Part shown: one piece after another, positions 1 to 64,000 of the stretch
Layout: each line of letters opens with the position of its first letter
Numbering within the stretch: the stretch's first letter is position 1
Assembly (NCBI GenBank): GCA_963806575.1
Contig: CAWDYX010000020.1
Location: forward strand, 14,816 to 78,815
Origin: an uncultured Chloroflexia bacterium
GTDB taxonomy: Bacteria; Chloroflexota; Anaerolineae; Anaerolineales; Villigracilaceae
Direction: 5' to 3'
DNA length: 64,000 bases
Notes under the pieces: generated by a model
What the model was told of the DNA's origin: nothing
Seen by the model: only the letters and a program-made list of their open reading frames with translations
The model's database searches: none
Translations under genes and position numbers: made by a program

Positions 1-1
1 T

Positions 2-313
2 ACGCCCTTCCTGACCGGCCAGCGCGGCCTGCGCGCCGAATTGTTCAAATTCATTTCCCGCGAAGCAGCGGAGGGATATGGCTTCGAGGTCGCATTGACC
101 GTGGCAGCAAGCCAGCATAATTACCGCAGTCGTGCGGTCGCGCTCAGAGGGGTCTGGCATCCACAGAGCGAATTTCGCAGCGAACGTGGTTTCTGGGGCG
201 GGGCACTTTGGAAACTACGCATGTATGGCCAGATCATCCGGGCATGGTATATCTCCACCCGTGAGCGTTATCCCAAAGCAAAGGCTTTCTTCTCGGATAT
301 CAGTAAATTTTAA
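2..313 (+). CDS. C-terminal end of a gene that starts upstream of the window; function unknown
   Basis: The frame of ORF 41..313 is open from the window edge to TAA 311-313 and is followed by a hairpin plus T-run. No recognisable motif. Confidence 0.35.
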   Translation, partial: TPFLTGQRGLRAELFKFISREAAEGYGFEVALTVAASQHNYRSRAVALRGVWHPQSEFRSERGFWGGALWKLRMYGQIIRAWYISTRERYPKAKAFFSDISKF

Positions 314-331
314 CCACCGCCCGAATTCCGG

Positions 332-363
332 CCATCGCAGACAATCTGCGGTGGCTGTTTTTT
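332..363 (+). terminator. intrinsic terminator
   Basis: Stem CCATCGCAGA / TCTGCGGTGG (one G-U pair) with loop CAA, followed by CTGTTTTTT. Confidence 0.7.
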
Positions 364-394
364 AGAATGTTGGGAATTCCATCGACGGAAAACC

Positions 395-925
395 ATGCGA
401 AAAATCACTTCCCTGCTCCTGTTCATTTTCCTGCTGTCCGGCTGCGGCATGCGACATTCAACCCCCACGCCGGTACCCATGGCTTCCGCCCTTCCCAACG
501 CTCAGTGCACCTGGAATTGGGCCACGCAATCCCTGCCAGACCTGAGCGCCAAGGTGGAAGCGGACATGCAAGCCGGCGGATTGAAGGATGTGACCGTCAG
601 AGCCGAGGCCTATGGTGAAAATTGCATCACGAGGGCAGGCAAGGTGGACCATTTCGCGGCCATGGAGACGGATTTCCAAATTACGGCGAAGGTAGCGGAT
701 CTCACCGATAAAGATGATTTGGGGAATTTGCTCGAAAAGATCCTGGGCGTTCTCGATGCCTACCCGACCGGAAAAACACCCGGACCTCAGCCGGGGTACA
801 TTAACATTTCTTTCCACGCCGGAAGTGATGAATTAAAGATAAAGTTCATCGTCACGGCAGGGAAATCTGCGCGTGCACGCGGATACCATGGCGCAGCGTT
901 GTTGGGTGAATTGCAGAATAAGTAA
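395..925 (+). CDS. putative secreted lipoprotein, unknown function
   Basis: N-terminus MRKITSLLLFIFLLSGC has a signal peptide and lipobox L-S-G-C. The rest is hydrophilic with coding-like composition. Confidence 0.6.
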   Translation: MRKITSLLLFIFLLSGCGMRHSTPTPVPMASALPNAQCTWNWATQSLPDLSAKVEADMQAGGLKDVTVRAEAYGENCITRAGKVDHFAAMETDFQITAKVADLTDKDDLGNLLEKILGVLDAYPTGKTPGPQPGYINISFHAGSDELKIKFIVTAGKSARARGYHGAALLGELQNK

Positions 926-1598
926 AAGCGCCATTATAATATTCCCCGTGCCATTCAACATTCTCCGTATTTTCGGCTTCACCGGGACAGGTCTGTCCAT
1001 TCTGGCTGTTTTCTATCCCGCGCTGGCGTACCGCGGCAGATGCAGCGAGCGATTTTCCCTGCTCAACCATTTCATTTCCGAACTCGGCGAAGTGGGTGTT
1101 TCACAGGCGGCGTGGTTTTTTAACGCCGGTCTGCTGCTGGGCGGGCTGGTATTCCTGCCGTTCATCATCGGCCTGGGGATTTTATTTGGCAGCCTTCTAG
1201 GCTGGCTGGGAACTGCGGCGGGGATCATTGCGGGCCTGGGCGTGGCGGCGGTAGGCATGTTCCCGATTAACAATTTCAACCTTCACGCAATTGCTGCAAC
1301 GACCTATTTTCGCGCCGGCCTGGTAATGGTCTTTTTCTTCGGGCTGGCCATCCTCTTTCAGCCCAGCGGGAAGACAATGGTCCCGCAGTCAGCCAACCTG
1401 CTCAGCTTGCTGGCTTTCCTGGCTTATGGAGCCTTTCTGACCTTTCCAAGGCACAAGAATAAAGAGGACAAGCCTGCAGACGTTCCCGACCCGGAACAGA
1501 CGCCCGAACGCCCGCGGATTGAGCCTTTAGCCAGCCTGGAATGGCTGGTATTTTTATCCACTATTGCTTGGTTGTTTGGAATGGCTTTATTTATTTGA
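873..1598 (+). CDS. polytopic membrane protein, DUF998-like
   Basis: About six hydrophobic helices and an HFISELG motif resembling the ISELG signature recalled for DUF998. The start is uncertain because the first 53 nt overlap the preceding gene. Confidence 0.5.
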   Translation: MHADTMAQRCWVNCRISKSAIIIFPVPFNILRIFGFTGTGLSILAVFYPALAYRGRCSERFSLLNHFISELGEVGVSQAAWFFNAGLLLGGLVFLPFIIGLGILFGSLLGWLGTAAGIIAGLGVAAVGMFPINNFNLHAIAATTYFRAGLVMVFFFGLAILFQPSGKTMVPQSANLLSLLAFLAYGAFLTFPRHKNKEDKPADVPDPEQTPERPRIEPLASLEWLVFLSTIAWLFGMALFI

Positions 1599-1679
1599 GC
1601 CCGGTTCCTCTAAACATAAAAACTGGCGGAATTTCCAACAAATCCGCCAGTTTCTTTTCGCGAAATGTCAACTTGTCTG

Positions 1680-2084
1680 CTATTTGTTTAAATCAAGGAC
1701 ATATGCGATCACGTCCGCAATATTTTGCGGCTTCAAAGTGCCTTCATCTCCGAAGGCTGGCATTTTGCTGGCGGTTTTTGCTCCTGAAGGAGTGGAACCA
1801 TGTTCAATTACCAGACCCATAGCGGCCACATCCTTGAAATCCATGTCGATGGGTTTCAATTCCGGGACGGTCCCATCATCCGAACCAGGGTTGACAACTC
1901 CGCCTGTCCCGGCCAGGCCATGGCAGGACTTGCAGTACCCATCATAAATCACTTTTCCTGCCACAGGATCACCGGTCAGATTAACCTCTCTGCCCGGCTT
2001 TGTGACATCCTTAGCACAGGCAGTCAGGACCAGAATGACCAGACCAACGACAAGAGCAATTAATACGAACCATTTTCTATGCAT
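1680..2084 (-). CDS. membrane-anchored or lipoprotein monohaem c-type cytochrome
   Basis: N-terminal hydrophobic anchor with LTAC, haem-binding CKSCH (CxxCH), and a distal Met in SKMPAFG. Confidence 0.8.
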   Translation of the reverse strand: MHRKWFVLIALVVGLVILVLTACAKDVTKPGREVNLTGDPVAGKVIYDGYCKSCHGLAGTGGVVNPGSDDGTVPELKPIDMDFKDVAAMGLVIEHGSTPSGAKTASKMPAFGDEGTLKPQNIADVIAYVLDLNK

Positions 2085-2116
2085 ACATTCCTCCCGGGTA
2101 ATAGATTAGCAGCATT

Positions 2117-3416
2117 TTATACCAATTTCAACAATGAATCCAGTAATTTCATCTCTTCGGCATCTGTTTTCACTTCCTCATCCAGCCTGGCTTCCCGCAA
2201 GCATTGTAAAACCTGCTGGTAGCGCGGGCCCGGTGGCAACCCGCGTTTCATCAGATCGTGTCCATTCGTTTTCGGTTTGACGTGCCGCCAGGTTTCCAGG
2301 AATTTATGTAAACTCTGCTGCGCCACGCCTTCCGGGGTGGCCAAAAATACGGCATAGACCGCCGTCAATGGCAAATCCTGCAGCCGGCTGACCCACCGGC
2401 TTGGTTTCGATCCAATCAAGGATGGTAAATCGGCAAACAAGGCGGATGCAGCCAGCAATGAAGCGAACAAATTCGCATGGAAATGCAGACGCTGCTCGAG
2501 GCTTTCCAGGTCAATCGGTGCAACATCCATCAGCCAAAGGTGCCAGCCAAGGAAGCATTTTCCTCCAGAAGACGGATTAAACTTTAGAGGATGTTCCGGT
2601 AGGAGATGCAGGCTGTTCAAAAAACGCTCACGGATTGTGCCATTCCATGTCAACGCCGGATGGATGGGCTGCAGTAAGTCCAATTCCGCCAGGCGGCTCA
2701 GCATGGCAACGACTTTCTCTTCCGCGAGGATCAGATCCAATTCATGACGGAGGCGCTGGGCCGAGAGCAAGTCCGATGAGCGGATACGCCTGCGGCATCA
2801 GGGACAACGTCTCCGGGACGATCTGAAAGCCGTAACGCTGTTCGTAACGGACTGCACGAAAAAGACGGGTGGGATCGTCCTGAAAGGATCCGGCATGCAG
2901 GACGCGGAGCAACCCTCGTTTCAGGTCATCCAGGCCGCCCAGGTCATCTCTCAACTCGCCCCAATGTTCGCCATCCAGGCGCAGGGCCAGGGTATTGATG
3001 GTGAAATCGCGGCGGATCAGGTCATCAGCCAGCGTGCCGGGCTTCACGGTCGGCAAAGCGGCGGAGTGTTTGTAGGTTTCAGAACGGGTGGAGATGAAAT
3101 CAAGGCGCTGCTGGGGAGAGTCAGGTGGGAACCAGCGGGCTGTCCCAAAACGAAGATGGGAGGTTACCCGACCACCGTAATGGCCAGCCAACGCCCTGGC
3201 GAGGGAAATGGCATCGCCCTCGACAACCAGATCAAAATCTGTCGCCGGGTTGCCCAGAAGTAAATCGCGTACAAAACCGCCCACCAGGTAGAGCGGCAAG
3301 GCGTGTCTGGCAGCCGAATCCGCCACCATCCGCAAGAGCAAGAACTGCCCGGATGGGAGAACCTGGGAAAGGTCGGATCTCTTGAAATCCATTATAACAG
3401 GCATGGTTACCCTCAT
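2117..3416 (-). CDS. tRNA nucleotidyltransferase / poly(A) polymerase family protein (CCA-adding-enzyme-like); frame broken once
   Basis: ORF 2742..3416 carries the head domain (LYLVGGFVRDLLLG...DFDLVV, RRDFTINTLA). ORF 2117..2770 continues the family body (LSAQRLRHELDLIL...). The two ORFs overlap by 29 nt in different frames. Dropping one G near ATC-G-GAC at about 2773 joins PLI to DLLSAQRL. Confidence 0.75.
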
Positions 3417-3505
3417 GATTATATAGCAAAGCCAGGCAACAAGGATGCCTCGCCCTGTAAACCCATCATAGAGTAATATTTCACAAGATGTATTGACTTG
3501 CAGGA

Positions 3506-4417
3506 TCAGATATCGTGCGGATCCAGCAATTCACTTAATCCATCTCCAAGTATATTCCAACCGATCCCAAACAGGATCAGAACAAGCGTGGCAGGGATAT
3601 AGACCCACCAATATGTAAATATACCTCCCCCCGGCCCGAGCACCCAGTCTTTACCCATTACCAACATTCTCCCCCATGTGGAGGAGCTATCCAAGTTGAT
3701 GAACGTGAATGTGGCTTGCAGGATGACCAAGGCGCCCACATCACGTGCAGCCAAAACAATGGATGGGGTGATCGAGTTGGGAAGCAGGTGGCGCAGGATT
3801 ATCCGGATGGGTTTTGCTCCGATGGCGCGGGCAGCCAGGATGAATTCGGATTGCTTGATGGAGATGACAACAGAATTGATGATGCGGGCATGCGGCATCC
3901 AGGAAAATAAAATAAGAATCAACATGAGCGGATTAATCGCCTGGATCAAAACCAGTATGAACGAAGAAGATTTCACCGGCAGTAACGACCAAACGTTATG
4001 GTAGGTATCAAACCACGCCCCCGCAGCAACAATCACCGAAACCCATAATTGATTAAGCAGCACGACACCTGCAATAATCGGAAACGCTGTGAAGCCATCT
4101 GTGATTCGCATGAGGATATTGTTGATAGCACCCCCCGCATACCCCGCAGTAGCTCCCAATAGAGCGCCTATGATGGCAGACAGGAGGGAAATTTCCAGAC
4201 CAAAAACAAGGGCATCACGCGTACCCCAAACCAAGGCATGAAAAACATCCCTTTGTCCCGGCAGGCTGCCCAAAGGAGATGCGATGCTTGGAGGATGGGG
4301 CCGTTGATCCCCTACAAGGGAACCCTTTACTTGCATAAAAGGTCCGGGGTCTTTCGAATTGTTTGGAGAAATCCAAGGCGCGGTAATGGCGATGACAATA
4401 AACAAGCCGACAAGCAA
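3506..4417 (-). CDS. ABC transporter permease, DppC/OppC-like
   Basis: Six TM helices and the EAA loop SEFILAARAIGAKPIRIILRHLLPN. The open frame with family-like sequence (RWQNWIGI) continues upstream to 4510 without an ATG, GTG or TTG, so the start is unresolved. Confidence 0.85.
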   Translation of the reverse strand: MLVGLFIVIAITAPWISPNNSKDPGPFMQVKGSLVGDQRPHPPSIASPLGSLPGQRDVFHALVWGTRDALVFGLEISLLSAIIGALLGATAGYAGGAINNILMRITDGFTAFPIIAGVVLLNQLWVSVIVAAGAWFDTYHNVWSLLPVKSSSFILVLIQAINPLMLILILFSWMPHARIINSVVISIKQSEFILAARAIGAKPIRIILRHLLPNSITPSIVLAARDVGALVILQATFTFINLDSSSTWGRMLVMGKDWVLGPGGGIFTYWWVYIPATLVLILFGIGWNILGDGLSELLDPHDI

Positions 4418-4548
4418 AATACCGATCCAATTCTGCCAGCGGGAGGAAAATCGTGTTAAGCTTCTGGACCAACGGAATCCGAAAATTGGCTCGGGTAAAT
4501 GATGACCTCTTAATGGAGCAGAGCGGGTAACTGTCTGTGCAGGTACCT

Positions 4549-4947
4549 TCAGTACCTGAGGTTGGGTTTTTGGTCAGATGCCGCAAGTTTCCACGAAACA
4601 TCCTGAGCGGTCCTGCCGAACTTCGAAATTACCGCCACGTTCCGACGAGATAGAGTTTGCTTTCTAGAGGATTGTCCCGCCTGTACTCGCCTCAGGCGCT
4701 CCACCGCCCAATGCATCCCCTTCCGGGCTCTCAGGCTGTGGGGGTTAATCTTCAGTGCCTGTTCCAGATATTTTGTACTGGCACGCGGGCTGGCAACCGC
4801 AGCCAGGAAAAGCCAAGGTTCTTCAGAATCCGGATCCAAAGTGACAGCCTGCATTGCCCAGCCACGCGCAGCCAGGTGGTCACCTCGTTGCATGGCTTGC
4901 CGGGCGTTTAGAAGGGCTCCACGGACAAATTCTGAATCGGCCTTCAT
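4549..4947 (-). CDS. small TPR-like protein
   Basis: Helical-repeat sequence ARQAMQRGDHLAARGWAMQAVTLDPDSEEPWLFLAAV...YLEQALKINPHS. Its ATG overlaps the stop of the upstream small ORF (ATGA). Confidence 0.5.
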   Translation of the reverse strand: MKADSEFVRGALLNARQAMQRGDHLAARGWAMQAVTLDPDSEEPWLFLAAVASPRASTKYLEQALKINPHSLRARKGMHWAVERLRRVQAGQSSRKQTLSRRNVAVISKFGRTAQDVSWKLAASDQKPNLRY

Positions 4948-5129
4948 GGATCAGGTAATGCTTTGACGTTCTCGTTATTGACAAAGAACAAAATTCCAGA
5001 CTTCACGGAACGTGACATTATATCTGGAAGTCGAACAAGAATCTCACGGTGAATGTCTCGGAAACCAGTATCTATGATGACTACGGTTCTAGCAGAGTTA
5101 TTGGCTTTGATGGCAGGTAAATTCGTCAT
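4944..5129 (-). CDS. hypothetical 61-aa protein
   Basis: ATG at 5129 lies 1 nt after the DppB-like stop, and its stop overlaps the TPR ORF start. Support comes only from this tight packing. Confidence 0.3.
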   Translation of the reverse strand: MTNLPAIKANNSARTVVIIDTGFRDIHREILVRLPDIMSRSVKSGILFFVNNENVKALPDP

Positions 5130-5130
5130 A

Positions 5131-6195
5131 TTATTGGATGATTTCCTGGCGCACACGCGGGTCAAAAATCACCAGCACAATATCCACGATGAACATCAAT
5201 GCCATTACCAGAAGAACACTATAAACGGAAAATCCCAGTGCAGCCGCGGGATCGGGAATACCCAACATGGACTTAAGAATCAGATCGGAGATACCCAGAT
5301 AGGAATAAATAATCTCCACCACGAAAACCCCGGTTACAAGCGAAGCCGCGGAAAGTGCCATACTGGTAAAGGTGGGAGTCAACGTGTTCCGAAAAGCATG
5401 TTTCCACATGATCATGCTCTCTTTTGCGCCGCGTGCCCTAGATGCGATAATGTATTCCTTCTTCCTTTCTAAAATGACAGCGGAACGGATGATCCGACCA
5501 AGCGTAGCCCAATGAAAAAGACTCAACGTGATGACCGGCATGACCAAATGACGAACTGCATCAACAGTAACATCCAGGCGATGATTAAGTAGCCCATCGA
5601 TCGTATACATACCAGTATAGGAAATAAATCCCTTGGCTTTCAGAGTCATCTCAAGACCCATGTTCAACCGGAACGGTGCAAACCAGTGAAGGGCTACATA
5701 GAAGACTGCGATCAAAATGATGGAGAGGATGAAGGGTGGAAAAGCCGTAGATACGAATGCTGCCAACCGGAAGGCGTTGTCAAACCCTTTGCGCTGGTTC
5801 CAACCTGCAACCACACCGCTCACCAAACCCAAGGGAATAAATAACAGGAACGAATAAAGAGCCAATTCTGCCGTTGCGGGTGTTCTGCGAAGTAATGCTG
5901 GCAGGACGTCCTCATGCAGAACTGGACTATAACCCCAAGTTCCCTGCAAAAGAGACCTCGTCCAGGTCAAATATTGGATGAAGTAATTATCATCCAGATG
6001 AAATTTCTTTATATTGACCTGGATAGCATGTGCCATCTGCTCCTCTGTCACGTGTGCGCTCGGATGATAATAAAGCAAGGCTCGCGTGGTCGGAGGCGTC
6101 ATCATAACACCTGCATACAGCAACATGGTGATTATAATAAGTGAAATGATGATGGCAATCAGGCGGCGGGTGAGAAATTGTACGAATGGTGGCAT
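5131..6195 (-). CDS. ABC transporter permease, DppB/OppB-like
   Basis: N-terminal FLTRRLIAIIISLIII and EAA loop EYIIASRARGAKESMIMWKHAFRNTLTP. Confidence 0.85.
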   Translation of the reverse strand: MPPFVQFLTRRLIAIIISLIIITMLLYAGVMMTPPTTRALLYYHPSAHVTEEQMAHAIQVNIKKFHLDDNYFIQYLTWTRSLLQGTWGYSPVLHEDVLPALLRRTPATAELALYSFLLFIPLGLVSGVVAGWNQRKGFDNAFRLAAFVSTAFPPFILSIILIAVFYVALHWFAPFRLNMGLEMTLKAKGFISYTGMYTIDGLLNHRLDVTVDAVRHLVMPVITLSLFHWATLGRIIRSAVILERKKEYIIASRARGAKESMIMWKHAFRNTLTPTFTSMALSAASLVTGVFVVEIIYSYLGISDLILKSMLGIPDPAAALGFSVYSVLLVMALMFIVDIVLVIFDPRVRQEIIQ

Positions 6196-6290
6196 GAAGT
6201 CAACTCATCGAAGTTATATTTTACTCCATGGATGAAATAATTCCATTTTCACTATCATCCCTCACTATGTAGATATGCTATACTCTTATT

Positions 6291-7030
6291 ATGCAGTACA
6301 AATATGCTACGGAACGCGCCAATTATGCAGACCTGGCCAGCGGGCACGTTTTCTACAGCCTGCCGGGGCATCCGGCGCTCCCGGTGCGCCTGGCAAGTGA
6401 GATCTACCAGCGCTGTCTGGCACTGCGGGGGCAGGGAATCTCTCCATGTACAATCTACGATCCATGCTGCGGGGCTGCCTATCATCTCAGTGTGATCGCT
6501 TACCTGCACTGGGAGTCGATCTACCGGGTGATCTGCTCGGATATTGACGAAAAGGCCGTCAGACTGGCGGAACGAAACCTGGGTCTGCTGACGCCGGGTG
6601 GAATAAAGAGAAGGAGCCGGGAAATTTCGGCGATGGTGCACCTGTACGATAAAGATCCCACAAAGGAGCGCTGGAGAGCATCACCCGCATGCAGGAACAG
6701 GTCAACCGGCTGACGGCGGTACGCCCGATCCAGACGCACGTCTTCCGCGCCAATGCCCTTAAGGCTTCCAGCCTGCGGGCAGGTCTGCAGGGTGTTGCGA
6801 TTGACCTGGTTTTTTCCGACATCCCTTATGGCCAGCACTCCCAATGGAAGGAAAACCAGACACCCCATCCAGCCTGGGCAATGCTGGAAGCATTGTTCGA
6901 GTTCCTTTCTCCTAAGAGTATTGTGGCAATAGTATCCGATAAACTTCAGAAGGCCGCTCACGAAAAGTATGAACAGATTGAAAAATTTCAACTCGGCAAG
7001 CGCCAGGTGATCATCCTGAGGCCTGCCTGA
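6291..7030 (+). CDS. SAM-dependent methyltransferase (DPPY-type catalytic motif); frame broken once
   Basis: ORF 6291..6713 has motif I (IYDPCCGAAY). ORF 6689..7030 has motif IV-like DLVFSDIPYG. The second frame is open from 6653, so the frames can be joined within 6653-6713. Confidence 0.55.
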
Positions 7031-7073
7031 AATAAATTGCCATAAATCTGCTTCCCGGCCTGACATAATCAGG

Positions 7074-7197
7074 TATAATCTGAGCCAATGAAACTGAACC
7101 CGCTCCCGGCCCCTGCCACACGAAACCCATCCAGGTCTGGTTAGGTTCAGTTCGGCATGCACACCGGCGGCTCCCAGACTTGGAGAGCCGTTTTTTT
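7074..7197 (+). promoter_or_regulatory. candidate promoter plus structured leader or short RNA ending in a terminator
   Basis: TATAAT at 7074-7079. Long-range stem GAAACTGAACC (7090-7100) pairs with GGTTCAGTTC (7144-7153). Terminator at 7169-7197. The next gene starts at 7238. Confidence 0.4.
7169..7197 (+). terminator. intrinsic terminator
   Basis: GGCTCCCA / TGGAGAGCC stem with one bulge, loop GACT, then G plus T7. Confidence 0.7.
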
Positions 7198-7237
7198 ATT
7201 GGATTGCAGATTGACGATTTGGGATTGGTGAGTAAAA

Positions 7238-7558
7238 ATGGACATACGAGACTTAACCACCAAAATGCACGCCTTTGTCCGCTCGAAGGGTTGGTACGAG
7301 CCGGGCAGTAAACGTCCGCAGACGCCGCGCAACCTGGCAATCTCGCTCTCGCTGGAAGCCAATGAAGTACTGGAGCACTTCCAGTGGCGGGACAACTTGA
7401 AAGACAAGGATGAACTCGCCAGCGAATTGGCCGACGTGACGTTATATCTATTACAATTGGCCTCGGTCTCTGGAATTGACCTGGAGCAGGCAGTTTTGAA
7501 GAAGCTCGAAACAAACGCGCAGCGCGAATGGGATGATGTTACTTCAAACGACAGGTGA
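7238..7558 (+). CDS. MazG-like nucleotide pyrophosphohydrolase
   Basis: Single MazG-type helical domain: RNLAISLSLEANEVLEHFQW...ELADVTLYLLQLA. Confidence 0.75.
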   Translation: MDIRDLTTKMHAFVRSKGWYEPGSKRPQTPRNLAISLSLEANEVLEHFQWRDNLKDKDELASELADVTLYLLQLASVSGIDLEQAVLKKLETNAQREWDDVTSNDR

Positions 7559-7582
7559 CCTTTTACTGATAGGAATTCATCC

Positions 7583-8179
7583 ATGAATGTGACAGTATTC
7601 GGTGGCTCGCATCCCAAAGAAGGCGAGGCAGCCTACTTGGAAGCCTATGAACTTGGCAAACTGCTGGCATTGGCTGGGCACACCGTCCTGACCGGCGCGT
7701 ATATTGGCACGATGGAGGCCGTCTCCAGGGGCGCGAATGAAGCTGGTGGACACGTCGTCGGAGTGACCAGTGTGGACATCGAAGCCTGGCGCAAAGTCAA
7801 GGCCAACCCCTGGGTGCAGGAGGAGCGGCGTTTCAACACCCTGCAGGAGCGGCTGAATGAACTTGTCCTGGCCTGTGATGCGGCCATTGCCCTGCCGGGC
7901 GGCCCCGGCACGTTGACCGAAATTGCCCTGACCTGGAACCTGATGATCGTTGCCTCCATCCCACCCAAACCACTCATTTTAACAGGGACGGGTTGGAAGA
8001 ACGTGATGGAATCGTTTTACAGTTCATTCGAAGCTCATATCCCGCAGAACCAGCGCAGCCTGCTGCAGTTTGCACTGGATGTACAATCCGCAGTCATGCT
8101 CTTAAAAAATTCAACCACCCAGGACGCAAATGCTCATGAAGGCTCACAAAGGAAACCTGTAAACCTTCGTGCTCCTTAG
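7583..8179 (+). CDS. LOG / TIGR00730-type Rossmann-fold nucleotide-binding protein
   Basis: VTVFGGS...GAYIGTMEAVSRGA...ALPGGPGTLTE motifs. Confidence 0.75.
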   Translation: MNVTVFGGSHPKEGEAAYLEAYELGKLLALAGHTVLTGAYIGTMEAVSRGANEAGGHVVGVTSVDIEAWRKVKANPWVQEERRFNTLQERLNELVLACDAAIALPGGPGTLTEIALTWNLMIVASIPPKPLILTGTGWKNVMESFYSSFEAHIPQNQRSLLQFALDVQSAVMLLKNSTTQDANAHEGSQRKPVNLRAP

Positions 8180-8226
8180 TGTTCCTCGCGGGAAACAATT
8201 TATTATTCCAAATTACCGAGGTTCTC

Positions 8227-9666
8227 ATGCCAGACGAAAAACTTACCCCCCGCAATGTTGACTTCTCCGAATGGTACAACCAGATCGTCCAGCGCGCCGA
8301 GATGGCCGACTACGCCCCGGTGCGCGGCTGCATGGTGGTGCGACCATACGGTTGGGCGCTTTGGGAGAACATCCAGGCAGCCCTTGACCAGCGCTTCAAA
8401 GAGACTGGTCATGTCAATGCCGCCTTCCCGCTCTTCATCCCGATGTCATTCCTAGAAAAGGAGAAGGATCACGTGGAGGGATTCTCGCCTGAACTGGCGG
8501 TTGTGACCATCGGCGGCGGCGAGAAACTCGAAGAGCCGCTGGTGGTGCGCCCCACCTCGGAAACCATCATCGGTTACATGTACGCCAAGTGGATCAAGAG
8601 CTACCGCGACCTGCCGGTACTGATCAACCAGTGGGGCAACGTAGTGCGCTGGGAATTGCGCACGCGCCTGTTCCTGCGCACGCTGGAGTTCTACTGGCAG
8701 GAAGGTCACACCGCCCACGCCAGCGAACAAGAAGCACGTGAGGAAACCATGCGCATGCTGGGCGTGTATGCCGATTTCGCAATCACTGAAGGGGCTGTGC
8801 CGGTCATCCAGGGCGTCAAGTCCCAGACCGAGAAGTTTGCCGGTGCAAGTATGTCCACCACCATTGAGGCCATGATGCAGGATATGCGCGCCCTGCAATC
8901 CGGCACCTCACACTTCCTCGGCCAGAATTTTGCCAAAGCCTTCAACATCCAATTCCTGGATGAGAGCAACACACTCCAATATGCCTGGACGACCTCCTGG
9001 GGTTTGTCAACCCGCTTCATCGGCGCGCTCATCATGACACACGGTGATGATCAGGGGCTGATCCTGCCGCCGCGCCTGGCCCCCATCCAGGCCGTCATCG
9101 TGCCAATCTTCAAATCGGATTCGGAAATAACTGCGGTCATAGAGGCAGTCAAACGGGTCCAGACTGAACTCAAGGCCGCCGGTATCCGCGTCAAGGTGGA
9201 CGAGCGAAGGGAAGTCACACCCGGCTTCAAATTCAACGATTGGGAAATGCGCGGAGTGCCGCTGCGGATCGAGATCGGTCCCAGGGATGTGGAGAAAGGC
9301 AGCGTCGCCCTGGCCCGGCGCGATCGCCCAGGGCGAGAAGGCAAGTCATTTGTCCCGCAGGCTGGCTTGTCTGCGACAGTCACCGACCTGCTGAATGACA
9401 TCCAGAGATCCTTGCTGGAGCGGGCGACGATCTTCCGCGACAGTCACATTTTCCACCCGAAGGATTACGCCGAATTGACCAAAGTCGTCGAGAACGGCTG
9501 GGCTTATTCGTACTGGTGTGAGTCCGCCGATTGCGAAGCGAAGGTGAAGGAGGATACCAAGGCCACCACCCGCTGCATTCCTCTCAACCAGGAAGAAGGC
9601 CCAGGCAAGTGCATCGTGTGCGGGAAGGATGCCAAACGAAAGGTGTACTTCTCAAGGGCATACTAG
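8227..9666 (+). CDS. proS: prolyl-tRNA synthetase, archaeal/eukaryote-like type (no INS editing domain)
   Basis: N-terminus MPDEKLTPRNVDFSEWYNQIVQRAEMADY..., class II motifs, and a Cys-rich C-terminal domain ending in FSRAY. I moved the start to ATG 8227 from the ORF-track start 8179. Confidence 0.9.
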   Translation: MPDEKLTPRNVDFSEWYNQIVQRAEMADYAPVRGCMVVRPYGWALWENIQAALDQRFKETGHVNAAFPLFIPMSFLEKEKDHVEGFSPELAVVTIGGGEKLEEPLVVRPTSETIIGYMYAKWIKSYRDLPVLINQWGNVVRWELRTRLFLRTLEFYWQEGHTAHASEQEAREETMRMLGVYADFAITEGAVPVIQGVKSQTEKFAGASMSTTIEAMMQDMRALQSGTSHFLGQNFAKAFNIQFLDESNTLQYAWTTSWGLSTRFIGALIMTHGDDQGLILPPRLAPIQAVIVPIFKSDSEITAVIEAVKRVQTELKAAGIRVKVDERREVTPGFKFNDWEMRGVPLRIEIGPRDVEKGSVALARRDRPGREGKSFVPQAGLSATVTDLLNDIQRSLLERATIFRDSHIFHPKDYAELTKVVENGWAYSYWCESADCEAKVKEDTKATTRCIPLNQEEGPGKCIVCGKDAKRKVYFSRAY

Positions 9667-9699
9667 GGTGTCAAGTGTCACGAAAAGATAGGAGGAATG

Positions 9700-10090
9700 A
9701 TGGCGCTGATAAAACGGTCTGGGCAATGGCAATATCCTTGCCTGGCAGGAAGCAAGGAAACTGGTAAAGGATATCTACCTTTTCAGCAGAGACGGAAACT
9801 TCTAACCAAAGACATTTCGGATTGCGTGACCAGGAATTCAACGGGCAGCAGTTTCTGTGATGGCAAATATTTCCGAAGGTTTCGATTGCGATTCTCATAT
9901 CGAGTTATTGCACTTTGCTTCCTAGGTATTGCACGCTGATCGGCGGTAGAAGTGCAGTCGCAACATCGTCGCGGTGGTGAAGATACTGGCTAAATCACCG
10001 AGGAGAGTTTCGGAGTTGGATGAAATCCTTGGCTGAAAAAGATCAAAGCTCCCTTATAGGATGTATGGCGATCTCAAAAAAACCCTCAAA
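9700..10090 (+). pseudogene. decayed four-helix-bundle protein gene (23S rRNA intervening-sequence protein family)
   Basis: Family blocks are recognisable: NILAWQEARKLVKDIY, QRAAVSVMANISEGF, FLGIAR-SAVEVQSQ and SELDEILG. They are interrupted by at least five in-frame stops and at least one frame change. The boundaries are approximate. Confidence 0.6.
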
Positions 10091-10146
10091 CCTCGCACGT
10101 GACAACAGGAACACGTGTCACTGTTTCACGTATTCAGGCGGTAAAT

Positions 10147-11971
10147 ATGAAAATCAGCCAACTCTTCGGTCAAACCCTCACGCGAAACACCGGCGGAAGC
10201 GGAAGTCGAAAGTCACAAATTGCTCGTGCGCGCCGGTTTTATCCGACCCCTTGGGGCGGGCATCTTCACTTACCTTCACCTGGCAAATCGTTCGATGCAG
10301 AAAATCGAGGCCATCCTGCGCGACGAGATGGACAGGATCGGCGGGCAGGAGATCAGCATGCCGATTGTCCAGCCGGCGGACCTGTGGAAGGAAACCGGGC
10401 GCTGGTACCAGATCGGCTCCGAGATGGGCAGGTTCAGTGACAGGAACGCCCATGACATGGTCCTGGCCATGACGCACGAGGAGGTGGTGGCCGACCTGGT
10501 GCGCCGGGAAGTGCAGTCCTACAAGCACCTGCCGCGCCTGATCTATCACATCCAGACCAAGTTCCGCGACGAGCCGCGTCCACGTGCCGGGTTGATCCGG
10601 GTGCGTGAATTCACCATGAAGGACAGCTACAGCCTGGATGGCGACTGGGAGGGCCTGGACAAACAATATCGCCTGCATTACCAGGCCTATTTCAACATCT
10701 ACCACCGCTGCGGCTTGGATGTGATCGCGGTCAAGTCGGATACCGGCATGATGGGCGGCAAACTGGCCCACGAATACATGTATCTCAGTCCCATCGGAGA
10801 AGACACGCTCATCCTGTGCGACAAGTGTGGTTACAGCGCCAATCGGCAGGTGGCGCGCTTCCAGAAAGCGCCCGCCGCCCCTGAAGAGTTAAAACCGGTC
10901 GAGAGAGTCCATACTCCTGCCTGCAAATCCATTGAGGAATTGGCGAACTTCCTGGGGGTGCCAAAATCCAAGACTGCCAAGGCGGTGTTCTTTATGGCAG
11001 GAATTTCAAAAAACCCAAAGACATCAGAAGTAAAAGAGGAACCAAAGCAGCAATTTATCTTTGCGGTCATACGCGGAGACATGGAATTGAATGAGACCAA
11101 ACTTGCCAACGCCGTCGGCGCAAGCGAGCTGCGACCGGCTACGGAAGAGGAAATTAAAGCGATCGGCGCAGTGCCCGGGTTCGCTTCACCAGTTGCCCTC
11201 ACCTCCCGCTCCTCTCCCGGTGGGAGGGAGGTTGATGTGAGGGTGGTGCTGGATGACAGCATCCCCGCTTCCCCCAATCTGGTGGCGGGAGCCAACGAGA
11301 CTGACTATCATCTGCTCAACACCAATTTTCCACGCGACTACCAGGCTGACATCGTTGCTGACATTGCCGCGGCCGAGCAGGGTCACGCCTGCCCGGAGTG
11401 TGGAAATCCATTGAGAACGGCGCGCGGCGTGGAAGTGGGCAATATCTTCAAACTCGGCACGCGTTACTCAGACGCTCTCGGTTGTACATTTCTTGACAGG
11501 GACGAGCAGCCAAAACCGGTCATCATGGGTTCCTACGGCATCGGAGTGGGCCGCCTGTTGGCCTGCGTGGCCGAGGAGCACCACGACGAAAACGGCCTGA
11601 TCTGGCCGGTAACGGTGGCCCCGTACCAGGTGCACCTGGTGCTTTTACGTGGAAAGAACACGCCACAGGCTGAAGAGACTGCCAACAAACTCTATGTGGA
11701 GCTGCAAGCCGGGGGTGTGGAAGTGCTTTACGACGACCGGGACGAAAGCCCGGGTGTCAAATTTAACGATTCCGACCTGATCGGACTACCGGTCCGGCTG
11801 ACGGTCAGCGAACGCGCTCTGGCCCAAGGTGGAGTGGAAATGAAACTGCGCAGCGTAACGGAAAAGGTCATCATCCCGCTGGCTGAAACGGCAGTCCGGA
11901 TCCGGGCCGAACTCACCGCCCTGGAAAACGGGATCGCCGCCAGGGTCACTTCGGTGCAGTACAATGGCTAA
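10147..11971 (+). CDS. proS: prolyl-tRNA synthetase, bacterial type with INS editing domain; frame broken at codon 12
   Basis: ATG 10147 gives MKISQLFGQTL. The main ORF (track 10220..11971) is open from 10151 and reads RETPAEAEVESHKLLVRAGFIR... Skipping the single A at 10180 gives a canonical bacterial ProRS N-terminus. Confidence 0.9.
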
Positions 11972-11995
11972 ATATTGATATCTTTAAGCTGATCC

Positions 11996-12814
11996 ATGCC
12001 CGCGATTGACCTTGCCAGACTCAAAACCCAGGCTGCCCGACTCGCCGATAAATTCGCTGAACCGGAAGCCTTCCTGCGCGATTTGAACGAAATGCTGGAT
12101 TTTTACACCAACCGCACCATCCGCACAACACAGGTTGTCCAGCGATTATCCGCACCTACCTACAATACCCCGCGTCCGGTGCTCCGGCAGATCGAAAGCG
12201 AACTGGACACGCTCGCAGAAAAAGCCCCACGTGAGGCCGTTGTTCTGGTCAAGGTGCTTTGGAAGGCCGATTCGCTCGAAGCCCGTCTGTTGGCCGCCTA
12301 CCTGCTGGGTAGAATTCCGCCAGACCAGGCCATGCCCGTCCTGCCACTCCTGCCGGATTGGCTCAACCAGTCCACAGACAAAGAAATTCGCACGGCACTC
12401 CTGACCAATGCACTGAAACGTTTGCGCCAGGAAGAACCAGAGTCGTTCTTTAGCATACTGGAGGGCTGGCTTGGAAGCCCGCAACCGGCGCAGCAAGTGT
12501 GGGGCTTCCAGGCGCTTATTCCGTTGCTGCAGGATCCGCATTTCCAAAACCTGCCGGCTGTATTCCGCATCCTGCGCCCGGCCATCAAAGCGTTAAGTCC
12601 GGCGACACAATTGGATTTCACGGCCTGCCTGGCCGCCCTGGAACAGCATGCCCTGATTGAAACGGTGGCATTCCTGCGTGAGATCATCCACGCTAGTCCC
12701 AAACCGATGATGCTGCGCATATTACGCCGCATCCTGCCGGGACTAACACAAGAGCTGCAAGAATCTCTGCGGGAGAGCTTGCGCGAACTAACCAATCCGG
12801 CCTCCAGACCCTGA
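11996..12814 (+). CDS. hypothetical all-helical (HEAT/ARM-like) protein
   Basis: Long ORF with coding-like composition and a repetitive helical character. No diagnostic motif recognised. Confidence 0.5.
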   Translation: MPAIDLARLKTQAARLADKFAEPEAFLRDLNEMLDFYTNRTIRTTQVVQRLSAPTYNTPRPVLRQIESELDTLAEKAPREAVVLVKVLWKADSLEARLLAAYLLGRIPPDQAMPVLPLLPDWLNQSTDKEIRTALLTNALKRLRQEEPESFFSILEGWLGSPQPAQQVWGFQALIPLLQDPHFQNLPAVFRILRPAIKALSPATQLDFTACLAALEQHALIETVAFLREIIHASPKPMMLRILRRILPGLTQELQESLRESLRELTNPASRP

Positions 12815-12818
12815 AGTT

Positions 12819-13709
12819 ATGAGAATCCATCAAAACCACTGCGCGTTGATCTTTATGATTATCCTGGTCAGTTGCGCGGGTTTTCCTTCCATGACCCCGA
12901 CGGTCGTTCCTCTCAATCCGATCTCACAGACTCTCCTGCCCACTCCAACCGCTACGCCAACACCGACTCTGCTCCCCACTCCAACGGGAACACCAACAGC
13001 CCCTCCCACAACCACTGAAAGGCCACTCACCCTGGCTTTCTATGGGGATAGTGTCCTAAAGGTAGGTGACGTCAGCCGGCAGGGCGAAGTTGGTTTCTCG
13101 ATCGTAGATATCCTGCGCGCCGATCTCAACCCTGCCGATCAAATCATCACTTCGAACCATGGCGGGCGTAAGGCACAATGGGGATATGAAAACCTGGATA
13201 AGAATATTCTGATCTACAACCCCGACATTGTCACACTCTGGTGGGGTTTGAATGATCTGGGCGGCTGCCCGGGTATTTTCGACCGGGATACCAATAAGCT
13301 TCTATCATACAAACTGGATGCAATGCTGAACTTGCATCTGAAGTACATGAAGCTGCAGATCGATGCTCTACTTGGAAGAAATATACCAGTCATCGTCCTC
13401 ACACCCATGCCCATCCTCGGAACGCTCCCCTGGAGTCATTTCGACCTGGATAATGTACTTGTCTGGGAGAATGACTACCGCTGCGATTACAATACCGGCC
13501 TGGAGCAGTTGGTGAAAGCCCAGCGCAAACTGGTGGACGACTATGCGGCTGAGCAGGAGCCGGTTTTCCTTGTGGACGCCTGGCAGATCTACAAGGATCA
13601 TCCAAATACTGATAATATGTACATGGATATCGTCCATCCTGGCAGCTATGGAGCAAAATTGATTGCCGAGGGCTGGCTGCAGGTTTTTCAGGAATTCAAA
13701 TGGCCTTAG
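12819..13709 (+). CDS. SGNH/GDSL-family hydrolase, lipoprotein with Pro/Thr linker
   Basis: Lipobox LVSCAG, a PTPTATPTPT linker, block I FYGDS, block III WWGLNDL and block V DIVHPG. Confidence 0.75.
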   Translation: MRIHQNHCALIFMIILVSCAGFPSMTPTVVPLNPISQTLLPTPTATPTPTLLPTPTGTPTAPPTTTERPLTLAFYGDSVLKVGDVSRQGEVGFSIVDILRADLNPADQIITSNHGGRKAQWGYENLDKNILIYNPDIVTLWWGLNDLGGCPGIFDRDTNKLLSYKLDAMLNLHLKYMKLQIDALLGRNIPVIVLTPMPILGTLPWSHFDLDNVLVWENDYRCDYNTGLEQLVKAQRKLVDDYAAEQEPVFLVDAWQIYKDHPNTDNMYMDIVHPGSYGAKLIAEGWLQVFQEFKWP

Positions 13710-13743
13710 CGGAAATGGTTTTATCCCGGAACAGGTAAAGGAA

Positions 13744-14421
13744 ATGAACCCGGTCCTTAAACGTATTCTTCAGTTGCTGGCTTTGACGATCCTGCAAGCC
13801 GCCGTTCTGTGCCTGAGCGCGTGGAGTCTAACTTGGCTGGAGGGCTGGCTGTATGTGGAGATCTACCTGTTCCTGCTTGCAGCCGCTTCGCTCGTCATGC
13901 TACCCGGGCGAGTGGAGGTGGTGGCTGAACGCAGTAAAGGAGGAGAAGGAGGCAAACCCTGGGACCTGCTCCTGACCCGCCTGATCGCTATCCCCAGCCT
14001 CGGGATGCTGGTCGTGGCCGGATTGGGGCACCACTTCGGGTGGAAGCCCGAGGCTGGTTTGGTTGCACAGGTATTGGGCGTGGTGTTGTATATTCTGGGC
14101 TATATGCTGGTCATCTGGGCCATGTACACGAACAAGTTCTTCTCATCGGTTGTACGCATTCAAAAGGAGCGCGGCCACCAGGCCATCACGGATGGGCCAT
14201 ACCGCCTGATCCGCCATCCGGGCTATGCCGGCATGATGATTTCGGCACTGGGCTCCATACTGCTGCTCAAGTCGGTCTGGGCGCTCATCGCTTGGGCCTT
14301 GTATGTTGCAATGGTTGTCACCCGCACTGCCCTGGAAGATAAAACCCTGCAAGCTGAACTGGATGGCTACCAGAAATTCACCGCCCATACCCGCTACCGT
14401 CTGATCCCGGGAATATGGTAA
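13744..14421 (+). CDS. isoprenylcysteine carboxyl methyltransferase (ICMT) family membrane methyltransferase
   Basis: Several TM helices and ITDGPYRLIRHPGYAGMMISALG. I moved the start to ATG 13744, downstream of the SGNH gene. Confidence 0.7.
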   Translation: MNPVLKRILQLLALTILQAAVLCLSAWSLTWLEGWLYVEIYLFLLAAASLVMLPGRVEVVAERSKGGEGGKPWDLLLTRLIAIPSLGMLVVAGLGHHFGWKPEAGLVAQVLGVVLYILGYMLVIWAMYTNKFFSSVVRIQKERGHQAITDGPYRLIRHPGYAGMMISALGSILLLKSVWALIAWALYVAMVVTRTALEDKTLQAELDGYQKFTAHTRYRLIPGIW

Positions 14422-15416
14422 CCAACGCCGAACGCATGCATGCCTGCCTGTCAGGCAACCTGATCGACCACCCGCCGGTGGCGCTCTGGCGGCACTTCCC
14501 GATGGACGACCAGGACCCCGGTACACTGGCAGCCGCCACGTTGGACTTCCAGCAGCATTACGATTTCGACCTGGTTAAAGTCACCCCGGCTTCTTCGTTT
14601 TGCATCAAGGACTGGGGGGCGGAAGACGTCTGGGAAGGTTCCACCGAAGGGACGCGCCGCTACACCAAACGCATCATCCAGAAGCCACAGGATTGGGAAA
14701 GCCTGGAAGTGCTTGACCCGGCCAAGGCTCTGCATCTTTCCGGACAGATAAGCTGTCTCAGGCAGATCCGTTCGTCCCTGGGCACGGAGGTACCACTGCT
14801 CCAGACGGTCTTCAACCCGCTCTCCCAGGCCAAAAACCTGGCCGGAGGTGACCTGTTGATCGCCCATCTGCGACTGTATCCGGAAGCTGTATTGAAGGGG
14901 TTGCAGACCCTCGCAGAGACAACACGTCTCTTTGTGGAAGCGGCTGTGGGGACAGGTATCGACGGCATTTTCTACGCCGTCCAGCATGCCCAGGCTGAAC
15001 TGTTAACGCTGGACGAATACAAGGCCTTTGGTCTGCCGTTCGATCTGAAAACCACGGAGCCTGCCTCTGGTCTGTGGTGTAACCTGCTTCATCTCCATGG
15101 CCTCAATATCTATTTCGACCTGATTACCGAATCCCTGTTCCCTGATCACCTGTTTTCCATCGTCAACTGGCACGACCGTGAGACGCCCCCGTCGCTGGAG
15201 CAGGCACAGAAACGCTTCCCGGGTGTCGTTTGTGGCGGCGTGAGCCAGAAGACCATCGTATTCGGAGATGCTACCCAGGTACGGCAGGAAGCGGCTGATG
15301 CCATCCGTCAAACTGGTGGACGCCGGTTGCTGCTCGGCACCGGCTGCGTGGTCCCGGTCATCGCCCCGCATGGAAATATCCTGGCAGCCCGGCGGAGTGC
15401 GGAGGCTTCCCAATGA
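14415..15416 (+). CDS. uroporphyrinogen decarboxylase (URO-D) family protein
   Basis: Length and overall sequence resemble URO-D / MtaA-like TIM-barrel proteins. This is a family-level call only. Confidence 0.55.
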   Translation: MVTNAERMHACLSGNLIDHPPVALWRHFPMDDQDPGTLAAATLDFQQHYDFDLVKVTPASSFCIKDWGAEDVWEGSTEGTRRYTKRIIQKPQDWESLEVLDPAKALHLSGQISCLRQIRSSLGTEVPLLQTVFNPLSQAKNLAGGDLLIAHLRLYPEAVLKGLQTLAETTRLFVEAAVGTGIDGIFYAVQHAQAELLTLDEYKAFGLPFDLKTTEPASGLWCNLLHLHGLNIYFDLITESLFPDHLFSIVNWHDRETPPSLEQAQKRFPGVVCGGVSQKTIVFGDATQVRQEAADAIRQTGGRRLLLGTGCVVPVIAPHGNILAARRSAEASQ

Positions 15417-15970
15417 GCCTGCGCGTCATTTCTGGGAAGGCCAAAGGCCGAAAACTGAAGGACGTCCCCGGTGACACCACCCGCCCGGTGACAGATATGG
15501 TCAAGGAAGCCCTGTTTAATATCCTGGCAGGGGACGTACTAAACTCCACCTGGTGGGACCTGTTCGCTGGGACCGGTGCTATCGGCATCGAAGCCCTCAG
15601 CCGGGGAGCGGCGTTCGTGCGTTTCTCCGACCTGAACCGGGCGCCGATCGAGACCATCCAGGCCAACCTGGAGATCACCGGATTCAGCGCCCAAGCCGAG
15701 GTCAGGCGCGGCGACGCCTTCAAGATGCTGGAAGCCTCCCCCACCCGGCCCTTCGACTACGTCTATATCGCTCCGCCGCAATACAAGGAGATGGCTTCGA
15801 AAGCCGTCCTGATCTTGGATGGCAACCCCGGCTGGTTGAATGATGAAGGCGCCTGGGTGATCGTACAAATCCACCCGCGCGAGTATCGCAAGCTGGAATT
15901 AAAAGCTCTGGAAGAGTTCGAACAGCGCAAGTACGGCAGCACCCTGTTGGTCTTCTACGAGAAGAAATAA
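15413..15970 (+). CDS. rsmD: 16S rRNA (guanine966-N2)-methyltransferase
   Basis: LRVISGKAKGRKLK..PGDTTRPVTDMVKEALFNIL...DLFAGTGAIGIEALSRGA...YIAPPQY. Confidence 0.85.
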   Translation: MSLRVISGKAKGRKLKDVPGDTTRPVTDMVKEALFNILAGDVLNSTWWDLFAGTGAIGIEALSRGAAFVRFSDLNRAPIETIQANLEITGFSAQAEVRRGDAFKMLEASPTRPFDYVYIAPPQYKEMASKAVLILDGNPGWLNDEGAWVIVQIHPREYRKLELKALEEFEQRKYGSTLLVFYEKK

Positions 15971-15993
15971 GGAGCATTTCTGCGGAGGTACCC

Positions 15994-16482
15994 ATGAACC
16001 TGAAAACTGTAAACATTGAAAAACCCGAAGAAGTCAACTTCATCCTCGGGCAGTCCCATTTCATAAAATCGGTCGAGGATATCCACGAAGTTCTCGTCAG
16101 TACCGTGCCGGGGATCAAGTTTGGCCTGGCGTTTTGCGAAGCCTCCGGCAAATGTCTGGTACGCTGGTCGGGGACGGATGAGGCGATGATCGGCCTGGCC
16201 AGGAAGAATGCCCTGGCCATCGGGGCCGGGCACTCTTTCATCATTTTCCTGGCAGATGGGTATTACCCGGTCAATGTGCTGAACGCGGTCAAGAACGTTG
16301 CGGAGGTCTGCCAGATCTTTTGCGCGACCGCCAACCCGACCGAGGTCCTGGTCGCAGAGACCGACTTGGGACGCGGCATCCTGGGTGTGGTGGATGGCTC
16401 AATGCCGAACGGCATCGAAGACGAGGCTGATATTGCCTGGCGGAAAAGTTTCCTGCGGAAGATCGGCTACAAGATCGGATAA
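15994..16482 (+). CDS. adenosine-specific kinase family protein
   Basis: About 160 aa resembling the archaeal/bacterial 'adenosine specific kinase' family (FILGQSHFIKSVEDIHE..., ATANPTEVLVAE). Recalled from memory. Confidence 0.55.
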   Translation: MNLKTVNIEKPEEVNFILGQSHFIKSVEDIHEVLVSTVPGIKFGLAFCEASGKCLVRWSGTDEAMIGLARKNALAIGAGHSFIIFLADGYYPVNVLNAVKNVAEVCQIFCATANPTEVLVAETDLGRGILGVVDGSMPNGIEDEADIAWRKSFLRKIGYKIG

Positions 16483-16585
16483 CCCACTGACTACTCCTGG
16501 GAAGAACTCGATCCTGTACTGGCGTTCACACCGCAGGTGATCGAACAGCGTACAGGCCGGCGCCACGACCATTTAATCAAGAAAA

Positions 16586-16619
16586 GACCCGATGTCGTTT
16601 GACGTCGGGTCTTTTTTTT
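16586..16619. terminator. bidirectional intrinsic terminator
   Basis: GACCCGATGTC / GACGTCGGGTC stem flanked by an A-run and T8. It lies between convergent genes. Confidence 0.8.
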
Positions 16620-17118
16620 AGCTGGCGAATTTAACGATCAATTTTCCCCTCTCATCATAATATGAGCGGGCCGAGAACGGTGGGCTGCCAGGCTTCATTT
16701 TCCGGATGTGATCCAGGAGTACCGGCAAATCCTCGACTATGTCCAGCCGTGATACCTCTGAAAAAGGAACCCACTCCAGCGTCCCTTCGGCAGACGGTCG
16801 CGCCTGTCCTTCCGTGTACTCACCGGTAAAGAGATAAATTCCGACGCCGGGATTTTCACCCGTGTCGACCGCCACCGTCCCGCACAGCCATAGATCAACC
16901 GTCAGTCCAGTTTCTTCCAGCAATTCGCGCCGTGCCGCAGATAGGACGTCTTCACCGGGCTCGACATGCCCTCCAATGCCATTATATATTTCCGACCACA
17001 GGTGTTTGGTGGGTGCACCCTTGAGCAATAAGACGGATGTCCACCGCGTGATGAAGATCAACACACGCGGAATGAGCATATAACGGTCACGCGAGACGCT
17101 CTGGTCAGAGGCAGGCAT
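16618..17118 (-). CDS. NUDIX hydrolase
   Basis: Nudix box GIGGHVEPGEDVLSAARRELLEETGL. I placed the start at ATG 17118; the ORF track starts at 17184. Confidence 0.8.
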   Translation of the reverse strand: MPASDQSVSRDRYMLIPRVLIFITRWTSVLLLKGAPTKHLWSEIYNGIGGHVEPGEDVLSAARRELLEETGLTVDLWLCGTVAVDTGENPGVGIYLFTGEYTEGQARPSAEGTLEWVPFSEVSRLDIVEDLPVLLDHIRKMKPGSPPFSARSYYDERGKLIVKFAS

Positions 17119-17186
17119 GATTATCAAATGGTCTGGGGCACGGCGCTCGCCTTGATCTTGTCGAAGGGTCGCCTGCCTCAACATGA

Positions 17187-18134
17187 TTACTTAACCAGTT
17201 TGCGCACTTCTTCGAGTTGCCCGGCGCTGCCCAATTTTTCGTTCTTGTGGGCGATGAACTTGGCATACTCGGCCATGAAGATCTTGCCGGGGTCACGCAG
17301 GTCGAATTTCTCGGGGAAATCGCGGAAGAACTCGCGATGGACTCGCGTCCACACCAGGCGTCCATCCGTGTCGATGTTGACCTTGGTCACACCGAGCTTG
17401 GCGGCGCGCTTGAACTCATCTTCGTTGACGCCCTTGGCGCCCTTCAGGTTGCCGCCGGCGGCATTGATGCGGGCCACTTCCTCCTGCGGGACGGAGCTGG
17501 AACCGTGCATGACCAGCGGGAAGCCTGGCAGGCGCTTCTGGATTTGTTCCAGTACCTCGAAGTGCAGTCCCTGCGAACCGGAGAATTTGAAAGCCCCGTG
17601 GCTGGTGCCGATGGCGCAGGCCAGTAAATCACAGCCAGACCTTTCGACAAATTCCTTGGCCTGGTCTGGGTCAGTCAGTTTGGCGTTGGCCTCAGCCACT
17701 TTGACATGTTCCTCGACGCCACCCAACTGGCCAAGTTCGGCCTCCACCACGATCCCTTTGGCATGCGCGGCGTCCACGACGCGCCGGGTGCTGGCAACAT
17801 TTTCCTCGAACGGTTCGCTGCTGGCGTCGATCATGACCGAAGAATAAAAACCGCTCTGGATGCAGTCGTAGCAGGTGGCCTCATCGCCGTGGTCCAGATG
17901 GACTGCGAAAATGGCTTCCGGGAAGACTTCGTCGGCGGCACGGATCAGGCCTTCGAGCATGGTCTTGTGCGTAAAGGAACGTGCGCCTTTGCTGATCTGG
18001 ATAATGAAAGGCGCCTGGCTATCCATATTGCCACGAAACAAGCCCATGGTCTGTTCCAGGTTATTGATATTGTAGGCACCGATGGCATACTTGCCATACG
18101 CGGCTGCAAACAGTTGCTTGGTGGTGACGATCAT
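17187..18134 (-). CDS. fba: class II fructose-1,6-bisphosphate aldolase
   Basis: YAIGAYNINNLEQ, VHLDHGDE, VMIDAS and GTSHGAFKF motifs. Confidence 0.9.
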   Translation of the reverse strand: MIVTTKQLFAAAYGKYAIGAYNINNLEQTMGLFRGNMDSQAPFIIQISKGARSFTHKTMLEGLIRAADEVFPEAIFAVHLDHGDEATCYDCIQSGFYSSVMIDASSEPFEENVASTRRVVDAAHAKGIVVEAELGQLGGVEEHVKVAEANAKLTDPDQAKEFVERSGCDLLACAIGTSHGAFKFSGSQGLHFEVLEQIQKRLPGFPLVMHGSSSVPQEEVARINAAGGNLKGAKGVNEDEFKRAAKLGVTKVNIDTDGRLVWTRVHREFFRDFPEKFDLRDPGKIFMAEYAKFIAHKNEKLGSAGQLEEVRKLVK

Positions 18135-18402
18135 TTCTCTCTCCTTGATATTGAATTTATGATTTCAGTCCCTGGGGGTACCGCTTCCCATTATACCAAG
18201 TCCACCAGGCACATTACAACTTTCTCATCCAACCTGCGTATTTCTATGTGAAGGAAGGATGGTTCTCTGTGGATGGTCGGTTCAAGGTTGAAATTTCCGC
18301 AATAACCCGGCGATTCCCATTGAGCCGGACAGACAATCTGTTGCAAATGGCAGTATAATCTCAGCAGTAGCTCAACTGCCATCATTTCTCCAAGGAGGAA
18401 CC

Positions 18403-18930
18403 ATGAGTGACCTTTATGAAACCGTCAAAGGCGGCCAGGACATCTTCAAGAAACTCCTGTCCTACGTACCCGGCTTTAGCGGTTACGTCGAACGGACGAA
18501 CCGGCGCGCAGCCGACAAGCTTCTGCGCGACCAGGTGGCGTTGAAGTACAGCGAGCTGGTTTCCCGCACAAGCCGCATGCAGAAGGACATCGCCGACGCC
18601 GGTCAGCTTGATTTCCTCGACGATGTTGACTCGATAGGCCGGAAACTGCGCACTTTCACTGACCGCATCAAGAATGCCTCCTACGGTTATTCCGGATTCT
18701 TCGATGCCGTCAAGATCAACGAGAAGGAACTGGCCCAGATCTACACCTTCGATGCGGCCTTCTTCGATCTGGCCAACCAGATTTCCAACGGGTTGGACAA
18801 TGTGGAAGCCGGCATCGGAGGCGAGGGCCTGAAGTCTGCCATCCGCGCCGTCGATGATCTGGCCCGCCAGGTTGGCGAAACGTACGACCACCGATACCAG
18901 GTCATTACGGGCAGCGGCCAACAGCAGTAA
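18403..18930 (+). CDS. hypothetical cytoplasmic protein
   Basis: AGGAGG lies 6 nt upstream of the ATG and TATAAT is at about 18354. Composition is coding-like and preferred over the antisense ORF 18382..18960. Confidence 0.5.
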   Translation: MSDLYETVKGGQDIFKKLLSYVPGFSGYVERTNRRAADKLLRDQVALKYSELVSRTSRMQKDIADAGQLDFLDDVDSIGRKLRTFTDRIKNASYGYSGFFDAVKINEKELAQIYTFDAAFFDLANQISNGLDNVEAGIGGEGLKSAIRAVDDLARQVGETYDHRYQVITGSGQQQ

Positions 18931-18996
18931 TAGAACTTTCATTATAGTAAAGTAGCGCAATTGGCATCTTGCGCTACTTTGTGGTTTAATAACAGC

Positions 18997-20397
18997 ATGT
19001 GGAACGAGTATTTCATCCCTGCAACCCTCGATGAAACCCTGCGGTTGCTGGCTGAGAGAGGCGAAAAAGCCCGCCTGGTGGCCGGTGCAACCGACTTAAT
19101 GCTCGAACTCGAGCGTGGCGTCCGCAAAGGCATTGAAACGGTCATAGATGTGACCCGCCTTCCGGATCTGGACCGGATCAGCCTTGACGAAAACCAAATC
19201 ATCCATCTCGGCCCGCTGGTGACTCACAACAGCGTGGCAGCCTCCAAGCTGCTGCGCCAGCGCGCCTTTCCACTTGTCAGCGCGGCCTGGCAGGTTGGCG
19301 CACCGCAGATCCGTAACCGGGCCACCGTGGCAGGGAACCTTGTCACTGCCAGCCCGGCCAACGACACCATCCCCCCACTGATGGCACTGGGAGCCTGGCT
19401 ATTCCTGGCTTCGACCAGGGGCACACGGCGTGTGCCCCTGCAGGATTTTTATACCGGCGTGCGCAGGACAGTGCTGCAGCCGGATGAAATGCTGGTGGAT
19501 ATCGCTTTCCCGGCGTTACAGAAAAGCCAACGCGGGACGTTCCTGAAATTGGGACTGCGGCGCGCCCAGGCCATCTCGCTGGTCAATACAGCGATCATCC
19601 TGGACCTCCAACTGGATGGCGTCAAATCCGCGGTCATCACGCTGGGAGCTGTCGCGCCGACCATCATACACGCACCGGAAGCTGAGGCCTATCTGGCCGG
19701 CAAGCAACTGACTGACGAAGTCATTGATCAGACTGCCGAACTGGCCTGCGCGGCCTCCCGCCCGATTGACGATATCCGCGGCTCGGCGGCTTATCGCAAG
19801 GCAATGGTGAACGTCCTGGTGAAGCGCGGGCTGCGTTCCCTGCGGGACGGGCAGGAGCAGACCCAGGTCCCGGAAGATCCGGTGCTGTTGTGGGGAGAGC
19901 TCCCGGCAGCGGGCAATCCACGCTCGGTCAGATATCCGGGTTCCATCCATACGACCATCAACGGCAAGGAATACACCTTCACCAGTGGACATGAGAAGTC
20001 CCTGCTGCGGCTGTTGCGCGAAGAAGCCGAATTGACCGGCACGAAGGAAGGTTGCGCCGAGGGCGAGTGTGGCGCCTGCACGGTGTTCCTGGATGGCAAG
20101 GCAGTCATGGCCTGCCTCGTCCCTGCGCCGCGCGCGGACGGAGCGGAAATCATCACGGTGGAAGGGCTTTCAACCAGGGATGAATTGCACCCTGTCCAGA
20201 GTGCGTTTGTTGAGGATGGCGCAGTGCAGTGTGGATATTGCACTCCGGGATTTATCATGTCGGCCGCAAAGCTGCTCGAAGAACGCCCGCAGCCTGGGCG
20301 TGAGGAGATAATGCAATCGATCACCGGAAACCTGTGCCGGTGCACGGGTTATTACAAAATCGTCCAGGCTATTGAAGATGCCTCCAAACGATATTGA
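18997..20397 (+). CDS. xanthine dehydrogenase family: FAD-binding subunit fused to the [2Fe-2S] subunit
   Basis: The N-terminal half is CoxM/XdhB-like ([13 protein letters not shown]...). The C-terminal part has both cluster motifs ([11 protein letters not shown] and CGYCTPG...CRCTGY). I placed the start at ATG 18997. Confidence 0.85.
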
Positions 20398-20426
20398 TAA
20401 ACGAGATCCGCCCAAGAGGTGAAGAT

Positions 20427-20840
20427 ATGGGAATGAACGTTAAATTCAAGGATAAAGAGAGGAAAAGGCCGGAGATAAATCCCATCTGGCGCGGCATCGG
20501 CTTCATCCTCTTGATTGTTGTCCCGCTGGTAACTTTCGCCCTGACCGCCATCGCCGTTCCTCCCCTGGTAGCGACAGGATATGTCCCTAATCAACTTATG
20601 GGGCATATCAATTTCCCTGCCTGGGTCGCGCGCGTGCCTGTTCTTCGTGACATTGCCCACTTCATCTGGAGTTTCAACAACCTGGGTCTGGGCATCCTCG
20701 TGTTTATTGCTATCCTGGTCTTGCTGACGGGTATTTTCTCCCTGATCTACGTGGCGATTCTCCAGTACATCGGCCCGTCGCGTTACGCCGAAACAGATGC
20801 GCCTCCTTCGAAGCATAAAGGAAAGGTATATAAAAGGTAG
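20427..20840 (+). CDS. small 2-TM membrane protein, unknown function
   Basis: GAGGTG lies upstream of ATG 20427. Two hydrophobic helices and a basic C-terminal tail. It sits between the xdh-family subunit genes. Confidence 0.5.
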   Translation: MGMNVKFKDKERKRPEINPIWRGIGFILLIVVPLVTFALTAIAVPPLVATGYVPNQLMGHINFPAWVARVPVLRDIAHFIWSFNNLGLGILVFIAILVLLTGIFSLIYVAILQYIGPSRYAETDAPPSKHKGKVYKR

Positions 20841-20894
20841 ACAGCATAAAATTCCTGTGCATATCTTCCTTTATCCGTTCTGCCTCCGAAACAT

Positions 20895-23150
20895 ATGAAA
20901 TCCTCTATCGGTCAATCCGTCCCTCGCATCGATGCCCGTGATAAAGTCACCGGCGCAGCCGCGTATTCCGGCGATCTCACCCGCCCGGATATGCTGCATA
21001 TGAAGACCCTTTTCGCAGGGCGAGCGCATGCGCGCGTGATCAGCATCGACACCGCCCAGGCGCTGAAATTGCCTGGCGTAGTCGCTGTATTCACCGCCGC
21101 AGATGTCCCGGTCAACGAGTTTGGGCTGCAGTGGAAGGATCAGCCGGTGCTATGTGGACCTTCCCCCATCCTTTCCGCTCTGCCATCGGGACGTGTGCCC
21201 GTAAGGGTGGAGGGTTCAGGAGTGAGGGCGGATATCGTCCGCTGTGAAGGCGACCGGGTGGCGATCATCATCGCCGAAACGGAAGCCATTGCCGACAAGG
21301 CCCGCAACCTTGTTCGCGTAGGATTACATGGACTTGCCGGCCGTTTATGATGCGGCCGAGGCCATGCAGCCGGACGCGCCACGCCTGCACCCGGAGAGGG
21401 GCGATTCCAATATCTGCGTCTGGGACAAGATCCGTAAAGGCGAGGTGGAATCCGCTTTCGCCCGGGCGGATGTGATTGTCGAGGGCGAGTACCATACGCC
21501 TTACCAGGAACACGCCTATCTCCAGCCGGAGGCCGGGCTGGCTTATCTGGACGAGGCAGGCCGCATCACCGTGGCGTGCGGTGGTCAATGGACGCACACC
21601 GACCAGGAGCAGATTTCCCACGCCCTTGGCCTGCCCAACGAACAGGTGCGTGTCATTTACCCGGCCATCGGCGGCGCATTCGGCGGCCGGGAAGATATGT
21701 CCGTCCAAATCCTGCTGGCTTTGGCGGTCATGAAACTCAAACGCCCGGTCAAGATCGTCTGGAGCCGTAAAGAATCCATCGTCGGTCATGGCAAACGCCA
21801 TCCGATGACGCTCAAGACCAGATGGGCTGCCACCAAAGCTGGCAAGCTCCTGGCGGCCGAGACCACTGTCATCGCAGATGCCGGCGCTTACATGTACACC
21901 AGCAACAAGGTGCTCGGCAACTGCACCATCACCGCCACCGGCCCTTATTTTATTCCCAACGTCAAAGAGGACGTGATCGGTGTTTATACCAACAATGTCC
22001 CGACGGCGGCCTTCCGCGGGTTCGGCGCGCCCCAGGCTCTCTGGATGGCCGAACTCCAGATGGACAAACTGGCCGAAAAACTGGGCCTGGACCCGGTGGC
22101 GTTCCGCCACAGCAACGCCCTGCGGGATGGCGATACGCTCAATGTAGGCACCCCGGCTCCGGGCCCCGTCAGCATCGTGAAGTGCATCGAAGCGGCGCGC
22201 GATAAGTTTGGCTGGTCTGCCCCGAACTCTAAAGATCGGGCGCAGGCGGGCAAACGTCCTGGTTGGAGCGAGTCGTTGGCGAGGGGTCGAGGTTTCGCCT
22301 GTGGCTTCAAGAATGTCGGCTTCTCATTTGGCTACCAGGAAAACTCCTGGGCGCGCGTCGAACTGCACGGCAAGACAGTGATCGAGCGGGCTGTCGTCTG
22401 GCATGCCGGTGCGGAGGTCGGGCAGGGCGCGCATACCGTCATGGCTCAGATGGCCGCCGGGGCGCTGAACATCCCATTCGAGAAGGTGGCCATGGTCACG
22501 TCCGACTCGGCCAGGATGGGCAACCCCGGCAGTGCATCCGCTTCGCGCATGACCTTCATGTCGGGCAATGCCATCAAGGGCGCAGCCGAAGCGGCACTGG
22601 CCAAATGGAAAGCCGAGGAACGCCCGGCGGTGGCCGAGTACACCTACCTGGCCCCCAAAACAACCCCCTTCGACAAGGAGACCGGCTATTCGGTACCCAA
22701 CCTTTCCTACGCGTACGCCGCCCAGGCCGTGGAGGTTGAAGTGGACCTGGAAACCGGGTTTATCAAGATCCTGCGCGTGGTCTCGGCCAACGATGTCGGA
22801 CAGGCCATCAACCCGGCACTCGTCCAGGGACAGATCGAAGGCGCGGTGGTGCAGGCTGAGGGCTACGTCCTGACCGAAAACTTCATCACCAGGAACGGCC
22901 ATATCCTGACCGACCAGCTCAGTACCTATCTCATCCCAACCATTCTGGACATTCCGGATGCAGTTGAATCAGTCATCCTGGAAGTGGCTGAACCGAACGG
23001 ACCCTTTGGGCGCGCGGCCTGGGGGAACTGCCCTTCCTGCCGCTGGCTCCCGCCATCGCCGCGGCGGTCCATGATGCCACCGGCGTCTGGTTCAACGAGT
23101 TTCCATTGACTCCGGAGCGGGTGCTGCGCGGGCTGGGTAAAATCCAATAA
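20895..23150 (+). CDS. xanthine dehydrogenase family molybdopterin-binding subunit; frame broken twice
   Basis: ORF 20895..21350 (IDARDKVTGAAAYSGD...) continues into ORF 21328..23109 (DLPAVYD...QEHAYLQPEAG...). A third frame then gives the expected C-terminus GARGLGELPFLPLAPAIAAAVHDATGVWFNEFPLTPERVLRGL up to TAA 23148-23150. The breaks lie at about 21320-21335 and 23000-23015 (a G-run). Confidence 0.85.
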
Positions 23151-23863
23151 TGCTTCAGATTCTCTCCCGCCACAGATATAAACTGTTCGTTTTCGGGCTT
23201 CTGGCAAGCGCTTCGGCCATTTCCATCGCGCTGGCAACGGCCCGCATGGCCTACAGCAATACGAATGATTATTCAGCCCTGATCTGGAATCTGGGCCTTG
23301 CCTGGATCCCTTTCGTGTTCGCATCCATCGCCTATGTGGTTTCCTGGTCACGAAGACTGCTTTACCTGGTTGTGCCCGTGTGTGCCTTCATATGGCTGAT
23401 CTTTTTCCCCAATGCACCCTACATGCTGACGGATTTCCAGCACCTGACCACCACTGCCAACAACGCGCCGCTCTGGTATGACGTTCTCATGCTGGTCTGG
23501 TTTGCGTGGACGGGCCTGCTGCTGGGGTTGGTGTCCCTGCATTTCATGCAGGATATCGTCACACGCGCTTTTGGAAGGACCTACGGCTGGTTGTTCACCA
23601 TCATAGTTACCGCCTTGAGCAGCGTCGGGATCTTCCTGGGACGGTTCTATCGCTGGAACAGTTGGGACATTTTAGGCGACCCGATGCCTATTGCACAGGA
23701 CATTTGGGGGTGGTTGCGCAATCCCTTTGCGAATCTGCGCGTCTATGGGTTTACGCTTCTTTTTACCGTATTATTCCTATTTGTTTATCTCGCCATTCAT
23801 GCCTTCGGTCGGGTCATGCAGGAAAGACAACCCCAGGATAAAGCCGGGGAAAGGTCTGCTTGA
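23150..23863 (+). CDS. DUF1361-family membrane protein
   Basis: Polytopic protein with an FFPNAPYMLTDFQHL motif, as recalled for DUF1361. Its ATG overlaps the preceding stop (TAATG). Confidence 0.6.
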   Translation: MLQILSRHRYKLFVFGLLASASAISIALATARMAYSNTNDYSALIWNLGLAWIPFVFASIAYVVSWSRRLLYLVVPVCAFIWLIFFPNAPYMLTDFQHLTTTANNAPLWYDVLMLVWFAWTGLLLGLVSLHFMQDIVTRAFGRTYGWLFTIIVTALSSVGIFLGRFYRWNSWDILGDPMPIAQDIWGWLRNPFANLRVYGFTLLFTVLFLFVYLAIHAFGRVMQERQPQDKAGERSA

Positions 23864-24660
23864 TGATCCCACTCGACTATCACATCCATACCCGCTTCTC
23901 CGAAGATGGCCACGCTACCCTGGAAGCCATGTGCCTGCGGGCGATCGAGCTCGGTGTCCCGGAAATTGGTTTTTCCGAACACTGGGACGTCGGCCCGTAT
24001 GAAAAGAAGCCGCGCTATTACAAGCCCGAACCCTGGTACGCTGAGCTGGAGCGCTTGCGCGGCCTCTTCGCCGGGAAACTGGTTTTACTTGCCGGCATCG
24101 AAATTGCCGAGCCGCATCTGTATCCGCAGGAAACCGCCGAAGTACTTCAGCGGGCTCCATTCGACTATGTGATCGGTTCGGTCCATTTTGTTGGCAGGAA
24201 TTTCATGTTCCAGGGGGAGTATTTCCAGAATCACAGCGCCGACGAAGTCTTTGACGGTTATTTCGATGAACTGGGACGGATGGTCCGTACCGCCGACCTG
24301 GATATTGTCGCCCATTTCGATATACCGGCGCGTACCGGCATCCCCATTTTCGGTTACGACCCGCTCCGTTATGAAGAAAGAATCCGTTCCGTATTGAAGA
24401 CCTGTATCGAACGCAGCCTGGCCTTGGATGTGAATGTTTCCGGGCTGCGCAAGCCCGCCCGGAACATCATGCCCGATCCAGTCATCTTGAAATGGTACGC
24501 TGAAATGGGCGGGCAGCGCATCACCCTTGGCTCGGACGCACATCGCCTCCCGGAAGTGGCCCAGCATCTGGAAAAGGGCCTCGAAGCCGTCCGGGCAGCC
24601 GGGATCAACCGCATCACGCATTTCGAGCGAAGGCAGGCGCTGCTCCTGCCTCTGGAGTGA
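23860..24660 (+). CDS. PHP-family histidinol-phosphatase-like hydrolase
   Basis: N-terminal DYHIHTRFSEDG and later SEH / GSVH / GSDAH metal-ligand motifs. Confidence 0.75.
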   Translation: MMIPLDYHIHTRFSEDGHATLEAMCLRAIELGVPEIGFSEHWDVGPYEKKPRYYKPEPWYAELERLRGLFAGKLVLLAGIEIAEPHLYPQETAEVLQRAPFDYVIGSVHFVGRNFMFQGEYFQNHSADEVFDGYFDELGRMVRTADLDIVAHFDIPARTGIPIFGYDPLRYEERIRSVLKTCIERSLALDVNVSGLRKPARNIMPDPVILKWYAEMGGQRITLGSDAHRLPEVAQHLEKGLEAVRAAGINRITHFERRQALLLPLE

Positions 24661-24663
24661 CCT

Positions 24664-25464
24664 ATGCTTGTACTGATTCGCGGGGGCGGCGACCTGGCCA
24701 CCGGGGTCGCCCTCCGTCTCATACGTTCTGGTCTGCGCGTGGTGGTGACCGAGATCGCTCAGCCGCTGGCCGTGCGGCGTACCGTCGCCTTCGCTGAGGC
24801 GATCTATAACGGAGAAACCAGCGTCGAAGGCATGACCGCGCACCGCATCCCTGATCCGACCGACAGCTTCAGCATCCTGATGGTGCTCGGAAAGCAGCAA
24901 GTCCCGGTCCTGGTGGACCCGGATTGCTCTTCGGCAAAAACGCTGCATCCCCCGGTTATTGTGGATGCGCGCATGGCCAAGCGTGCGCCTGAGGCGATCG
25001 GCTATTCACCTGACATGTACATCGGATTGGGCCCCGGGTTCGAGGCAGGCGTGAACTGCCAGGCTGTCATCGAGACCCGCCGTGGTCCCATGCTCGGACG
25101 GGTATACTGGCGTGGGGGGCCGGAGCCGGATACCGGTCAGCCGGATGGCGACCCGGAGCGCGTCTTGCGCGCCCCGGCGGATGGTGAATTTATCGCCCAT
25201 ACCGAAATCGGCTGCCATCTCGTAGTTGGACAAGTCATCGCAGAAGTCGCCGGGCAATTGGTCACGGCCCCATTCCCGGGCGTTCTGCGCGGTTTGTTGC
25301 ATCCCGGGATGATAGTGAAAGAAGGCTTGAAGGTAGGTGATATCGACCCGAGGGATGACCCGCGTGTGTGCCAGTTCGTCTCGGACAAGGCCCTGTCGGT
25401 GGGTGGCGGGGTACTGGAGGCCATTTTGCACCGGTCGGAATTGCACGCGCAATTCTGGACCTAG
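24664..25464 (+). CDS. YqeB-family selenium-dependent molybdenum hydroxylase system protein
   Basis: N-terminus LIRGGGDLATGVALRLIRSGLRVVVTEIAQPLAVRRTVAFAEAIY and a length of about 266 aa match my recollection of the YqeB family. The context also fits. Confidence 0.6.
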   Translation: MLVLIRGGGDLATGVALRLIRSGLRVVVTEIAQPLAVRRTVAFAEAIYNGETSVEGMTAHRIPDPTDSFSILMVLGKQQVPVLVDPDCSSAKTLHPPVIVDARMAKRAPEAIGYSPDMYIGLGPGFEAGVNCQAVIETRRGPMLGRVYWRGGPEPDTGQPDGDPERVLRAPADGEFIAHTEIGCHLVVGQVIAEVAGQLVTAPFPGVLRGLLHPGMIVKEGLKVGDIDPRDDPRVCQFVSDKALSVGGGVLEAILHRSELHAQFWT

Positions 25465-25483
25465 CCATATTTTCAATTGGATA

Positions 25484-26836
25484 ATGCGACTCAAAGAAGC
25501 CATTCGTCTTTCGGATACAACCTGCCTGGCCCTTTCCGGCTCCGGAGGGAAGACTACCGCACTCTTCCAACTGGCACGCAGCCTGAGCGACGGGCTGGGC
25601 TCTTCACAACATGGAACCGTCGGGCGACCGGTCATTGTAACTGCCTCCACACACCTGCATATCGACCAGGTCAAATTGGCCGATTCGCATTGGATCGGGA
25701 CAGATCCGGCCGATCTGGCTGACCTCGAAAAAAACCTGCACGGAGTGATGCTCGTTACCGGCCCGGTGGACGGGGACCGGACCAGTGGTTTGAGCGAACC
25801 TGCGCTTGCACGGCTACGCGCAGTTGGTCAGCGCCATGCCCTGCCCATGCTGATCGAAGCTGATGGCTCCCGGCAGCATCCGCTCAAAGCTCCGGCGAAG
25901 CACGAACCACCCATCCCGGACTTCGTCGAGACGGTAATGGTTGTGGCCGGACTCTCCGGTCTTGGCAGGCCGCTCACCGAAGAATTCGTCCATCGGGCGG
26001 AGATCTTCGCTCAGCTAAGCGGCCTGGCGATCGGTGAAACCATCACACCTGAAGCGCTGGTGCGTGTCCTCACCCACCCTGCCGGCGGATTGAAAAACAT
26101 CCCGCCGCAGGCGCGCCGGCTGGTTTTACTGAACCAGGCTGACTCAGCAGAGTTACAGGCACAGGCAAAAAGCCTGGCTGAGAAGCTCCTGACAGCCTAC
26201 CAGTCCGTTGTGATCGCTTCGCTGGGGCGATCTCAAATTCACGCCGTTTACCAACCAGTCGCGGGGATTATCCTGGCAGCAGGCGAAGCCAAACGCTTCG
26301 GCCGGATGAAACAGCTCCTGGATTACCATGGAGATCCTTTTGTGCGAGCTGTGGCAAAGACTGCTCTGGCAAGCGGTCTTTCGCCGGTGGTGGCCGTCAC
26401 CGGGGCGAACGCCCAAATCGTGGAGATCGCTTTGCAGGGTTTACCGATAACCATAGCCCGCAATGCAGACTGGCAGAGCGGGCAAAGCAGCTCCATCCAG
26501 GCAGGCTTGCGCGCCTTGACCGGTCAGAGCGGTGCAGCAATTTTTCTGCTGGCCGACCAGCCACAGGTCACGCCGACCGTCATCCATGCTCTGACCGAGC
26601 AATACGCCCGTACCCTCGCGCCCATCCTGGCTCCGCTGGTTGCCGGCCAACGCGCCAATCCGGTTTTATTCGACCGCCAGACTTTCCCCGATTTGATGGC
26701 GCTTTCCGGCGATGTAGGCGGACGGGCCATTTTCAGCAAATATCAGATTGCTTACCTGCCATGGCAGGCTGAGGGGCTGTTGGTGGATGTGGATACCCCC
26801 GAGGATTTGCAAAGGCTAAGGGAGCAGGAAACGTGA
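25484..26836 (+). CDS. YqeC-like accessory domain fused to a MobA/MocA-like nucleotidyltransferase
   Basis: The N-terminus has a P-loop-like LALSGSGGKTTALFQLA (YqeC family). The C-terminal half is GIILAAGEAKRFGRMKQLL... (MobA-like NTP transferase). I placed the start at ATG 25484. Confidence 0.6.
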   Translation: MRLKEAIRLSDTTCLALSGSGGKTTALFQLARSLSDGLGSSQHGTVGRPVIVTASTHLHIDQVKLADSHWIGTDPADLADLEKNLHGVMLVTGPVDGDRTSGLSEPALARLRAVGQRHALPMLIEADGSRQHPLKAPAKHEPPIPDFVETVMVVAGLSGLGRPLTEEFVHRAEIFAQLSGLAIGETITPEALVRVLTHPAGGLKNIPPQARRLVLLNQADSAELQAQAKSLAEKLLTAYQSVVIASLGRSQIHAVYQPVAGIILAAGEAKRFGRMKQLLDYHGDPFVRAVAKTALASGLSPVVAVTGANAQIVEIALQGLPITIARNADWQSGQSSSIQAGLRALTGQSGAAIFLLADQPQVTPTVIHALTEQYARTLAPILAPLVAGQRANPVLFDRQTFPDLMALSGDVGGRAIFSKYQIAYLPWQAEGLLVDVDTPEDLQRLREQET

Positions 26837-27432
26837 TAAGAGGAATTTCTGCAATTTTGCTGGCCGCCGGGCAATCGCGGCGCATGGGCAAGCCCAAGCT
26901 GGTCCTTCCATGGGGGGATACTACCGTCCTTGGCCAGGTGGTGGCAAGTTTCGATGCGGCCGGGATTGAAGATATCCTGGTGGTAACGGGCGGAGCACGC
27001 AATCAGATAGAAGAATTGCTCGCACAGTTGGCAAAAACGCACCCGGTCCGGGCAATCTACAACCCGAACCACGAGCGTGGGGAAATGTTGAGCTCCATCC
27101 AGGCCGGACTGGTTGGGCTTGGTTCCGAGGCGCTCGCTGCCCTGATCGGTCTTGGTGACCAGCCGCAGGTCCGGGAAGAAACAATCAGGCGTATTTGTGA
27201 GGCCTTTTTCCAGACAGAAAGCCCCCTGGTCATCCCCAGTTTTCAGGGTCGCCGCGGCCATCCCTGGTTGGCAGCACGGTCGCTATGGCCGGAAATTCTT
27301 ACGCTTCCTGCTTCCTCCACGCCCCGCCAGTTCCTCAGTTCTCATGCCAGCCAGATCGAATACGTGGCGTCAGACGAGAGCGTCCTGAAGGATCTGGACA
27401 CACCGGAAGACTACCACCGCCAGCGACCTTAG
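26833..27432 (+). CDS. molybdenum cofactor cytidylyltransferase-like (MocA/MobA family)
   Basis: ISAILLAAGQSRRMGKPKLVLPW...LGDQP motifs. It overlaps the previous gene by 4 nt. Confidence 0.75.
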   Translation: MIRGISAILLAAGQSRRMGKPKLVLPWGDTTVLGQVVASFDAAGIEDILVVTGGARNQIEELLAQLAKTHPVRAIYNPNHERGEMLSSIQAGLVGLGSEALAALIGLGDQPQVREETIRRICEAFFQTESPLVIPSFQGRRGHPWLAARSLWPEILTLPASSTPRQFLSSHASQIEYVASDESVLKDLDTPEDYHRQRP

Positions 27433-27574
27433 GCCCTTGCCAATTCATCCATCCTATGCTATTTTTGATTTCGAGGAACCAATTAATGTCTCACGGGCCG
27501 AAAAATGGTATCGACCTCCTCAACCCGGTCAGCCATCCTGACCTGAAAAGGGCGATATAGAAGGTGCCTGGCGC

Positions 27575-28156
27575 ATGATGCTGCGGGCCTTCATAGCTTT
27601 GGAGATCCCTGCCGGGATCCAGAATGCCATCGCACAGAGCACGGCTTCCTTAAGGGTTGCCCTACCCAAACCGCTGGTGCGCTGGGCGGCATCACAGAAT
27701 GTCCATTTGACCCTTAAGTTCCTGGGGGATATATCGTCCACCAACCTGGAACACCTGGCCGAGAAACTCAAAATGGAAACCGTTTCTCACGAAATGTTTT
27801 CCATGTCCGTGGGCGGGCTTGGAGCATTCCCAACCGCGCGACGGGCGCGCGTGATCTGGGTCGGCCTCGAAGCCCCGACTGCTCTGGAAGCCCTGCAGCG
27901 CGGGGTGGAAGCAGCCGCAGCGCAAATGGGCTACGCGCCTGAAGAACGGCCGTTTTCTGCTCACCTGACAATTGGCCGCGTTGGGCAGAATGTCGCTGCC
28001 TCGGAAATGCAGCTCATTCGCAGCGCCCTTGAAGTTACCAAAGTTGGTACGCTGGGCACATTGCGGGTGGAGGCGGTATCCATCTTCAAAAGCGACCTGC
28101 AACCCGGCGGAGCGGTTTATACGCGTTTATACACTTTGCCGATGAAATCCATCTAG
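27575..28156 (+). CDS. thpR: RNA 2',3'-cyclic phosphodiesterase (2H family)
   Basis: Two HxTx motifs: HLTLKFLG and HLTIGRV. Confidence 0.85.
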   Translation: MMLRAFIALEIPAGIQNAIAQSTASLRVALPKPLVRWAASQNVHLTLKFLGDISSTNLEHLAEKLKMETVSHEMFSMSVGGLGAFPTARRARVIWVGLEAPTALEALQRGVEAAAAQMGYAPEERPFSAHLTIGRVGQNVAASEMQLIRSALEVTKVGTLGTLRVEAVSIFKSDLQPGGAVYTRLYTLPMKSI

Positions 28157-28230
28157 CATAGGCTGATTTTCCGAATACAAAGAGGTGACCTCTGGATACA
28201 CTTGAACTTGCGCATACCATTGTAAATGCC

Positions 28231-28536
28231 TTGGAAGATAAAAAAGGTGAAGATATTCTCCTGCTGGATATTAAAGAGATTGCTTCCTTCACGGATTACT
28301 TTGTCATCTGCACCGCCACCAGCAACCGCATGCTGAATGCCCTGGCGGATGGGGTGATCGAAAAAACACTCGAAGAGCACGAACGGAAAGGCAGAATCGA
28401 AGGGAAACCTGACGCCGGCTGGTTGGTCTTGGATTACGGCGATATTGTTGTCCATCTATTCGATGAGGATTTACGACATTACTATAGATTGGAAGAATTA
28501 TGGAAAGACGGGAAAGTATTATTGAGGGTGCAATGA
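28231..28536 (+). CDS. rsfS: ribosome silencing factor
   Basis: DKKGEDILLLDI...TDYFVICTATSNR...WLVLDYGDIVVHLF. Family-like sequence (LDTLELAHTIVNAL) continues in frame upstream to CTG 28192, so the TTG 28231 start is probably too short. Confidence 0.85.
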   Translation: MEDKKGEDILLLDIKEIASFTDYFVICTATSNRMLNALADGVIEKTLEEHERKGRIEGKPDAGWLVLDYGDIVVHLFDEDLRHYYRLEELWKDGKVLLRVQ

Positions 28537-28757
28537 ACAAGCTGACTGGAGCAAACATGGATATTGACCTGGCCACGCCTGCCAGCCAGATTTCCTGGCA
28601 CCAAGCAGAATGTCCGTGGAATGCACGGGAGGGTACCGATCATCACCGCTGTGCCGTCAAGAATATATCCATTTGCCCATATTTTTGCGGGGTGGAATAT
28701 CTGGATACACTCCTGTGCTGTTACCCCGAAGAAAATCCATACCGAAAAACCAGGTGA
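28533..28757 (+). CDS. hypothetical Cys/His-rich small protein
   Basis: Its ATG overlaps the rsfS stop (ATGA). 74 aa with 7 Cys. No family recognised. Confidence 0.35.
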   Translation: MNKLTGANMDIDLATPASQISWHQAECPWNAREGTDHHRCAVKNISICPYFCGVEYLDTLLCCYPEENPYRKTR

Positions 28758-28798
28758 TTGATTTCCCCTCCACCGAATCGGGGGGAGAATATCCTGGA

Positions 28799-30907
28799 TT
28801 ATGGATTGCCAGTCAATCCATTGGCAATGTCAACCGCCTTGAGCTGAAAATAAGCGCTCATGACATCCCTCACAGTTGGCGCAACCACTCTACCGCCCTC
28901 ACCGGCATTGTACATGAAGGCCAAAATAACTATTTCCGGGTTGTCATAGGGGGCATATGCAACCGTCCAGCCATGGGCCGGCCAGTTTCCACGCGTGCAT
29001 TGGTTTTTTGCCATGGCAACATCATCACAGAATTCAGCCGTACCGGTTTTGCCGGCGATTGCGATGGGGTAATTCAGGAACGAAAAATCATGGTTGAGCG
29101 TACCGGCTGGATCGGTCGCGGCCAGGCGCAATCCCGCCTGAAGATTCTGGACCGCCTCTGTTGAAACGGTCTTCATCAGGCCTGTCGCTGTGCACTCCCC
29201 ATTTACACAATTGAAATCCTTGATGATCGGGTCTGTCGTGATGTCCCAGCGCAAACGCGGATTAAAAGGCTGGACGATATTCCCTGCGCTATCCACAATG
29301 TCGTGGATGATGGTCGGTTGCATCTGACGACCATTATTGGCAATCGTGGCGGCTGACATAAGCACCTGCAAGGGGGTTGCCACCACATAGCCCTGGCCTA
29401 CACTGGCGAGGTAAGTATCACCAGTTGACCAGTTTTCGCCCTGGTAGATCCGTTTCCAGGTTGGGTCAGGGATAAGGCCGGAGGCTTCTGCTGGAAGCTC
29501 GATGCCGGAAGGCTGGTTGTATCCCAAAGCCTGTGCATATTGCTGAAGACGCAGGATGCCCAACCCCTGGTCAACCTCACCAGGGTAGCCACCACCCACT
29601 TTATAAAAGCACACATCGCTGGAGCGGGCAATACACTCCAGGAAAGGTATCTTCCCAAGGCCGGCAGTCTGGCCGTAAAAAGTGTAGGTCCAGTCGTAAT
29701 AATATTCCATGGTGCCAGGGTCGGTGGGAGAGAACGTATCCTTCAGACCAATCATGGCTGGAGCATCGATGACCGTTTTGGGAGTAACAACACCCTCGTT
29801 CAAAGCACCCAAGGCGGTTGAAAGTTTGAAAGTGGAACCAGGCGCATATTCTGTTGAAATGGCATAATTGAGCAGGGGGTGTGCGGGGTCTTTCGCCAAC
29901 TGGTTGTAGTAGTATGAAGGGATGATTCGCGCCATCCGGTTATTCTCATACGTCGGATACTGCACCATCGCCAGGATCTCACCTGTCTTGGGATTCATGG
30001 CAATGACAACGCCGCTGGAAATACGATAATAGTGGTTGTAAACATCGTTCCAGTAATCGATGTCGCGTTTCAGGATCGATGCGGCTGCCTGTTGAAGTCG
30101 GGTATCGATCGTCAGAACGACATTATCCCCGGGGATCGGATCGACCGGTGGCTGCAAGTTGCGCAATTCCTGCCCGGCCACATCCACTTCCACGGTGCGT
30201 TGGCCCGGTTTCCCAATCAGGGTATCATTCAATGTTAATTCCACGCCGGCGTACCCAACCTTATCGCGATTGGGCAGAAAATTCTGGGCGCGGTATACCT
30301 TCTCCAGCGCTGCCGGGATGGGGCCTAAAAAGCCGACAATGTTCGCAGTCAACGATCCGGTCGGATAATCACGAACCGGTTGAATATCCACGCCCACGCC
30401 CGGCCAGTCCATTGCATGCTCCCGTACCATCATGGCTATTTTTTCTTCGACATTGCACTGGATTTTTACCGGCAAATATGGGGCATTGGAGAAACCCAAT
30501 TCAACGAACTGCAGGATGCCTGGACCAGGGATACAGGGGGCAAGCAATTTGGCATCCTCGACGGTTCCATGACTGACTGGAATGCCCGTCAAAGCGGAAA
30601 GGTCGCGGTAAATTCGTTGGACATCGCCATCATCATCCGGCAGGTAGGCGGGCGTGATGATGATGTTATACGAAGCAATGTTTCGCGCCAGGATAATCCC
30701 GTTCCGGTCATAGATGATCCCGCGTGACGGAGCAACGCTGATAATGTTCGTACGATTGCTGTCTGTTTCAAGGCTGTATTTTTTTCCATCCAGAATTTGC
30801 AGCTTGAACAAACGGCCTGCAAAGATGACTGCCACCGTACCAAGCAAAACATACACGATCAGGAATCGCCAGGTCTGGAAATGCACCGAACGCGGAGAAG
30901 TTGTCAT
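28799..30907 (-). CDS. mrdA: penicillin-binding protein 2 (elongasome transpeptidase)
   Basis: N-terminal TM helix, STFK active-site motif (PGSTFKLST) and KTGT (AGKTGTAEF). Located next to mreBCD. Confidence 0.9.
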   Translation of the reverse strand: MTTSPRSVHFQTWRFLIVYVLLGTVAVIFAGRLFKLQILDGKKYSLETDSNRTNIISVAPSRGIIYDRNGIILARNIASYNIIITPAYLPDDDGDVQRIYRDLSALTGIPVSHGTVEDAKLLAPCIPGPGILQFVELGFSNAPYLPVKIQCNVEEKIAMMVREHAMDWPGVGVDIQPVRDYPTGSLTANIVGFLGPIPAALEKVYRAQNFLPNRDKVGYAGVELTLNDTLIGKPGQRTVEVDVAGQELRNLQPPVDPIPGDNVVLTIDTRLQQAAASILKRDIDYWNDVYNHYYRISSGVVIAMNPKTGEILAMVQYPTYENNRMARIIPSYYYNQLAKDPAHPLLNYAISTEYAPGSTFKLSTALGALNEGVVTPKTVIDAPAMIGLKDTFSPTDPGTMEYYYDWTYTFYGQTAGLGKIPFLECIARSSDVCFYKVGGGYPGEVDQGLGILRLQQYAQALGYNQPSGIELPAEASGLIPDPTWKRIYQGENWSTGDTYLASVGQGYVVATPLQVLMSAATIANNGRQMQPTIIHDIVDSAGNIVQPFNPRLRWDITTDPIIKDFNCVNGECTATGLMKTVSTEAVQNLQAGLRLAATDPAGTLNHDFSFLNYPIAIAGKTGTAEFCDDVAMAKNQCTRGNWPAHGWTVAYAPYDNPEIVILAFMYNAGEGGRVVAPTVRDVMSAYFQLKAVDIANGLTGNP

Positions 30908-31410
30908 ACTGTTTCCTTCTCCGGATAGAGCCGGTTTGCCAGATCACGAATAAGAGCGTGAACGGGTATGGCGAGCAGCAGGTTCAGCAGAATGGTCGGC
31001 AGGAATATTTGAAGAAAAACTTCACTCAGGGAGAGTGGAACTTCAAAAAGTGTGCGGCGGAGGAACATGAGCATAAGCAACTCCAGCGTACCAATAAGTG
31101 TGACGGCAAACATCACCAGAAGCGGTGCCTGCCAGATGCGATGCGCCATTAAGCGTGCGACGCCGACCGCGGATAAATATCCGATAAGATAAATATACCA
31201 TGGGACACCCGAAACCAGCCCAACCAGCAGCCCGGCCGCAACTCCCCAGATCCAGGCGCCGCTGGCACGCTCGTGCAACCCCCAGGCCACCACCACAAGC
31301 AATACCAAATCGGCGTTACCGCTGAGCAGCATGATCCGGCTGGCTATGGATGTCTGGAGGATGACCGTCAATACCAAAACAGGAATTCCCGTCAGGATGG
31401 CGCGACGCAT
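30904..31410 (-). CDS. mreD: rod shape-determining protein MreD
   Basis: 168-aa polytopic protein between mreC and PBP2. Confidence 0.8.
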   Translation of the reverse strand: MRRAILTGIPVLVLTVILQTSIASRIMLLSGNADLVLLVVVAWGLHERASGAWIWGVAAGLLVGLVSGVPWYIYLIGYLSAVGVARLMAHRIWQAPLLVMFAVTLIGTLELLMLMFLRRTLFEVPLSLSEVFLQIFLPTILLNLLLAIPVHALIRDLANRLYPEKETV

Positions 31411-31411
31411 T

Positions 31412-32263
31412 TTACGGACCTGGTGTCCCGATCAGGGGCGTAATATCCACCGGCTTGAAGTTGGAAATGACAAGGATAAACTGCAGCTGGTTGTAATCCA
31501 CATTCGGCTGGATGGAAGCCTGCTGGAACAATTCGGATTGCAGTTTTCGGACGCTGACCACCTGTCCCACCAGCAAATTGGGCGGGTAGTTGCCACCCAA
31601 ACCGGAGGTCAGCACTACATCCCCAACCTGGACATTTGCATCTTGAGGAATCATATCCAGAGACAGATCGCCGGTAATCGAACCAACCAGCATTGCCTCG
31701 GTGTTGGAGGCCTGCATTCGGACGTTGATGGCCGAGGCAGCATCGGTCACCAGCTGGACGCGGGCTGCCTCCGCAATGACGGCATCCACACGTCCGACCA
31801 GGCCTTTATCGGTAACTACCGGCATCCCTGGCAAAATGCCCTCATTCGAGCCGATATTAATGATGACATAACGGAGGAATGGGCTTGGGTCCCGCCCGAT
31901 AACGGCGGCAGCCTTATAGGAATATTCGGGATTTGCGCGGGCAAAGTCCACCAGGGCGGAAAGGATGTTCGTCTCGGTAACCTGTTGTTGGAGGTCGATC
32001 ACCTGCGTTTGGAGTCGGGCCACATCCCCCTCCAATTGTGCATTGCGGTTCCGCAGGGAGGCCACATCCCGCGGCACTGTCAGAAAATCCACCAGTGTCA
32101 GATAACGGCCGGAAATCCAGGTCTGAGCGTTTACCGTTATGCGTGTGAACCAGTTGGTGACCGGATTGAAATAGCCGCCCAGGGCCAATGCCACCAGGCC
32201 AATTGCCACCAGGACGATCACAACTGTTTGCAGGGAACGTGGAAAACTGGATTTCATAGGCAA
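31412..32263 (-). CDS. mreC: rod shape-determining protein MreC
   Basis: N-terminal TM helix, a coiled-coil segment (LRNRNAQLEGDVARLQTQVIDLQQQ) and a beta-rich C-terminus (VVTDKGLVGRV...). Confidence 0.85.
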   Translation of the reverse strand: MPMKSSFPRSLQTVVIVLVAIGLVALALGGYFNPVTNWFTRITVNAQTWISGRYLTLVDFLTVPRDVASLRNRNAQLEGDVARLQTQVIDLQQQVTETNILSALVDFARANPEYSYKAAAVIGRDPSPFLRYVIINIGSNEGILPGMPVVTDKGLVGRVDAVIAEAARVQLVTDAASAINVRMQASNTEAMLVGSITGDLSLDMIPQDANVQVGDVVLTSGLGGNYPPNLLVGQVVSVRKLQSELFQQASIQPNVDYNQLQFILVISNFKPVDITPLIGTPGP

Positions 32264-32299
32264 CAGGCAAAACCGCGCCAGCGAGACGCGGCCACGCGG

Positions 32300-33367
32300 T
32301 TAGGAATGCCGCGTACTGCCGCGCTCGAGGCCAACTAAATAACGGCGGTAAGTGGAAAAATCGTCCAATACCATGCCGGTACCGCGCACCACGCAGGTCA
32401 GCGGATCTTCAGCGACCCAGGCGTGTAAATTCAATTCATCCGAGAGACGGTCGGCCAACCCCTGCAGCAACGACCCACCCCCTGCCAGGCAAATACCATT
32501 GTCCATCAGGTCGGCCACAATTTCGGGTGGGACTTCATCCAGGGCGTCTTTGATCGTGTCAACGATCACCCCGACTGATTGTGAAAGCGCCTCACGCACC
32601 TCAATGGAAGAAATCTCAATGGATTCAGGCAGGCCCGTTACCAGGTTACGTCCGCGCACCTCTACCGTCTTCTCGACCGGAAGAGGAAAAGCCGAACCAA
32701 TTTCCCATTTTACTTGCTCGGCAATACGTTCACCGATAAGCACATTATATTTATTTCGGACGTATTGGACGATATCCTGATCCATTTCATCGCCCGCCAC
32801 GCGCAGAGACCTGGAAATGACCACGCCACCCATGGACAAGACCGCCACTTCGGTCGTCCCTCCGCCGATATCCACGACCATCGAGCCGCGTATTTCGGAT
32901 ACTGGCAGACCGGCCCCCAGTGCCGCGGAAGTCGGTTCCTCGATAAGATAGGCCTCGCGTGCACCAGCGGACATGCATGCATCGTAAACAGCGCGCTTCT
33001 CAACCTCGGTCACACCGGATGGAATGCCAATTACCACACGCGGGCGCGGCAGTGGCACTACACTTTGCTCGTGTACTTTTCCGATGAAATATTCCAACAT
33101 GGCCTCTGTTATTTCAAATTCTGAGATGACACCATCTCGCACTGGACGCACCACGATAATGTTGCCTGAAGTCCGCCCGACCATTTCCTTGGCATCCAGA
33201 CCAATGGCCATTGGCTGGCGGGAACGCTTGTCTATGGCTACCCATGAAGGTTCATTTATTACGATACCCTTTCCCCGGACATGGACAAGTGTATTTGCAG
33301 TACCCAAATCGATACCAATATCCAGGGAAAAAAGGCCCAGAAGCCAATTGAGTGGGTTAAAAGCCAA
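32300..33367 (-). CDS. mreB: rod shape-determining actin homologue MreB
   Basis: IGIDLGTANTLV, EPSWVAI, VVDIGGGTTEVAV and LAGGGSLLQG motifs. Confidence 0.95.
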   Translation of the reverse strand: MAFNPLNWLLGLFSLDIGIDLGTANTLVHVRGKGIVINEPSWVAIDKRSRQPMAIGLDAKEMVGRTSGNIIVVRPVRDGVISEFEITEAMLEYFIGKVHEQSVVPLPRPRVVIGIPSGVTEVEKRAVYDACMSAGAREAYLIEEPTSAALGAGLPVSEIRGSMVVDIGGGTTEVAVLSMGGVVISRSLRVAGDEMDQDIVQYVRNKYNVLIGERIAEQVKWEIGSAFPLPVEKTVEVRGRNLVTGLPESIEISSIEVREALSQSVGVIVDTIKDALDEVPPEIVADLMDNGICLAGGGSLLQGLADRLSDELNLHAWVAEDPLTCVVRGTGMVLDDFSTYRRYLVGLERGSTRHS

Positions 33368-33490
33368 AGTGGGATGCTCCTACGTGGAATTTCCAGCTTT
33401 TTGATTATACCATGGGGCTTAAAATGACGATTTAAGGATGTTTTTAAGGTTTAAATGGACTAGAAGAAGGCGTTAAGCGAATATACGGCA

Positions 33491-36400
33491 CTATGCGATT
33501 CGTTTCAATGCCAGCATCGTCAGATCATCCGCAGCGGGGAGCGAGTCCATGAACTGGTTCACGGAAGCCTCAAGCGTGTCCAGCACCCCACGCGCCGGGG
33601 ATGTTTCTGCCATCTTCAACACCTCCATCAGGCGCGCCTCCCCGTAAGGTTCATCTTCAGGCGAGAAAGCTTCCGTCAGTCCGTCGGTATACAACAAAAG
33701 AAGATCGTCGAGACCGAGCGAGATGGTCCGTTCACCGATCGAAAAGTCCTCGATGATACCTAAAGCTGCTCCCGTCCGGCGCAAACTCTCGAGCGTCTTC
33801 CCCGCCTTGTTCATCCAAACGGGAGGATTATGCCCGGCATTGGCAAAAGTGAACGCCCCACTTTCCAATGAGAGAACGCCATATACCGCTGTCACGAACA
33901 TCTCCTGGCGATTATCCGGAATGATCAGGGCATTGACGCGGTGCAAGACCTCGGCCGGAGAGGCGGTATCATTAACAACGGCCCGTACCAGGGTGCGCGT
34001 AAGGGCCATGAACAGGGCAGCCGGCATGCCTTTATCGGAAACGTCAGCAATTAACAAACCCAGCTTTCCGCCCGGTAGTTCAATCACATCGTAAAAATCT
34101 CCGCCCACTTGCCGCGCGGTCAGCCAGGTGGCAGCCAGTTCCCAGCCAGGGAATTCAGGCAGGTGCTCTGGCAGGAAGGTTTTTTGGATCTGCCGGGCAA
34201 GCTCAACTTCATGTTCGAGGCGTTCGCGAACCACCATTTCGAGTTGAAGATGCTCGTTCTGAATGCTTAGTACCACCTGCTGGGCAATGCTGTTGACAAT
34301 CTCCACGCGTTTCAAGCGGAAGCGGCGTACATCCGCATCTTCTTCGACGAGCATGACACCATAAAAATCATTCCGGATTACCAGCGGGAAACCAATCAAT
34401 AAATGTTCCCCGGTCTGCAAGGTGTACATGGTTTCCTGCTCATTGCTTGCTAATGCCGGGGTCAGCCAGTCCACAGGGACGGAGGGCGCCAGCAGGCCGA
34501 CGGTCATCTTTGCCCCCTCTCGCACAGCATCCAACAGGGGGAAATCACCGGGGAGGAAGTCGCGTCCCAATATGCTTGGCTGAACATCCTCCGTCAATCC
34601 ATAGGCTTGGGCCGGATGAAAACAGCCTGCCTCCCAAAGGAAGATGGCACACGCCTTAACTCCGACCAGGATGGGTGTGATGCGGACAACACTCCCGATC
34701 ATCTCTTCCAAACTGTTCGAGTTGGCGACTGCCTGGGCCACCTGCAAGAGGGCTGCCGAGGCATAGGCTTGTTCCTGAGCTGCATCATACAGACGGACAT
34801 TCTCGATGGCGACAGATGCATAATTCCCAAAGGTGGAGGTGATGGCCTGGGCCTCGTGGCCATACCGACCCGGTGCATGATGTGTAAGAGTCAGTACGCC
34901 TAGGGGACGGTCACCCGCGCGCAGGGCCGTGGAAATGGAAGAATAATCAGCAGAGAAACCGCGCGCCGCGCCGGTTGGTCCGATCGGATCTTCCGGCTTG
35001 CGAATGACCGGTTGTTGAGAAGCCAGCGTGGAGACGAGATAGTCATACGATTCCGGCCAGTGATGAATTGCATCCTCCACATCCAACCTCTCGGCACCAT
35101 GAATGTGAGCCAGATAGAGCTCCTCGCCTTCCAACAGCCATACAGCCGCCACCTCACAAGGCAGATTGTGCTCCAATTCGTGCAGAACACTGTCCAGCAC
35201 ATCATCCAAGCCCACTTCAGCCGAGATGGATCCAGTCACTTCGCGCAGGCTGTCTGCAACCTGGCGTCTCCAGCGTTCGGTTTGGTACAGGTCGGCATTA
35301 TGGATGGCCGAAGCGACGCTGTCGGCCAGGGCTTCGCACAGGAAATGGTCTTCCTCGGTAAAGGCATCGATATGGTCGCTCTGCAGGTCCAGCACGCCTA
35401 CAACCCGGTTATCGAAGACCAGCGGGATGGTCATTTCAGAACGGGTATCTTCAGGGGAAAACGGAGAAGGCTGGTAACGCGGTTCCTTCGTTACGTCGTT
35501 GGTCAGGATGGCCTGCCCTGTGCGTGCCACCCAGGCAATGATGCCTGCATCATTATCCAGGTCAAGTACAGACCCTTTTAAGGAAGCGCTGCTGGCCCCA
35601 CTCCCGGCTTCGTATATGATCTGACGCCGGTTGGGATGTACGCTAAAGAGATGAACGTATGGGAAATCCAAACGCTCATGGATGAGAACAGCCACTTTAA
35701 TGAGCAACTCTTCCAGATCAAGAATGGAGGTTATGTCATTGCTGACTTCTGCCACCATTTCGAGATGTTCAGCACGCGTGCGCAACTCGTCATACAGGCG
35801 TACACTATTGATGGCTATGGCAATCGTATCGGCCAAAGCCCGAAAGACCAGCAGGTCATTCGGGTGGAATGCCCCCAGACGATCAGACTGCACATCCAAC
35901 ACCCCCAGGATCTGACCCTCAATTTTCAAAGGAAGGACGGCTTCAGACTGGGTCTCCGGCAGCAGATCGAGGAACCGGAAACGCGGCTCGGTATGAACAT
36001 CATTCGTGATGGCCTCCTCACCGGTCCGGGCGACTGATCCTATCAAACCATCCCCCAAACGGATTTTGAGTGGCTTGCCACGACCGCGCGCCTGCCCGGC
36101 GCTCGAACGGAAATTCAGGAATTCCTGGCCTTTCACATGGGTGAAGAGCGCCACATAATAGTAATTAAATGTGCGCTGGATAAGTTTGGTGATCCGCCTG
36201 GTTAATACGTCCAGGTCGAGTACATTGGCTATCTGGGCGTTAACCCGGCGGACAAGGGTCAACTGCTCAACCCGCCACTGGTCCACGGCGAAACGGTGCG
36301 CAGCCACCAGCGCAAGCGATACATGCCCGGCCAACCCTTCCAGAATTTCAATTTCCTTTTTTTGGAACGGCTTGGCAGGACGGCTCACCTGGAGCACGCC

Positions 36401-37135
36401 CATGCAGACATCCCCATTCTTTAGCGGGAACGCAAGCAGTCTCCTTTGCCCCTTTGCAGGATAGGCAATCCCCGTTTTATATGTCTCGAACATCGGCCCA
36501 TCAGGTGGTTGTAGTGGGAATAAAGGCGTCTGGTTCAGACCGGGAAGGCGAAACAGGTTTTCATCCAGCCACAGTTCTGCCTGGCCATTCAGGAGACGGG
36601 CAGCAGCCTCCAGAATGAGGTCACGCCGGGCGGCAAGGGATTCCTTCTGCATCAGCTCATCCCCCAACTGGATGATCTGCCGCCATGTCGTGTCGACCGG
36701 TTCGAATTGAGATTTCAGCTTGCCCGGTTTCAGGCGTTTTACCATCGTAAGAACATTGCCCGATTCCCCCAGCGATTCGAAGTGGACCTCATCCATAAGC
36801 TGCCTCATCAGGAAAACGCCCAGTCCGCCGATGGCTCGGTCATCAATATTTGCTTTCAGGTCCGGGGTACGGACTGTGAAGGGATCAAAAGGTTTTCCGT
36901 GGTCGCGCAATACGAGCGTCAGGCAGACGTCGTTGGATTCACAAGTGAGTTCAATCTCTCCCAGGCCTTCTCCCTGATAGGCATGTTCGATAATATTGGT
37001 ACATGCCTCATCAACAGCCAGTTCAACGGCATAGGTTTCGGAATCATCCATGCCGGCATCGCGGGCTGCCTGGGTGGCAAACCCGCGGATGGTATCCAAC
37101 TGGTCAAATCTGGCAGGAAAAATCGCCGTGCGCAT
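33491..37135 (-). CDS. multidomain sensor: RsbW/SpoIIAB-like serine kinase, multiple GAF domains and a PP2C (SpoIIE/RsbU-type) phosphatase
   Basis: The N-terminus has LAVDEACTNIIEHAY...LRDHGKPFDP (anti-sigma-type HATPase). About 800 aa of repeated GAF-like units follow. The C-terminus has GGDFYDV...IADVSDKGMPAAL...NAGHNPP...LYTDGLTEA. Confidence 0.85.
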   Translation of the reverse strand: MRTAIFPARFDQLDTIRGFATQAARDAGMDDSETYAVELAVDEACTNIIEHAYQGEGLGEIELTCESNDVCLTLVLRDHGKPFDPFTVRTPDLKANIDDRAIGGLGVFLMRQLMDEVHFESLGESGNVLTMVKRLKPGKLKSQFEPVDTTWRQIIQLGDELMQKESLAARRDLILEAAARLLNGQAELWLDENLFRLPGLNQTPLFPLQPPDGPMFETYKTGIAYPAKGQRRLLAFPLKNGDVCMGVLQVSRPAKPFQKKEIEILEGLAGHVSLALVAAHRFAVDQWRVEQLTLVRRVNAQIANVLDLDVLTRRITKLIQRTFNYYYVALFTHVKGQEFLNFRSSAGQARGRGKPLKIRLGDGLIGSVARTGEEAITNDVHTEPRFRFLDLLPETQSEAVLPLKIEGQILGVLDVQSDRLGAFHPNDLLVFRALADTIAIAINSVRLYDELRTRAEHLEMVAEVSNDITSILDLEELLIKVAVLIHERLDFPYVHLFSVHPNRRQIIYEAGSGASSASLKGSVLDLDNDAGIIAWVARTGQAILTNDVTKEPRYQPSPFSPEDTRSEMTIPLVFDNRVVGVLDLQSDHIDAFTEEDHFLCEALADSVASAIHNADLYQTERWRRQVADSLREVTGSISAEVGLDDVLDSVLHELEHNLPCEVAAVWLLEGEELYLAHIHGAERLDVEDAIHHWPESYDYLVSTLASQQPVIRKPEDPIGPTGAARGFSADYSSISTALRAGDRPLGVLTLTHHAPGRYGHEAQAITSTFGNYASVAIENVRLYDAAQEQAYASAALLQVAQAVANSNSLEEMIGSVVRITPILVGVKACAIFLWEAGCFHPAQAYGLTEDVQPSILGRDFLPGDFPLLDAVREGAKMTVGLLAPSVPVDWLTPALASNEQETMYTLQTGEHLLIGFPLVIRNDFYGVMLVEEDADVRRFRLKRVEIVNSIAQQVVLSIQNEHLQLEMVVRERLEHEVELARQIQKTFLPEHLPEFPGWELAATWLTARQVGGDFYDVIELPGGKLGLLIADVSDKGMPAALFMALTRTLVRAVVNDTASPAEVLHRVNALIIPDNRQEMFVTAVYGVLSLESGAFTFANAGHNPPVWMNKAGKTLESLRRTGAALGIIEDFSIGERTISLGLDDLLLLYTDGLTEAFSPEDEPYGEARLMEVLKMAETSPARGVLDTLEASVNQFMDSLPAADDLTMLALKRIA

Positions 37136-37145
37136 AGGAATAACG

Positions 37146-37177
37146 AGGCCGCCTCACAGCCCGAAAGTCGAGGCGGC
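37146..37177 (-). other. GC-rich intercistronic hairpin between the STAS gene and the sensor gene
   Basis: 9-bp perfect stem GGCCGCCTC / GAGGCGGCC, with no clear U-run. Confidence 0.4.
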
Positions 37178-37205
37178 CCGAACTTAGGATGGACATTCGG
37201 ACAGG

Positions 37206-37541
37206 TTAGAAACTACCAACCGCCGCGGTAACGTCGTCAAATATTCTAAAAAGTGGTGTAAAACCGGTCAATTCCAGGGCTTCCATGATTCTCTTGGGTA
37301 CTGCAGCCAGTATCATCTCGCCACGGTTATAGCGCTTGCAGTTCCGCTGCCCGATGAGCAAAGCCCGGAACCCGGCGCTGGACATATACTCCAATTCGCC
37401 CATATCAAAGACGATTTTGAACTGGCCGTCGTGGTTAAGCATCTCGATGGCCTTGGACAGGTCGGGGGCAGTGTAACTATCCACCTTGCCCTTTGCACTG
37501 AGCAAGTCACAATGTTTATAATGCCTCGTTGTGATTTCCAT
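37206..37541 (-). CDS. STAS-domain anti-sigma-factor antagonist (RsbV/SpoIIAA-like)
   Basis: 111 aa with a conserved phosphorylatable Ser context (LEYMSSAGFRALL) and a C-terminal ELTGF motif. Confidence 0.85.
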   Translation of the reverse strand: MEITTRHYKHCDLLSAKGKVDSYTAPDLSKAIEMLNHDGQFKIVFDMGELEYMSSAGFRALLIGQRNCKRYNRGEMILAAVPKRIMEALELTGFTPLFRIFDDVTAAVGSF

Positions 37542-37586
37542 TTGGCCTCCGTTCTGGTTGCTGGTCAGAAATTATATCACGAGAGA

Positions 37587-38912
37587 TTACAGGCCTGCTC
37601 CGAAGATTTCGCCGCCGAGTTTGTATCCGGCCGCTTCCAGGCGCGGCGTGAAGAGCGGTCGCATCTTGGTTGGGCGCAATAGGCCAGTGATTTTGCCTTC
37701 CGGCGTAACACCCGTCTGCTCAAACTTGAAGATATCTGTCAATGTGATCACATCACCTTCCATCCCGGATAGTTCGGTGATGTGGGTCATCCAGCGGGAA
37801 CCATCTGGAAAGCGTGCGAGATGAACAATCAGGTTTATGGCTGCGGCAATCTGCTTGCGGATGGCCAGAAGAGGCATGTCCAGCCCGGCCATCATCGACA
37901 TCGTTTCAAGGCGGGAGGTGCCATCGCGCGGTGAATTGGCATGCAGGGTGGTCAGTGACCCGGTATGTCCGGTGTTCATGGCTTGAAGCATATCCATTGC
38001 CTCGCCGCCGCGTACCTCGCCGACCACAATCCGGTCGGGGCGCATACGCAGGGCATTCCGGACCAGTTCGCGCACGCCAACAGCCCCAGTTCCATCCACA
38101 TTGGGAAGTTTCGTCTCCAAACGTACTACATGTTTCTGTTTGAGCTTCATTTCGACGGCATCCTCAATCGTCACGATCCGCTCATTATCAGGGATAAAGC
38201 CCGAAAGGGCATTCAGTACGGTGGTCTTGCCGGAACTCGTATTACCTGTCACCAGGATATTCAAACGCGTCACTACACAGGCTTCCAGAAATTTCGCCAT
38301 GTATGTGGTCATTGCGTTCATGGCGATCAGATCATCCATGGTCATCTTGGTCTGCAGAAACTTGCGGATGGTGACGTGTGGACCGTCCACGGCCACTGGC
38401 GGGATGACCACATTGACACGCGAGCCGTCTGGCAGGCGGGCATCGGCAGTTGGGTTGTCCGAGTCCACCCGGCGGCCCAGCGGGCTCACGATCCGGTCAA
38501 TGATGCGCAGGAGATGCTCATTATCGTCGAATTGAACGTCCGTCTCGAGCAATTCCCCGTTGCGTTCCACGAAAACATGCTTGGCACCATTTACCATGAT
38601 TTCACTGATCTCAGGATCAGGCAGGAGCAAATCAATGGGACCATAACCGATCAAATCAGACAGCGCGGAATTAATGATCCGGTCGCGCAGGTCGGGCTTG
38701 AGTCCCGCCTTGGTGTTTGTATACACCTCGAGCAGCAGGGTGCGCAATAAGTCCCGGTCGGGCGGTTTCAAAGTGGATTGAGGCTGCATTTCAGGTCTGA
38801 CCGCATCGATCAGGTATTCCTTCAGCTTCACCAGACGCGGGTCTGAAGTGATGAACGCACTGGCACGGTAGATCTCCGACATGGTTGCTTCCTTGGGCAT
38901 GACTCCTGCCAT
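37587..38912 (-). CDS. CpaF/TadA-type type II/IV secretion ATPase
   Basis: Walker A VTGNTSSGKTTVLNAL, Asp box, Walker B and His box (TGHTGSLTTLHANS). The true start may be ATG 38882 (MSEIY). Confidence 0.85.
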   Translation of the reverse strand: MAGVMPKEATMSEIYRASAFITSDPRLVKLKEYLIDAVRPEMQPQSTLKPPDRDLLRTLLLEVYTNTKAGLKPDLRDRIINSALSDLIGYGPIDLLLPDPEISEIMVNGAKHVFVERNGELLETDVQFDDNEHLLRIIDRIVSPLGRRVDSDNPTADARLPDGSRVNVVIPPVAVDGPHVTIRKFLQTKMTMDDLIAMNAMTTYMAKFLEACVVTRLNILVTGNTSSGKTTVLNALSGFIPDNERIVTIEDAVEMKLKQKHVVRLETKLPNVDGTGAVGVRELVRNALRMRPDRIVVGEVRGGEAMDMLQAMNTGHTGSLTTLHANSPRDGTSRLETMSMMAGLDMPLLAIRKQIAAAINLIVHLARFPDGSRWMTHITELSGMEGDVITLTDIFKFEQTGVTPEGKITGLLRPTKMRPLFTPRLEAAGYKLGGEIFGAGL

Positions 38913-39086
38913 CAGATGCCGGTGGGGCTTTGCAGGTTCTTTTCACTGGCAAACGCAGGATCCTTCACTGTAGTATAGCATAGAGGCAATCTTGATCGCA
39001 ATAAACTGACAAAAAACGTTTTTGTAAGGATAATATTTCTTCAGTACATACTGATAAGGGATAACCATGTAGAAATGATATAGTGC

Positions 39087-39177
39087 TGACATCCCCCGAT
39101 ACATCGGGAATCCTCACCGCCGTCCGGGTGGGTCCGGCGCGGCGGAACCCTGCGGATCCCGTCAGGTCCGAAAGGAA
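39087..39177 (+). repeat. truncated duplicate of the SRP RNA promoter and 5' half (left direct repeat)
   Basis: 91 nt align with 42224-42314 with 3 mismatches. The -35 and -10 elements are degraded (CTGACA / AATCCT), and the copy stops inside the conserved GGTCCGAAAGGAA apex. Confidence 0.85.
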
Positions 39178-39299
39178 ACATTTCTTTGTCTGAAATAGCT
39201 GACTTCTTGTCAAAAAAAAGAACCGGTTTCCTGGGAATTGCTGGATATATGAGAAAATGGGCGGTCAATAATCGGCTGCCCATGACAACAAACTTGCTC

Positions 39300-40253
39300 T
39301 TATTTTACCTGCACCAGCACTGCTCTTACGATTATGCGGTATTTGTAGGAATTGCTGGTTTCATCATAACCACGGCAGGTAACCAGCGTGACCCAGGATA
39401 GGTCTTCGTGCTTGAGCAAGGTTGCCGTAGCGTCCGGCGAGACCTGTAGCACACTCCGGACTTCGTAGACGTATTGTACGCCCCAGGCATGGACGATGAT
39501 TTCATCCCCATACCATAACCCATTCAAGTGCACGAATGGTCCCGGTCGGCCGTAGGCATCATAAACATGACCGGTCAGTACCGAGTTCCCGGAATGGGTC
39601 GGGAAAGCCGACCCATTCAGCCATCCGGCATCATTCCCCAGCCAGGATACATCCCATGTCCCATCCTCGGATTGAGGTACACCCACGATCGGCAACTCCA
39701 CACCCATCCGCGGGATCTCCAGCCAAAGGGTACCCAGGTTGGCATAGCGAATGGATGGCTGGGTCAGAAAAGTCACCCTGTTTGGGGCAAAACCAGTGCT
39801 CGGGAGGCTGACAGCCTTTGGCTTAGACCAGGTGGCACTGGCAGAGCCCACGTTTTGTTCGCCAGGATCGGTGGTGTTGCCATTCCCATTCAGATCAGAA
39901 TCAATGGTAGCCTTATTGGTTGCTGAGGTCACACCAGAGTTTAGGGAGGTTTTGAATTGAATAATAAGCTCATTCTTCGCAGCGGCTACATTCTTCGCTC
40001 CAAAATCAGGAGCGATCGATCCGGTCCACACCACCCGTCCACGAGGGTAGGTCAGGCTCGGTTTTTCGTACAGGCAGCTCGTGGTTGTTGTGAGAGTAGA
40101 CGCACCCATGCAGCTCAGACTTCCTTCCACATAGGTCGTGCCTGCCGGGATAGAATCATGGACCGCAGCATTCACCGCCACATGATTTAACCCATTGATC
40201 CAATACATTGTCCAGACCAGGTTCGGCAACCCGGATGAATCCACTACTTTCAC
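39300..40253 (-). CDS. DUF11-like beta domain, LPSTG motif and sortase catalytic domain (C-terminal part of a longer gene)
   Basis: Sortase His (LTGHVYD), Cys (VTLVTCRG) and Arg (YRIIVRAV). LPSTGF lies immediately N-terminal to the sortase fold. The frame stays open upstream to 40697 as Thr/Pro repeats with no canonical start, and is the same frame as ORF 40698..41891. Confidence 0.8.
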
Positions 40254-40289
40254 GCCGAACGGCGGGTTGTAAAGGTGCCAGCGGGGGGT

Positions 40290-41297
40290 AATTGTCGGCG
40301 TTTGAGTGGCGGTCGAAGAGGGGGTAAAGGTCGGTCTGGGCGTCGGGGTGTAGGTTGGGGTAAGGGTGATGGTCGCGGAGGGCGTTAGGGTCAGCGAGGC
40401 CGTCGGGGTGTAGGTTGGAGTATCTGTGTCGGTCGGGGTTAACGTCGGGGTATCTGTCGGCGTATTCGTCGGCGTGGAGGTCGGAGTTGCGGTATTGGTC
40501 GGCGTGAAGGTCGGAGTATTAGTGTCCGTCGGGGTATAGGTCGGCGTGTGTATCTGTAGGCGTGTAGGTTGGAGTATCCGTGTCTGTCGGCGTGTAGGTT
40601 GGAGTATCCGTGTCTGTCGGGGTGTAGGTTGGAGTATCCGTATGCGTCGGGGTGTAGGTTGGGGTATGAGGGTAATGGTCGCGTGAGGGCGTTAGGGTCA
40701 GCGAGTGTCCGTCGGGGTGTAGGTCGGAGTATTTGTGTCGGTCGGGGTTAACGTCGGGGTATCTGTCGGCGTATTCGTCGGCGTGGAGGTCGGAGTTGCG
40801 GTATTGGTCGGCGTGAAGGTCGGAGTATTAGTGTCCGTCGGGGTGTAGGTCGGTGTATCCGTATCCGTCGGGGTGTAGGTTGGAGTATTGGTGTCGGTCG
40901 GGGTTAACGTCGGGGTATCTGTCGGCGTATTCGTCGGCGTGGAGGTCGGAGTTGCGGTATTGGTCGGCGTGAAGGTTGGAGTATCCGTGCCTGTCGGCGT
41001 GTAGGTTGGTGTATCCGTATCCGTCGGCGTATAGGTCGGAGTATTGGTGTCGGTCGGGGTTAACGTCGGGGTATCTGTCGGCGTATTCGTCGGCGTGGAG
41101 GTCGGAGTTGCGGTATTGGTCGGCGTGAAGGTCGGAGTATTAGTGTCCGTCGGGGTGTAGGTGGTGTACGTTGGCGTGAAGGTCGGAGTATCCGTGTCCG
41201 TTGGAGTGTGGGTCGGTGTATCCGTCGGCGTAAAGGTCGGAGTATCTGTGTGCGTCGGGGTATAGGTCGGGGTTTCCGTGTTCGTCGGAGTTGCAGT
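40290..41297 (-). repeat. tandem 156-bp (52-codon) coding repeats encoding a (T-P-T-x) linker
   Basis: The block GTCGGGGTTAACGTCGGGGTATCTGTCGGCGTATTCGTCGGCGTGGAGG recurs at 40431, 40741, 40897 and 41053. The last three are spaced 156 nt apart. 30-nt sub-repeats lie at 40560-40650. Confidence 0.9.
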
Positions 41298-41891
41298 GGG
41301 TAAAGTCGTGTCTTGCACCCACAGCCAGTATTCATGACAATCGCGAATGGAATGTCCGTAAAGGGGTCCCCATTGGGTCTCCTCAACATAATACCAGCCA
41401 TCGGCAGGGGCAGTCCATGTAATCAAACTATCCCGGTAGAAGTAATACCCCATGTACCAGGTAGTCCACCCCACATCATCATCGAAAGCTAACTGCGTAA
41501 CGCCATCCGGGGCATAGAGGTAGAGGTATGTGTCATTGGCGGCAACATCACCTGAATTGATGTCATTTATCAGCTGAGTCCTGATCTCATAATCATCGCC
41601 ACTGAATGCATAAAACGTTACCCAGTCCTGCTCGCTTGGAGGATTCGTGTTTATATGAAATTGGCGTGTACCATCGGTGGGGACAATACTAGCTTGCAGG
41701 TAGGTGTTATCAGGTTCGTAACTATCATTTTCACATAAAGGAGGTGGTTGGTCTCTCGACGCCGCCAAGACAGGCCGGGTCTGGGCAGCAAAGGTAAGCA
41801 CCAGGATCAACGCCACAATTCGCCCCATAAGCAAAAATAGTTTGCCTGGTTGATCTTTAGGCTTCTTTATATGCATGTCTCTTTCCACCAA
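40698..41891 (-). CDS. secreted protein: signal peptide, PPC (pre-peptidase C-terminal)-like domain and long Thr/Pro repeat linker (N-terminal part of the longer gene)
   Basis: Signal/anchor [23 protein letters not shown]-like block [11 protein letters not shown]...[17 protein letters not shown]...[14 protein letters not shown] repeats then run to TGA at 40698-40700. Confidence 0.8.
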
Positions 41892-42222
41892 ACACCTTCC
41901 AGGTTACGGGGAGGACGGCCCAGACACAAAAGAGACAATGTGATTAATCCCTTTTCAAATTTAAAATAGGAAAAAGGGCAAGAATACCGTCAGCGTCCCG
42001 CAAATCTGGCTCGACTCAATAATAACCTAAAGAAATCACTTCCTTTTTGGACCAATGGTAATTCGGCTCTGCGGGGATAAGAACAATAACAAAAAAAAGT
42101 ACCTTTTACGGTAAAAAGGTTGTAATAATTATTTGCCTATATGATTATATTCTAATATTGTCTAATGTATATAAATAAATTGATTCCTTTTCTTCTGGAT
42201 AACATGAGGAGACCAAACGCGG

Positions 42223-42251
42223 TTGACATCCCCCGATACATCGGGTATCCT
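42223..42251 (+). promoter_or_regulatory. sigma-70-type promoter of the SRP RNA gene
   Basis: TTGACA (42223-42228), a 17-nt spacer and TATCCT (42246-42251). Confidence 0.7.
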
Positions 42252-42257
42252 CACCGC

Positions 42258-42366
42258 CGTCCGGGTGGGTCCGGCGCGGCGGAGCCCTGCGAATCCCGTC
42301 AGGTCCGAAAGGAAGCAGCGGTAAGAAGGTGTCTCCGGGTGCCGCCGGGTCTCCTGCCCGGACATT
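42258..42366 (+). ncRNA. ffs: signal recognition particle RNA (small, 4.5S type)
   Basis: Conserved domain IV GTCAGGTCCGAAAGGAAGCAGC with a GAAA tetraloop. The 5' GTCCGGG pairs with the 3' CCCGGAC. The ends are approximate. Confidence 0.85.
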
Positions 42367-42435
42367 TTATTTAATGTCATCACAAGTTCGCTGATATAAT
42401 ACCCCCCATCATTATCCTATTTCAGGAGTTCGTGT

Positions 42436-43857
42436 ATGGCCTTCAAAATCACCTTTGGTACCGATGGCTGGCGCGGTGTCATTGCCGAGGATTACACCTT
42501 CGATAACGTCCGTCGCTGCACTCAGGGTTTCGCCAATTACCTGGTCGAAAAAGGCCGGCAGGGTCAATGGGTGGTGGTTGGGCATGATAAACGTTTCGAT
42601 AGTGAGTTCTTTGCCGCGGCGGTAGCCGAAGTGCTGGTCGGCAACGGGCTGAAAGTGTACCTGACGAATGGAGCCACTCCCACCCCGGTGATTGCCTTCT
42701 CTGTGGTGGACAAAAAGGCCGGTGGAGCGGTCAACATCACCGCCTCGCATAACCCCGGCACCGACAACGGTTTCAAGGTCCGCAACGAGTTCGGTGGCGC
42801 CATCGACCCGGATGGGCTGCTGAAGATCGAGGCGCTCATTCCCGCTTCCGTGGCAGCGGTGAAACGGAAAGCTTATAAAAACGCCCAGGCGGCCGGAGAG
42901 ATAGTCATGTTTGACCCGGTTAAGCCCTACGAAGCCCATATCAACAAGCTGATCGACCTGCAGCCCATCCAGCAGGCCGGCCTGACCGTGCTGGTGGATT
43001 GCATGTGGGGCAATGGTGCAGGTTATTTCCCGCGCCTGCTGGCCGGCGGCAAGACCAAAGTAATCGAGATCCATAACCAGCGCAACCCGCTCTTTCCCGA
43101 AATGATCCGCCCCGAACCCATCCCTCCCAACATCAACGTTGGCCTGCAGGCCACCCTCGAAAACCATGCCGATGTGCTGCTCATCACCGATGGCGATGCC
43201 GACCGTGTGGGCGTGGGCGATGAGAACGGGCAGTTTGTCAACCAGCTGCGCGTCTACGGTTTGCTGGCATACTACCTGCTGGAGGTCCGCGGGCTGCGCG
43301 GTGCCATTGTCAAGACCCTCTCCACCACCGGCATGCTCAACAAACTTGGGCAGATCTACAACGTCCCGGTCTATGAAACCGGTGTGGGCTTCAAATATGT
43401 GGCTCCCAAGATGCTCGAGACGGATGCTCTGATCGGCGGCGAGGAAAGCGGCGGCTACGCTTTCCGCGGTAATGTGCCTGAACGTGATGGCATCCTGGCC
43501 GGGTTGTACATCCTCGACCTGATGGTACGGCTCGGCAAGCAGCCTTCGGAACTGCTCAAGTTGCTCTTCGCCAGGGTGGGAGGCGAGTACTTCTACGACC
43601 GCATCGACCGCCCCTTCAGCGGCAGCCACGCTGACCGTAAAAAGATGATCCTGGACGCAAACCCGCAGACCATCGGCGGCTTGAAAGTGGTCCAACTCGT
43701 CACGGTGGACGGCTTCCAGTTCAAACTCGAAGATGGCGGTTGGATGCTCATCCGCTTTTCTGGTACCGAACCCATCATGCGTGTCTATTGCGAGACGATG
43801 CACGCTGATAAAGTGCAGGCCATCCTGCAGGACGGTTTGAAGATCGCCGGCCTTTAA
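42436..43857 (+). CDS. alpha-D-phosphohexomutase family (phosphoglucomutase/phosphomannomutase)
   Basis: FGTDGWRG, the active-site Ser loop [14 protein letters not shown], the metal loop TDGDADR and GGEESGG. Confidence 0.9.
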
Positions 43858-43930
43858 TAGACTAGTGTCAAGGGTTCCGGTGTCAGGTGTCAACAAACAC
43901 TGGCACACTTGATACGGGACAACGGGATAC

Positions 43931-44788
43931 GTGACCCTTACAGACACCCATTGCCATTTGGACATGGACAAATTCGACTCCGACCGGGAAGCCGTGCTGG
44001 AACGTTCTGCCCAGGCCGGTGTGGTCCGCATTTTGATCCCGGGACTCAACCTCGCCTCCAGCCGGACCGTCCTCAAACTGGCCGGAAGCCATCCCATGCT
44101 CTTCGCGGCGGTTGGTGTCCATCCCACCGAGGCAGGCACTTGGACAAAAGAAACCAGGGATGAACTGAGAAACCTCTTCAAGCCCTCAGGCACGTCAGAA
44201 ACCTCAGGTTCGTCAAGAATCGTCGCCATCGGCGAAATCGGGCTGGATTATTACTGGGACTCCGCGCCTCACGATCTCCAGAAAACCGTCCTGCAGATGC
44301 AGCTGACTCTGGCGGCTGAAGCTGGTTTTCCGGTCATTCTGCATATGCGCGAAGCCAGGGATGAACCGAACGGGAATTGCGCCGGAGATCTTCTGCAAAT
44401 CCTGGAGGAATGGTGCTCAGGACTGCGCGCTGCGAAGAGTCCGCTGGCAGAGCGACCCGGTGTACTGCACTCCTTTTCCGGGACTCTGGAATCGGCGCAG
44501 GCCGCGCTGAGTCTCGGATTCTACCTCGGGGTGAGCGGCCCCGTCACCTTCGAGAACGCCGCCAGCCGACAGGAAATCGCCGCGGCGTTACCTCTGGATC
44601 GTGTTCTACTTGAAACGGATGCCCCCTTCCAGGCTCCCCAACCGCATCGCGGAAAACGCAACGAACCGGCCTATGTTCGCCTGATTGCTGATAAAATTGC
44701 CTTGCTCCATTCATGCAGCTTGGAGCGGGTCGCCGCAGTCACCAGCGGGAATGCCCGCAGGCTTTTTGGTTGGAAAGAGACAGCTTGA
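43931..44788 (+). CDS. tatD: TatD-family metal-dependent hydrolase
   Basis: LTDTHCHLD at the N-terminus, then GEIGLDY, HMRE, VLHSFSG and ETDAP. Confidence 0.85.
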   Translation: MTLTDTHCHLDMDKFDSDREAVLERSAQAGVVRILIPGLNLASSRTVLKLAGSHPMLFAAVGVHPTEAGTWTKETRDELRNLFKPSGTSETSGSSRIVAIGEIGLDYYWDSAPHDLQKTVLQMQLTLAAEAGFPVILHMREARDEPNGNCAGDLLQILEEWCSGLRAAKSPLAERPGVLHSFSGTLESAQAALSLGFYLGVSGPVTFENAASRQEIAAALPLDRVLLETDAPFQAPQPHRGKRNEPAYVRLIADKIALLHSCSLERVAAVTSGNARRLFGWKETA

Positions 44789-45750
44789 ACACAGCCCCTA
44801 TTTTTGCACCCGTTCAGGTCAACCTGCAGGAAGTCGAAACGCTCCTGCATTCCCAGGCCGAGGATGCCCATCCGGAATTGCGAACCGCGCTGGAGCATTT
44901 GCTCTCTTCCGGAGGGAAGCGCATCCGCCCGGCGGTCGGCCTGTTGACCGGTCAAATGCTTGGGGCGCCCCATGATAAACTCCTGACCCTGGCGGCCTCG
45001 GTGGAGATGCTGCACACCGCCACCCTTGTCCATGATGATTTGATTGATGGGGCGTTGCTTCGGCGGGGTATGCCGACCCTGAACGCTCATTGGTCACCCG
45101 CCGCCACCATCCTGACCGGGGACTATATGTTCGCGCGCGCTGCCAAACTGGCAGCCGAGTCGGATAATTTGTTATTAATGAAACTCTTCGCCGATACGCT
45201 GGCAACCATCGTCAATGGCGAACTGACCCAATTATTTGCCGCCCGCGGGGTGATCAGCCGCGCGAATTACAACAAACGCATTTACGCCAAAACCGCTTCG
45301 CTCTTCGAACTGACCACGCAGGCCGCTGCAATCATCAGTCCGGTTGATGAGGCCATGGTGGAAACCATGCGGCAATACGGTTACCATCTGGGGATGGCTT
45401 TCCAGATTGTGGATGACATCCTGGATTTCACCGGGGAGCAGGAAACAGTCGGCAAGCCGGTCGGCTCGGACCTGTTGCAGGGCCTGGTGACGCTCCCGGC
45501 CATTCTTTATGCGGAAGCTCATCCCTACGACCCGGATGTGCTGTGTCTCACGGGTGGTTGCTACACAGAGCACGAACGCATGGAACGGTTGGTACAATCC
45601 ATCCGGGAAAGCGATGCGGCCACGCAATCCATGAAAGAAGCGCAAGCTTTCATACAAAGGGCGCTGGAAATCCTGCGGACGGTGCCGGCAGGGCAGGAGC
45701 GGCAGGCTCTGGAAGACTTGACCGGTTACATCGTAAACCGGAGTATTTAA
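44785..45750 (+). CDS. trans-polyprenyl diphosphate synthase
   Basis: First DDxxD (LVHDDLID) and second DDxxD (QIVDDILD). I placed the start at TTG 44785, overlapping the tatD stop; the ORF track starts at 44713. Confidence 0.85.
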   Translation: MNTAPIFAPVQVNLQEVETLLHSQAEDAHPELRTALEHLLSSGGKRIRPAVGLLTGQMLGAPHDKLLTLAASVEMLHTATLVHDDLIDGALLRRGMPTLNAHWSPAATILTGDYMFARAAKLAAESDNLLLMKLFADTLATIVNGELTQLFAARGVISRANYNKRIYAKTASLFELTTQAAAIISPVDEAMVETMRQYGYHLGMAFQIVDDILDFTGEQETVGKPVGSDLLQGLVTLPAILYAEAHPYDPDVLCLTGGCYTEHERMERLVQSIRESDAATQSMKEAQAFIQRALEILRTVPAGQERQALEDLTGYIVNRSI

Positions 45751-45755
45751 CATCG

Positions 45756-46176
45756 ATGCCACCCTACTCCCTTCGCCGCTTGTTGTGGGGCGGCCCAGTC
45801 GCGACGGTTGCTGCAATTACTGGCAAATCTGTTGTATTTTGCAGTTACAAAGGCTCTCGGTGAGCGATATATTCTGCCGCTCGACGGGGACAGTTCCCGT
45901 TTCAGCCCAATGCCTGTCGCAATGCCTGTAATAGCCATCCTGGTCGCGGGTCTCCTGGCGACTGTTTTCTTTGGTCTGCTTATCCGCTTCAACCGCAAAC
46001 CGGCAACCGTTTTCCTGTCGGTAGCCGTGGCTGCCCTCATCCTCTCTTTTGGGGGACCCTTCAACCTGCCGGCTGCATCCTTGATAACAAAGCTCCTCTT
46101 GTGTGGAATGAATATCATTGCTGCAGTGATTATCACAGTTGGAATATTGCTCATGAGCCATAGAAACGCCACATGA
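45756..46176 (+). CDS. DUF6069-like small membrane protein; N-terminus in a different frame
   Basis: ATG 45756 gives MPPYSLRRLLWGGPVATVAA in one frame. ORF 45808..46176 continues as LLANLLYFAVTKALG... plus 3 TM helices. This implies an indel at about 45800-45815. Confidence 0.55.
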
Positions 46177-46189
46177 GTCATAAAGAACG

Positions 46190-46232
46190 AAAAAAAGAGT
46201 GAGTGGCGCAATGCGCCGCTCACTCTTTTTTT
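46190..46232. terminator. bidirectional intrinsic terminator
   Basis: A7, GAGTGAGTGGCGC, loop aat, GCGCCGCTCACTC, then T7. Confidence 0.8.
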
Positions 46233-46244
46233 GATATAAATTAC

Positions 46245-46627
46245 AAGAGGCGTCGATGGGATTTGCGTAGTCCCGCACAGCGGGAAACCCATGATGGCAG
46301 GGATCAGAAGCACAATCACCAAATCAAAACGAGCCTTTACAAACTCGTTTTATAAGAGGCGTCGATGGGATTTGCGCAGTCCCGCGCAGCGGGAAAGTCC
46401 CACGCAGTGGGAAAGTCCCGCACAGCGGGAAACCCACGTTGGCAGGGATCAGGAGCATAACCATCAAATCAAAACGAGCCCTTACAGACTCGTTTTTAAG
46501 AGGCGTCGATGGGATTTGCGCAGTCCCGCGCAGCGGGAAAGTCCCACGCAGTGGGAAACCCATGTTGGCAGGGATCAGAAGCACAATCACCAAATCAAAA
46601 CGAGCCTTTACAAACTCGTTTTTTAAG
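46245..46627 (-). repeat. three tandem pseudo-copies (109, 144 and 127 bp) of the tRNA-Cys 3' end plus its terminator hairpin
   Basis: Each unit (minus strand) ends in AAATCCCATCGACGCCTCTT, identical to the tRNA-Cys T-loop/acceptor 3' end plus trailer. It is followed by AAAAACGAG..CTCGTTTT. Units begin at 46245, 46354 and 46498, and the true tRNA follows at 46625. Confidence 0.9.
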
Positions 46628-46699
46628 AGGCGTCGATGGGATTTGAACCCATGATGAGGGTTTTGCAGACCCTTGCCTTAGCCACTTGGCCACGACGCC
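46628..46699 (-). tRNA. tRNA-Cys (GCA)
   Basis: Acceptor GGCGTCG/CGACGCC, anticodon stem AGGGT/ACCCT with loop CTGCAAA, and T-arm ATGGG-TTCAAAT-CCCAT. CCA is not encoded. Confidence 0.95.
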
Positions 46700-46778
46700 A
46701 TTCTTCATTTGCTGATTGAAAATTACGGATTGCTGATTGACCGTCTGCAACCATCAATCTGCAATCCGCAATCGTCAG

Positions 46779-46851
<73 letters not shown>

Positions 46852-46875
46852 GGAGGCCCCTACTTTCAGGCCGAG

Positions 46876-46948
46876 TGCCGAGAGCCAGGATCGGACTGGC
46901 GACACCGCAATTTTCAGTCGCGTGCTCTACCAACTGAGCTATCTCGGC
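46876..46948 (-). tRNA. tRNA-Phe (GAA)
   Basis: Acceptor GCCGAGA/TCTCGGC, D-arm GCTC-AGTTGGTA-GAGC, anticodon loop CTGAAAA and T-arm GCCAG-TCCGATC-CTGGC. Confidence 0.95.
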
Positions 46949-46978
46949 CTGGACACGAACTGTTTTTGAAGCGGGAGG

Positions 46979-47007
46979 ATTTTACACGCAGAGAGGGAGA
47001 TTGTCAA
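46979..47007 (-). promoter_or_regulatory. sigma-70-type promoter of the tRNA Phe-Gly-Cys operon
   Basis: On the minus strand: TTGACA (47007-47002), a 17-nt spacer and TAAAAT (46984-46979), about 25 nt upstream of tRNA-Phe. Confidence 0.7.
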
Positions 47008-47114
47008 GCAAAGGTCCAAAATGTTTACAGGGATTTTACATCCGGTTCATCTGCCGGTTACTTGAAGAATCTAAAATGCAGGTTACAAATCGAAATCAAA
47101 AAGGAGATGACACG

Positions 47115-47660
47115 ATGTTCAAAATGAAGTCTTTGATCAAGAAGATCGCCCTGGCTGCCCTGGTACTGGTAATCGGTTTGACTCCCTACCCGATATCCGG
47201 CGCATCGGCTGCCGGTATGAATGACCAGGCCAATCCCCAGCCGGATAACTCCCGGCTGGAAAACCTGTGGGCAAGCGAGCAGTCCCGTTATAAGCTCCAA
47301 GGTGACCGGATTTCAAATGCCGGCGATTTTATCGCCTGGGTGCAGACTCTGATCAATCGGACCAATTCCAAAGGCTGGGATACGTCCTCCGTCCAAGCCG
47401 CCCTCAATGCTCTCAGCGCCGTCATCCCGGCCGTCCAGGCTGCCCATGCTCCCGGATCCGCCATCCTCGCCAGTCACACCGGTTTCAATGCCAATGGCAA
47501 GGTCACCGACCGCATCACCGCCATTGCCACGGCCAAGTCCCTCGCCCGGGTTCTCAAGAACACCCGCACTGCGATGAACGGCACCGGCATGGCTTTACTC
47601 GCTGCGATCAGGGTCTTCCGGGATGCCCATCCTCGCTCAACCACCATACCTGTCCGCTAG
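47115..47660 (+). CDS. hypothetical secreted protein
   Basis: AAGGAG lies upstream of ATG 47115. Signal peptide MFKMKSLIKKIALAALVLVIGLTPYPISGASAAG. The mature part is helical and Ala-rich. Confidence 0.6.
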   Translation: MFKMKSLIKKIALAALVLVIGLTPYPISGASAAGMNDQANPQPDNSRLENLWASEQSRYKLQGDRISNAGDFIAWVQTLINRTNSKGWDTSSVQAALNALSAVIPAVQAAHAPGSAILASHTGFNANGKVTDRITAIATAKSLARVLKNTRTAMNGTGMALLAAIRVFRDAHPRSTTIPVR

Positions 47661-47782
47661 GCAGGTTCTCTCCCTCCAGCATAATTAACTCCGACTCTAA
47701 GCTTTGGGGTGAATATTATCGCCAAGTGATCTTTACCAATCCCCCAACCCCCTTTCCGAGTGCAGGCAGGGGTGCTGGATTC

Positions 47783-47832
47783 GAAGAAAAGGGTGCGGGC
47801 GGCGCAAAGCGCCTGCTCGCACCCTTTTCTTC
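47783..47832. terminator. long perfect-armed hairpin (possible terminator or palindromic element)
   Basis: GAAGAAAAGGGTGCG ... CGCACCCTTTTCTTC (15-bp arms) enclosing a second GGCGC/GCGCC stem. Confidence 0.45.
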
Positions 47833-48100
47833 GATTAAACTCCCCTCCACCGAATTGGTGGATCGCGAAGCATGCCCGAAGGGCTGGGCAGGGGTGGGGG
47901 CAATTCCTTGGAAACCACTTGGAATAAATAAATTTGGGGTCCATCATGCCTTTTGCAGTACAATCAAGAATTCCTTAACACAAAGTCGCTAAGTCACGAA
48001 TTCCAAGGTTCTTTATCCTCAGAGTTCGTGTCTTCGTGCCTTGGCGGTAAATTTTCCCAGCAAAACTGATGAACCATAAAACCAAAAACATGAGGCAGAC

Positions 48101-48484
48101 ATGGACAAGAAAGTCATTCTGAGCGAAAAAGCACCCAAAGCGATCGGCCCGTATTCCGTTGCAATCCGCACCGGCAATCTGGTCTTTGCCTCTGGGCAGC
48201 TTGGCTTGGACCCGCAGAACGGGAACCTTGTGCCAGGCGGGATCGAAGACGAGACTCGCCAGGCCCTTACCAACCTCCGCCATGTCCTGGCGGATTCCGG
48301 GTCCGGGATGCAGGCGGTCGTCAAGACCACCGTCTTCCTGAAAGACATGGCCGACTTCCCCAAGATGAATGCCGTTTATGCCGAATTCTTTCCGGAGAAC
48401 CCGCCTGCCCGCAGCACCGTTCAGGTGGCGGCCCTGCCCAAGGGCGGCAATGTTGAGATAGAAGCAACTGCCACTGTAATATGA
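48101..48484 (+). CDS. ridA: RidA/YjgF-family reactive intermediate deaminase
   Basis: APKAIGPYSVAI...ASGQLGLDP...VKTTVFLKDM..F..MN.VY..FF...PARS.V.VA.LP.G..VEIEA. Confidence 0.9.
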   Translation: MDKKVILSEKAPKAIGPYSVAIRTGNLVFASGQLGLDPQNGNLVPGGIEDETRQALTNLRHVLADSGSGMQAVVKTTVFLKDMADFPKMNAVYAEFFPENPPARSTVQVAALPKGGNVEIEATATVI

Positions 48485-49161
48485 GTTCCGAACTCGTTCT
48501 GCTGGTTGACGACGAACCCTCCATCGTCCAGCTCGCCCGCATGTACCTGGAGCGCGAGAACTTCCGGGTGGAAGCCGCCGGTGACGGAGAAGCCGCGCTG
48601 GAGGCCGTAAAGCACTTGAAACCGCACCTGGTTGTGCTGGATGTGATGCTCCCCAAGCTGGACGGGTTCGAAGTCTGCCGCCGCCTGCGGGCGGAGAATA
48701 ACCCGGTCGCCATCATCATGGTGACCGCCCGCGATGAGGATATCGATAAGATCCTCGGCCTGGAACTGGGCGCGGATGATTACCTGACCAAGCCTTTCAA
48801 CCCGCGCGAACTGGTGGCGCGCATCAAGGCCATTCTGCGACGGGCTGACCGCTCCACGCAAGTGGATACCGCTCCCATTACCCTGGCAGACCTGACTGTT
48901 GATGCCTTGCGCCGCGAGGCGTGTGTTTCCGGCCAGACCCTCGAACTGCGCACCCAGGAGTTCGAAGTGCTGCTCACACTAGCCAGGCAGCCCGGACGGG
49001 TTTTTACAAGAGAACAGCTGCTCCAACAGGCCTGGGGCTTCGATTTTTACGGCCAAACCCGCACCGTGGATGTTCATATCGCCCACCTGCGCAAGAAACT
49101 ATCCGGGAGTTCCGTGACCATCGAGACTGTCACCGGTATCGGGTATAAACTGTTGGCATGA
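48481..49161 (+). CDS. OmpR/PhoB-family response regulator
   Basis: Receiver domain (LLVDDEP...LDVMLPKLDG...TKPF) plus a winged-helix output domain (LTLARQPGRVFTREQLL...RTVDVHIAHLRKKL). Confidence 0.9.
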   Translation: MSSELVLLVDDEPSIVQLARMYLERENFRVEAAGDGEAALEAVKHLKPHLVVLDVMLPKLDGFEVCRRLRAENNPVAIIMVTARDEDIDKILGLELGADDYLTKPFNPRELVARIKAILRRADRSTQVDTAPITLADLTVDALRREACVSGQTLELRTQEFEVLLTLARQPGRVFTREQLLQQAWGFDFYGQTRTVDVHIAHLRKKLSGSSVTIETVTGIGYKLLA

Positions 49162-50597
49162 TGTCTTCATCTTTGCGTTCCCGTTTGTGGTGGAGTTATA
49201 TACTGGTTACATTGTCCGCACTTGGCATTGTGGCAGTGGTCCTTTTGGTCTATATCATTCAAAACCCCTCCACCTACCGGCAGGCCAGCGCAAGAATGAC
49301 TGTCGTCGCGGCACTCCTGCGCAAGAATGAAACGGACCTGGTCAATCTGGGTGCATCGGAACTCCAGGCGCGTATCGAACAAGTCGGTCAAACTTCCAAT
49401 GTCCGGATTGTCATCTTCAACAAAAAACGGCAGGTTCTGGCTGATTCACAATCCACGGGACAGGGTTCCCTCCATATGCCGCTTTTCCCCCGTTTGCGAG
49501 TCTCGTCGGCATTGCGCGACCAGAACGGTCAATACTGGCTTTATATCATTCAGCACCTGAATAATGGAAACTGGCTGCTGGTGGCCGTTCCCCGCCCGGC
49601 TGTTCCCTTGTTGACCGTCCTGAGTGATGAATTATTGTTGCCGATTTTGGGCGCTGCAGTTGCGGCTTTGATCATTTCCCTTTTCGTGGCATTCTGGCTG
49701 GCCCGCTGGATTGGTAATCCGCTTCAGCAAGTGGTGGTCGCCTCCCGGCGGATGCCAGTACCGAATGTTGCACCGATAGAACCGCGCGGCCCTCAGGAGG
49801 TCCAGGAGCTGGCGCTGGCGTTCAATGATATGAACAGACGGGTTTTGGCCACCCAAAGATCCCAGCGCGAGTTTGTTGCCAATGTTTCCCACGAGCTTAA
49901 AACTCCGCTCACCTCCATCCAGGGATTTTCACAGGCCATCCTGGATGGTACGGCGAACACCCCTGAAACGCTCAGGCAGGCCGCCCAGGTGATATACGAT
50001 GAGGCCGGGCAGATGCACCGTCTGGTGCTCGACCTGCTGGACTTGGCCCGCCTGGATGCCGGTACGCTCGACTTGAGACGCGCTCCCGTGGATTTGCCCG
50101 GCCTGCTCAGAAATATCGCCGAAAAGTTCACCCCCCAGGCACGTACCGCAGGTGTGTCGATAAGGGTGGACTCCCCCGCCCTGCCGCCTGTCACTGGTGA
50201 CGGCGACCGGCTGGCGCAGGTCTTCTCCAATCTGGTGGATAACGCCCTGAAGCACACTCCTGCCGGGGGCAATATCACAATGCATGCCCGGTTGACCGGC
50301 CCTTCGACAGGTCCCGGGACAGGCACCGGGATCCAGGTGGATGTTGCGGATACCGGTGTTGGCATTCCACCGGAAGCCCTGCCTCACATCTTCGAGCGGT
50401 TCTACCAGGCTGACCCGGCCCGACCGGGAGGCGAGAAACACGGCACCGGTCTGGGTCTGGCAATTGTAAAGGAAATTGTTGGAGCACACGGTGGTAAAAT
50501 AAGCGTTCGCAGCGGCCCTGATGCCGGTAGCACCTTTACTGTCACTCTGCCGCTGGCAATGCCGGATGCTTCCAGCGTGGCCCGGCGCATCAAATAG
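49158..50597 (+). CDS. sensor histidine kinase (2 TM, HAMP, HisKA, HATPase)
   Basis: H-box SHELKTPLTSI, N-box NLVDNALKHT and G-boxes DTGVGIP / GTGLGLAIV. Confidence 0.9.
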   Translation: MMSSSLRSRLWWSYILVTLSALGIVAVVLLVYIIQNPSTYRQASARMTVVAALLRKNETDLVNLGASELQARIEQVGQTSNVRIVIFNKKRQVLADSQSTGQGSLHMPLFPRLRVSSALRDQNGQYWLYIIQHLNNGNWLLVAVPRPAVPLLTVLSDELLLPILGAAVAALIISLFVAFWLARWIGNPLQQVVVASRRMPVPNVAPIEPRGPQEVQELALAFNDMNRRVLATQRSQREFVANVSHELKTPLTSIQGFSQAILDGTANTPETLRQAAQVIYDEAGQMHRLVLDLLDLARLDAGTLDLRRAPVDLPGLLRNIAEKFTPQARTAGVSIRVDSPALPPVTGDGDRLAQVFSNLVDNALKHTPAGGNITMHARLTGPSTGPGTGTGIQVDVADTGVGIPPEALPHIFERFYQADPARPGGEKHGTGLGLAIVKEIVGAHGGKISVRSGPDAGSTFTVTLPLAMPDASSVARRIK

Positions 50598-50603
50598 GTC
50601 ATC

Positions 50604-51617
50604 ATGCCTTCCGTTTCCATTATTGTCCCCTGTTACAACGAACAAGACACCATCCGTAAACTGCTCGAGGCCATCTACGCACAGGCCTTTCCGCGCCCCG
50701 ACCTGGAGGTGGTGATCGCAGACGGCATGTCCTCGGATGGGACGCGCACACAGATTGCGGCCTTTTCCGATTCTCATCCGGACCTGCAGATTGCCGTGGC
50801 GGATAACCCCTCTCGTAACATTCCTTCTTCATTGAATTGTGCGTTGAAAGAAGCCCAGGGCGAGATCATCGTTCGCCTGGATGCGCATTCGATGCCATAT
50901 CCTGACTACGTTGAGCGCTGCGTCGCGGACCTGGAGGCGGGTCTCGGTGAAAATGTCGGCGGCATATGGGAGATCCAACCTGGTGCCGAAACGTGGGTGG
51001 CGCAATCCATCGCGGCGGCTGCCTCCCACCCATTGGGTGTGGGTGATGCACTTTACCGCCACACCGCTGTGGCCGCTCAGGTGGATACCGTCCCCTTTGG
51101 AGCCTTCAAACGCGAGCTGCTGGCGTTGGTCGGCTTCTTTGACGAGTCGTTGCTTACCAACGAGGATTACGAGTTCAATGCGCGCATCCGCAAATCAGGC
51201 GGCAGGGTCTGGCTTGACCCTTCCATCCGTTCGATCTATTTTGCCCGGCCCACACTGGCGAAACTGGCCAGGCAATACTCCCGTTACGGGTTCTGGAAAT
51301 GGCGCATGTTGCGCCGTTATCCTGGGACGCTGCGCTGGCGGCAGGCTCTCCCGCCTTTGTTCGTCCTGAGTCTTATCGTCGGGATGGTCCTGTCTCCATT
51401 TCTACCTGTTTTCCGGGTTCTGCTGGCAGTGGAAATTTCCATTTATCTTGTCGTTCTGGCTGCCGCGGGAGTCCAGGCGGCTGTGCGCCAGAAAAAAGTC
51501 CAAATGGCGGTCGGTTTACCACTCGCGATCGCGACCATGCACATTGTCTGGGGTGCAGGCTTTTTATGGAGTATGATTAAGGGGATTTTCACCGAACGAC
51601 ACCCGGAGAAGGAGTAA
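50604..51617 (+). CDS. family 2 glycosyltransferase with C-terminal TM helices
   Basis: VSIIVPCYNEQDTI..., a DAH motif region and a hydrophobic C-terminal third. Confidence 0.85.
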   Translation: MPSVSIIVPCYNEQDTIRKLLEAIYAQAFPRPDLEVVIADGMSSDGTRTQIAAFSDSHPDLQIAVADNPSRNIPSSLNCALKEAQGEIIVRLDAHSMPYPDYVERCVADLEAGLGENVGGIWEIQPGAETWVAQSIAAAASHPLGVGDALYRHTAVAAQVDTVPFGAFKRELLALVGFFDESLLTNEDYEFNARIRKSGGRVWLDPSIRSIYFARPTLAKLARQYSRYGFWKWRMLRRYPGTLRWRQALPPLFVLSLIVGMVLSPFLPVFRVLLAVEISIYLVVLAAAGVQAAVRQKKVQMAVGLPLAIATMHIVWGAGFLWSMIKGIFTERHPEKE

Positions 51618-53041
51618 TGCAACCAACTGCACGATCCAAGCCTGTCGGCTGGCGCGTCCGTGCGCGCGAGCAACGCACCATCCTGCTGATAGGTGACGCG
51701 CTTGCCTCTTTATTGGCACTCTTCGGCGGCCTGTATTTCTGGGGGCAAAAGTATGACTGGCTGAAGTTTTCGTTGAATTTCCTCCAGCAGCGCGTTGAAT
51801 TCTGGTTTTACCTCCTTCCGCTGATCTGGATGGTATTCCTGGTCGAATTGTATGATACGCATCGCGCCAGGGACCTGCGCCAAACTGTGACTGGCATTTC
51901 CCTGGCTGCTTTGGCCGGGCTCTTATTCTATGCGCTGATCTACCTCATTTCGCCCAAAGGTTCTCTGCCGCGTCTTGGCATTGGCATTTTCCTGATTTTC
52001 GCATCCATCCTGACACTGCTCTGGCGCCTTGTGTATATCCAGATCGTCACCGCCCAGGCATCCCTGCGGCGGGTGCTGGTGATCGGCGCAGGCAAAGCCG
52101 GTGAGACGCTTGCGCGCGTTTACAACAAACTGCGACCGCAGCCGTTCTACCTGGTTGGCTTCATGGATGACGATCCGAAGAAAATTGGGGATAACCTGGA
52201 AGGATTTCCCATTTTGGCCGGGAACGACCGTTTGCTCGAGATCATCGAGACGATGGCGATCACGGAGATTGTTATTGCCATCACCGGCGAAGTGCAGGGC
52301 AGCACCTTTCAGGTGCTCCTGGATGCCCAGGAGAGCGGGGTGGATGTCATCCCAATGCCCGCCCTGTACGAGGAGTTGCTCGGGCGCGTCCCCATCCATC
52401 ACCTGGAGTCCGAGTGGTTGATCCGTTCCTTTGTGAACGATGCACGCGTCGGGGGGTTCTACGAATTGACGAAGCGGCTGCTTGACATCCTTATCGCGTT
52501 GGCCGGTTTGATTATTTGCATCATCCTCGCCCCGATTACTGCCATCATAATCCTGGTGGATAGCGGATTTCCCATCCTGTACAGGCAGATTCGCTCCGGC
52601 AAAGGAGGGAAGATCTATTCCATCTACAAGTTCCGCACCATGGTCCAGGATGCCGAAAAGGATGGCAGGGCGCGGGTCACGGATGAAAATGACGAACGCA
52701 TCACGCGTGTGGGAGGCTTTCTGCGTCGCACGCACATCGATGAATTGCCGCAGTTTTGGAACGTCCTGCACGGCGAAATGAGTATTGTCGGCCCGCGCGC
52801 CGAACGCCCCGAATTGATTGCCAAATATCAGAAGGAAATTCCCTTATACCGGGCGCGTTTGCTCGTCAAGCCGGGCATCACCGGCTGGGCGCAGGTAAAT
52901 TATGGTTATTCCGCCACGATCGCCCAAACCATTGTTAAACTTGAATACGACCTGTATTACATCAAACATCGCAATTTATTCATGGATGTTCTCATCATCC
53001 TGCGTACCATGACCCAGATCATTGGGTTTCGGGGAAGATAG
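51617..53041 (+). CDS. polyprenyl-phosphate sugar phosphotransferase (WbaP / exopolysaccharide priming type)
   Basis: N-terminal TM block, a central Rossmann-like domain (VLVIGAGKAG) and the C-terminal bacterial sugar-transferase motif DELPQFWNVLHGEMSIVGPRAERPE. Confidence 0.85.
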   Translation: MQPTARSKPVGWRVRAREQRTILLIGDALASLLALFGGLYFWGQKYDWLKFSLNFLQQRVEFWFYLLPLIWMVFLVELYDTHRARDLRQTVTGISLAALAGLLFYALIYLISPKGSLPRLGIGIFLIFASILTLLWRLVYIQIVTAQASLRRVLVIGAGKAGETLARVYNKLRPQPFYLVGFMDDDPKKIGDNLEGFPILAGNDRLLEIIETMAITEIVIAITGEVQGSTFQVLLDAQESGVDVIPMPALYEELLGRVPIHHLESEWLIRSFVNDARVGGFYELTKRLLDILIALAGLIICIILAPITAIIILVDSGFPILYRQIRSGKGGKIYSIYKFRTMVQDAEKDGRARVTDENDERITRVGGFLRRTHIDELPQFWNVLHGEMSIVGPRAERPELIAKYQKEIPLYRARLLVKPGITGWAQVNYGYSATIAQTIVKLEYDLYYIKHRNLFMDVLIILRTMTQIIGFRGR

Positions 53042-53045
53042 CCGG

Positions 53046-53969
53046 ATGCGCGCCCTGGTCACCGGCGGAGCCGGTTTCATCGGTTCTCATATTGTGGAGG
53101 AACTCCTGCGAGGCGGCGCTTCCGTGCGTGTGCTGGATAACTTCTCTTCCGGAAAACGCGAAAACCTGGAATCATTTCAGGGCGATCTGGAAATCCTGGA
53201 GGGTGATCTGCGCGACGCGCAGGCCATCAAGGCCGCCACACGGGATGTGGACCTGGTCTTTCACCTGGCAGCCTTCGTCTCCGTCCCGCAGTCCATGTCG
53301 GAGCCGGAGACCTGTTTCGCGATCAACGTGGCTGGGACGGTTACCTTGCTTGAAGCGGCCTGCCGGGCCGGTGTCCGCAAAGTCGTCTTGTCTTCCAGCA
53401 CGGCAGTTTATGGAAATCCGGACAAATTCCCGACGGACGAAGAAGCTCCGCTCCGGCCATTATCCCCCTATGCTTTGTCGAAACAGGTGAACGAGCTGTA
53501 TGCCCGCCTGTACACGCAAACCTTCAACCTGCCGGTAACTGCCCTGCGCTATTTCAACGTCTACGGACCGCGCCAGCGTCCTGATTCCGACTATGCGGCT
53601 GCCATTTCCATATTTACCCGGCAGCTGGCGAACAAGGAACCGATTACGATCTTCGGTGATGGCAAACAGAGCCGTGATTTCATCTTCGTCAAGGATGTGG
53701 TCCGCGCCAACCTGCTGGCGGCCGAATCCGCAGCCGGTGAGGTGTTCAATATCTGCACCGGACGCGAGACGACTCTGTTCGATTTGCTGGAGGAACTGAG
53801 TGAGCTGGGCTTCCACCAGCCTGAGGTGCGGTTCGAAGCACCGCGCCCGGGTGACATCTATCGTTCGAAAGGTGATCCCGATAAAGCGGCCTCGATCCTG
53901 GGCTTTCGTGCCGTGACATCTCTGGCAGATGGCTTGGCCAAAACCATGGAATGGATGATAAGTAAATGA
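53046..53969 (+). CDS. NAD-dependent nucleotide-sugar epimerase/dehydratase (SDR)
   Basis: VTGGAGFIGSH and the catalytic YALSK. I placed the start at ATG 53046. Confidence 0.85.
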   Translation: MRALVTGGAGFIGSHIVEELLRGGASVRVLDNFSSGKRENLESFQGDLEILEGDLRDAQAIKAATRDVDLVFHLAAFVSVPQSMSEPETCFAINVAGTVTLLEAACRAGVRKVVLSSSTAVYGNPDKFPTDEEAPLRPLSPYALSKQVNELYARLYTQTFNLPVTALRYFNVYGPRQRPDSDYAAAISIFTRQLANKEPITIFGDGKQSRDFIFVKDVVRANLLAAESAAGEVFNICTGRETTLFDLLEELSELGFHQPEVRFEAPRPGDIYRSKGDPDKAASILGFRAVTSLADGLAKTMEWMISK

Positions 53970-55870
53970 ATGCAAAATTTCGTTCCCAACTCCCCAATGC
54001 TTTTATCTTGTTAGTGGATATTGTAGTAACCGTGGTCGCCATCGTAGCTGCGTTTGCACTCCGGCTGGAAGGCGACCAGACCACGATTTACATTGGGTCC
54101 CTTTATTGGATGGTTCTCATCAGCGTTCTGATAAAGCCCGTCGTTTACTACTTGTTCGGTCTTTACCGGCGCCTGTGGGCTTATGCCAGTGTAAAGGAAT
54201 TAACCCTCATCTTTTCGGCAGTGACAGCTGCCTCGGCAGTTTTCTCTGCCATTACGCTGATACTTTACATATCCCGGGCAGATTCCACCCGGATCCTGAA
54301 TTTTCCACGCGCGGTCCTGCCGATAGACTGGTTGCTTTCCCTGGTCGGCATCGGCGGTTTGCGCTTTTCCATCCGGTTGTTGGCGGAAGGGCGCGCTGCC
54401 AGTAAAAAACCCGTGCCAAGGAAAGCCAGAAATGTTTTGATCATCGGTGCAGGTGATGCCGGCGCGTTGGTGGTGCGGGAATTGCAAAAGAACAAACAAC
54501 TTGGCCTGCGCCCGGTCGGTTACCTGGATGATGACCCAACCAAGCAGAAGCGTCAAATCCATGGGATATCGGTGATCGGAAAACTCGCCGACCTGGGCCG
54601 CGTTCTGGATCACCGCCGTGTCGAGGAGGTCATCATTGCTATCCCCAGTGCAGGTGGGACAGTGGTCCGCCTGGTGACAGACATCTGCCGGTTGAAGGGC
54701 ATTCCGTTCCGCACCATGCCAGGCCTGTTCGAACTCATTAATGGGAAAGTCAGTGTCAACCGGCTGCGCGATGTGGATATCGACGACCTTTTGCGCCGTG
54801 AACCGGCACGCATCCAGGATGAACTGATCGGCGCGGCGCTGGCCGGCAAGCGGGTGCTCGTCACAGGCGCAGGCGGTTCCATCGGCCGTGAGATCTGCCG
54901 TCAGGTTGCCCGCTGGAGCCCTGAAGTGCTGATCATGCTCGGTCACGGCGAGAACAGCATTTTCGAAGCCATGCTCGAATTGCGCGAGGATTTCCCCGTC
55001 CTTCCGGTTAAACTGGTCATTGCGGATATCCGTGACAAGAACAGGATTCAAAGTGTTTTCACCGATTTCCGCCCGCAGGTGGTTTTCCATGCTGCCGCCC
55101 ACAAACATGTCCCGTTGATGGAAATTAATGTGGAAGAAGCCGTTACCAATAACCTCATTGGAACGAAATATGTCGTCGAGGCAGCCAGTGCAGTTGATAC
55201 GGAACGGCTGGTGCTGATCTCCACCGACAAGGCTGTCCGCCCATCCAGCGTAATGGGGGCCACCAAGCGCATCGCCGAAATGGTTGTGGTCGATGCCGCT
55301 CATCGCACCGGGCATGCCTACTCGGTGGTCCGTTTTGGGAATGTATTGGGCAGTCGCGGCAGCGTGGTTCCGCTTTTCAAACGGCAGATCGCCCATGGAG
55401 GTCCGGTGACGGTGACCCACCCGGAGATGAAACGCTACTTCATGACCATCCCGGAGTCTGTCCACCTGGTCCTGCAGGCCGCCGCAATGGGTCAGGGTGG
55501 CGAGGTCTTCATGTTGAATATGGGCCAGCCGGTGCGTATCCTCGACCTGGCGGAAGACCTCATCCGGCTTTCGGGCCTGGAACCAGGCAGGGATGTTGAA
55601 ATTGTTTTCACAGGCATCCGTCCGGGAGAAAAGCTCACTGAAGATCTGTGGGGGGATGGCATGGATTACAAGAAAACGGCCCACCCTGAAATCTTCCGTG
55701 CTGAAACCGAGGAGGCCGTCCTGCCAGCTGACCTGGACAAGCTCGTCGAAGAATTAGCCCAGCTCGCAGACGAAAGCGAAGCTTCCGCGATCCTTCATCT
55801 GCTGGACGAAACCATCCCCGATGGGAAAATACAGGCCGCCTCACCGCTGGACCTGACTTCACCGGATTAA
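53966..55870 (+). CDS. membrane-bound nucleotide-sugar 4,6-dehydratase (CapD/WbpM/PglF-like)
   Basis: 4 N-terminal TM helices and two Rossmann motifs (IIGAGDAG; VTGAGGSIGRE). Confidence 0.85.
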   Translation: MNAKFRSQLPNAFILLVDIVVTVVAIVAAFALRLEGDQTTIYIGSLYWMVLISVLIKPVVYYLFGLYRRLWAYASVKELTLIFSAVTAASAVFSAITLILYISRADSTRILNFPRAVLPIDWLLSLVGIGGLRFSIRLLAEGRAASKKPVPRKARNVLIIGAGDAGALVVRELQKNKQLGLRPVGYLDDDPTKQKRQIHGISVIGKLADLGRVLDHRRVEEVIIAIPSAGGTVVRLVTDICRLKGIPFRTMPGLFELINGKVSVNRLRDVDIDDLLRREPARIQDELIGAALAGKRVLVTGAGGSIGREICRQVARWSPEVLIMLGHGENSIFEAMLELREDFPVLPVKLVIADIRDKNRIQSVFTDFRPQVVFHAAAHKHVPLMEINVEEAVTNNLIGTKYVVEAASAVDTERLVLISTDKAVRPSSVMGATKRIAEMVVVDAAHRTGHAYSVVRFGNVLGSRGSVVPLFKRQIAHGGPVTVTHPEMKRYFMTIPESVHLVLQAAAMGQGGEVFMLNMGQPVRILDLAEDLIRLSGLEPGRDVEIVFTGIRPGEKLTEDLWGDGMDYKKTAHPEIFRAETEEAVLPADLDKLVEELAQLADESEASAILHLLDETIPDGKIQAASPLDLTSPD

Positions 55871-55879
55871 ATCAAGTGC

Positions 55880-56878
55880 ATGCCTGAAATCAGTCTCTCC
55901 AACTGGAATGAATTTCTCGCAGATCATCCGGAGGCGCATATCCTGCAATCGGGCGAATGGGGGGAGCTGAAATCCGCCTTTGGCTGGGATGCCCTGCGGG
56001 TGATAGAAGACGGCCTCGGCGCACAAATCCTTTTCCGGCGGCTGCCGCTCGGCCTGACCTTCGCCTACATCCCAAAAGGGCCGGTGGGGAGTCCAGTAAG
56101 GGGAACCACACAACGATTTTGGGCGGAAGTGGATGCGCTCTGCCAGAAAAAACATGCCGTCTTCCTGAAGATGGAGCGGGATGGGTGGGAGGGTGATGCG
56201 TCCTCCATTATCCCGCCTTCAGCCTTCCTCCCAAGCCCGCAACACATCCAGCCGCACAGCACCCTGGTCGTGGACCTGGGTGGCAGCCAGGAGGAAATTT
56301 TCAACCGCATGAAACCGAAGACCCGCTACAACATCCGTCTGGCCGGTCGCAAGGAAGTGGTTGTCGGACCCTCCAATGACATTGAGAACTTCTGCCGTGT
56401 GATGGGTGTAACCAGCCAAAGGGAAGCTTTTCATGTCCATTCGCTGGAATATTACCGGCGCGCCTATCAGCTTTTTTACCCTAAGGGCATGTGCGAGCTC
56501 TTTGTGGCCGATTACCAGGGCCAGAGCCTCGCCGCCGTGATGGTATTCGCATGTGGCAAAAGCGCCTACTATTTTTATGGCGCCTCGGCCGATGCGGAAC
56601 GCAACCGTAAACCGACTTACCCGCTGCAATGGGAAGCCATCCGCTGGGCGCTTGGGAAAGGTTGTACCGAATACGATCTGTGGGGGATCCCCGACGAAGC
56701 CATCGACATTGACGACGACGAGGCTGAGGCCCGCGAAGACGGGTTGTGGGGCGTCTACCGTTTCAAGCGGGGCTTTGGCGGCTCGATTAAAAGGGCCCAG
56801 CAGACCCTGGATCGGGTTTACACTCCCCTGCTCTATAAACTCTACCTGTGGCGTTTCTCCGGTTCCGGTTCGGACTGA
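55880..56878 (+). CDS. FemAB-family aminoacyl-tRNA-dependent peptidyltransferase
   Basis: ILQSGEWGELK..., KTRYNIRLA and SAYYFYGAS...LQWEAIRWA...YDLWGI blocks typical of FemAB / lipid II glycyltransferase proteins. Confidence 0.7.
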   Translation: MPEISLSNWNEFLADHPEAHILQSGEWGELKSAFGWDALRVIEDGLGAQILFRRLPLGLTFAYIPKGPVGSPVRGTTQRFWAEVDALCQKKHAVFLKMERDGWEGDASSIIPPSAFLPSPQHIQPHSTLVVDLGGSQEEIFNRMKPKTRYNIRLAGRKEVVVGPSNDIENFCRVMGVTSQREAFHVHSLEYYRRAYQLFYPKGMCELFVADYQGQSLAAVMVFACGKSAYYFYGASADAERNRKPTYPLQWEAIRWALGKGCTEYDLWGIPDEAIDIDDDEAEAREDGLWGVYRFKRGFGGSIKRAQQTLDRVYTPLLYKLYLWRFSGSGSD

Positions 56879-56882
56879 CCGC

Positions 56883-58052
56883 ATGATCGCGTTTACCGGC
56901 ACTCCCCAGGCCTGGAACGAATTGATCTCCTCCCTTCCCCTTGCCCATCTCCTGCAAACCTGGGAATGGTCGCAAGGGAAGGCCAAATACGGCTGGCGGG
57001 CCATGCCGTTTGTTTGGAACGCTCCCCAAACCATCCTTGATCTTTCGCAGTCGGCAGAAAGCGGTCAACCAATGGCAGCCGCCATGCTGTTGAAACGCAA
57101 TTTCCCGATAGGCGGGTTTGCCAAAAAAATGTGCGTGTTATACGTTCCGAAGGGTCCGCTAATGGACTGGAACGACGCTGCCCTGCGCCAGCGCGTCCTG
57201 GACGACTTGCAGGCGTTCGCCAAACGCCAGGGGGCGATCTTCGTCAAGGTGGACCCGGACGTGGCATTGGGCATCGGCATTCCCGGAACAGCTGCAGCGG
57301 TCGAATTTGCCGGCGGTCAGAAGGTCAGGCTCGATTTGGTGCGGCGGGGCTGGAAATTTTCGCAGGACCAGATCCAATTCCGCAATACCGTTTTGATCGA
57401 CCTGTCCCCGTCCGAAGACGAACTGCTGGCGCGCATGCGGCAGAAGACACGTTATAACGTCCGCCTGGCGCAGAAGAAGGGCGTGACGGTGCGGGTCGGG
57501 ACGCTGGATGATCTGCCCCAACTGTATCGCATGTACGCGGAAACTTCGGTACGGGATAATTTCTTGATCCGGGAAGAGGGCTATTACCAGACGGTCTGGC
57601 ATAATTTCATGAGCAACCCCTCCTCCATCGGCGGGCAACAGCCGTTCAGCGAACCTTTGATTGCCGAAGTGGGCGGCCAGACGGTGGCAGCCGTCTCATT
57701 GTTCTATTTTGCGGGGCGGGCGATTTTTCTCTTCGGCATGTCAAGCGGCGATCAGCGCGAGAAAATGCCCAATTACCTGCTCCAGTGGGAAGCCATCCGG
57801 CGGGCTAGGGCGCTGGGCTGCACGGTCTACAATTTGTGGGGCGCGCCGGATGAGTTCAATGAGAAGGACGGCCTGTGGAGCGTCTTCCGCTTCAAGGAGG
57901 GTTTTGGCGGGGTTGTCTCACGCACCCTCGGGGCGTGGGATTTCACTTCCAATCCGTTGCTGTACAGGTTGTATACGCAGATCCTCCCCAAGGTGTTGGA
58001 TGGAATGCGCTTTCGTGGCAAGGCAAAAACCAGGCAAAGCGTAGAGGCTTAA
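56883..58052 (+). CDS. second FemAB-family protein
   Basis: LLQTWEWSQGK..., KTRYNVRLAQKKG and FYFAGRAIFLFGMSS...LQWEAIRRA...YNLWGA. I placed the start at ATG 56883, after the previous stop. Confidence 0.7.
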   Translation: MIAFTGTPQAWNELISSLPLAHLLQTWEWSQGKAKYGWRAMPFVWNAPQTILDLSQSAESGQPMAAAMLLKRNFPIGGFAKKMCVLYVPKGPLMDWNDAALRQRVLDDLQAFAKRQGAIFVKVDPDVALGIGIPGTAAAVEFAGGQKVRLDLVRRGWKFSQDQIQFRNTVLIDLSPSEDELLARMRQKTRYNVRLAQKKGVTVRVGTLDDLPQLYRMYAETSVRDNFLIREEGYYQTVWHNFMSNPSSIGGQQPFSEPLIAEVGGQTVAAVSLFYFAGRAIFLFGMSSGDQREKMPNYLLQWEAIRRARALGCTVYNLWGAPDEFNEKDGLWSVFRFKEGFGGVVSRTLGAWDFTSNPLLYRLYTQILPKVLDGMRFRGKAKTRQSVEA

Positions 58053-58054
58053 AT

Positions 58055-58290
58055 CCACGCAGATACACGAAGTTGCACGAATGGCTTAGAACGAATATCG
58101 ACAGTCCGAAAACTGCCATTCGAAGCGCAAAAAGTTCTCCAAATCCATTACAAAGAGCACTTATCAATTTTGGCTCACGTGGTCGGCTGGAGTGGAAACG
58201 TTTCGTTCTATGAACTTATTCCGTACTGAGTAATCTTGGTGTCTCATCGTGTGACTTCGTGGACAAAAAAGCCTTCGTGTTCTTCGTGGA
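58055..58290. repeat. MITE-like non-coding element bounded by imperfect inverted repeats rich in CACGAA
   Basis: The left end is TCCACGCAGATACACGAAG. The reverse complement of the right end is TCCACGAAGA-ACACGAAG. There are 2 exact CACGAA plus an AACGAA variant on the left and 3 TTCGTG on the right. No ORF lies inside. Confidence 0.35.
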
Positions 58291-58295
58291 GAAAT

Positions 58296-59252
58296 ATGAT
58301 CCCTCGCATTCGTTTCGCCCATCTCCCCACCCCCATCGAGCCTCTTCCCCGCTTGACACAGGAATTGAACGGTCCGCGCCTGCTTGTCAAGCGCGACGAC
58401 CAGACCGGTCTCGCCTTCGGCGGAAATAAGACCCGCAAACTGGAATTCCTGGTCGCCGAGGCGCAGGCCCAGGGAGCGGACATATTGCTCACGGCCGGGG
58501 CGCTGCAGTCGAACCACTGCCGCCAGACGGCCGCGGCTGCGGCCAGGTTCGGTTTCGGTTGCACTCTGGTTTTGGTCGGAGAACCGCCTGCCAAGGCCAG
58601 TGCCAACCTGTTGCTCGACGAACTTTTCGGTGCACGAATGGTCTGGACAGACAGGCCCCACCGGGACGAGACCTTGCAGGCCGCCTTCGATTCTGCCAGG
58701 CGGCAGGGCAAAAGGCCCTATCTCGTCCCCTATGGAGGCTCGAATTCCACCGGGGCGCTTGGGTACGTGTTCGCGCTGGAAGAGTTTATCGGTCAGGGCG
58801 TCCAGGCCGACTGGATCGTATTCGCCTCCTCCTCCGGCGGGACACAGGCCGGCCTGGTCCTGGGTGCGCGTCTCTTCGGCTTTTCCGGAAAGATCCTCGG
58901 CATCAGCGTGGATGAGCCGCAGCATGACCTGCAGATCCATGTGGCAAAATTGGCCTCCGAAACCTCCCTGCGGATGGGGTCGCGCATTGAATTCACGCCA
59001 GGCGATGTGCTGGTCAATGCCGATTACGCTGCACCCGGCTATGGGGTTATGACCGCTGTGGAACGCGCCGCCATCCGGCTTTTCGCCAGGTGTGAGGGCC
59101 TGTTGCTCGACCCGGTCTACACCGGGCGGGCTGCCGCGGGGCTGATCGACCTGATCCGCAAGGGGTTTTTCCGGAAGGATGAGACTATCCTGTTCTGGCA
59201 TACTGGCGGGCAACCGGCGCTGTTTGCCGAAAAATACCAAAATGATTGGTGA
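58296..59252 (+). CDS. PLP-dependent D-cysteine desulfhydrase / ACC deaminase family protein
   Basis: LPTPIEPL...KRDDQTGLAFGGNKTRKLEFLV...LQSNHCRQTAA. I placed the start at ATG 58296. Confidence 0.85.
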   Translation: MIPRIRFAHLPTPIEPLPRLTQELNGPRLLVKRDDQTGLAFGGNKTRKLEFLVAEAQAQGADILLTAGALQSNHCRQTAAAAARFGFGCTLVLVGEPPAKASANLLLDELFGARMVWTDRPHRDETLQAAFDSARRQGKRPYLVPYGGSNSTGALGYVFALEEFIGQGVQADWIVFASSSGGTQAGLVLGARLFGFSGKILGISVDEPQHDLQIHVAKLASETSLRMGSRIEFTPGDVLVNADYAAPGYGVMTAVERAAIRLFARCEGLLLDPVYTGRAAAGLIDLIRKGFFRKDETILFWHTGGQPALFAEKYQNDW

Positions 59253-59293
59253 AGCAATTTCCCGGCATTTTCAATAAATGCCGGGGACTGCTG

Positions 59294-59848
59294 TTAACGC
59301 ACTTCCGATGTCCGGTTTTGGAAAAGCACGACGGGACCGGTTCCGTACCCGAACAATCGAACAAGAACCGTATCCCGATCCGCCAAATCCAAGGCACGCA
59401 TGGCGCGCGCATCCAACCGGACCTGTGTGGGTAGATCCAGGTGAAACGAGTCTGCATATATCGAGAATATCTTCTGTGGATCGTCATCGGCGGCGATACG
59501 GTTTATGGACAGGGCTTTACATTCCTCGCAGGAATGGATCAGCATCAACTCGCCGCGACCGGCACCGTATTTCTTTCGGGTAGACTTGACTGTCAGCCCG
59601 ACCGGTCGCATGGACGCTTTGCAGGCTGAAAGCCGGTCTCCCGCCGCGTACAGATCCAGGTGGCGCGACCACAGGCAATACGGACAATGGTTGCGGTTCT
59701 GGACGCCAGAGCGTCCGGATTTCGAGTAAACGAAACCGTGACAGTGAGCACACGTAAAGCCGTTCGAGGCGGTTTTTTTGTCAGGCCGTCCATATCGAGA
59801 TCTTGACTTTTCTTTCCATTCGGACATTATTACGGCATTGTCTTTCAT
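59294..59848 (-). CDS. RNHCP-domain zinc-ribbon protein
   Basis: FTCAHCHGFV...QNRNHCPYCLWSRHLD motif plus a further CEEC pair. Confidence 0.7.
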   Translation of the reverse strand: MKDNAVIMSEWKEKSRSRYGRPDKKTASNGFTCAHCHGFVYSKSGRSGVQNRNHCPYCLWSRHLDLYAAGDRLSACKASMRPVGLTVKSTRKKYGAGRGELMLIHSCEECKALSINRIAADDDPQKIFSIYADSFHLDLPTQVRLDARAMRALDLADRDTVLVRLFGYGTGPVVLFQNRTSEVR

Positions 59849-60855
59849 CAGACTTCCTCTTTCAAACGCAAATAACTCTCATAGCGGAGAGGGCTGATCC
59901 TGCCTGCTACGACCTGCTTGCGTATGGCGCAGCCGGGTTCTTCGTCGTGCATGCAGCCCAATCCGAATTTACATTGCCCGACGAACGGGCGCATCTCCGG
60001 GAAGAACAGGGCCAGATCTTCTCCGTCCAAATCGGGCAGGCCGAATTCGCGTATGCCGGGCGTATCCACGATATCCGCGCCAAAGGCCGTGGTGACCATC
60101 TCGGCAGCCGGGGTGGTATGTTTCCCTTTTCCAACTCTGCCGGTTCCAACGAACTCAACGCGCAAGCCCAGGCCCGGCTCGAGGGCATTCAAAAGGGCGG
60201 TTTTACCAACCCCGGATTTTCCGACGAATGCCGAGACGGTTCCTTTTAGCTTTTGGCGCAGGCTGTCCAGACCTTCCCCGGTGACCGAACTGGTCAAAAG
60301 GATCGGGTAGCCGATCTGACGATATTCTTCGATCACAGTTTGCAATTCCTCATCCAGCCTCCCATCAGGTCCGCGCCCAAGATCCAGTTTGGTGATCACC
60401 ACCAGCGCGGAGATTTCAAGATACTCAGCCGAGGCCAGGTACCGGTCGAGCAGACCCCATTTCGGAGTCGGATTGGCCGCGGCAAAGACCGGGACCAGGT
60501 AATCCACATTCGAGAGGACGATTTGCTCGAATTTGTGCTTGCCCGGATACGGGTCCCGGCGCGCCAGGCGGTTGCGGCGCGGCAGCACATCGGTGATCTT
60601 GCCGCTGCCATCGTGCGTGTTCACAAACCGGACGATATCGCCAACCACCACTGGGTCCATCTTGTCGAGGATTTTAACTTTCCGGACAATCGGACTGAGC
60701 GAAGTGGGGTCGGCAATCGGATAGACCAATTGCTTGCGCAGGCGCGCTGAAAGGACGCAGGGCAGCACTTGCCCGTTGCTGCGAACATGGTATGTGCCGG
60801 TATTTTTTTTAACCACGACACCCTGGTCGTGAGTATTGGTGTTGCACGCGTCCAT
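59848..60855 (-). CDS. rsgA: ribosome small-subunit-dependent GTPase A
   Basis: OB-fold N-terminus, circularly permuted GTPase (VITKLDL then GKSGVGKTALLNAL) and a C-terminal Zn motif CKFGLGCMHDEEPGC. I placed the start at ATG 60855. Confidence 0.9.
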   Translation of the reverse strand: MDACNTNTHDQGVVVKKNTGTYHVRSNGQVLPCVLSARLRKQLVYPIADPTSLSPIVRKVKILDKMDPVVVGDIVRFVNTHDGSGKITDVLPRRNRLARRDPYPGKHKFEQIVLSNVDYLVPVFAAANPTPKWGLLDRYLASAEYLEISALVVITKLDLGRGPDGRLDEELQTVIEEYRQIGYPILLTSSVTGEGLDSLRQKLKGTVSAFVGKSGVGKTALLNALEPGLGLRVEFVGTGRVGKGKHTTPAAEMVTTAFGADIVDTPGIREFGLPDLDGEDLALFFPEMRPFVGQCKFGLGCMHDEEPGCAIRKQVVAGRISPLRYESYLRLKEEV

Positions 60856-60879
60856 TGTGAAGTTCCTTGTTTTGTTAAT

Positions 60880-61136
60880 ATAAAAACCGGCCACAGGATG
60901 ACTCCCGTGGCCGGTGTAATACATTATCTACTGGTTGCCTGAGGCGCTTGATGAGACGCGCATCCAGACCGTTGACCGATTAAATAGAAAAGCCACGGGT
61001 AGACGTGCGCCCGTGACCGAGGTTAATTCAAAAAGAACCTGACTGGACTCGCTTCACAGGCGCACACACAGGACAACCGCCGATGCCATACTTAACATGA
61101 AACTGTGTGCGCTCCTTTCCTCTATAATATTTACAG
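60880..61136 (-). ncRNA. candidate structured non-coding RNA or leader (family unknown)
   Basis: Putative promoter on the minus strand: TTGACA (61173-61168), an 18-nt spacer and TAAAGT (61149-61144). Hairpin GCGCACACAG/CTGTGTGTGCGC at 61059-61112. Imperfect 5'/3' closing pairing. Terminator CCGGCCAC..GTGGCCGG plus U5 at 60914-60882, 26 nt before the rsgA ATG. Confidence 0.35.
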
Positions 61137-61248
61137 CGGGCCAACTTTATCATGAAGTCCGAATTACTGTCAAGACAAATTTATCGGGAAAATGGAAAGT
61201 TGAATAATCCAATGGAAGTCTGGACTCGCCATAGTATAATTCACCCAA

Positions 61249-61695
61249 ATGGAACCCCGCCCCAACTCTTCCTTCCTTCCCTACCTCGCTTCCGCCATCA
61301 GCCTGCTTGTGCTCGGCTTTGGCGCAGCCGCCTTCTCGATTTTCGCTCTCACCCCCACCGTCTGGGCGCGCTGGCTGCTCTTCTTCGGCGCAACCCTCGG
61401 GCTGACCGGACTGGCCTTGCCGGTTACCTGGTTCCTCAACCTGCGCTTCCCTTCCGAACCACCCGCAGGACCGTACGTGATCGTCCGGCAGGCCATCTGG
61501 GTGGGTGTGTACGGGGTCGTACTGGCCTGGCTGCAGCAGGTCCGCCTGGTTACGGTCTGGACCGCTCTCGGCCTGGCCATCGGGCTGGTCGCCATCGAGT
61601 ACCTGGTCCGCATGCGCGAGAAAGCCCGCTGGCAGCCAAAACCCATTCCCGCTGAACCACCGCCGGCGGAAGATAAGCCCTCTACCGAAGCATGA
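61249..61695 (+). CDS. hypothetical 4-TM membrane protein with a Pro-rich tail
   Basis: Four hydrophobic helices. Preferred over the overlapping Arg-rich ORF 61152..61655. Its stop overlaps the selA start. Confidence 0.5.
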   Translation: MEPRPNSSFLPYLASAISLLVLGFGAAAFSIFALTPTVWARWLLFFGATLGLTGLALPVTWFLNLRFPSEPPAGPYVIVRQAIWVGVYGVVLAWLQQVRLVTVWTALGLAIGLVAIEYLVRMREKARWQPKPIPAEPPPAEDKPSTEA

Positions 61696-63063
61696 ACCTG
61701 CATGGACTCCCTTCCGTCGATCAACTTCTCCAGACCCGATTGGCGGCTGAACTCATCGCGAGCTACGGCCGCCCGTTGACTTTCCAGGCCATCCGCAGCG
61801 TATTGGATGACGTGCGGGCACGTGCCTCAACGGGTGAAAGTTTCACCCTTCCTGACCGGAAAAACATCCTCGCCGTAACGGCTTCCCTCCTGGAAACCTG
61901 GACTTCCCCGACATTGTTGCCGGTCATCAACGCCAGCGGGGTGATCCTGCACACGAACCTGGGCCGGGCACCGCTTTCGAGCGCCGCTCTGCAGGCCGTC
62001 GAAACGGTTGCGCGCGGCTACTCGAACCTGGAACTCGACCTGAAAACCGGCAAGCGCGGCGCGCGCCTGGTCCATGCCGAGGGTTTGCTTCAACGTCTGA
62101 CCGGCGCCGAAGCTGCCATGGTGGTTAATAACAATGCTGCCGCAGTGCTGCTGGTGCTTGCGGCGCAGGCCAACCGCCGGCGGGTCGTCATCTCCCGCTC
62201 GCAACTGGTCGAGATCGGCGGTGGCTTCCGCCTGCCGGATGTGATGAAGCAGTCCGGGGCGAAACTGGTCGAGGTGGGCACCACCAATAAGGTCCGGCTG
62301 GCCGATTACGAGGCAAGCCCTCCAGGAACCGGCCGCCCTCGTCCTGCATGCCCACCGCTCGAATTTCAGGATCACCGGCTTTACCGAAGAGCCGGAGTTG
62401 AAAGAGCTCGTAAACACGGCGCACAGCCACGCGGTTCCGTGCGTGGACGACCTCGGCTCCGGCGCGCTGCTCGACACAGCCCGCTACGGTCTGGCCCACG
62501 AACCGACCGTCCAGGAAAGCCTGGCCGCCGGCATGGACCTGGTCTGCTTCTCCGGCGATAAACTGCTCGGCGGTCCGCAGGCCGGGATCATCCTTGGCCG
62601 GGCTGGGTTGGTCGCCGGCCTGAAAAAACATCCGCTGGCGCGCGCCTTGCGCCCCGACAAACTCTGTCTGGCCGCGCTGACCGCCACCTTGCTCCATTAC
62701 CTTAAAGACGAGGCCGAACAGACCATCCCGATCTGGCGGATGATCGCACTGATGCCTGCCCAGCTTCGCAAGAAGGCCGAAGGCTGGCAGCGCAACCTGG
62801 GCCGGGGCGAGATCATCCCCGGAAAGTCGACCATCGGAGGCGGCAGCTTGCCCGGGGAGGACCAGCCCACCTTCCTGCTGGCGCTGGACGTGAAAAAACC
62901 GGATGGCTTTCTGGAAAAACTCCGCCAGCAAAACCCGCCCATCCTCGCCCGCACCGAAAACGACCGCATCCTGCTCGATCCGCGTACGGTCCTTCCCGAG
63001 CAGGATGGAGCGCTGCTGGTTGGCCTGATGAATGTTCTACAGGGAAAAAAGACAACCGACTAG
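61692..63063 (+). CDS. selA: L-seryl-tRNA(Sec) selenium transferase; frame broken once
   Basis: LPSVDQLL...VINASGVILHTNLGRAPL...MVVNNNAAAVLL...SQLVEIGGGFR in ORF 61692..62561. It continues in another frame as QALQEPAALVLHAHRSNFRITGF...FSGDKLLGGPQAGII (PLP Lys) in ORF 62398..63063. The break is at about 62305-62312 (GAG-G-CAA). Confidence 0.85.
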
Positions 63064-63112
63064 GGCGAACGGGGTTATCAATGGTATCCTTTTTATCTCC
63101 GACACTGATCCT

Positions 63113-63928
63113 ATGACTCGTCAAACCGACCTTCTGCGTGTGCTCAAGGAAACCAGCCGGACCTTTTTCATCCCGATCGTCCGCCTGCCGGTCAGGCTGC
63201 AGGAGGTGATCGGGGCTGCCTACCTGTGTATGCGCGCCATCGACGAGATCGAAGACCACCCCTCCCTGGATAACCGGACGAAAGCCTCCATCCTGCACGG
63301 GCTCAGTTGGGCCTTGCAGGCCCAGCTCGCCTCGGACGACCCGGCGGACAGATCCCTGCTCGATGTCCTTTTTCTGCCATACCAGAAGATCCTGCCCGAA
63401 GTGACCCTGCGGATCAGCGACTGGTTGTCGCATGTGCCGCCTGGCATTGCGCCGCGCCTCTGGGATGCCACCATCGCGATGGCAGATCGCATGGCTTATT
63501 GGGCGGAGAATAACTGGCTGATCCGGACCGAAGCCGACCTCAACAGTTACACGTTCAGCGTGGCCGGTGCCGTCGGCCTGCTGATCTGTGACATCTGGAC
63601 CTGGTTCGACGGATCCCAGGTTGACCGTCTGGCGGCCATCCATTTCGGGCGCGGCTTGCAGTCCGTCAATATCCTGCGCAACCGGGCCGAGGACACCCGC
63701 CGCGGCGTGAACTTCTTCCCGTCCGGCTGGAACGATCAGCAGATGTTTTCCTACGCCCGTAAGAATCTCGCCCAGGCCAGGCTGGGTATCGCCCGGATCA
63801 CCCAGGCAAGCTTCAGAACCATGGTGGATATCCCCCTGGCGCTCGCCGAAGCCACCCTGCACGCCCTCGAGAACGGCCAGGCCAAGCTGACCCGCAGCCA
63901 GGTGCTGCAGATCGTCGGACAAATCTAG
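63113..63928 (+). CDS. squalene/phytoene synthase family protein
   Basis: SRTFFIPI..., an Asp-rich AYLCMRAIDEIEDH, a second motif region SVNILRNRAEDTRRG. I placed the start at ATG 63113. Confidence 0.7.
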   Translation: MTRQTDLLRVLKETSRTFFIPIVRLPVRLQEVIGAAYLCMRAIDEIEDHPSLDNRTKASILHGLSWALQAQLASDDPADRSLLDVLFLPYQKILPEVTLRISDWLSHVPPGIAPRLWDATIAMADRMAYWAENNWLIRTEADLNSYTFSVAGAVGLLICDIWTWFDGSQVDRLAAIHFGRGLQSVNILRNRAEDTRRGVNFFPSGWNDQQMFSYARKNLAQARLGIARITQASFRTMVDIPLALAEATLHALENGQAKLTRSQVLQIVGQI

Positions 63929-64000
63929 AGATTCAACGCGAGTTTTACGAGTGCACGAATTAGCGGGAATGATGTTTTGCCGGGTGGCAAAACGACAAAG

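Follow-up and report, generated by a model that had tools for sequence, protein, structure and literature searches.

What are the short tandem copies of a tRNA 3′ end that follow an intact tRNA-Cys gene in this genome, and how did they arise and persist? The window, by which we mean the whole 64,000-nt stretch of DNA analysed, belongs to an uncultured Anaerolineales (Chloroflexota) bacterium and carries on its minus strand a Phe-Gly-Cys tRNA operon, for which a TTGACA-17-TAAAAT site is the presumed promoter, a candidate named from its sequence. Three repeat units, termed A, B and C, begin 2-4 nt past tRNA-Cys on the same strand and precede the final terminator of the operon, which also serves the convergent gene for a DUF6069 protein (Table 1). 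Polyprenyl synthase, TatD, PGM, RidA and response regulator genes are the further neighbours.

The repetition is exact at its core. The 20-mer AAATCCCATCGACGCCTCTT occurs exactly four times, always on the minus strand, where none is expected (0 in 100 shuffles). Its first copy is the end of tRNA-Cys itself (the last 18 nt and 2 nt of trailer), and the other three close units of 127, 144 and 109 bp, just as a preliminary description made from the letters had proposed; TRF reports a period of ~126 with 89% matches. While 18 nt of tRNA-Cys (C56 to U73) with the following CTT are identical across the three units, these otherwise differ mutually by several substitutions and in hairpin number. Neither ARAGORN nor the Rfam tRNA model calls a tRNA in units A-C, only the three real genes being called, so that the units in the window lack a usable tRNA 5′ half, again as first described. 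A cloverleaf is not formed, as the T loop holds an insert of 20-56 nt and a complementary acceptor 5′ strand is lacking. Scanning 45500-47500 against Rfam at E <= 10 returned the three tRNAs and chance matches only.

Table 1. Features of the tRNA operon and its repeat array, in window coordinates
Feature	Position	Strand	Remarks
Promoter-like site TTGACA-17-TAAAAT	46979..47007	-	11/12 matches; upstream of tRNA-Phe
tRNA-Phe(GAA)	46875..46948	-	ARAGORN + Rfam
tRNA-Gly(GCC)	46778..46850	-	ARAGORN + Rfam
tRNA-Gly/tRNA-Cys spacer	46714..46773	-	GATTG-rich, inverted repeat
tRNA-Cys(GCA), functional	46627..46699	-	CCA not encoded; ARAGORN + Rfam, 67.3 bits
Repeat copy 0 (first AAATCCCATCGACGCCTCTT)	46644-46625	-	end of tRNA-Cys
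Unit A	46498..46624	-	127 bp
Unit A, terminator hairpin	46597-46624		
Unit A, remnant GATCCCTGCCAACATGGGTT	46557-46576	-	variable region + T-stem 5′ strand
Unit A, 18-nt hairpins	46521-46556	-	two
Unit A, 3′ block (AAATCCCATCGACGCCTCTT)	46517-46498	-	
Unit B	46354..46497	-	144 bp
Unit B, terminator hairpin	46471-46497		
Unit B, remnant	46431-46450	-	
Unit B, 18-nt hairpins	46377-46430		three
Unit B, 3′ block (AAATCCCATCGACGCCTCTT)	46373-46354	-	
Unit C	46245..46353	-	109 bp
Unit C, terminator hairpin	46326-46351		
Unit C, remnant	46286-46305	-	
Unit C, 18-nt hairpin	46268-46285		one
Unit C, 3′ block (AAATCCCATCGACGCCTCTT)	46264-46245	-	
Bidirectional terminator	46190..46232	.	A7, 14-bp interrupted stem, T7; strong, -28.4 kcal/mol, z -7.75
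DUF6069 small membrane protein gene	45808..46176	+	convergent; context, outside the repeat

Contrary to what had been thought at first, the T arm is intact in none of the units. In every unit it is split by a 20-nt insert between the T-loop TT and CAAAT (T-loop positions 55/56), for which the real tRNA offers no template. It is built from the 18-nt hairpin repeat TCCCRCTGYGYGGGACTN, present in 2, 3 and 1 copies in units A, B and C, respectively; the 6 matches compare with 0.1 expected and lie, within the window, at the array only. Unit length equals 109 plus 18 for each extra hairpin, with unit B 1 nt shorter in its A run, and the differing lengths are thus due to hairpin copy number (1-3) alone.

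What separates the units? The hairpin that follows tRNA-Cys, unit A and unit B forms a stem of 11 bp capped by a GUAA loop (-11.9 kcal/mol, z -3.6), with UUUUGAUUU directly after it and TTTTTT after it on the opposite strand. The earlier claim that one terminator follows every block thus holds for tRNA-Cys and units A and B and fails for unit C, which is followed by the different and much stronger bidirectional terminator at 46190-46232. Folding energies were used here, as a simple terminator scanner made zero calls in the region and missed even the latter. In a relative that has no array (L073) the same hairpin stands directly 3′ of tRNA-Cys, which identifies the inter-repeat DNA of the window as native terminator; what had been taken for "cargo" between the repeats is the tRNA's own terminator together with a decayed tRNA copy. 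Since an A run precedes, and a T run follows, the hairpin of each unit, it is plausible, judging from predicted folds, that the array acts as an insulator between the tRNA operon and the DUF6069 gene. In two relatives (L032, L057) tRNA and units follow each other with no intervening terminator, and there the units must be co-transcribed with the tRNA.

About 30 related Anaerolineales contigs carry the orthologous locus, bordered as in the window by pgm-tatD-polyprenyl synthase-DUF6069 at one end and by orf47k-RidA-response regulator at the other, and DUF6069 is the downstream neighbour throughout. The comparison downstream of tRNA-Cys that the preliminary description had called for shows that 3′-end repeats recur there in 0-5 units, and the family of tRNA-like 3′ fragments that it had envisaged exists across this clade, whose polyprenyl synthases are 77-94% identical. 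Among 17 GTDB species representatives, which likewise hold 0-5 units, 6 have no array; unit size in relatives ranges from 58 bp (L057) to 156 bp. In five loci (L022, L031, L044, L057, L097) units retain the D arm, the anticodon arm with GCA and a copy of the Gly-Cys spacer, the same DNA that lies between units in the "spacer-type" arrays of relatives. These near full-length tRNA-Cys pseudogenes, 70-83% identical to positions 1-53 of tRNA-Cys, indicate that the units arose by gene duplication and are not of foreign origin. Overall, identity to the tRNA is 95% in the 3′ block, versus 63% in the 5′ part (random ~52%). A covariance model of the unit (R1), run over the window and 32 related loci (273 kb), found copies at this locus only; an additional match at 20863-20942 of the window had an E value of 0.39, and a dispersed element of the REP/BIME or MITE type was rejected. 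The RidA-encoding contigs that we retrieved are 1 kb long and stop short of the array, and they provided no strain-level copy of the exact array.

Unit number changes quickly. Two 156-bp units are present in L031 in addition to those of L033, although the flanks are 99-100% identical; L016 exceeds L019 by at least two units at 97.4% flank identity, and L073, L021 and L043 (~94% identical) have 0, 1 and 2 units, respectively. Such polymorphism at 97-100% flank identity, together with slippage of the 18-nt hairpin, supports the slippage-type origin that had been suggested for the array. Decay, in turn, is concentrated at the distal edge: the most distal unit scores lowest with the covariance model and carries a mutated 3′ block in L013, L014, L016, L017, L019, L040 and L057, which fits turnover better than equal selection on all units. 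Single units have decayed in L036 and L097, and mismatches in the T-stem 5′ strand (atcgg, atgtg, atagg) occur in proximal units that are otherwise intact.

Taken together, we consider it somewhat probable that the array is a birth-and-death array of tandem tRNA-Cys pseudogenes whose turnover is driven by unequal recombination or slippage and which serves at most as a stack of bidirectional terminators, each unit having the native hairpin with its A run and T run. The tRNA-Cys gene and its flank would have been duplicated in tandem in an ancestor of the clade, and the downstream copy would have ceased to be a tRNA when it gained the 20-nt hairpin insert at 55/56. Unequal homologous recombination or replication slippage between repeats may then have made the array grow, shrink and sometimes disappear, with the 3′ end of the real tRNA and its terminator acting as the first repeat in the exchanges. 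Selection on the 3′ end of the working tRNA, combined with exchange, would keep nearby units the same as the tRNA in their 3′ blocks, while the 5′ parts would decay or be deleted and the units farthest from the tRNA would decay throughout; the 18-nt hairpin would itself slip to give 1-3 copies. Under this scheme no sequence-specific cellular function would be required.

Is the hairpin itself under constraint? In every lineage the insert measures 19-21 nt, or this length plus multiples of 18, and its hairpin is ~85% paired across lineages. Changes on both sides occur at three of the six hairpin pairs (GC 26/AU 11; CG 26/GC 3/UA 1; CG 38/UA 1), and doubly changed cells number 16, compared with 5.4 +/- 1.7 in shuffles (0 of 500) and 0-3 in slid controls. 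The variants CCCGC/GCGGG, CCCAC/GTGGG, CCCAT/ATGGG, CCGGC/GCCGG and CCTGC/GCAGG are found in at least four lineages. The ACTRCG linker past the hairpin is >90% conserved, and between lineages the insert has a median conservation of 75% versus 57% for the 20 nt upstream of the T stem. A unit also occurs in the deep-branching L056, which makes the hairpin long-lived. Insert length, paired changes, linker and persistence suggest, at the level of sequence, a constraint on the hairpin and weigh against an array free of function; templated correction of quasi-palindromes, a known mutational process, would be an alternative source of its conservation. RNAalifold recovers a weak 4-pair hairpin only (-1.7 kcal/mol), and among mismatches A.C is as frequent as G.U, so the sense RNA strand is not singled out. 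A long-range helix between spacer UGGUGAUUGUGC and GCGCAAAUCCCA, predicted by RNAfold for units A and C, was rejected as a conserved element because by eye the partners in other lineages are absent or in different registers. GGGTT precedes the hairpin, which no model accounts for. The 3′ arm of the hairpin, GCGGGACTTT, resembles the downstream terminator AGTCCCC..GGGGACTTT of several relatives.

This pattern of conservation could mean that each unit contributes a functional RNA element to the trailer of the tRNA operon, namely a 3′ module composed of T-stem 5′ strand, T-loop hairpin, ACTRCG linker and the last 18 nt of tRNA-Cys. We regard this reading as unlikely but still a serious contender. 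The module would be transcribed together with tRNA-Cys or by read-through after it; its tRNA-identical 3′ end would recruit tRNA 3′-end processing and so set the RNA 3′ end, as proposed for E. coli RrB, and the hairpin would stabilise the RNA or serve recognition, the product being a small trailer RNA or a cis-acting processing or insulating element. The compensatory hairpin changes, seen in at least four lineages, the constant insert length and conserved linker, the uneven conservation inside a single unit, the persistence across the clade of 77-94% identical polyprenyl synthases, and the terminator-free arrangement of L032 and L057 all speak for such a role, as does the E. coli RtT repeat, which shares the layout of closing helix, internal hairpins and single-stranded tRNA 3′ tail. 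However, 6 of 17 species representatives have no array and individual units have decayed in two further loci, distal units decay along their whole length with the 3′ block included, several units that are otherwise intact have a disrupted T stem, RNAalifold backs the hairpin weakly, and the mismatch types do not point to the sense RNA strand. In the window, moreover, all units sit behind a terminator-like hairpin, and because the 5′ acceptor strand is missing, RNase P and RNase Z would presumably not see a tRNA-like substrate.

The preliminary description had also raised an att-site graveyard, in which the units are attR-type scars of elements that repeatedly integrated, site-specifically, into the T loop of tRNA-Cys and were later lost; in a weaker form, the 20-nt insert alone would be the scar of one event in a duplicated copy that recombination later amplified. 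One class of tRNA-targeting tyrosine integrases does cross over between the T loop and the tRNA 3′ end, and by the account attributed to Williams in 2002, tyrosine-integrase elements of this specificity reportedly leave attL/attR direct repeats. The array resembles such repeats in that its block runs from the interior of the T loop through the tRNA 3′ end and an intact gene is followed by partial copies; addition of units at the tRNA would also account for distal units being the oldest. In addition, the tRNA-Gly of the same operon is split at T-loop position 55/56 in L075 and L032, members of different sub-clades, by islets of 3.4-3.7 kb that supply the tRNA-Gly 5′ part, carry toxin-antitoxin cargo without an integrase and share a left end that starts with a C-rich hairpin (CCTAAAACAAACC...ACCCCCAT..GGGGTGTT); T-loop-directed insertion therefore occurs in this clade, at the very position of the insert. 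Nonetheless, the search for integrases using tRNA-Cys that had been suggested came up empty, no integrase or mobile-element gene lying in or beside the array at ~30 syntenic loci. Nothing foreign separates the repeats, which are spaced by terminator or by Gly-Cys spacer with pseudo-tRNA, units of 58-156 bp appear too small for integrating circles, and the insert splits the would-be core site instead of flanking it, with no insert bounded by core direct repeats. Whole units are gained or lost between near-identical genomes, as homologous exchange predicts. Scans of the viral sequences of IMG/VR, to which the attP search was confined, with the 3′ block and the hairpin/T-loop junction gave chance matches in coding regions: as attP candidates, CAAATCCCATCGACGCC had 6 matches and GGGACTNNNCAAATCCCAT 1, all in coding sequence and none in a tRNA-like context. 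We hold the att-site reading, in either form, to be improbable. Still far less credible is an assembly artefact by which the unit count in the window would be collapsed or inflated. Tandem repeats of 110-145 bp are difficult for short-read assemblers, and metagenome contigs do break within such arrays (L014, L016, L030). However, the units in the window are set apart by several substitutions and by hairpin number and are thus not identical copies that an assembler could freely collapse or inflate; the same architecture recurs across numerous independent assemblies, among them contigs of 0.1-1.3 Mb (L043, L057, L075, L078), and identical two-unit arrays come from five separate contigs (L015, L025, L026, L027, L048).

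Do comparable arrays occur elsewhere? From its layout, the array is best read as a tRNA-linked repeat (TLR) in the E. coli sense, placed in the 3′ trailer of the Phe-Gly-Cys operon, a precedent that the preliminary description did not name. E. coli TLRs include the RtT RNA of the tyrT operon (RF00391) and rrA, rrB and rrF behind 5S rRNA (Egan & Landy, 1978; Rudd, 1999; both as summarised in PMC8144298). As in E. coli, the array comes straight after a tRNA gene and within its operon, each unit ends with some 18-19 nt shared exactly with the 3′ end of the gene upstream, and 1-5 tandem units are found per locus (three here), with number and presence varying between strains; RtT repeats occur in 4726 of 5426 E. 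coli genomes, at 1-9 places per genome, a variability like that of the array. In our own reading of K-12 tyrT, the 178-bp RtT unit consists of AAGGTTCGA, which corresponds to the T-stem 5′ strand and first T-loop bases of tRNA-Tyr, a hairpin-rich insert of ~67 nt (hairpins cgttgcc-gca-ggcaacg and agcgc-gca-gcgct) and then AATCCTTCCCCCACCACCA. Read in this manner, RtT is the 3′ part of a tRNA whose T loop holds a hairpin insert, like the units in the window, and the E. coli rrnB TLR sits between two terminators, as they do. In contrast, there is no sequence homology, with no RF00391 match in 45500-47500 at E <= 10 as opposed to 4 matches of 133-137 bits in the K-12 tyrT control. The insert is 20 nt with one small hairpin here versus ~67 nt in RtT, the tRNA is Cys, with no encoded CCA, the phyla differ (Chloroflexota versus Proteobacteria), and E. 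coli TLRs are dispersed over ten loci with locus-specific 3′ ends, whereas a single locus was examined here. Our literature search found no report of such repeats outside E. coli.

Two further systems share part of this picture. The 3′ETS-leuZ RNA is a trailer-derived sRNA of the E. coli glyW-cysT-leuZ operon that tRNA processing releases (cited in PMC8144298); like the array, it is a segment in the 3′ external spacer of an operon with Gly and Cys tRNAs, but it is a single copy without a duplicated tRNA 3′ end and has a known base-pairing function. Minisatellite-like repeats in concerted evolution also have units more alike within than between genomes, variable copy number and a most diverged edge repeat; unlike them, the array is anchored at one end in an essential gene and retains a structured insert clade-wide.

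What would follow for tRNA-linked repeats in general? A hairpin in the T loop joined to a true tRNA 3′ end may be a functional RNA layout at which Chloroflexota and Enterobacteria arrived independently, although we hold this to be rather doubtful. If so, tRNA-linked repeats would not be specific to E. coli and would offer a widespread route to trailer sRNAs or to cis processing and termination modules, in which a duplicated tRNA is disabled by a T-loop insert while the 3′ end recognised by tRNA-processing enzymes is kept. It is also possible that the T-loop junction marks an active, undescribed insertion mechanism, given the islets at 55/56 of tRNA-Gly in L075 and L032. E. coli TLRs have been known since 1978, and the origin and function of most are still unexplained. 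The clade studied here adds a second, unrelated family of the same layout from a distant phylum and, with species of 0-5 units, near full-length ancestral forms and compensatory changes, offers a series that E. coli alone does not. Two questions thereby come within reach of a test: whether the tRNA 3′ end kept in the units signals processing, and what places the break in the T loop.

Finally, several other interpretations of such sequence were set aside. A 111-aa basic plus-strand repeat ORF (46291-46626) is reminiscent of E. coli tpr; coding was rejected because lengths of 127, 109, 152, 110 and 58 bp among the units are not divisible by 3, and reading frame is lost between units and between relatives. 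A split, permuted or intron-bearing tRNA was rejected since every lineage either lacks the acceptor 5′ strand or has one that is not complementary, and, to our knowledge, bacteria have no splicing endonuclease. A hammerhead-like CUGAUG in some units is a diverged variable loop with T stem, with neither GAAA nor stem III. In practice, such arrays yield partial tRNA matches, spurious repeat ORFs (compare the E. coli tpr annotation) and breaks in metagenome contigs, and they can be mistaken for the att sites of genomic islands.

Downstream of tRNA-Cys lie tRNA-Cys pseudogene units in tandem, variable in number and each with a conserved hairpin in the T loop; the array is similar to the E. coli tRNA-linked repeats (TLRs) and common to a clade of Anaerolineales. 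The 20-mer AAATCCCATCGACGCCTCTT, which runs from T-loop A57 of tRNA-Cys to U73 plus three trailer bases, occurs exactly four times in the 64 kb (0 expected), at the end of the real tRNA-Cys and at the ends of units A, B and C, so that the coordinates and the unit sizes in the preliminary description are correct. That description overlooked an insert that splits the T arm of each unit. Each unit begins with the hairpin AAAACGAGUYUG-UAA-RGGCUCGUUUU (11-bp stem, GUAA loop, −11.9 kcal/mol, z −3.6), which is terminator-like in both directions because of the A run before it and the T run after it. A spacer of about 20 nt leads to GATCCCTGCCA(A/T)C(A/G)TGGGTT, which matches tRNA-Cys from the 3′ strand of the anticodon stem, through the variable region and the 5′ strand of the T stem, to the second base of the T loop; the insert and CAAATCCCATCGACGCC-TCTT follow. 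The insert is built from the 18-nt hairpin repeat TCCCRC-TGY-GYGGGA-CTN, present in two copies in A, three in B and one in C, and the length differences among the units are multiples of 18, minus one base in an A run. Basic repeat-encoded ORFs (KRRRWDLRSPAQRE...) run antisense to the array at 46291-46626 (+) and 46203-46355 (+), recalling the ‘protamine-like’ tpr annotation within the E. coli RtT repeats; as genes they are almost certainly spurious, since their frame is not kept between units.

Features of the tRNA operon and the array in the window
Feature	Position	Strand	Remarks
Promoter-like site TTGACA-17-TAAAAT	47007-46979	-	upstream of tRNA-Phe
tRNA-Phe	46948-46875	-	tRNA gene call
tRNA-Gly	46850-46778	-	tRNA gene call; adjoins tRNA-Phe
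tRNA-Cys(GCA)	46699-46627	-	tRNA gene call
Unit A	46624-46498	-	127 bp
Unit B	46497-46354	-	144 bp
Unit C	46353-46245	-	109 bp
Bidirectional terminator after unit C	46232-46190		unlike, and much stronger than, the unit hairpin; fold −28.4 kcal/mol
Convergent DUF6069 membrane-protein gene			3′ end next after the 46232-46190 terminator

None of the three tRNA genes of the operon encodes CCA. The Gly-Cys spacer (46714-46773, −) is an extended inverted repeat rich in GATTG (TRF periods 7 and 14) and may be a processing hairpin; it is kept in all relatives and serves again as inter-unit DNA in ‘spacer-type’ arrays. The 181-aa product of a divergently transcribed gene (47115-47660, +) matches no Pfam family; its N terminus is signal-peptide-like, and in most relatives it is conserved beside the operon (48–77% identity). 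We rejected a 605-aa ORF (42412-44229, −) antisense to the phosphoglucomutase and TatD genes as a mechanical ORF in G+C-rich DNA, the plus-strand proteins having clear Pfam matches.

We scanned metagenome contigs once with the unit-specific junction CGCAAATCCCATCGACGCC, and GTDB species representatives once with a pattern that matches the real tRNA as well. Together the scans gave about 30 true loci, and every named match is a MAG of Chloroflexota that carries the label Anaerolineales or ‘uncultured Chloroflexia’. These are orthologous loci, flanked on one side by phosphoglucomutase, TatD, polyprenyl synthase (77–94% identical to the window copy) and DUF6069, and on the other by the promoter, a small secreted protein, RidA and a response regulator. 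Among 17 species representatives with this tRNA-Cys 3′ end, six carry no units (L045, L061, L068, L069, L073, L084; L-numbers denote loci of relatives) and the remainder carry one to five (L036, L040, L043, L044, L048, L056, L057, L067/L072, L075, L078, L097). We built a covariance model on 42 distinct unit cores; in 273 kb of window and relatives it found copies at the tRNA-Cys locus only. In a single-gene neighbour-joining tree, itself only indicative, L056, a unit carrier, clusters with L068 and L084, which lack the array, and falls outside the remaining lineages that have units; this suggests an old origin of the array and several losses.

A bidirectional terminator, AAAAAGTCCCC..loop..GGGGACTTT, common to the array and the convergent gene, lies downstream in L032, L036, L015/L048, L057, L061 and L097. 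Its sequence is similar to that of the T-loop hairpin's 3′ arm and tail (GCGGGACTTT), which may be coincidence or shared origin. In L075 an additional stretch of about 180 bp (6240-6420) separates the last unit from the DUF6069 gene and includes a long G/C-rich palindrome (ccccacccctactccttccccatggggcaagcccatggggaaggggtaggggtggggg) absent from the window.

Fuller units in L022, L031, L033, L044, L014 and L097, and the oldest unit of L057, consist of a duplicate of the Gly-Cys spacer, an almost complete copy of tRNA-Cys that retains the D arm and the GCA anticodon arm (70–83% identity to positions 1-53) but whose acceptor 5′ strand is destroyed, and the usual T-loop insert with an intact 3′ block, that is, the tRNA 3′ end from the T loop onward. 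These copies and the native DNA flanking them indicate that the units are tRNA-Cys pseudogene copies and not foreign DNA. In the sub-clade of the window the inter-unit DNA is tRNA-Cys's own terminator, and the same hairpin lies directly 3′ of tRNA-Cys in L073, which has no units. Minimal units measure 70 bp in L032 and 58 bp in L057, with no terminator between tRNA and units. In every lineage the insert is 19–21 nt long (or 18 or 36 nt longer) and lies between T-loop TT and CAAAT.

What accounts for the array? Units within a genome are 89% similar in the window and almost identical in L078 and L057, and their non-core parts are unalignable between genomes. L031 exceeds L033 by two 156-bp units between flanks that are 99–100% identical, L016 exceeds L019 by at least two (97.4% identity), and L073, L021 and L043 (~94% identical) carry 0, 1 and 2 units, respectively; the window has three and L075, its closest representative, one. 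Where unit quality differs, the most decayed unit, 3′ block included, is the farthest from the tRNA (L013, L014, L016, L017, L019, L040, L057). Identity to tRNA-Cys over all units is 95% in the 3′ block and 63% in the 5′ part, the latter near the 52% that random sequence gives with the same aligner. Unit-number polymorphism, distal decay and 3′-block identity are expected if unequal exchange or slippage between tandem repeats reshapes the array, with the 3′ end and trailer of the real tRNA as an edge repeat that selection would hold constant. These patterns argue against equal selection on every unit, and we favour, as somewhat the likelier reading, a birth-and-death repeat without required function beyond stacked terminators. 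A functional trailer-RNA module, ranked second, is a tentative alternative suggested by the T-loop hairpin. The insert persists though the real tRNA offers no template, its stem is ~85% paired, and in three of six stem pairs both partners have changed (one GC pair has become AU in 11 of 42 sequences, one CG pair is GC or UA in four, and another CG pair is UA in one), giving 16 doubly changed cells versus 5.4 ± 1.7 in column shuffles (0/500) and 0–3 in slid controls. Stem arms occur as CCCGC/GCGGG, CCCAC/GTGGG, CCCAT/ATGGG (L056), CCGGC/GCCGG (L057) and CCTGC/GCAGG (L040), sister units hold single-mismatch intermediates, and the linker ACTRCG is >90% conserved while the 3-nt loop varies freely. 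However, the RNAalifold consensus is weak (4 pairs, −1.7 kcal/mol), several units that are intact elsewhere have a broken outer T stem, and mismatch types favour neither strand. In quasi-palindromes, templated correction during replication can mimic compensatory evolution, and it is a candidate cause of these double changes.

Serial integration and excision at the tRNA, one of three options in the preliminary description, ranks third and is improbable as the origin of the array: nothing here speaks for an att-site graveyard, as integrase and cargo are absent, the DNA between repeats is native, a search of IMG/VR for a matching viral attP found none, and certain units are too small for former circles. 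A weaker form is kept alive by islets of 3.4–3.7 kb that split the operon between tRNA-Phe and tRNA-Gly in L075 (2463-5893) and in L032 (2568-6360), which belongs to a different sub-clade. At the left junction of both, a partial tRNA-Gly (positions 1-55) stops at T-loop GGGTT and is followed directly by a C-rich hairpin and a shared left-end sequence; the right ends are unrelated, each abutting a complete tRNA-Gly. The gene thus appears to receive its 5′ part from the islet, in a polarity opposite to the usual one. The cargo, of toxin-antitoxin type, differs: L075 carries MntA-like/HepT (PF01934) and a HicB-like protein, L032 a TPR protein and a SocA-like pair. Neither islet has an integrase ORF. 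The shared junction makes T-loop 55/56 a recurrent junction in the clade, and a T-loop event of this kind in a duplicated copy could, as an idea rather than a result, have left the 20-nt insert in the Cys pseudogenes as its scar. An assembly artefact, ranked last, is very improbable.

The closest described objects are the E. coli TLRs, of which 22 sequences are known at ten loci, with between one and five at each. Apart from rrA, rrB and rrF, read-through sRNAs that bind Hfq and CsrA, no function is known for them, and a processing-signal role has been proposed for their repeated 3′ end (PMC8144298). We read the K-12 tyrT-tyrV-rttR locus (NC_000913.3 1286650-1287700) from its sequence. Each 178-bp RtT unit at tyrT comprises ...CTTCGACCAAGGTTCGA, which matches tRNA-Tyr over the variable loop, the 5′ strand of the T stem and the opening bases of the T loop, then about 67 nt with two GCA-triloop hairpins, lying between the tRNA-Tyr 3′ part (..AAGGTTCGA) and AATCCTTCCCCCACCACCA, and finally AATCCTTCCCCCACCACCA itself. 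As in the window units, a hairpin-bearing insert interrupts the T loop of a tRNA 3′ part. On our own reading the RtT unit would be a T-loop insertion in the tRNA-Tyr 3′ part, a description we have not met elsewhere; in the Rfam consensus, too, a helix formed with the T-stem 3′ strand closes the unit, and the acceptor 3′ strand stays single-stranded. The Rfam RtT model has no match in the window (45500-47500 scanned, E ≤ 10), which makes the Anaerolineales units an analogue of RtT and not a homologue. The array adds a further variant to a known, poorly understood kind of repeat. RtT units occur in 4726 of 5426 complete E. coli genomes, at 1–9 places per genome, a presence/absence and copy-number behaviour comparable to that of the Anaerolineales array.
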